A stretch of DNA of 64,000 nt from Chlamydiales bacterium (GCA_965261025.1 OZ253438.1:725808-789807), one strand, 5' to 3'; positions 1-64,000 are shown, counted from the first letter of the stretch. Translations and numbers: made by a program. The notes: a model not told the origin generated them from the letters alone.

Positions 1-336
1 AGATTCGAAATAAATTTTAACAAATTCAAAGAAATAAAAAAAGAATATAATCAAAAAAATACTATTTTATTACTATTTTTAAAAAAACTATAAAAAACTA
101 ATATTTTCTTTATATTTTTAAAAATTTTATTTGCTATTGTATTTTTATCTCTCTCTAAAGAACATCTCTAAAAAAAGAGATAACTTATTGAAAATGAAAG
201 GAATATAGATTTTTAGGAAGAAGTTATACTCTCTTTACAAAAAGAGGCGATCTTTTTTAGACACTATAATCTTCAAAATAGCCTTTTAATCCTTCGAACT
301 CTAAAAAGAGATGGATCTACTAGCTGGAAAGGAAAG

Positions 337-354
337 GCCCCCTAAAAAGGGGGC
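337..354 (-). terminator. Hairpin downstream of the 421..1356 gene (candidate terminator)
   Basis: gccccct-aaaa-agggggc gives a perfect 7-bp GC-rich stem with a 4-nt loop, 67 nt past the stop of the minus-strand ORF. The minus-strand tail (ctttcctttcc) is only moderately T-rich. Confidence 0.3.
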
Positions 355-420
355 GTAACCTCTTTATACTTAAAAGACAAGAAAAACCCAGAGAGATCTA
401 TCCTCTCTTCAGAAAAAGGC

Positions 421-1356
421 CTAGTTAATTGTAGATCGATCATATCGGATTTTCAGAGAAAAACCCTCAAGAGCCTTAACTTTTGACACTTGCTCTCCAG
501 GATTACCCGTAGCTGGAGAAAACAAGGATACGATCTCGGTTAGAGATTCTTGTGGATTAAAACTTCCTTCATCAAACCGGTATTTAGAAAAGAGATGAAA
601 TAAAACCCAGCAAATAGCAAAAACGCTTGCCACCAGTCCGGCTACTTTTAAGGCAGAGCTAGCCGCTAAAGAGCCTAAAAAAACAGCACTAGCGCCGAAG
701 AATATCACAGCACAACTTTTCAGCAGATGTCCTTGGTACTCTAATCGCTCTTTAATTGCCCTTTGATAATAAACTAAATCTCTAGATACAGACCCTACCC
801 AATCCTGAATCTTCTGCAATTCTCCTGATGGACAGAACTCAAGTTTCCCTTGTTTCTGTAAGGTGACCTCAAAAGCACCCTGTTCTGGATTGAAAAAATC
901 CCTCGCCGCTGTAGGTCCTGATTCAACTTTTTCAAAAAAACGAACCTTCGTTTTATAATCTCCTCCCTGAAGAGCGGCCAAAAGAGAATCTATCTTAGAC
1001 TCTAACTCCTTGTAGTATCCAAAACTTCTATGGTAATTCCATCCCCCAAAGAGGGTGGCTGCCACCATAGCAAGAGCGGCATGAAAAGCATCACTGCGAT
1101 CTTGCTTCTCCTTTCTTTCTTCTTTACCTGAGGAAGAGCTATTCACATTAATCTGTACGTTCTGGTCTCTTCTTCCTAAAAAAGAAAGAGCTAGAAGGGA
1201 AGGAAGATTATCAAAAAGACCTCTGCGAAAACTAGAGCTCTCCCCTTGGGAATTTGAAGCAGACTCATCAGGATTTGGTAGCTCGCCTAATCTTTTGGCG
1301 ACATCCTCTAAATTTATGAGTCTTGTATTAGATGAATCAACAAAACATGGCTGCAT
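421..1356 (-). CDS. Hypothetical membrane protein with a bilobed hydrophobic domain (Inc-like candidate)
   Basis: 311-aa ORF. Residues about 214-256 (SCAVIFFGASAVFLGSLAASSAL-K-VAGLVASVFAICWVLFHLF) form two adjacent hydrophobic stretches. The N-terminus is Ser-rich and has no Sec signal. No family recognised. Confidence 0.6.
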   Translation of the reverse strand: MQPCFVDSSNTRLINLEDVAKRLGELPNPDESASNSQGESSSFRRGLFDNLPSLLALSFLGRRDQNVQINVNSSSSGKEERKEKQDRSDAFHAALAMVAATLFGGWNYHRSFGYYKELESKIDSLLAALQGGDYKTKVRFFEKVESGPTAARDFFNPEQGAFEVTLQKQGKLEFCPSGELQKIQDWVGSVSRDLVYYQRAIKERLEYQGHLLKSCAVIFFGASAVFLGSLAASSALKVAGLVASVFAICWVLFHLFSKYRFDEGSFNPQESLTEIVSLFSPATGNPGEQVSKVKALEGFSLKIRYDRSTIN

Positions 1357-1490
1357 ATCCCTTTCTCCTTTTTAAAAAACTGGAGGAACTTTACAACAAA
1401 AGGAGAAAAAAAAGAACCTATTTTTATTTTACACAAATCCTTTGTATTAAATACATTGCCTTATTTTTGGCTAAAACTACCCAGATTTTT

Positions 1491-2639
1491 TCAGGAATGC
1501 AGGTTTTTTATCTGTTTTAAAAATGTTTCTTGTTTTTTCACTGCAGAAAAAGCTTCTTCTTGAAGCAGCTTTTCTACGTCAAAGTGATGATGACTCCAAG
1601 CCCTTTGAAGCCACCCAGCAGAAGGAAGGGCTTTTTCGAGTCTAGCAAAGGCCCTAGCATTTCTGAGAGCTACTTCTTGAGTGGGAGAAAATTCATAGCA
1701 CGAAGAAGAAAGCTCCGCCACAAGAGCGTCATTTTTTTCCTCCTCGGCTAAAAAATGTAAAAGGGAAAGTGCTTCTTGCCCTACTTGTTCTTTAGAAGAG
1801 AGTAAAAGCTCATAGGCTTCCTTTTTTTTCCCTTCTTCAAAGTATAAAAAGGCCAAATACTGGGTTGCTGTATAGAAAAGCATTCCTTCCTTAGCTTCTC
1901 CTCTGAGCTCTTCTAAAAGAAGTTTTGCCTTCTCTTTTTCCTTTCCTTGAAGCGCTTTTTCTGCTTGTAGTAACTTTTCTTTCAAGTGGCTATCTTGATC
2001 TTGAGAAGAGAAAAACTTTGCCTTCCGAAAATGGTCAAAACTTTGAAAAGCAAAAAGAAAGAAAAGAACGCCTAAGATAAGATTTTGGTATAAAAAAGCA
2101 AAAAGAGCTATCCCTAGAGAAACAACCATCCCTATCAATAGAGAAACTCTAAACCCTTTAGGACCCCAAATACCTTCCAAAAGAATACGCAAAAGCTGTC
2201 CTCCATCTAAAGGAAGAACCGGAAGGAGATTTAAAATAGTCCAAAAAAGATTCACAAAGACAAAAACACGCAAACTGGAAAAGAGAAGGAGAGAGCTTTG
2301 GAAAAAAGAAAAAGTAGACAAATAAAGAGAGGCTAAAAAGAGAAAAAACCCAAATAAGGGTCCCGCAAATACAATTAAAAACTGTTTTTTATAACTTAAC
2401 CCCCCCAAGGGATAAGAAGTAACGCCTCCAAAAGCCACTAAATCAATCCGGGCTGGTTTTTTAAATAAAGAAGCAGCAAGAGCATGCCCTAATTCATGAA
2501 CTAAAAGGGAAACAAAAATTACGATTACCCAAATTGAGGTTCCTAAAAAACTTTGTGAATTAATAAAACCAATAAAACCCGCTGTAAGCCAAAACCAAGG
2601 GTGAATAAAAATAGGAATTCTTCCAGGAATCTTTAACAC
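1491..2639 (-). CDS. M50-family site-2 metalloprotease with a C-terminal helical/TPR-like tail
   Basis: HELGH zinc motif (LLVHELGHALAA) and the second S2P motif NLLPVLPLDGG, both within polytopic hydrophobic segments. The C-terminal roughly 170 aa are helical-repeat-like. The start lies 2 nt after the sucD stop. Confidence 0.8.
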   Translation of the reverse strand: MLKIPGRIPIFIHPWFWLTAGFIGFINSQSFLGTSIWVIVIFVSLLVHELGHALAASLFKKPARIDLVAFGGVTSYPLGGLSYKKQFLIVFAGPLFGFFLFLASLYLSTFSFFQSSLLLFSSLRVFVFVNLFWTILNLLPVLPLDGGQLLRILLEGIWGPKGFRVSLLIGMVVSLGIALFAFLYQNLILGVLFFLFAFQSFDHFRKAKFFSSQDQDSHLKEKLLQAEKALQGKEKEKAKLLLEELRGEAKEGMLFYTATQYLAFLYFEEGKKKEAYELLLSSKEQVGQEALSLLHFLAEEEKNDALVAELSSSCYEFSPTQEVALRNARAFARLEKALPSAGWLQRAWSHHHFDVEKLLQEEAFSAVKKQETFLKQIKNLHS

Positions 2640-2640
2640 A

Positions 2641-3519
2641 TTATCTCCTCTGCAAGGCTTGCTGCATCGCGTGTCCCATATGAGCTGGATTTTTGGTCAC
2701 TACAACACCTGCTTTTTCCAAGGCTCTTATTTTCTCTTTGGCGCTCCCTTTTCCTTGAGAAATAATAGCCCCCGCATGTCCCATCCTTTTGCCTTCTGGA
2801 GCGCAGCTACCTGCAATAAAAGCCGCTACCGGTTTTTTCCCTTCTTTTTGAATCCACTCTGCTGCCTCTTCTTCTGCATCCCCTCCTATTTCCCCTATCA
2901 TTAAAATTCCTTGCGTCTGAGGATCTTTTTCAAATGCTTCGAGCACCTCTATAAATCCCGTTCCGTTTAAAGGATCCCCTCCAATTCCTACACAACTAGA
3001 TTGTCCCAGCCCGAGTTCTGTAGTTTGAAAAACCGCCTCGTAAGTAAGCGTTCCTGATCTAGAAACGACTCCTATATTCCCTTTCTTATGAATTTCTGCG
3101 GGCATGATTCCTATTTTACATTCTCCTGGGGTTATAATACCGGGACAATTAGGACCAATCAACCGGGATTTTTTTGAACTTCCTATAACCTGCTTTACTT
3201 TTAGCATATCCTTTATAGGAATCCCTTCTGTAATACAGATGATCCATTCTACCCCTGCCTCTTCTGCTTCTAAAATAGCCTCTAAAGCAAAAGCAGGGGG
3301 TACAAAAATAAGAGTAGCTGAAAATACAACTTCTTTTTGGGCTTCTTTTACTGTATCAAAAACAGGGAGATTTAAAACCTTATCCCCCCCTTTTCCGGGA
3401 GTAACTCCCCCTACGATAGAAGTTCCATAAGCAAGGCATTTTTCTGCATGAAATCTTCCAGAAGAACCAGTTAGGCCTTGAACCAACACCTTTGTCTGTT
3501 TATTTACCCAAATGCCCAT
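2641..3519 (-). CDS. sucD: Succinyl-CoA synthetase alpha subunit
   Basis: The N-terminus [19 protein letters not shown], the SRSGTLTYE motif and the phosphohistidine loop GHAGAII are typical of SucD. The start overlaps the sucC end. Confidence 0.95.
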
Positions 3520-4678
3520 TTCGTCCCAATTGTACTACTTTTTCTGCTGCCTCTTCCAAAGTGGTTGTAGCCTGGATTGGTAAAGAAGAGCCCTCTAAAA
3601 GTTTTGTCCCCTTATCCGCCCGATTTCCCTTCATTCTAACCACAATAGGAACCTTTACCTGTAATTCTTTTGCAGCATGCAAGATTCCCTCTGCTATCAA
3701 TTCACAATTCATGATCCCTCCAAAAATGTGGACGAAAAGGGCTTTTACCTTTGAGTCTGACAAAATAATCCGAAATCCCTCAGCAATTTTATCTTTGGAA
3801 GCTCCTCCTCCCACATCTAAGAAATTAGCAGGCCTGCCTCCATAAAGCTGAATCATATCCATAGTGGCCATAGCAAGGCCTGCTCCATTTACCATACATC
3901 CGATATTCCCTTCCATGGCTATATAGGAGAGATCAAACTCTTTTGCTACCGCTTCTCTTTTAGTAAGTTGTGAAGGATCATAGTAAATGGCTAGTTCTGG
4001 ATGACGAAATAAAGCATTGTCATCTACCGTAAATTTGGTGTCTAAGATCCAAAAAAGCCCTTCTGTATCCTCAACAAAGGGATTGATTTCCAAAAGAGAA
4101 GCCTCCGTTTCCATAAAAAAAGCAGCCAGTCTCGTAAAAATCTTTTTTCCTTGCTCTTTTTTCCTTCCTTCCCAATGCATAAATTTACAAAGCTCTAGCA
4201 AATGATACGAATAAAACTTTCCTTCTATAGAGAAGGGGATATACAAGATATCTTGAGGCTTTTTCTTTGCTACTTCCTCAATCTCTACTCCCCCCGATTT
4301 ACAAGCCATAAGGGTAGGTTTTGCTTTTTTTCGATCGATAAAAAAACTAAAGTACATCTCTTGTACTATATCGATGGGCTTTGTAATCAACACTTTTTCC
4401 GATATAATCCCCTCTTTTCCTGTTTGCTCATTTACGAGTTTCATCCCATGCAGTTTTGAAAAGCTAGAAAGGATTTCTTTTTTCCCCCTCGCCATTTTCA
4501 CTCCACCCCCTTTTCCTCTTCCCCCTGCATGCACTTGAATCTTCATGACAGCGCTTTCTAGATTCAGCTCTTCCAGAATAGTTTCTACTTGAGCAGTAGT
4601 AGAGGCCACACCAAAATCTGGGATAGGGAGCCCCTTTTGGTGTAACAATTTTTTTACCTGGTATTCGTGCAGATGCAT
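3500..4678 (-). CDS. sucC: Succinyl-CoA synthetase beta subunit
   Basis: [12 protein letters not shown] start, ATP-grasp region, and [11 protein letters not shown] and FLDVGGGA motifs. Confidence 0.95.
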
Positions 4679-4740
4679 TTTGCGGAGCCTTTCTTTGAAT
4701 TTCCTTATCTGTTACACTCCCTTTTTCCTTCAACCAGAAA

Positions 4741-5652
4741 ATGGCTATGTTTCAATCCGTTTGGGAAAAACTTAAAAATTCTTTTCAAAAGATCCGCTCT
4801 CAGCTGGGATCTAAAATTAGACATCTGTTTTCTAAAAAGGCAGAAGAGACCTCTTTTGAACATTTGGAAAAATTGCTTTTTGAAGCAGATTTAGGATCTT
4901 CCCTGTCTTTAGAGCTAGTAGATAAAGTACGAGACCTTTTCACTCAATCCAAAGATCCCTCTCAAGAAGAGGTTATTGATCTTTTAAAAGAAGAACTTTT
5001 AGCACTTTTTGATACCCCTAACAGGGCTGAGAAAAAGGGGTTTCCTCACGTTGTTTTACTAGTAGGAGTAAATGGCTCTGGAAAAACAACCAGTACAGCA
5101 AAACTAGCCGAAAAGTACAAGCAAGAGGGAAAAAAAGTACTCCTAGCAGCCTGTGATACTTTCCGAGCTGCAGCAATTGAGCAACTGCAAAAATGGGCTA
5201 ACCAAATAGGAGTGGATATAGTCTGCTCCAAACCTCATAGCGACCCCTCCTCTGTAGCTTTTGATGCAATTAGTTCTGCTATAGCAAAAAAGCATGATGT
5301 GGTCCTCCTCGATACGGCAGGAAGACTTCACACTAAAGTAGACCTTATGAAAGAGTTAAATAAAATTTACCGAGTTTGCCAAAAAAAACTGCCTGAAGCC
5401 CCTCATGAAACGCTTTTGGTACTGGATGGAACTACAGGACAAAACGCGCTAGATCAAGCTCGTCTTTTTCATAAATTTGTTCCCCTTACAGGGATTATCT
5501 TAACCAAACTGGAAGGAACAGCAAAGGGGGGAATTGTTGCGGCTATTAAAAGAGAACTTCAATTGGATACTTTATGGGTAGGAATGGGAGAAAAAAAAGA
5601 GGACCTCCTCCTTTTTGAACCGAAGGCCTTTGTAGAAGCCCTTCTACAATAA
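4741..5652 (+). CDS. ftsY: Signal recognition particle receptor FtsY (NG domain only)
   Basis: GVNGSGKTTS P-loop, DTAGRL, TKLEGTAKGG and DTFRAAA motifs. Confidence 0.95.
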   Translation: MAMFQSVWEKLKNSFQKIRSQLGSKIRHLFSKKAEETSFEHLEKLLFEADLGSSLSLELVDKVRDLFTQSKDPSQEEVIDLLKEELLALFDTPNRAEKKGFPHVVLLVGVNGSGKTTSTAKLAEKYKQEGKKVLLAACDTFRAAAIEQLQKWANQIGVDIVCSKPHSDPSSVAFDAISSAIAKKHDVVLLDTAGRLHTKVDLMKELNKIYRVCQKKLPEAPHETLLVLDGTTGQNALDQARLFHKFVPLTGIILTKLEGTAKGGIVAAIKRELQLDTLWVGMGEKKEDLLLFEPKAFVEALLQ

Positions 5653-5676
5653 AACTACTTCTGCTACTTTCTATCT

Positions 5677-6417
5677 ATGGAATACGTAAAACTCATACAG
5701 GATACGCTTTATTGGATACAGCAGGAAAAAAAGACTTTCCTCTATTCACAAAATCTTCTTTTCTCTCCCCAAAAACCGTTAAGTTCTTTTCGTTCTACTG
5801 CGAAACAACCCCTTGCGGTAGAAGGGTCTTTGACAAAAGAAAACTTGCTCGAGAAAAAGGAAAAAGACAAAATCCTCTCTATTCCAGAAAAAAAAATCCT
5901 AAAAGAGCAAAGGGTTTTTACCAAAGATCTCTCCCTCTCCTTTTCCAAAATCAGAACTTTTTACAAAACTTACTACCCTTCTATGAAGCTTTTAGAAAAT
6001 CCCCTGGAAGATGGTTTTAGCAAAAAAATAGCCAAAGCCTACATCTATAAAAATCAGGCTAGTGAAATAACCCTTTTAGCCTACTGTGTGAAAGAAAAAG
6101 ATCTCCTTTTTCTAAAAGCACTTGCCAAGGCCATCTCCCTCTATTTCTTCCCTTGCAAAGTCTTAGAAAATACAAAAGAGATGGATTGGCTATCTTTTCT
6201 TACAACACCCCATCTTAAAGGTATCATTGCTACTGAATACGCCCTTTGGGAAAAGGGATCTCCCCAGTCTTTTGTAAAGGAAATTCCCAGTCAATCAGAA
6301 TGGTTCCTCCACAATACTCCTCTCTTTTTTCTAGATAAGCTTTCGAGTTACTATAAAAATCCTTACAAGAAAAAAACTCTGTGGAATGAGTTATGCCAAA
6401 AACTGTCAAACCTATAG
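5677..6417 (+). CDS. Hypothetical protein
   Basis: 246-aa ORF in the same orientation as ftsY and priA. It overlaps the priA start by 25 nt. No motif recognised. Confidence 0.55.
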   Translation: MEYVKLIQDTLYWIQQEKKTFLYSQNLLFSPQKPLSSFRSTAKQPLAVEGSLTKENLLEKKEKDKILSIPEKKILKEQRVFTKDLSLSFSKIRTFYKTYYPSMKLLENPLEDGFSKKIAKAYIYKNQASEITLLAYCVKEKDLLFLKALAKAISLYFFPCKVLENTKEMDWLSFLTTPHLKGIIATEYALWEKGSPQSFVKEIPSQSEWFLHNTPLFFLDKLSSYYKNPYKKKTLWNELCQKLSNL

Positions 6418-8636
6418 AACCCCTTTTTTGTTCTGTTGTTCTGGATGAAAGATTTCCTAAACCTCTAGAATATGAGATCCCTTTCTCTTTGCATTGTAAA
6501 GCCTCTATAGGCTCTAGAGTCGAGGTTCCCTTAAAGGGAGGAAAAAAAAAAGGGTATATTGTCTCTTTTCATAAGAAAAAAAACTTCCCTTCGGTAAGAC
6601 CTATCTTACAAGTGCTTTCTCAAGAACTTTCCTTTCCTAAAGAGCTTTTTCCCCTGGCTGAGTGGATCTCCTCTTATTACGGATGCTCTCTATCCAAGGC
6701 ATTCCACTCTATGATTCCCAAAAGTGTGAAGGAAGAAATTCGTCCCAAAAAACGTCTTTTTATAACACTAAAATCCCCTAGAAAAGAGATAGTAAAAATC
6801 CTCCCCTCTTTTCGAGAAAAAAAACCCCAAAGAGCTTTGGTTTTAGATTTTCTTTTAAAACAAAAAAAGAGTGCCTATCTGCAGGAAATCCTACAAGCTA
6901 CTAAAATATCTAAAGCACCCATTGAAGCTCTTGTTCGAGAGGGGATTCTCCACTCCCAGGCTTTACTCTCTTCTGAGGAAGATTTTTTTTCTGACGTAGA
7001 ATTTTTCCCTACCGAAAAAAAGCCGTTAAATGAGCAGCAGAAAAAAGCCTTAGAATCGGTGCAAAAACAACTACATACTTTTGCTGTTTTTCTTCTATAC
7101 GGCATAACAGGAAGTGGAAAGACTGAAGTATATTTACAACTCATCCAAACTGTTTTACAAAAAAAAAGAAGCGTTCTTATTCTAGTTCCAGAAGTGGCCC
7201 TTACCTCTCAGCTCATAGAAAATCTACGTTCCAGGCTTCAAAAGCCTATTCATGTGTTCCATCATAAAAAAAGCCAAGGAGAAAAATACCAAAGCTGGCA
7301 AAAAATTCAACAAGAAGAAGGAGAAATTCTTATAGGAGCTCGATCTGCTGTTTTTGCCCCTTTGAAAAACTTAGGGCTTATCGTAGTAGATGAAGAACAT
7401 GAGTCTTCGTATAAACAAACTGAAGAGAGTCCCACATATCACGCAAGAGATATCGCCGTCATGAGAGGTAAATGGCAAAATATCCCCGTTCTCTTGGGAA
7501 GTGCCACTCCTTCTTTAGAAAGCTTTTATAATACCCAAACAGGAAAATACCAACTTCTTACTCTCCTTAAAAGGGCAAATAACCAGCCCCTTCCTAAGGT
7601 AAAAATTGTCTCACAAAAAAAAGAATGGGAAAAACAGGGAAGCTTTACCCATTTTTCCCAAGAGCTCCTACAAGGCATACAAAAGAGGGTTTCTCTAGGG
7701 GAGCAAACCCTTCTTTTTTTGAACAAAAGAGGATTTTACTCTTGTAAAATTTGTAAGGGCTGCTTAAAGCCCTACAACTGTCCTCACTGCTCTTTGTCTT
7801 TAACTTTTCATAAAAAAGAAAATACCTTGCTTTGTCACCTTTGCGGGTATAGAGCTTCTCTTTTACAAAAATGTCCTTCTTGTAAGACTTTCCAAGCAGG
7901 AGATTTCAAAGGCTTTGGAACCCAGCATGTAGAAGCTAGTTTACAAGCCCTACTGCCTGATATTCGCGTGATTCGAATGGATCGAGATACAACACAGAAA
8001 AAAGAGTCCTCTGAAAAGATCTTTCAAGAGTTTCGAGCAGGAAAAGCTGACGTGTTAGTTGGAACGCAAATGATTGCTAAAGGACTTCATTTTCCCAAAG
8101 TAACCATGGTAGGCATTTTAAACCCTGATTTTTTATTCCATATCCCGGATTTTCGAAGTTCTGAAATGCTTTTTCAACTCCTTACTCAAGTTTCAGGTAG
8201 AGCTGGAAGGGAGGAAGTAGCAGGAGAGGTAATGATTCAGACTTTTTTCCCAAACCACCCCCTATTTGCTTTAGCAGCAAAAGGAGACTTCCTCTCTTTT
8301 TATGAAGGAGAGATGAAACAAAGAAAGCTATTTTCTTATCCTCCTTATCAAAGGATAATCCGCCTTATCTTTTCAGGAGTGGAAGAAAGCAAGGTGGCAA
8401 ACAAATCCGCAACTTTCTTTCAAAAACTAAAAGAAGAACTTAGCCCAGAGGTAAAAATTTTACCTCCTCTTCCCTGCGGCCATGCAAAGATTAAAGATAA
8501 ATTCCGATTTCATATTTCTGTTTTTACAAAAAACGTAACAAAAACGATGGCCTCTATTCTTCCCTTAAAAGAAAAATACACCAGTTCAAGTCTTTTCATT
8601 TTTCTCGATGTGGACCCCTCTCAGCTATATTTTTAA
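6393..8636 (+). CDS. priA: Primosomal protein N' (replication restart helicase PriA)
   Basis: Walker A GITGSGKTEVY, DEEH box, and Cys-rich zinc region (CKGC..CPHC..CHLC..CPSC). Confidence 0.9.
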   Translation: MPKTVKPIEPLFCSVVLDERFPKPLEYEIPFSLHCKASIGSRVEVPLKGGKKKGYIVSFHKKKNFPSVRPILQVLSQELSFPKELFPLAEWISSYYGCSLSKAFHSMIPKSVKEEIRPKKRLFITLKSPRKEIVKILPSFREKKPQRALVLDFLLKQKKSAYLQEILQATKISKAPIEALVREGILHSQALLSSEEDFFSDVEFFPTEKKPLNEQQKKALESVQKQLHTFAVFLLYGITGSGKTEVYLQLIQTVLQKKRSVLILVPEVALTSQLIENLRSRLQKPIHVFHHKKSQGEKYQSWQKIQQEEGEILIGARSAVFAPLKNLGLIVVDEEHESSYKQTEESPTYHARDIAVMRGKWQNIPVLLGSATPSLESFYNTQTGKYQLLTLLKRANNQPLPKVKIVSQKKEWEKQGSFTHFSQELLQGIQKRVSLGEQTLLFLNKRGFYSCKICKGCLKPYNCPHCSLSLTFHKKENTLLCHLCGYRASLLQKCPSCKTFQAGDFKGFGTQHVEASLQALLPDIRVIRMDRDTTQKKESSEKIFQEFRAGKADVLVGTQMIAKGLHFPKVTMVGILNPDFLFHIPDFRSSEMLFQLLTQVSGRAGREEVAGEVMIQTFFPNHPLFALAAKGDFLSFYEGEMKQRKLFSYPPYQRIIRLIFSGVEESKVANKSATFFQKLKEELSPEVKILPPLPCGHAKIKDKFRFHISVFTKNVTKTMASILPLKEKYTSSSLFIFLDVDPSQLYF

Positions 8637-8717
8637 AACGCAAAATCAAAACGAAAAATTGCTAAGAATTTTTCTATCGTTTAAAGTCTCCCCAAACTTT
8701 TAAAAAAGGAGTAATAA

Positions 8718-9152
8718 ATGTCCCCCGTAGAAAATAGCGCCCATTATACTGTTGGTTTTGAATTATACGACGAAGAATTTACTTCAAAGAGACTTGAAGA
8801 GGAAGAGAAGCAGGAAAGTCAACTTGCTACTCGGGATGGACTACTGAAAAAAATATCATCAGGACCTGCTCATATCATAACGGTTGTGACAGACGAATTC
8901 GATCCTACCTGCACCTGCGTAAATGCAGTTTCCGCTCACTATTTACTCCAACAGGGGCTGCTTTTCGTTTCAGCTACCCCTTCTAAGAACAAGATAACGA
9001 TAACAAGACACTACGACCTTTATTCGAGTGCAGAAGACACAACCAAAATGACAAACCTTAACAACTTAACAAAGCGGTTTCCTTTTGCTAAACAAGTCTC
9101 CTCCCGAGAAGTGGTTATCGACCGAGTGGACTCTGCTGCTAACCTGAAGTAG
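8718..9152 (+). CDS. Hypothetical protein
   Basis: 144-aa ORF preceded by the strong SD aaggag (8706-8711). No motif recognised. Confidence 0.55.
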   Translation: MSPVENSAHYTVGFELYDEEFTSKRLEEEEKQESQLATRDGLLKKISSGPAHIITVVTDEFDPTCTCVNAVSAHYLLQQGLLFVSATPSKNKITITRHYDLYSSAEDTTKMTNLNNLTKRFPFAKQVSSREVVIDRVDSAANLK

Positions 9153-9177
9153 TCCCTTTCAATTTCCTACACGCTTA

Positions 9178-9202
9178 GGACCTAGACAATCCTGCTAGGT
9201 CC
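9178..9202. terminator. Hairpin between convergent genes (candidate bidirectional terminator)
   Basis: ggacctag-N9-ctaggtcc gives a perfect 8-bp stem. It spans the stop codon of the PhyH gene and lies 26 nt after the stop of the 8718..9152 ORF. There is no strong T-run. Confidence 0.35.
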
Positions 9203-10109
9203 CTTTCGATCTTCCCCTGGTCGGAGTGGCAAAATGAAAAGCTGGATTATCGGAATCTTCCCGTTTTTTTTGGTAATAAGTGGCCCTGTGCTCTCCTTCT
9301 GCTCCTCGATTTAAGGTAAAGAGCATAGCTCTTCTAGGCGTAGAACTGGCGTTTGGTTCTGAGTAGTGAGGGACAAAAGAAGTTATCAAGATCACGTCCC
9401 CAGGCTGGCTTTCTAAAGGAATCCACTGTATCTGATCTGAAAATCTTTTTTCGATAGAGCCATGAGCTTTACCCCCTTTCACATAGGGCAAAATTGCTTT
9501 ACCTTGTCTTAACTTATCAGACTCCACTTCTGGATTTTCCATAAAAGTACTTTTCCAATCCTGAGCTACTTGCAGGCATCCGTTTTCCACCGTTGCCTCA
9601 TCAATTGCAACCATGGCTGTTATATGGACTTTTGGTCCAAAAAAATCATAGGCTGGAAAATCCTGGTGAGGCAAAAAGGCTCCCCCTCCTGGCCATTTGA
9701 AATTTAACTTATCTTTAAATGGTATGTAAGATTCTCCCATCAAATTAGCAATAAAGGGAAGTAAGGTTCTTTCAATCAAGGAACACAGCCCTGGATAGCA
9801 GCTAAGCATATCTTCTGATCTACAAATCTGTTTTTGATTCTCTACCTCTGGAACAACGATTAAAGAACGAGGCATCTGATAGGCCAAGGCTTGCGGCGTA
9901 GTATCTAATCTCTCAGCCAGTTCTAACAACTGCTTTGATTCTTTGTGAATTTCTTCAGAGTATTCTCTCAAAAGCCTTACCTGCTCTTTTGAATAAAAAT
10001 TTCGGACTACCAGGTAGCCGTACTTATTAAAAAATATTTTCTGTTCCTCAATTTCTGAAGCCCAAGTATGAGCTAATCCCAGAAGTAAAATAACCCATCT
10101 ATACCTCAT
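9195..10109 (-). CDS. PhyH-family Fe(II)/2-oxoglutarate dioxygenase with an N-terminal signal-like sequence
   Basis: HxD (PHQDF), distal His (VPHYSEPN) and Arg (RRAM), in a PhyH-like context (YGYLVVRNFYSKEQV). The N-terminus MRYRWVILLLGLAHTWA-SE resembles a cleavable signal peptide. Confidence 0.8.
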   Translation of the reverse strand: MRYRWVILLLGLAHTWASEIEEQKIFFNKYGYLVVRNFYSKEQVRLLREYSEEIHKESKQLLELAERLDTTPQALAYQMPRSLIVVPEVENQKQICRSEDMLSCYPGLCSLIERTLLPFIANLMGESYIPFKDKLNFKWPGGGAFLPHQDFPAYDFFGPKVHITAMVAIDEATVENGCLQVAQDWKSTFMENPEVESDKLRQGKAILPYVKGGKAHGSIEKRFSDQIQWIPLESQPGDVILITSFVPHYSEPNASSTPRRAMLFTLNRGAEGEHRATYYQKKREDSDNPAFHFATPTRGRSKGT

Positions 10110-10582
10110 TGAAATTCTCCTTCTTTATGTCTTTCGATAATTCTATTGATGATTTCTGTAGTAGAAATTCCTTTTGTATAAGGAACTGTCCGGAAGATAC
10201 CCGCTTTCAAAGCAGCTCCATACTGATCTTCAATAAGAGCCTGATCAAAATCGTCTCCATGAATTACATAGTCAATTTCCCACTCTTTTATCATTTCTTT
10301 TGTCAGCCTAATCGGGGGGGCTTCAATCACTTCATCTACTAAAGAACAGGCTCTAATTGTTCTTACCCTTTCTTCCAAGGTAAGCACAGGAATCCTTTTG
10401 TATTCTCCTACACTCTCATCTGCAAGCACTCCTACTATCAAGTAATCCCCAAAAGATTTAGCTTGTTTTAAAAACTCAATATGTCCTGCATGAAATAAAT
10501 CTCCTACGATATCCACATAAACCCGCGTCTTGGCTTGAAGCATGCTACAAGCTGCAAGAAAACAAAAAAACCATCGAACCAT
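10106..10582 (-). CDS. Cytidylyltransferase of the CCT/ECT/TagD family (HxGH nucleotidyltransferase)
   Basis: GDLFHAGH (HxGH), YTKGISTTEIINRI (the RTEGISTS-like motif) and IDYVIHGDD. It matches my recollection of the eukaryotic CCT catalytic core along its length. The N-terminus MVRWFFCFLAACSMLQA is hydrophobic. The stop overlaps the PhyH start (ATGA). Confidence 0.85.
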   Translation of the reverse strand: MVRWFFCFLAACSMLQAKTRVYVDIVGDLFHAGHIEFLKQAKSFGDYLIVGVLADESVGEYKRIPVLTLEERVRTIRACSLVDEVIEAPPIRLTKEMIKEWEIDYVIHGDDFDQALIEDQYGAALKAGIFRTVPYTKGISTTEIINRIIERHKEGEFQ

Positions 10583-10673
10583 AAAAAAACCTCTCGCTAA
10601 ATTATCAAGAAATAGAAAAGCCTACCCTTTTTAGGAACAATATAGCATCAGATGCCGCACAGAACTGTTTTAT

Positions 10674-10682
10674 CCCCCCCCC
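10674..10682. repeat. C9 (G9 on the minus strand) homopolymer tract in an intergenic region
   Basis: Read directly as tat-ccccccccc-ttcc. It lies 92-100 nt upstream of the cytidylyltransferase start codon on the minus strand. Confidence 0.9.
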
Positions 10683-11089
10683 TTCCTAAAAGCCCCTATA
10701 TCGTCATCCGATCAAAAAGACTCATCCTATCCACTACAACAAAAAAGTAAGGGTAAGCAAATAAAGATAAATTAATCCCACTATGCGCATAATTCCCCCT
10801 CAAACCAATTCACTAAAACCAAGCTGCAAGGTTCTCGGCAAGGGATTTTATACCCTTCCCAAGATTTAGGTTGCAATCGCAAAAGTTTTCTCTTGGGAAA
10901 ATTTATGACAAAAGCGGGAAAGACCAGGACTTCCACCCTAAAAGATCACATATTTTGTGATCTTGCCTAGACATCAAAACCTTCTACCATCCCCAATAGA
11001 CAGAAGTATAGGAGAAGGGCCTCTAGCTTGTCCCCCTATTTCCTTTGACCAAAAACCTCTCTTTACGGTATAAGGGTTCTGCTTTCTGT

Positions 11090-11164
11090 GGCGATTGTAG
11101 CTCAGTTGGTTAGAGCGCTGGATTGTGGTTCCGGAGGTCGCGGGTTCGAGCCCCGTCAATCGCC
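11090..11164 (+). tRNA. tRNA-His (anticodon GTG) with a genomically encoded G-1
   Basis: Manual cloverleaf. The 8-bp acceptor GGCGATTG/CAATCGCC includes the G-1:C73 pair. The D-arm is GCTC/GAGC, the anticodon arm is CTGGA-TTGTGGT-TCCGG, and the T-arm is GCGGG-TTCGAGC-CCCGT. CCA is not encoded. Confidence 0.9.
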
Positions 11165-11187
11165 CTTTTATTTAGGTAAGGTGCGCT

Positions 11188-11925
11188 TTGTCTTATTGGG
11201 AGGCGGTCCTATTGGGGGCCCTGCAAGGAATTACCGAATTTTTCCCTGTAAGCTCCTCAGCACACCTGAAGATTTTGCGGCTATTTTTTCACATTGATAC
11301 AAAAACCCCCCTATTCTTTGATCTTGTATGTCACTTAGGAAGCCTTTTTTCCCTACTATGGTTTTTTAAAAAGGAGCTTTTCTCCCTTCTATTCTCTCCT
11401 AGAAGCTGGCCTCCTTATTTTTTGGCTTTACTTCCGTTAATTCCTGCCTATCTTTTTTTCAAGCAGTATCTCCCCTTATTTTCTCCTTGGTTTGGTTTTT
11501 TTCTCATGGTAACGGGGACTTTGCTTTTTTTAGCTTCTTATAGCAAAGAGGCTCCTTCGCAAAAGAGATACCGAGATGTGTTATATATTGGGCTAATGCA
11601 ATCGATGGCTTTATTTCCGGGTCTTTCCAGATCTGGAAGCACTATAGCAGCAGCTTGTTTTCGAGGATGGGAAATGAAAAAGGCGGTGGAATTTTCGTTT
11701 CTTTTGGCTATACCTACCGTTTTTGGGGGAATTATTTTAGAAAGCATCCAGGCCTTAAATGAAAACCCCTCTCTTTCTTTTACCCATTACGCCTTAGGCT
11801 TTTTTTTCTCTTTTTTTCTCGGCCTTTTTGCGGTACAACAGATTAAGAGACTCTCCAAAAAAAGGCTTTTGGGATTTGCTCTATATTGTTTAAGTATGGG
11901 ACTCTTTAGTCTGGTTTATTGGTGA
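11188..11925 (+). CDS. uppP: Undecaprenyl-diphosphate phosphatase
   Basis: N-terminus GALQGITEFFPVSSSAHL and the PGLSRSGSTI motif. TTG start. Confidence 0.9.
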   Translation: MSYWEAVLLGALQGITEFFPVSSSAHLKILRLFFHIDTKTPLFFDLVCHLGSLFSLLWFFKKELFSLLFSPRSWPPYFLALLPLIPAYLFFKQYLPLFSPWFGFFLMVTGTLLFLASYSKEAPSQKRYRDVLYIGLMQSMALFPGLSRSGSTIAAACFRGWEMKKAVEFSFLLAIPTVFGGIILESIQALNENPSLSFTHYALGFFFSFFLGLFAVQQIKRLSKKRLLGFALYCLSMGLFSLVYW

Positions 11926-11926
11926 G

Positions 11927-14254
11927 ATGAAAAAAAAGAAGAAAAAACGTGGTAAAAAAGGACTTCACCCTGAAGCTAAGGCTCTTTTCTATACAGGGGG
12001 AGCCATTTTTTTGTTTCTATCTCTTTTGTCTTTTGTCTCTGCACACCCTGAGAAAAACTGGCTAGGGGTATCGGGTCACTATAGCGCTTTAGTTTTTCTA
12101 TATTTTTTGGGACTCCCTAGTTTTTTTGTTCCCCTTTTCTTTTTGAGGGTAGCAAAATTTTATTTCTCCTTTACGAAGGGAGCCCTCTTAAAAAAAGAGG
12201 GGCTTCTTTTTCTATGGTGTCTTCTCTCTTTGTCTTTTTTATTAAACCAAATTGCGGAGCATTTTCCTGAAAAGGTCTCCCATTTCCAGAATAAAATTTA
12301 TACAGAAAGCTTTGTCACTTTCTCTGAAGAACCCAAAATGAAAATCCGATACAATTTGGGAGGTCTTCCTACCTACTATTGCTACACAGACTTTCCTTTT
12401 TTCTCTTTACAAAGAATGCTCAGCGATGTGGGTTGCCTCTTACTAGGTTTAATTTCCACTCTTGCTAGTTTTTCCTTTTTAACCAAGATCCCTATTGTAA
12501 AACCCTGGAAAACCCTCTGGGGCTATTTGAATAAACCAAGAACTTCCTCCCCTCGTCAAAAAAACCCCTTTTCTTCTTCTAAAAACCTTTTCTTTTACCT
12601 AAGAAGGTTTTGTAAAAAAGTTTTCCTAAGAAGAGAAAAAAAGCCTCCTATTTCTTTAAAGAAAGAACCCCTTTTATCTAAAAAAGCTTTTCCCTTTGAA
12701 GAGAAAAAGGAGGAAATAAATCCCCTTCTCGATACAGTAAAAATCCACACCGTCAAGCCCTTTACTCCTTCTACGATAGATACGAAACAGAAAACTTTAG
12801 GAAAATATGATATTCCCTCTCCCGAATTTCTCTCTGACCCCAAACCTATTGACCATCCTACCTTGAAAAAAGATCTCACAAGGCAGGCCTCTACTTTAGA
12901 AGAAACTTTAAAAAGCTTTGGAATTGAAGCCAAAGTAGTAGAAATTAATTGTGGGCCTTCTATTACTTCTTTTGAAGTACAACCTCCTATTGGAGTAAAA
13001 GTACAAAAGATCAAAGCATTAGAAAATGATATTGCTTTGAATATGGAAGCAAAATCCATTCGGATCTTAGCCCCTATTCCTGGAAAAGCGGTAGTAGGGG
13101 TAGAAGTACCTGCAGCCCATCCTCAGGAAGTAAGTTTCAAAGAGATGCTCCTTCATTACTTGCAGAAATCAAAAAAAATGCAAATTCCCATCCTTTTAGG
13201 AAAAACCGTAAATGGAGACTCGGTTATCTCAGATCTTGCTAAAATGCCACATTGCTTAATAGCAGGCGCTACAGGGTCGGGAAAATCTGTCTGTATCAAC
13301 ACTATTATCATGTCTCTTCTAATGACAGCATCTCCAGACCAGCTCAAATTCTTAATGATAGATCCGAAAAAAGTAGAGCTTACCCAATATTCTAATCTTC
13401 CCCATATGATAGCGCCTGTTATTTCAGAAGCCCACGGGGCTTACGCCGCCTTGCAATGGCTCGTAAGAGAAATGCAAAAACGATACGATATTTTAAAACA
13501 CCTAGGACTTCGTAACATCACAGCTTTTAACTCTCGTAAAATTAAAGAAGACGTAGAAAGCTCTTATTCCACAGAAATTCCTGAAAAGCTTCCTCTAATC
13601 GTAGCTATCATTGACGAATTTGCTGATTTGATGATGGTCTCCAGCTCTGATCTAGAAACTCCTATTGCTAGAATTGCGCAAATGGCAAGGGCTGTAGGGA
13701 TCCATCTCATTTTAGCTACGCAAAGACCTTCTAGAGAAGTAATTACCGGGATTATTAAGGCAAATTTTCCAACCCGCATTGCTTTCAAGGTATCTTCGAG
13801 AATCAATTCTCAGATCATTTTAGATGAGGTAGGAGCTGAAAGTCTTTTAGGAAATGGAGACCTCCTTCTTTTACCCCCAGGAAGCTCTAATTTGGTAAGG
13901 GCACAAGGGGCCTATATTAGTGATGAAGATATTAATAAAGTGATCGACTGGATTTCTTCTAAAGCTCCTCCTAACTACTTAATTTCTTCCTTCGATAAAA
14001 TGGCAAAAGAAGAAAAGGACTCTACCGATTTTACAGGAAAAGATTCCTTGTATAACAAAGCACTAGAAGTAGTAGTCAGTTCAAAGAACGCTTCTACTAC
14101 TTTTCTGCAAAGAAAACTCAAAATCGGCTACGCAAGAGCGGCTTCTTTGATGGACGAATTAGAAGAAAATGGAATCATAAGTGCTGCTGAAGGAAGTAGG
14201 CCAAGGCAAATCCTTACCTCTTCAGAGGTATTATACGAGAAAGATCCTTCCTAA
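11927..14254 (+). CDS. ftsK: DNA translocase FtsK
   Basis: N-terminal TM segments, Walker A GATGSGKSV, the IIDEFADLMM Walker B region and a C-terminal gamma (winged-helix) domain, LQRKLKIGYARAASLMDELEENGI. Confidence 0.95.
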   Translation: MKKKKKKRGKKGLHPEAKALFYTGGAIFLFLSLLSFVSAHPEKNWLGVSGHYSALVFLYFLGLPSFFVPLFFLRVAKFYFSFTKGALLKKEGLLFLWCLLSLSFLLNQIAEHFPEKVSHFQNKIYTESFVTFSEEPKMKIRYNLGGLPTYYCYTDFPFFSLQRMLSDVGCLLLGLISTLASFSFLTKIPIVKPWKTLWGYLNKPRTSSPRQKNPFSSSKNLFFYLRRFCKKVFLRREKKPPISLKKEPLLSKKAFPFEEKKEEINPLLDTVKIHTVKPFTPSTIDTKQKTLGKYDIPSPEFLSDPKPIDHPTLKKDLTRQASTLEETLKSFGIEAKVVEINCGPSITSFEVQPPIGVKVQKIKALENDIALNMEAKSIRILAPIPGKAVVGVEVPAAHPQEVSFKEMLLHYLQKSKKMQIPILLGKTVNGDSVISDLAKMPHCLIAGATGSGKSVCINTIIMSLLMTASPDQLKFLMIDPKKVELTQYSNLPHMIAPVISEAHGAYAALQWLVREMQKRYDILKHLGLRNITAFNSRKIKEDVESSYSTEIPEKLPLIVAIIDEFADLMMVSSSDLETPIARIAQMARAVGIHLILATQRPSREVITGIIKANFPTRIAFKVSSRINSQIILDEVGAESLLGNGDLLLLPPGSSNLVRAQGAYISDEDINKVIDWISSKAPPNYLISSFDKMAKEEKDSTDFTGKDSLYNKALEVVVSSKNASTTFLQRKLKIGYARAASLMDELEENGIISAAEGSRPRQILTSSEVLYEKDPS

Positions 14255-14529
14255 TAGGAAACAGTTCACTGATAGCTGCTTCAATTCCTTGCCTACAAAG
14301 TAGCAACAAGCCAGTAGGAAAAAAGGAGTGTTAACTCCTGCTTATACCAACCAAATGTGTAGGAGCAGCGTAAAATGAGACGCTCTTACCAAGAGTTATT
14401 ATGATACCCTTTCCAAAGAAGAATGGGGAGAAAAAAGCCCGAAGAGTTAGCATCCTGCAACAACTTGATAAAAAATTTTGACTTTAAGAGAAGCAAGTAG
14501 AAAACGTATCAATTAAGGTCAGTCAGTCC

Positions 14530-14552
14530 AGCTACTAAGCGCAGTAGCTTTT
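14530..14552 (+). terminator. Hairpin plus short T-run at the end of the ftsK downstream spacer
   Basis: agctact-aagcgc-agtagct (7-bp stem) followed by ttt. It abuts the stop codon of the convergent 14551..15225 ORF. Confidence 0.3.
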
Positions 14553-15225
14553 AAGTGGTGGCCCCTTGAGACAAGCATTTTATCTCTAAAACACAATCCT
14601 TAAACGCCGCATTTTGTATCTTTACCTTCTGCAGACGCAAGCTCACAAAAGAGTAGATTTTTAAAAGAAAAGTCCCAACAAATAGCCCTGATAAAAAGTA
14701 CATTGGCATAGCAGTAATCCTGGATCTTCTCCCCTCTTCGGTAAAAAGTAAACTAGGTCGTATAACGGCCAAAAAGGCAAGAAAAAGGAGATTGCATGCC
14801 ATACTAACCTTTGCTATAGCTTTAGAACGGTCACCGATTTTCTGATACTCCAAGCAATTTTTCACAGTGGAAGAGATCTTTTGGGAAGAACTACGATCTA
14901 GCTTACTCCCAAAAAAAACTCGGGCGGTTTGTTCAGTCAAAGCACAAACATTCCGGTTTGTGAAAAAATCCTCAGGTAAACTCCCTAACGGGTATCCAAA
15001 AAACTGGGAAAATTGCCCAAATTTATCGCACAATTCTTGTGTTTGAGGGATATCATCAAGTGTTTCACGGATATTAGAAGAAGCGCTTTTTTTAACCTTT
15101 TCAGAGATAGAGATCAGCTCTCCTAGGGAAACTTGTGAAGGATCCCTAGCACAAAGGTTTCCTAGTTCTAGAGCAAAAAAATACATCTGCTCTTTTGAGC
15201 TAACTGGATAGCAAGAAGAACTCAT
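14551..15225 (-). CDS. Hypothetical membrane protein with a bilobed hydrophobic domain (Inc-like candidate)
   Basis: 224-aa ORF. Residues about 140-161 and 172-195 (VSMACNLLFLAFLAVIRPSLLF-TEEGRRSRITA-MPMYFLSGLFVGTFLLKIYSFV) form two TM-length stretches separated by a short loop. No Sec signal. Confidence 0.55.
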   Translation of the reverse strand: MSSSCYPVSSKEQMYFFALELGNLCARDPSQVSLGELISISEKVKKSASSNIRETLDDIPQTQELCDKFGQFSQFFGYPLGSLPEDFFTNRNVCALTEQTARVFFGSKLDRSSSQKISSTVKNCLEYQKIGDRSKAIAKVSMACNLLFLAFLAVIRPSLLFTEEGRRSRITAMPMYFLSGLFVGTFLLKIYSFVSLRLQKVKIQNAAFKDCVLEIKCLSQGATT

Positions 15226-15388
15226 ACCCCACTCCCTTCTCTGTTAAAGGGGCAATTTTAGCAAAATACTTACCCAAAAACCAGAGAATCTTTTATAGGA
15301 ACTTTTTTTCTTCATAATCTCCTGAGTTATTCATAGTTATATTAAAAAAATATTTATAAATACATCGAGAATCAAAAGAGAAAAATAG

Positions 15389-16153
15389 TTATAAAGTAAT
15401 TACTTCAGAATGTTTCTCTTGATAAGCAATAAGGAGCTTTCCAGAAAGAGCGGGATTACTTTCTAATACAACCTGTAAAGCAAGCTCTGGCTCATTACAT
15501 TCTTGGGAAAGGTGAGAAAGATAAACCGCTTGTAGATTCTTCTTTTGTAACCGACTGAGAAATAGAGCACATTGTTCATTCGAAAGGTGTCCTATATTAC
15601 TCAAAACCCTTCTCTTATAAACCAGAGGTCTTTTTGCTTCTTGTACCTTCCTTACATCATGATTTGCTTCTATTACCAAAAGGCTTAAGGACGAAAGCTT
15701 TGTTTCTAAAAAAGAAGAGGAAGTTCCGAGATCTGTGCATATTCCTATCTTTTTTCCCTCTACTTGTAATACCACTCCTACAGGATCTAGTGTGTCATGC
15801 TGGACGGAAAAAGGAAACACGGTAATATCGCGAAACAAAAACTCCTCATGAGTAGAAAAAATCTTAAGCTTCGGTTTTATATAAAGCGCGCTATAAATTC
15901 CTTTTGCTGTTTCTTTATTGGTAAAAACAGGAACAGCCGTTTTCCCCAAAACTTTTAATCCCTGAATGTGATCCTTATGTTCGTGGGTAATTAAAATAGC
16001 ATCAATTTCAGAAAGGGAAATCCCCAAAAAAGAAAGTCTAGCCTGCAAGCTCTTTGCAGAAAGACCACAATCCACTAAAAGGGTAGTTTCTTTTGTTTTA
16101 ACAAGGTAAGCATTCCCTTTGGATCCTGACGCTAAGGGACAAAATAAAACCAC
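15389..16153 (-). CDS. Metallo-beta-lactamase-fold hydrolase (YycJ/VicX-like)
   Basis: ILITHEHKDH (HxHxDH) motif, an N-terminus of the LASGSKGNAYLV type, and a late HLS motif. GTG start. Confidence 0.8.
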   Translation of the reverse strand: MVLFCPLASGSKGNAYLVKTKETTLLVDCGLSAKSLQARLSFLGISLSEIDAILITHEHKDHIQGLKVLGKTAVPVFTNKETAKGIYSALYIKPKLKIFSTHEEFLFRDITVFPFSVQHDTLDPVGVVLQVEGKKIGICTDLGTSSSFLETKLSSLSLLVIEANHDVRKVQEAKRPLVYKRRVLSNIGHLSNEQCALFLSRLQKKNLQAVYLSHLSQECNEPELALQVVLESNPALSGKLLIAYQEKHSEVITL

Positions 16154-16563
16154 ACATTCTCTCTATATTTCTCTTCATTTTAAAAAAAACCTTGAGAAAA
16201 GGAAATGGTTTTTTCTACTTTTTGCCTCCTCAAAAATAGCCTTCAGGGCTTTTATCATGCCTCTCTTTGCTTCCCCTGAATCGAATTGACTATACTTTCT
16301 TACTGAAAACGCCTAAAAGTAAAACGAAAGATTCCTATCAACCCGCTTTTTTCTTAGTTTATAAAAAATTTTTCTGTTTTTTAATAAAAAATTACAGTCT
16401 TTTTATATAAAAAAATATTTTACATAAACTATTTTTCGAAAAATTTTCATAGAGAAACATTTGAAAAATGGAGATTTTTAATTAAAAAAACAGTTTTTTT
16501 GAAAAATTATTTGACAAATAGTTTTGTTTAAAAAAAAATGAGGTTATAGCGGGAGTTTTTATC

Positions 16564-16926
16564 ATGATTATAGGAGAAGAGATTTTACAAGAAATAGATC
16601 AAACCTTAGATCGTTTGGTAGAAAATGCGAAAGCTATGGAGAAAGCTTCAGAAAAAAGACTTACCTCTTATGAAAGGGGGCTTTTTCAAAAAACTCAAGA
16701 GAGTCTTTTAGCTCATTTAATTCAAACAGATCACAAGCTTGCAGAAAGAAGAGAAACCTTAAAGCATTTTTCTTCCCAAGCACAAAAATTTCCTATACAG
16801 AAAAAGTGGATTCATCTGCACAGAATGCAAGGAAGAAATTTTGAAAACCTCTCAAAAAAGATGGGGGTATTTTCTTTACAAAGGGTCAAAAGAAAAAAAC
16901 TTTCTAAAATGAAAAAAGTTCCCTAG
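16564..16926 (+). CDS. Hypothetical small basic protein
   Basis: 120-aa ORF after a 410-nt AT-rich spacer. The Lys-rich C-terminus overlaps the 3' end of the convergent E1 gene by 23 nt. Confidence 0.45.
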   Translation: MIIGEEILQEIDQTLDRLVENAKAMEKASEKRLTSYERGLFQKTQESLLAHLIQTDHKLAERRETLKHFSSQAQKFPIQKKWIHLHRMQGRNFENLSKKMGVFSLQRVKRKKLSKMKKVP

Positions 16927-44740: not shown

Positions 44741-46005
44741 CTCTTGGGAATGGGTTGGTCATGGGGGTCTTTTTGAGGAGAAAATAAAGCGCTGTCCAAT
44801 TTTTTCTCTAAATCCTCATTTAAAATATGTTCCATATATTCCGCTTTTTCATGCACTTCAGAAGGTTTTATGTTCATATGGCTTACTAAGTATAACTCCC
44901 AAAGTCTATGAAGCCTTATAATATGAAGGGCTTTGGTCCTCCCTTCCAAGGTTAAAGAAAGAGCTTTTCCCCTTTTTTCCATCCACCCCCGCTTTTGTAA
45001 CCTCCAGATATAGAAGAAAAACCAAGGAGAAGAAAGAGCTATTTTCTCTTTTATTTCCGCAAGAGAACTTTTCTCCTCTTTGTAGATCGTCTTAAGTAAG
45101 TTTTCTATGTGACATTTTCTTCGAAAAAAAAGAACCTGTAAAACTTTATAAATATACCCTCTTTTGGGAGCGAAAAAAAGAGCCCCTATGGCTGAAAAAG
45201 AGGCAATCCAAACCATCAAGGGACCATTCGACAGTCCCCCTTGGTATAAAAGAGGAATAAGATTTCCTAAAAAAGCAGAAAAAAAAGCCATAACAGAGGC
45301 AATCCAAAACAAGGAAGAAAGTTTTTCTGTAAACTGCCGAGCAAATATAGGAGGAGCTACTAACATGCCCATAATAAGAACCACTCCTACCGACCTCATC
45401 CCTAAGACCAAAGCAAAAACAAAGAAAGAAAAAAAAGCGCCTTTTATCAGAAAAAAAAAGGAAGAGGTACTGTAGGAGCTATCAAATAGAAAATGTTGTA
45501 CAGGACGAAAAAAAAAGAAAAGCCCTAAAATAAGCAGAGAAGAAAATAAACAAGAAAGCCCAAAATAAAAAGAGGGCAAAGTCGCTACCTGTCCCAACAA
45601 AAAAGTCTTTACCTCCCTAAAAAGGGCTATCTTAACAAACTGTAAACGACTAAGCGCTAAAACCCCTATGCTCCAAAAAAAAGAAAGAAGAAAACTAAGC
45701 GCTGCGTCCTGGGATATCCTTGCTTTTCGAAGGCAAAAATCAAAGGCCAAAAGGGCAAGAAGAGTAAAAATGAACCCACCTAAAAGTAAGGAAAAGGAGG
45801 AAAAAACCTCATATCCTATCCAACCTCCTAAAACGATTCCAGGGTAAGCAGCATGGGATAAGGTTTCTCCCAAAAGGGTCTTTTTTTGAACAAAAATAAC
45901 GCTTCCCATCAAGGCGCAACAAACACATGCCGATAAACTCCCCCAAAGAGGAATTTGAAAAGTGGGATCAGTCCATAAAAGTTTTAAGGCATCAAAAAGC
46001 AACAT
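44737..46005 (-). CDS. ytgC: Metal ABC transporter permease fused to a C-terminal DtxR-family repressor domain (YtgC-YtgR)
   Basis: Residues 1 to about 290 form an ABC-3 permease. Residues about 295-422 (nt 44737-45123) match DtxR/MntR: LTLEGRTKALHIIRLHRLWELYLVSHMNIKPSEVHEKAEYMEHIL..DPHDQPIP. Confidence 0.85.
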   Translation of the reverse strand: MLLFDALKLLWTDPTFQIPLWGSLSACVCCALMGSVIFVQKKTLLGETLSHAAYPGIVLGGWIGYEVFSSFSLLLGGFIFTLLALLAFDFCLRKARISQDAALSFLLSFFWSIGVLALSRLQFVKIALFREVKTFLLGQVATLPSFYFGLSCLFSSLLILGLFFFFRPVQHFLFDSSYSTSSFFFLIKGAFFSFFVFALVLGMRSVGVVLIMGMLVAPPIFARQFTEKLSSLFWIASVMAFFSAFLGNLIPLLYQGGLSNGPLMVWIASFSAIGALFFAPKRGYIYKVLQVLFFRRKCHIENLLKTIYKEEKSSLAEIKEKIALSSPWFFFYIWRLQKRGWMEKRGKALSLTLEGRTKALHIIRLHRLWELYLVSHMNIKPSEVHEKAEYMEHILNEDLEKKLDSALFSPQKDPHDQPIPKR

Positions 46006-46775
46006 TACAAAACACCCATTGTTGCTACTTGAAGACGAGAAGCTTCTTCAAAAAGCATAGGGCTATTTCCAAAAACGGCCTGTAAGTTCTCTTCTGTAAG
46101 GACCTGCTCCAAAGGACCAGAGGCAATGATTCTTTTATTTAAAAAAACCAGTTCATCAAAATACTCTTTCAAACGAGAAAGATCATGATGAACAATTAAA
46201 ATAGTCTTCCCTTCGTTTCTCCACTGTTTTAGAACTTGTATAATGACTTTTTCAGAAGTAGCATCTACTCCCTGAAAAGGCTCGTCTAGTAAATAAACTT
46301 TCGCTTCCTGTGCTATAGCTCTTGCTAAAAAAAGTTTTTGCTGCTGTCCTCCGGAAAGTTGCCCAATCTGCCTTTTAGCATACTCCTTTAACCCCACTTT
46401 TTCCAGAGCATCAAAAACCTTTTGTTTGTCAAAAGCTTTGGGTCTTTGCCAAAATCTGAGATGGGAAAACCGTCCCATCAATACCACCTCATACACAGTA
46501 ATAGGAAAATCCCAATCTATTTCCTCTTTCTGCGGAATATAAGCAATCTTGGTTCTTACTGAAGAAAACGCTTTTTGCCAAAAGGTAATCTTTCCAGAAA
46601 GCTTTGGACAAAAACCCATTAGAGCCTTTAAGAAAGTGCTTTTGCCAGCTCCATTGGGACCAATAATCCCTATCATCTTTCCAGAAGAAATAGAGAGAAA
46701 TACTTCCCAAAGAACCAGATTTTTCCCATAATTTACCGTAAGATTTTCTATTTGAATTACGTCTTGTTTTGACAT
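46005..46775 (-). CDS. ytgB: Metal ABC transporter ATP-binding protein
   Basis: GPNGAGKST Walker A, LSGGQQQK signature and LLDEPF Walker B. Confidence 0.9.
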   Translation of the reverse strand: MSKQDVIQIENLTVNYGKNLVLWEVFLSISSGKMIGIIGPNGAGKSTFLKALMGFCPKLSGKITFWQKAFSSVRTKIAYIPQKEEIDWDFPITVYEVVLMGRFSHLRFWQRPKAFDKQKVFDALEKVGLKEYAKRQIGQLSGGQQQKLFLARAIAQEAKVYLLDEPFQGVDATSEKVIIQVLKQWRNEGKTILIVHHDLSRLKEYFDELVFLNKRIIASGPLEQVLTEENLQAVFGNSPMLFEEASRLQVATMGVL

Positions 46776-47704
46776 AGCGCCTCAAAGATCACCTTGGTAT
46801 TGTGCCTTTGCATAGATAGATATCCTTCTTTTTCCGGCATACAATCTCCATACAAAGGTCTTTTTGCTAACTGTAGTTCTACCCCTTTTTTCCGGGCATC
46901 TTGTACTATTTTTTCCAAAGAAGCTCTAGATATATTAGTTTCTGCAAAAATCGTGGTTATCTTTTTTTCCTTAACGAAATCAAGAATTCTTTTTATATCC
47001 AAAGGACTAATAGCTCCATCAGGGGCAAGCCCTTCTGGGGCTTGTGCTCGAATTTCTTCTTTTTCTCCTGACAAAAGATAGGCTCTAGCAAAATAGTGAA
47101 ACGCATCATGACTTGTTACCAAATATCTTCTCTCCGAAGGGATCGTCTGCAAAAGCTCATACGTTTCTTCGTGCTGTTTTAAAAGCTTTTCTTGCAATAG
47201 GGAAGCTTTGTCCAAATAAAAAGCCCTATTCTCTGGGTCCAATTCAGAGAGTTTTTCTGCTATCAAAAAAGCCAGCTTAGCCCAGAGAGAAAGATCCATC
47301 CAAATATGAGGATCTATTACTTCTTCTCGACGTAAAATTTTTTCAGGAAAGTTCTTTAAAATCTGATCCCCTAAGGCATAAGCTTTAGAAGAATTTTTTA
47401 AATAAAAAGCTAAAGAGGCCCCATGTTCCAGACCTAATCCATTATAGAAAATCAGGTCTGCTTCTCCTAGCTTTTCATCATCCCCTTTGACTATTTCATA
47501 GCTGTGAGGATCTATCTCTCCCAAAATTAAAACATCAGAAAAAATCTTTTCCCCTCCTATTTCTTTTACCAAGTCTTCAATCATACCAACCGTAGATAGA
47601 ATTTTCTTTTTTCCAAGAGGTCTTTCTTCTTTTTTGGGGGAAAGTTTTTTTGAGCAAGAAAACCCGATAAAGATAAGTAAACAACATAAAAAAACTTTTT
47701 TCAT
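46757..47704 (-). CDS. ytgA: Periplasmic metal-binding protein (TroA/ZnuA cluster A-I SBP)
   Basis: Lipoprotein-like signal (LLIFIGFSC), DPHSYE and DPHIW metal-ligand motifs, and TSHDAFHYF. Confidence 0.9.
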   Translation of the reverse strand: MKKVFLCCLLIFIGFSCSKKLSPKKEERPLGKKKILSTVGMIEDLVKEIGGEKIFSDVLILGEIDPHSYEIVKGDDEKLGEADLIFYNGLGLEHGASLAFYLKNSSKAYALGDQILKNFPEKILRREEVIDPHIWMDLSLWAKLAFLIAEKLSELDPENRAFYLDKASLLQEKLLKQHEETYELLQTIPSERRYLVTSHDAFHYFARAYLLSGEKEEIRAQAPEGLAPDGAISPLDIKRILDFVKEKKITTIFAETNISRASLEKIVQDARKKGVELQLAKRPLYGDCMPEKEGYLSMQRHNTKVIFEALCQNKT

Positions 47705-48040
47705 AAAAAGCCTTAGATAAAATAGAAGAATTTATACTAGCACCTTACCCTACTTATTGGCAAAAGCAGCCTTCTCTTTTTGAAATAAAACCCTTTTTAA
47801 AAAAGCAAATTCAAATTTACAAATATTTCCTTCTTTATTTCTATTTTTAGAAAAGAGAAAAATCTTTTTTCAAAAAAAAATGGATTAAAAAAATCAGATA
47901 TGATAAATCCAGATAACAAACTAAATTGATGAAACCATTTAAATTGATTAACAACTCAAAATCTTCTACCAGGGGATATTCGTTAGCTTAACTAAAAAGA
48001 GAGATGTTTAAATAAAATAGATAAAGGTAAAGGAAAATCT

Positions 48041-48529
48041 ATGAAAAATTTGAAGGAATTAGAAGAAATAATTACTAAAGCTATTAAAAAAGTAGGAGCT
48101 CGAAAAGAAAACGAACTCTGCAAATATCTCCCCATGACAACGGGTGGCTATATGCATCATTTTACTTTGAGAAAAATGAAGACAAAACAGCCTGTGGAAT
48201 TAAAAGAAAAAATTCAAAAATTTATTATTAATTCTGAAAAGCCCTCAATTATTCCCCCTAAAGCTAGAGCAGCCAGAGGATCTAGGAAAAGAAGAGATCA
48301 ACTTCTTTTTTCTAAAACACAACTCGAGAGAATGTTAAATATTGCAAAATTGGCAGGAGATAAAGAAATTATCGCTGTGCTTAGCCCTAAAAGATCTTTA
48401 ACAAATTGCAAAAAAGATTTAATACAGGCAGTTCGAAATAACCGAGTAGATCAAGAGCTTTGGAATGCTTATGTGGAATCAGTACAAGCCTCTCAAACCC
48501 TGGCTGAAACTCTTTCTTCGCATTCCTAA
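48041..48529 (+). CDS. euo: Euo-like chlamydial developmental transcription regulator
   Basis: 162 aa. The segment ELCKYLPMTTGGYMHHFTLRKMK plus the basic central region match my recollection of the EUO family. The assignment is from memory and needs a search. Confidence 0.6.
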   Translation: MKNLKELEEIITKAIKKVGARKENELCKYLPMTTGGYMHHFTLRKMKTKQPVELKEKIQKFIINSEKPSIIPPKARAARGSRKRRDQLLFSKTQLERMLNIAKLAGDKEIIAVLSPKRSLTNCKKDLIQAVRNNRVDQELWNAYVESVQASQTLAETLSSHS

Positions 48530-48733
48530 AAAAAAGACTACATCCAAGGTTAACGAGGCCTTCTAAGAAAAAGCTTTGTTAGCCTTGAATTGGATTCTAG
48601 TAGGGAATTTTCCTTGATTTTTTTCCCTTTTTTTGTAAAATGGATTCTTTCGCACAGGGAAAAATTTCCTATAAATCCCGCGAAGAAAATTTGTGTTAAA
48701 AATTTTTACCTATATAGAGGAGCTAACCTTATT

Positions 48734-50296
48734 ATGTCTCAAACAGCAGAACCCCATTTTGGAAAACTGAGATCGCTTCTTTGGCCCGTACACGGTTTCG
48801 AGTTAAAAAAGCTACTCCCTTTGTTTTTTATGTTTTTTCTAATTTCCTTTAACTACACCATTTTGAGAGATACGAAGGACACCTTGATCGTTACTGCTCC
48901 TGGTTCAGGAGCTGAGGCAATTCCTTTCCTCAAGGTTTGGGGAGTTTTGCCTTTTGCTATTTTGTTTATGCTCCTCTACGCTAAATTAAGCAATAAACTC
49001 AGTAAGCCTGTTCTCTTTTATACCACTATAACTCCGTTTATTCTCTTCTTTGCTCTTTTTGCCACCGTCTTATACCCTTTAAGAGAATCTTTACATCCTA
49101 CGCAGTTTGCTGATACTTTACAGTCTATTTTACCGAAGGGGTTTTCTGGATTAATTGCTATTTTACGCAACTGGACCTTTGCCCTTTTTTACATTCTCTC
49201 AGAACTTTGGGGAAGTGTGGCTCTTTCTCTTTTATTCTGGGGTTTTGCCAATGATATTATGAAAATTACTGAGGCAAGGAGATTCTATACTGTATTGATG
49301 GTGGGAGCCAATCTTGCTCTTATGGTTTCAGGACCTTTAATTCGCATTACCTCAAAAATCCGAGATACAGTCCCCGCGGGAGTGGATGCTTGGGGGGTTA
49401 CTTTGAATTATCTTATGACTATGGTGGTCTTTGCAGGATTTGCAATTATGGCTATCTATCATTGGATCAATAAAAATGTCTTGACTGATTCCCGATTTTA
49501 CAACCCAGAAGAGCAGATAAAAACGAAGAAATCCAAGCCGAAAATGTCTATGATGGAGAGCTTCAAGTTCCTAGCAAAATCCAAATATATTGGATGTTTA
49601 GCTCTTTTGGTAATATCGTATGGAATTTGTATCAATATTGTGGAAGTGACTTGGAAAAGTCAGTTGAAGTTGCAGTATCCCAATCCGAATGACTATAGCG
49701 CCTTTATGGGGGGCTTTTCCTTTTTTACTGGACTCTTCACGGTTCTTATGACCCTTTTCGTAGGAGGAAATGTCATCCGGAAGTTAGGCTGGGGTTTTGC
49801 TGCTTCCACTACCCCGGTTGTTCTCCTTATCACAGGAGCTGCTTTCTTTATTTTTGTGGTATTCAAGGAAAGCTTGATAGGACCTATCGCTGCCCTGGGA
49901 ACTACCCCTCTTTTTCTAGCTGTTTTGTTTGGTATGATTCAAAATATCTTGAGTAAGTCAACTAAGTACTCTCTCTTTGATCCTACCAAGGAAATGGCCT
50001 ATATTCCTTTGGATCAAGAGTCGAAGGTAAAAGGAAAGGCAGCAGTTGACGTAGTGGGAGCAAGGCTCGGAAAATCGGGAGGATCTTTGTTACAGCAAAC
50101 CTTGATCTTAGCTTTTGGCTCTATTGCCGTAGTGACTCCGGTTCTAGGAGTTTTTTTAGGAGCTATCTCTGTAATATGGCTCCTTTCGGTTCGTTCTTTG
50201 AATCGCCAGTTTACTAATCTAACAGCAGAAAAAGACGATATTCAAAGAGAAAAACAGCCTTCTTCTTTACAAGAAAAGGCCGCTTCTGCTTCTTAA
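48734..50296 (+). CDS. ntt: Nucleotide transporter (NTT/Tlc ADP/ATP translocase family)
   Basis: FNYTILRDTKDTLIVTAPGSGAEAIPFLKVWGVLPFA and about 12 TM segments, typical of Tlc/Npt. The start is set at the ATG at 48734 (SD gagga upstream) rather than 48590. Confidence 0.9.
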   Translation: MSQTAEPHFGKLRSLLWPVHGFELKKLLPLFFMFFLISFNYTILRDTKDTLIVTAPGSGAEAIPFLKVWGVLPFAILFMLLYAKLSNKLSKPVLFYTTITPFILFFALFATVLYPLRESLHPTQFADTLQSILPKGFSGLIAILRNWTFALFYILSELWGSVALSLLFWGFANDIMKITEARRFYTVLMVGANLALMVSGPLIRITSKIRDTVPAGVDAWGVTLNYLMTMVVFAGFAIMAIYHWINKNVLTDSRFYNPEEQIKTKKSKPKMSMMESFKFLAKSKYIGCLALLVISYGICINIVEVTWKSQLKLQYPNPNDYSAFMGGFSFFTGLFTVLMTLFVGGNVIRKLGWGFAASTTPVVLLITGAAFFIFVVFKESLIGPIAALGTTPLFLAVLFGMIQNILSKSTKYSLFDPTKEMAYIPLDQESKVKGKAAVDVVGARLGKSGGSLLQQTLILAFGSIAVVTPVLGVFLGAISVIWLLSVRSLNRQFTNLTAEKDDIQREKQPSSLQEKAASAS

Positions 50297-50309
50297 AAAC
50301 GTACAAAAA

Positions 50310-50354
50310 AGCTCCTAAAAATAGCGTTTTTCTCTCTATTTTAGGAGCTTTTTT
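50310..50354. terminator. Bidirectional rho-independent terminator between ntt and the convergent gene
   Basis: agctcctaaaa-N18-ttttaggagct gives a perfect 11-bp stem, flanked by an A-run on the 5' side and T5 on the 3' side. Confidence 0.75.
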
Positions 50355-50362
50355 AGCTGTTG

Positions 50363-51346
50363 CTAGCCTTTTTGATAATACAGGATTATCGCTCCCTGTA
50401 AGGCAAGGAGAAGGTTTTCTTTTTTTACAGCCATAACATACCCCTGATAACATTGGTACCAGGTATAAGAAGAGAAGAGATAGGTGATATAAACCCCTTT
50501 TTCTCCAGGGCTTTCTGCCCTATATTCTACAAAAGCAGAAAGAAAAAGCTCTTCTTCTAACTCAAAGAACTTCTCTAAAAACGGCTCCTTCAAAAGAAGA
50601 GGAGTAAGACCTAATAAAAGTCTCTCTACTTTTTTTCCTTTTATATAAGCGCCCAAACCTTCCCATAAGAAAGGATCTTTCTCTAAATCCCAGTAGATTC
50701 TGCAAGCAGGATCAAAGGCAAGAAGGTCTCCTGGAAAGGGCTTTTGAGGATCTATCACTTTTTCCATAATCTTTTCTAAAAGAGAGTATAAATTCAAAAA
50801 CCCCTCTTTTTTTGGATCTATTGCAGGAATTACCTTCTTTCGAAGGGCCTCTAAAACCGTAGCGGCAAACCTTGCCTCTACTTTTTTCTCTTCTTGCTGT
50901 GCTTTTTGATACTGAACTAAGCAATCTAATAAGGGAGATAAGGAAGAAGGAAGGAAAAAAAACATCTCATAAAGGGCTGGAACAAAGAGGATAAATTGTA
51001 AAAAAGCACAAATCCATTCTCCATATCTGGGAGGAGAAATACCTACAGGTTTGTCTTCGAAAAAAAATACTTGCCTTTCCTTTTTCTCAAAAACTCTTGG
51101 AATAGTTTTTTTGGTTCGGAGAGAAAAAAGATCTAAGAGAAGTCTAGGAGATCGAATATTTGCCCAAAGAGAACTGGGATAATTGGGATTCTTTTGAATC
51201 TCTTTTAATACAAAAAAGAGGGTTCTCTTTTTCTTCTCTCCAGAAGCTTTTCGAAAAAATAGATCTTCCTTTTGTTCATAAAAATCTCCCCTGCGATCCG
51301 ATATACTTTTGACTTTAAGAAAATCCTCCATCTTTCCCTGTTCCAT
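50363..51346 (-). CDS. Hypothetical protein with USP (peptidase C19)-like sequence signatures but no histidine
   Basis: 327 aa. YGEWICAFLQFILFVPAL resembles a Cys box. LSAFVEYRAESPGEKGVYITY..WYQCYQGYV..AIILYYQKG resembles the USP His box and C-terminal aYiLfYqr. The protein contains no His residue. Confidence 0.6.
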   Translation of the reverse strand: MEQGKMEDFLKVKSISDRRGDFYEQKEDLFFRKASGEKKKRTLFFVLKEIQKNPNYPSSLWANIRSPRLLLDLFSLRTKKTIPRVFEKKERQVFFFEDKPVGISPPRYGEWICAFLQFILFVPALYEMFFFLPSSLSPLLDCLVQYQKAQQEEKKVEARFAATVLEALRKKVIPAIDPKKEGFLNLYSLLEKIMEKVIDPQKPFPGDLLAFDPACRIYWDLEKDPFLWEGLGAYIKGKKVERLLLGLTPLLLKEPFLEKFFELEEELFLSAFVEYRAESPGEKGVYITYLFSSYTWYQCYQGYVMAVKKENLLLALQGAIILYYQKG

Positions 51347-51536
51347 TTTTTAAACTCAAAAAGTTAAGAAAAGATAAAGATTTATTTTGTTTTAGTCTAG
51401 ATTTTTTGACTGGGTGGTTTTAAGAAGAACTAGCATAGATAAGACACCTACTTATTTCTCTTAGCTCTTCAGAGGAAATTGCCAAGATTCTCCTCTTTTT
51501 AGTAAAATGCTCCTTAAAGCAGTAGGATATTTTACC

Positions 51537-53342
51537 ATGAACTTCTCCCCGAAAAAAATTCGCAATTTCTCCATTATAGCCCACATCGATCATGGAAAAT
51601 CGACTTTAGCAGATCGTCTTTTAGAAAATACGAAAACGGTTTCTTCTAGGGAAATGAAGGAACAGTTTCTAGATGATATGGAACTGGAAAGGGAAAAAGG
51701 AATCACTATAAAGGCAAGACCTGTAACTATGCTTTTTTCTTCCCACGATCAAACCACCTATCAATTTAATCTTATTGATACACCGGGGCATGTTGATTTT
51801 TCCTATGAAGTCTCTCGTTCTTTATCTGCTTGCGAAGGAGCTCTTTTAGTAGTGGATGCTACCCAAGGGGTCCAAGCGCAAACATTAGCCAATGTTTTTT
51901 TAGCCTTAGAGCGTGATTTAGAAATTATTCCCGTAATTAACAAAATTGATATGCCTGCTGCCCAAGTAGAAGAGACAAAAAAACAGATAGAGGAGATTAT
52001 TGGACTAGACTCTTCTGAAGCCCTTTGTATTTCTGCCAAAACTGGAAAGGGAATTAATGCACTTTGTGAAGCTATTGTAAAAAAAATTCCCCCTCCTAAA
52101 GAAGAACAAAAGGATAGCCCTTTGAAAGCTTTGGTCTTTGATTCAAGGTATGATCCCTATAGAGGAGCTTTAGTTTATGTAAAAATTGTATCGGGGGAGC
52201 TAAAAAGACAAGATCAGATCTATTTTATGGCCACGCAAAAAAACACTGAGGTACTCCAGCTTGGAATCTTTTCTCCCTCAGAAAAACAGGTAGAAAAGCT
52301 TTCTTTAGGGGAAGTAGGTTTTTTAGCAGGAAATATTAAAGAAACCTCTGACATCAAAGTAGGTGATACCATCACACTGCTCAAGAAAAAAACAGAAAAA
52401 CCCCTTCCTGGTTTTAAGTTGATTACCCCGGTAGTATTTGCAGGGATTTATCCTATGGACAGTTCTGATTTTGAACTTTTAAAAAATGCCCTTTTAAAAC
52501 TGCAACTCAACGACTCTGCCCTTTATTTTGAACAAGAAACAAGCTTTGCTTTGGGGTTTGGTTTCCGCTGTGGATTTTTAGGGCTTTTGCATTTAGAAAC
52601 TACTTTCGAAAGACTTACTAGAGAGTTTGACCTCGAGCTGATTACTACTGCCCCTTCTGTGGTCTACCACTTTTATTTAAAAAAGGGAGAAAAACAAGAG
52701 ATTGATAACCCTGTTCATTATCCAGACCCTTCTACAGTAGAAAAAATTGAGGAGCCCTGGGTAAAAGCCACCTTAATATCTCCTTCCTCCTACTTAGGAG
52801 TTTTAATGAATTTAATTGCTGAAAAAAGGGGGCTTTTACAAAAAACAGAAAGCTCTTCAGGAGAGAGAATTATCCTAACTTGTCGCCTTCCCATGAATGA
52901 AATTTTGACTGACTTTAATGACCGACTCAAATCTATCACGCAAGGCTACGCTTCCTTTGATTATGAGCTACAAGATTATCAAAAAGCAGATATCATTAAA
53001 TTGGAGATAAGGGTAAATGAAGAACCGGTAGATGCTTTTTCTTGTCTTATCCACAAATCCAAAGCAGAGTCAAAAGGGAGAGCTCTATGCGCTAAATTAA
53101 AAGAAGTTATCCCTCCTCAGCTTTTTAAAGTGCCCATCCAAGCAGCTATTGGAGGAAAAATTATTGCAAGAGAGACCATTTCTGCTCTCTCGAAAAATGT
53201 GACGGCAAAGTGCTATGGAGGGGATATTACCCGAAAAAGAAAACTCTGGGAAAAACAAAAAAAAGGAAAAAAAAGGATGAAGGAGTTCGGGAAAGTAACT
53301 ATTCCACAAAGCGCCTTCATCGAAGTATTAAAGACTGATTAG
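51537..53342 (+). CDS. lepA: Elongation factor 4 (LepA)
   Basis: [28 protein letters not shown] and NKID, plus the LepA C-terminal domain. The start is set at the MNFSPKK ATG (51537). Confidence 0.95.
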
Positions 53343-53356
53343 AAAGTAAGATTTTG

Positions 53357-53617
53357 CTACTGCTCTGGCAAGATAAAATAGGAAAAAGTCTCTTGGAAAG
53401 TTAACCTGAATCCCTTCTCTTCCAATTCCTTGAAGAAAGGGCCCATGTTTTGTTCCACCTTTTCGGGGACAATCTTATATATCTGCTCCTTATCTATTTT
53501 AAGAGGGTAAATAGAAAAGGGGAGATTAAACTCCTTCTTCCATTGTAAAAAATCTTTTTCTAGTTCAACAGGATCTGGAAAATAACAAAAAAAATGCTTC
53601 TGATAAAACTCAAGCAA
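53357..53617 (-). CDS. Hypothetical protein (weakly supported)
   Basis: 86-aa ORF with a TTG start and no motif. It is convergent with lepA across a 14-nt gap. Confidence 0.35.
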   Translation of the reverse strand: MLEFYQKHFFCYFPDPVELEKDFLQWKKEFNLPFSIYPLKIDKEQIYKIVPEKVEQNMGPFFKELEEKGFRLTFQETFSYFILPEQ

Positions 53618-53812
53618 ATTCTTATCTTCTTTTGGTAAGCTTATATGATAGATTCTAACGGGGCTGGCAGTTACTCACAAAGATGGCCTCTTCCTTAAAA
53701 ACAGTCTTGATAAAGACTAAAAGAGAATCTTGAATATGCACCCTTCTTTTTATACAAACTAATTCCTCAGAAAAAGAAGATTCTTTTTGTTCTAAGCAAC
53801 TTCTATCGGTTT

Positions 53813-54271
53813 TTACGTTCTTTGTACTCCTTGTAGCTCTTTATCTCCTAAACGAATTAAGACTAACTCATTGTTAGTAAGAGGGGTTTTTACAAAGCAG
53901 TCTATATTTGTCCTTTTCCCTTCACTTTTCTTTACTCCTTGCACTACTCCTCGATATATTTCTCGTATTTTTTCACGAAGACCTTGAGCACACTTGAAAG
54001 AAACGTAATGATTAGGAGACTCCCCTCCTTCCTTAACAAAAAAAACGAAACGCGCCCCCTCAATGTCTTCTCTGTCTAAAAGATACGGTTTATAGGAGTT
54101 TTTTTTAAAAATCTCAATAATAGAGGCAAAAGGATCTAAAATATCCTCAACAGTGACAGAATAAATAAAAGAGCCATCTCTTTGAAAAAGGGGGTTTGCT
54201 CCTATAGAGACCCTACCCCCTGCTTGATTTAGGGGAGTACATACCAGATTAAAAACCCCAGAAAGAGCCAT
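53813..54271 (-). CDS. Hypothetical protein
   Basis: 152-aa ORF downstream of gnd on the same strand. No motif recognised. Confidence 0.5.
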   Translation of the reverse strand: MALSGVFNLVCTPLNQAGGRVSIGANPLFQRDGSFIYSVTVEDILDPFASIIEIFKKNSYKPYLLDREDIEGARFVFFVKEGGESPNHYVSFKCAQGLREKIREIYRGVVQGVKKSEGKRTNIDCFVKTPLTNNELVLIRLGDKELQGVQRT

Positions 54272-54399
54272 AGAACCTCCTAACTACAAAATGTTAAGCA
54301 GCGGATTTTCCTCTTTTTCAAAAGTTTTATGCAAGAAAAATAAAAAAATCTAAAACGCGCCCTTAACCGAATCTAGATGCAGTACAATCTCTTGAAGGT

Positions 54400-64000: not shown

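Follow-up and report, generated by a model that had tools for sequence, protein, structure and literature searches.

Cytidylyl activation of 2-aminoethylphosphonate (AEP), with LicD-type transfer, is an established chemistry, and 23.6% of Ppm enzymes are fused to cytidylyltransferases (CTs) of the PF01467 family (PMC6697681). Ppm clusters carrying a 2-oxoglutarate (2OG) oxygenase together with CTs have been predicted to give 1-hydroxy-AEP lipids (PMC8942020). The literature searched contained no paper tying Chlamydiae to phosphonates, or to the pairing of a CT with a dioxygenase, in agreement with an earlier note on this DNA, which had described such a pathway as new for these bacteria.

The locus considered here comes from a Chlamydiales bacterium (GCA_965261025.1 OZ253438.1:725808-789807). 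It occupies positions 8,637-11,089 of the window, i.e. of the whole 64,000-nt stretch which was analysed.

Gene content and origin of the region

The region is bordered on one side by priA (6393-8636) and on the other by a tRNA-His(GTG) gene on the plus strand (11091-11165), taken here as a neighbour of the module. Three ORFs lie in between, as the earlier note had reported: ORF144 (plus strand, 8718-9152, 144 aa), a PhnY/PhnY*-like Fe(II)/2OG dioxygenase of the PhyH family (minus strand, 9195-10109, 304 aa; Pfam PF05721) and a single-domain, ECT/CCT-like CT (minus strand, 10106-10582, 158 aa; Pfam PF01467). The stop/start overlap described between the last two was found as well: the CT stop TGA and the dioxygenase start ATG share the sequence ATGA at 10106-10109 (minus strand, sequence check), implying that the two genes are probably translationally coupled. 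The same 4-nt overlap is present in the close relatives L001, L054 and L060. A Shine-Dalgarno sequence, AAGGAG, precedes the dioxygenase ATG by 7 nt.

The view of the three genes as one unit is not supported, ORF144 being an unrelated, convergent ORFan which lies outside the CT-dioxygenase module and which nothing ties to the other two genes. It is the sole member of its own family among 5.8 billion clusters, no Pfam family was found for it, and it is unrelated to the convergent ORF located in the locus of the closest relative. Its codon usage is atypical (GC3 z +2.0, codon log-likelihood z -2.4).

The spacer located 5' of the CT-dioxygenase operon (10583-11090), presumed to contain its promoter, is 508 nt long, not 507 as first counted; it is free of sizeable ORFs, as had been stated, and contains short ones only. 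No Rfam families were found within it, and its promoter-like matches are no more numerous than in shuffled controls. The window's longest run of G or C, a C9/G9 tract, lies in this spacer at 10674-10682.

The same note had taken the region for a horizontally acquired islet. A recent insertion at tRNA-His would fit the vicinity of a tRNA gene, the long spacer and the atypical composition of ORF144, and comparison of the priA to tRNA-His interval revealed a synteny shared with no other locus carrying the pair. All nearest homologues of the pair, however, are from Chlamydiota, and the window dioxygenase groups with those of L001 and L004 inside a chlamydial-type clade. Both the CT and the dioxygenase are compositionally native, their GC, GC3 and codon usage being close to those of the backbone (|z| at most 1.4). 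No integrase was found among the neighbouring ORFs, no att-like direct repeat of tRNA-His within 8400-11400 and no G+C step at the region. A recently acquired islet is accordingly regarded as improbable.

Homologues of CT and dioxygenase, 46-77% identical, occur widely among environmental Chlamydiota, and the pair is found amid many different housekeeping neighbourhoods. From its sequence and recurrence, it is predicted to be a two-gene, translationally coupled operon conserved within this group. Of the 24 GTDB loci that could be evaluated, 11 have the CT adjoining the dioxygenase, and two different gene arrangements occur among them; since roughly half of the loci have the genes apart, and several long contigs appear to carry just one of them, the coupling is not obligatory.

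Families of the two enzymes

The CT passes the PF01467 cut-off (78.9 bits against 21). The motifs previously pointed out in it are all present: HAGH (the HxGH CTP-binding motif, residues 31-34; 10481-10492, minus strand), KGISTT (RTxGISTT-type, residues 137-142; 10157-10174, minus strand), both located by alignment and sequence check, and IDYVIHGDD. The residues H31, G33, H34, G138 and S140 do not vary across 27 homologues, and T141 hardly does. In the public annotation (P0001) the protein is 145 aa long, starting at Met14. A Shine-Dalgarno-like GAGAGG is located 7 nt before the upstream ATG (10590-10595, minus strand, sequence check), while none precedes Met14; in view of this ribosome-binding site, and because both the length and a hydrophobic N-terminus are conserved among the homologues, the 158-aa form is favoured.

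The best PDB matches of the CT are human ECT, then CCT, Plasmodium CCT and the Fom1 CyTase, and the Foldseek order agrees, with HldC structures ranking below ECT, CCT and Fom1 (mean pLDDT of the AF2 model, 79.7). By sequence, the scores are 91.8 bits for the N-domain of 3elb (ECT), 89 for CCT, 58.9 for Fom1, 45.6 for TagD and 39.7 for HldC. The top NCBIfam matches are RfaE domain II (TIGR02199, 70.9 bits against a cut-off of 181.5) and, second, TagD (TIGR01518, 54.6 against 165.4), and both fail. Identification of the CT as TagD or HldC/RfaE-II was rejected, with NCBIfam scores far under the cut-offs and with ECT and CCT matching far better among PDB structures.

The CT had been described as eukaryote-type. 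This stands insofar as it is nearer to ECT and CCT than to TagD and HldC, but the protein has one domain only and falls outside both the ECT-N and the ECT-C clades. Eukaryote-type matches, 300-550 aa long, show two matched stretches, against the single domain of this 158-aa protein. In a neighbor-joining domain tree, whose deep support is weak, it is placed outside ECT-N/ECT-C, within a clade of single-domain and LicD-fused CTs, and per-domain HMM scores form a tier of 154-258 for single-domain CTs, against at most 127 for ECT domains. Its closest relatives are uncharacterised single-domain CTs, many of them signal-bearing or LicD-fused, and LicD-CT fusions are among the nearest relatives outside Chlamydiota. 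A CCT-type C-terminal extension, or amphipathic membrane-binding domain, is missing. The head-group pocket differs from those of CCT and ECT at the aligned positions Leu/Ile91-Arg92 and Phe112. In the HMMER alignment, CCT Trp151 corresponds to Ile91 (Leu in most homologues) and Tyr173 to Phe112; Trp151 and Tyr173 are, in rat CCT numbering, the residues engaged in cation-pi contacts with choline. With the pocket residues so changed, the substrate is not deducible from it.

The dioxygenase passes the PF05721 cut-off (78.5 bits against 22). The HQD motif (His148-x-Asp150 of the iron-binding facial triad; 9660-9668, minus strand) and the distal His248 with Arg259/Arg260, in the 2OG-binding region (9330-9368, minus strand), are invariant in 32 sequences. 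An AF2 model (mean pLDDT 90.7) matched in Foldseek proline hydroxylase H11, PHYHD1, EctD and GriE (probability 1.00, TM about 0.56-0.59), which are PhyH-type small-molecule hydroxylases. Family, fold and invariant triad thus confirm the initial assignment to PhyH-family Fe(II)/2OG enzymes.

The best NCBIfam match of the dioxygenase is the methylphosphonate hydroxylase PhnY* (NF052437), at 135.1 bits against a cut-off of 500, which it fails; the model is narrow, since PhnZ-linked Neptunomonas proteins score no more than 124-128 bits on it. Several homologues are named 2-aminoethylphosphonate dioxygenase by JGI and NCBI. All 11 gammaproteobacterial relatives (36-40% identity) adjoin, or are fused with, the HD-domain phosphonate oxygenase PhnZ, this partner scoring 202 bits on TIGR03276, and phosphonoacetaldehyde hydrolase (PhnX) is found nearby (338 bits, over the cut-off). 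A 48%-identical relative in a MAG (L026) directly follows phosphonopyruvate decarboxylase (503 bits) and AEP aminotransferase (439 bits), in a cluster also containing a PEP mutase-nucleotidyltransferase fusion (336 bits); its Ppm, Ppd and AEPT scores are all over curated cut-offs. These data place the chlamydial enzyme among the phosphonate alpha-hydroxylases of the PhnY/PhnY* lineage, and the AEP-type phosphonate guessed beforehand as substrate is the reading best backed by homology and by the gene context of the relatives. A split with 100% bootstrap sets the chlamydial clade apart from the PhnZ-linked one; because of this, and of the 135 versus 500 bits, the substrate may have changed.

Descent from this lineage raises the question of catabolism. 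A PhnY-type dioxygenase could initiate an oxidative degradation of AEP from the host, as a source of phosphorus or nitrogen, with the CT recycling nucleotide-linked head groups or being a mere neighbour. Outside the phylum, the nearest relatives that can be defined by gene context are indeed the PhnY proteins of PhnY-PhnZ catabolic clusters, and amoebae, ciliates and marine invertebrates, hosts of environmental chlamydiae, are rich in AEP. Yet PhnZ, PbfA-like and PhnX genes are absent near about 30 chlamydial loci and in the window, PhnZ being found in no chlamydial locus flank at all. Hydroxylation by itself frees no phosphate, the conserved partner activates rather than cleaving the C-P bond, and translational coupling favours a joint function, all of which makes a scavenging role very unlikely. 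Biosynthetic genes are not at hand either: Ppm, Ppd, AEP transaminase, PhnZ, PhnX and LicD were found neither in the 64-kb window nor in most chlamydial locus flanks, and Ppm, Ppd and AEPT of L026, used as tblastn queries, gave no match in the window or in the chlamydial loci.

Signal-like N-termini and proposed function

The hydrophobic N-termini noticed on both proteins are real and conserved among homologues. In the translated CT, the signal-peptide-like segment MVRWFFCFLAACSMLQA is followed by KTRVYVD, the first beta strand (10532-10582, minus strand); in the dioxygenase the corresponding segment is MRYRWVILLLGLAHTWA (10059-10109, minus strand, from translation). Both have a basic start, a hydrophobic core of 9-15 residues, an AxA-like site followed by acidic residues. 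The CT segment is kept in 27 of 27 aligned homologues, with a site of the LQA|(E/Q/K)T type, and the dioxygenase alignment displays one of the TWA|SE type. A home-made n/h/c heuristic, applied to homologue N-termini, was positive for 105 of 119 CT and 98 of 118 dioxygenase homologues, i.e. about 85% of more than 230 proteins, against 103 of 499 control ORFs (21%). The pattern points to an N-in/C-out topology for both proteins. In the dioxygenase family, the segment is missing from the gammaproteobacterial PhnZ-linked relatives and from the Ppm-linked L026.

The same segments could be uncleaved anchors holding the catalytic domains on the cytoplasmic face of the membrane. In that case the CT would feed standard lipid or LPS synthesis with CDP-ethanolamine, CDP-glycerol or a nucleotide sugar, and the metabolite tailored by the dioxygenase would be an unrelated one. 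By default CTP and 2OG would be assumed to be supplied in the cytoplasm, RfaE domain II and then TagD are the best NCBIfam matches of the CT, and the 67%-identical CT of L052 is followed by a gene of the GT9 heptosyltransferase family. However, RfaE-II and TagD score far under their cut-offs, with HldC and TagD structures matching much less well than ECT and CCT, the N-termini fit an N-in/C-out orientation, and the cytoplasmic relatives of the dioxygenase are devoid of the segment. Anchored cytoplasmic enzymes thus seem rather unlikely.

The reading we prefer, put forward tentatively and as something short of probable, is that of an exported module for decoration of the envelope or of a glycan, in which an AEP-like head group would undergo alpha-hydroxylation and CMP activation at the expense of host-derived 2OG and CTP. 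Its direct basis is given by the families of the two enzymes, their intact catalytic motifs and signal-like N-termini, the recurrence of the pair, the phosphonate contexts and the LicD fusions and neighbours. From these we infer the AEP-like substrate, the order of the steps, the acceptor, the location of the enzymes and the source of AEP, which would be supplied either by the host or through a ppm gene at another genomic site.

Host CTP is imported by chlamydiae (PMC5113988), and host 2OG enters them via the PorB porin (PMC8092193). As both compounds cross the periplasm towards inner-membrane importers, periplasmic chemistry is feasible. Sec-type signal peptides would bring the two enzymes to the periplasm or beyond, where the dioxygenase, with Fe(II), O2 and 2OG, would hydroxylate C1 of AEP or of a close analogue, yielding 1-hydroxy-AEP. 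The CT would join CTP to the phosphonate, or to a phospho-alcohol, to form CMP-(hydroxy)AEP or a CDP-ethanolamine-type donor, which a LicD-type or other phosphotransferase could move onto an envelope glycan or lipid. We know of no characterised precedent for a periplasmic pathway dependent on CTP and 2OG. If correct, the proposal would place phosphonate or phospho-ethanolamine-type head-group chemistry outside the cytoplasm, which would be new to the phylum.

Gene neighbourhoods bear on where the products may act. In L016 and L060 the pair has LicD orthologues next to it or close by, and the neighbours in other loci include GT9, an IspD-SDR fusion, GT90 and an APH-type kinase. A different destination would be the host: after Sec export, enzymes released by T2SS or in vesicles would act on host phosphoethanolamine or AEP in the inclusion lumen or in the host cytosol, rewiring a host Kennedy-type head-group pathway and leaving the bacterium undecorated. 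The predicted, conserved signal peptides on both proteins would serve this purpose too, CTP, 2OG, Fe and O2 are plentiful in the host cytosol, the nearest characterised relatives of the CT are the eukaryotic ECT and CCT, genes for a transferase or an acceptor do not accompany the pair with any consistency, and signal-bearing, eukaryote-like GT90 and DUF2608 genes adjoin the dioxygenase in some loci. Secretion past the inner membrane is, however, hypothetical, the CT is not nested in eukaryotic ECT clades, and LicD, GT9 and other glycan genes in some neighbourhoods argue for chemistry of the bacterial envelope. Action on the host is considered unlikely, and decoration of the bacterial envelope is retained as the working proposal.

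Comparison with described systems

TagD (a glycerol-3-phosphate CT) and HldC/RfaE domain II (heptose-1-phosphate adenylyltransferase) belong to the CT's superfamily and are of similar size, but are set apart by the low family scores (54.6 versus 165.4 and 70.9 versus 181.5 bits) and by PDB matches much weaker than those of ECT and CCT. Eukaryotic CTP:phosphoethanolamine cytidylyltransferase (ECT, or Pcyt2) and CTP:phosphocholine cytidylyltransferase (CCT) are the best matches of solved structure by both sequence and fold, sharing HxGH and RTxGISTT and 36-40% identity over the catalytic domain. ECT has two domains and the CT one, and the membrane-binding domain of CCT is absent from the CT. The choline-binding Trp of CCT is Leu or Ile in the CT family, with an invariant Arg adjoining, and, unlike ECT and CCT, the CT bears a predicted signal peptide and falls outside ECT-N/ECT-C. 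Fom1 CyTase, acting on 2-hydroxyethylphosphonate in the fosfomycin pathway (PDB 5x3d), is a PF01467 enzyme like the CT, and one which activates a phosphonate (fold match E 8.6e-11, rmsd 2.4 A); it is fused to PEP mutase and cytoplasmic, and at about 30% identity it is less close than ECT and CCT.

PhnY/PhnY* (the AEP dioxygenase of the PhnY-PhnZ pathway and the Gimesia maris methylphosphonate hydroxylase) have the same fold and HxD...H...R arrangement as the dioxygenase, and are its best curated family match. KDK-N-K-PGGGAF-PHQD, VVPE...CR-E and the C-terminal NPxFHxATPT are shared as well. The chlamydial enzyme is just 36-40% identical to PhnZ-linked PhnY, forms a separate clade and differs from PhnY in lacking PhnZ and in having a signal-like N-terminus and a CT partner.

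Phosphonate-tailoring (Pnt) clusters combine Ppm, Ppd and AEPT with PntC or PF01467 CTs and with LicD-type transferases. They differ from the chlamydial pair in three respects: Ppm, Ppd and AEPT are absent near the latter, the characterised PntC is a LicC-like PF12804 protein while the chlamydial CT is ECT-like and PF01467, and export is predicted for the two chlamydial enzymes. A member of the dioxygenase clade, L026, is itself contained in a Pnt-type cluster (Ppm-Ppd-AEPT), and LicD neighbours or fusions are common to Pnt clusters and to the CT family. In the 'Burkholderiales_CDP-OH' Pnt group a 2OG oxygenase is predicted to give 1-hydroxy-AEP lipids (PMC8942020), and Pnt clusters (PMC6697681, PMC8942020), like the proposed function of the chlamydial pair, combine cytidylyl activation and alpha-hydroxylation of an AEP head group.

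Gene arrangement between priA and tRNA-His

Three ORFs lie between priA (6393-8636, plus strand) and tRNA-His(GTG) (11091-11165, plus strand). The cytidylyltransferase ORF (CT, 158 aa, 10106-10582) and the ORF of the PhyH-family dioxygenase (304 aa, 9195-10109), both on the minus strand, share at 10106-10109 the ATGA overlap claimed in the earlier note, whose quoted motifs and N-termini were likewise all recovered from the sequence. Shine-Dalgarno-like elements precede both starts by 7 nt (GAGAGG for the CT, AAGGAG for the dioxygenase), and the arrangement has the predicted form of a translationally coupled two-gene operon. In the public annotation the CT begins at Met14 (P0001, 145 aa), and the conserved signal-like segment encoded by 10532-10582 is thereby lost. 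Since the longer start has the ribosome-binding site and agrees with the homologues in length and in its hydrophobic N-terminus, the 158-aa form is supported and the public start is called too short. The names now given to the dioxygenase range from 'ectoine hydroxylase-related' to '2-aminoethylphosphonate dioxygenase'.

The 508-nt spacer upstream of the operon (10583-11090) matched no Rfam family, and promoter- and terminator-like matches within it were not above chance. It holds a C9 tract (10674-10682; G9 on the operon coding strand), 92 nt upstream of the CT start, which is the longest G/C homopolymer of the 64-kb window and could be a site of slipped-strand phase variation in the operon promoter region.

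The third gene, ORF144 (144 aa, 8718-9152, plus strand), runs convergently towards the operon and stops 42 nt short of its end. No homologue was found among 5.8 billion protein clusters and no family was matched; the codon usage is atypical (GC3 z +2.0, codon log-likelihood z -2.4), and a strong ribosome-binding site is present. Either the gene is specific to its lineage, or ORF144 is no genuine gene. The three genes had been taken as one unit, a view which is rejected for an ORFan that is unrelated to the convergent 139-aa ORF following the pair in its closest relative. Two further ORFs of the window were recorded: a 216-aa ORF (21212-21862) with the most atypical codon usage of the window (log-likelihood z -3.5, GC z +2.4), and a 246-aa ORF without Pfam family (5677-6417), located between ftsY and priA and overlapping the priA start by 25 nt.

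Sequence relationships of the two enzymes

The CT matches PF01467 at 78.9 bits, with invariant HxGH and GISTT motifs. Among characterised enzymes, the best match was human phosphoethanolamine cytidylyltransferase (ECT, 3elb; E 2.7e-46 for the whole of ECT, with 91.8 bits for its N-domain and 66.6 bits for its C-domain), followed by the phosphocholine cytidylyltransferases (CCT) of rat (about 89 bits) and Plasmodium (81 bits), by the CyTase domain of Fom1, which acts on 2-hydroxyethylphosphonate (58.9 bits), by TagD (45.6 bits) and by HldC (39.7 bits). A Foldseek search with the AF2 model (pLDDT 79.7) returned the same ranking. As both rankings agree, the likeness to ECT and CCT proposed in the earlier note is right for characterised enzymes. 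Identity with TagD or HldC was ruled out by these weaker matches and by NCBIfam scores far below cut-off (RfaE-II model, 70.9 bits against 181.5; TagD model, 54.6 bits against 165.4).

When 1.84 billion cluster representatives were searched exhaustively and the matches re-scored per domain with a chlamydial profile, three tiers emerged: chlamydial CTs (287-310 bits); single-domain proteins of 143-215 aa together with LicD-CT fusions (154-258 bits); and domains of two-domain ECT-like proteins (127 bits or less), one of which originates from a marine eukaryote transcriptome. The same profile scored the N-domain of human ECT at 108. Many proteins of the second tier have a signal- or anchor-like start, and four contain a Pfam LicD domain. 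These LicD-cytidylyltransferase fusions of the representative library (P0359, P0346, P0389, P0383) rank with the nearest relatives that the CT has outside the chlamydiae, and some of them begin with a signal or anchor segment; another protein, P0244, bears a signal and has two CT domains of this kind in tandem. In a neighbor-joining (NJ) domain tree the chlamydial CTs fall inside the single-domain clade and outside both ECT-N and ECT-C, with weak deep bootstrap values. The positions aligned to the choline-binding residues of CCT hold Ile/Leu91, with Arg92, which is invariant, next to it, and Phe112, likewise invariant, so the pocket, as judged from the alignment, is probably neither CCT-like nor ECT-like. 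The gene context of a 60%-identical single-domain CT (L061) was uninformative.

The dioxygenase matches PF05721 at 78.5 bits; H148-x-D150, H248 and R259/R260 do not vary among 32 sequences. Its confident AF2 model (pLDDT 90.7) matched proline hydroxylase H11, PHYHD1, EctD and GriE, by which the modelled fold is that of PhyH-type small-molecule hydroxylases; none of the solved structures compared was closer than these. The best curated family is the Gimesia maris methylphosphonate hydroxylase PhnY* (135 bits, equivalog cut-off 500), and several homologues are named '2-aminoethylphosphonate dioxygenase' by JGI and NCBI.

Most weight is given to the gene context of the relatives, collected by scanning one genome per GTDB species, which yielded 49 loci. 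In eleven gammaproteobacterial loci (Neptunomonas, Oceanospirillaceae, Osedax symbionts, Steroidobacter; 36-40% identity) the homologue adjoins, or is fused with, a PhnZ-type HD-domain phosphonate oxygenase (TIGR03276, 202 bits), and phosphonoacetaldehyde hydrolase (PhnX) is often close by (338 bits, above cut-off); this is the context of oxidative degradation of 2-aminoethylphosphonate (AEP). In Oceanospirillaceae the PhnZ-type and PhnY-type enzymes are encoded by adjacent genes or by one fused protein of 472-481 aa (L035 654-2099, L036); such adjacency or fusion was also seen in L028-L034, L037 and L042. On the MAG contig L026, a 48%-identical homologue without signal peptide follows phosphonopyruvate decarboxylase (Ppd, 503 bits) and AEP aminotransferase (AEPT, 439 bits), in a cluster for AEP biosynthesis and tailoring that further comprises a PEP mutase-nucleotidyltransferase fusion (336 bits) and another nucleotidyltransferase. 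This contig is labelled Woesearchaeota, and two P-loop-kinase-like genes also stand in line after the AEP cluster (6101-16432).

Chlamydial, gammaproteobacterial and L026 dioxygenases have in common the motifs KDK-N-K-PGGGAF-PHQD, VVPE...CR-E and a C-terminal NPxFHxATPT. The NJ tree splits the proteobacterial PhnZ-linked clade from the chlamydial and L026 sequences with 100% bootstrap, and groups the window dioxygenase with L001 and L004 (78%). Shared motifs, contexts of the relatives and the split in the tree together argue that the dioxygenase is a member of the phosphonate alpha-hydroxylase lineage and not an orthologue of catabolic PhnY.

Distribution and origin of the pair

Hundreds of homologues were found for each enzyme, almost all unnamed or labelled Chlamydiae, Chlamydiales, Rhabdochlamydiaceae, Simkaniaceae or Parachlamydiales, with identities of 60-77% for the CT and 46-69% for the dioxygenase; none of the 49 GTDB loci came from the genus Chlamydia. 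The two genes adjoin in 11 of the 24 GTDB loci with sufficient upstream sequence, and run either in the same direction, where L001, L054 and L060 retain the 4-nt overlap, or divergently. In other loci they are apart, and some long contigs seemingly carry only one of them.

The neighbours, identified partly by eye and partly by Pfam, are varied and mostly housekeeping (ValS, TrpS, Ser/Thr kinase, LpxD, Skp, BamA, RecR, cytochrome oxidase). Glycan and head-group genes recur sporadically: a LicD-family protein (69 bits) lies directly upstream of the pair in L016, and its orthologue (54% identity) is found 5 kb off in L060; in L056 an APH-type kinase adjoins the dioxygenase; in L012 a signal-bearing, eukaryote-like GT90 (133.6 bits; 10897-11955) follows it. 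In L052 (8001-11364) a 67%-identical CT precedes a GT9 glycosyltransferase, a small P-loop kinase and a fusion of IspD with a short-chain dehydrogenase, in what looks like a glycan decoration cluster without dioxygenase; the fusion has a CDP-ribitol-synthase-like architecture. A signal-bearing, eukaryote-like DUF2608 protein (188.5 bits) adjoins the dioxygenase in L018 (9110-9880).

Independently of function, the tRNA flank and the ORF-free spacer had been read in the earlier note as consistent with a horizontally acquired islet. Codon usage is atypical in ORF144; GC, GC3 and codon usage of CT and dioxygenase are backbone-like (|z| of 1.4 or less against 48 window genes). A G+C step, a neighbouring integrase and an att-like repeat of tRNA-His are all lacking; the comparison of priA to tRNA-His synteny revealed no conserved linkage with priA, uppP or ftsK across the 49 loci. 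Recent import at tRNA-His is thus very improbable. Because the composition is native, these marks of insertion are absent and the nearest relatives of the pair are all chlamydial, it looks like an old chlamydial module, relocated within genomes.

Predicted export and proposed function

The N-termini of both families consist of a short basic start, a hydrophobic core of 9-15 residues and a small-x-small site (LQA/ET, TWA/SE, FA/EE, the slash marking the site), often followed by acidic residues. By a simple heuristic, 105 of 119 CT homologues and 98 of 118 dioxygenase homologues are signal-like, as are 103 of 499 neighbouring ORFs. The pattern indicates an N-in/C-out topology, that is, predicted export. 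The CT N-terminus was also considered as that of a lipoprotein (LAAC, residues 10-13) and rejected: the Cys is not conserved, the LQA/x site is. An exported pair depending on CTP and 2-oxoglutarate looks odd, and the two proteins might instead be cytoplasmic enzymes, anchored in the membrane, that serve the ordinary synthesis of lipids or LPS; however, dioxygenase relatives in cytoplasmic contexts lack the N-terminal segment, for which reason export is predicted rather than a cytoplasm-facing anchor, and this alternative is considered distinctly unlikely. Chlamydiae import host CTP (PMC5113988), and the outer-membrane porin PorB is a route by which they obtain host 2-oxoglutarate (PMC8092193), so that both co-substrates may transit the periplasm.

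The reading with most support, still a tentative one, is that the pair forms an exported head-group module for envelope decoration. The dioxygenase would alpha-hydroxylate an AEP-like phosphonate, the CT would activate the head group by cytidylylation, and a LicD-type or other transferase would pass it on to an envelope glycan or lipid. AEP-rich hosts may supply the substrate: AEP and 1-hydroxy-AEP head groups are abundant in amoebae, ciliates and marine invertebrates, the hosts of environmental chlamydiae. The same predicted signals would suit enzymes secreted towards the host, an unlikely alternative. AEP scavenging, the role suggested by the gammaproteobacterial contexts, is less probable still. 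Searches of the 64-kb window found no PhnZ, PhnX, PEP mutase (Ppm), Ppd, AEPT, PntC, LicD or APH.

In a bolder and doubtful form of the head-group reading, environmental chlamydiae would run an extracytoplasmic pathway dependent on CTP and 2-oxoglutarate, in the periplasm or, after secretion, in the inclusion or host cytosol. All inputs, host-made AEP included, would come from the host, and the resulting CMP-(1-hydroxy)AEP-type donor would decorate the chlamydial envelope or rewire host phosphonolipid synthesis. If so, this would be the first extracytoplasmic nucleotide-activation pathway and the first phosphonate biochemistry in Chlamydiota, and the wider clade of CTs that are ECT-like, signal-bearing and fused to LicD would be a sign of the same strategy in other organisms living inside cells. 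More generally, a conserved, apparently exported module suggests that chlamydiae either place a head group like that of the host on their envelope or target the head-group pools of the host, and that nucleotide-dependent chemistry is feasible outside the cytoplasm when the host provides the co-substrates.

The searchable literature contained no paper tying Chlamydiae to phosphonates, phosphonate metabolism or this enzyme pair. Both kinds of enzyme, and the logic of activation plus hydroxylation, are already known; what appears new is a Ppm-less, ECT-type version, predicted to be exported and conserved across a phylum of intracellular bacteria. Cytidylyltransferases specific for AEP have been described together with LicD-like transferases, and PF01467 cytidylyltransferases are fused to 23.6% of PEP mutases (PMC6697681); Ppm clusters with a 2-oxoglutarate-dependent oxygenase and cytidylyltransferases are predicted makers of 1-hydroxy-AEP lipids (PMC8942020). 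Compared with these systems, the chlamydial pair has no AEP-synthesis genes detected nearby, its CT is ECT-like in type, and both of its enzymes carry predicted signal peptides.
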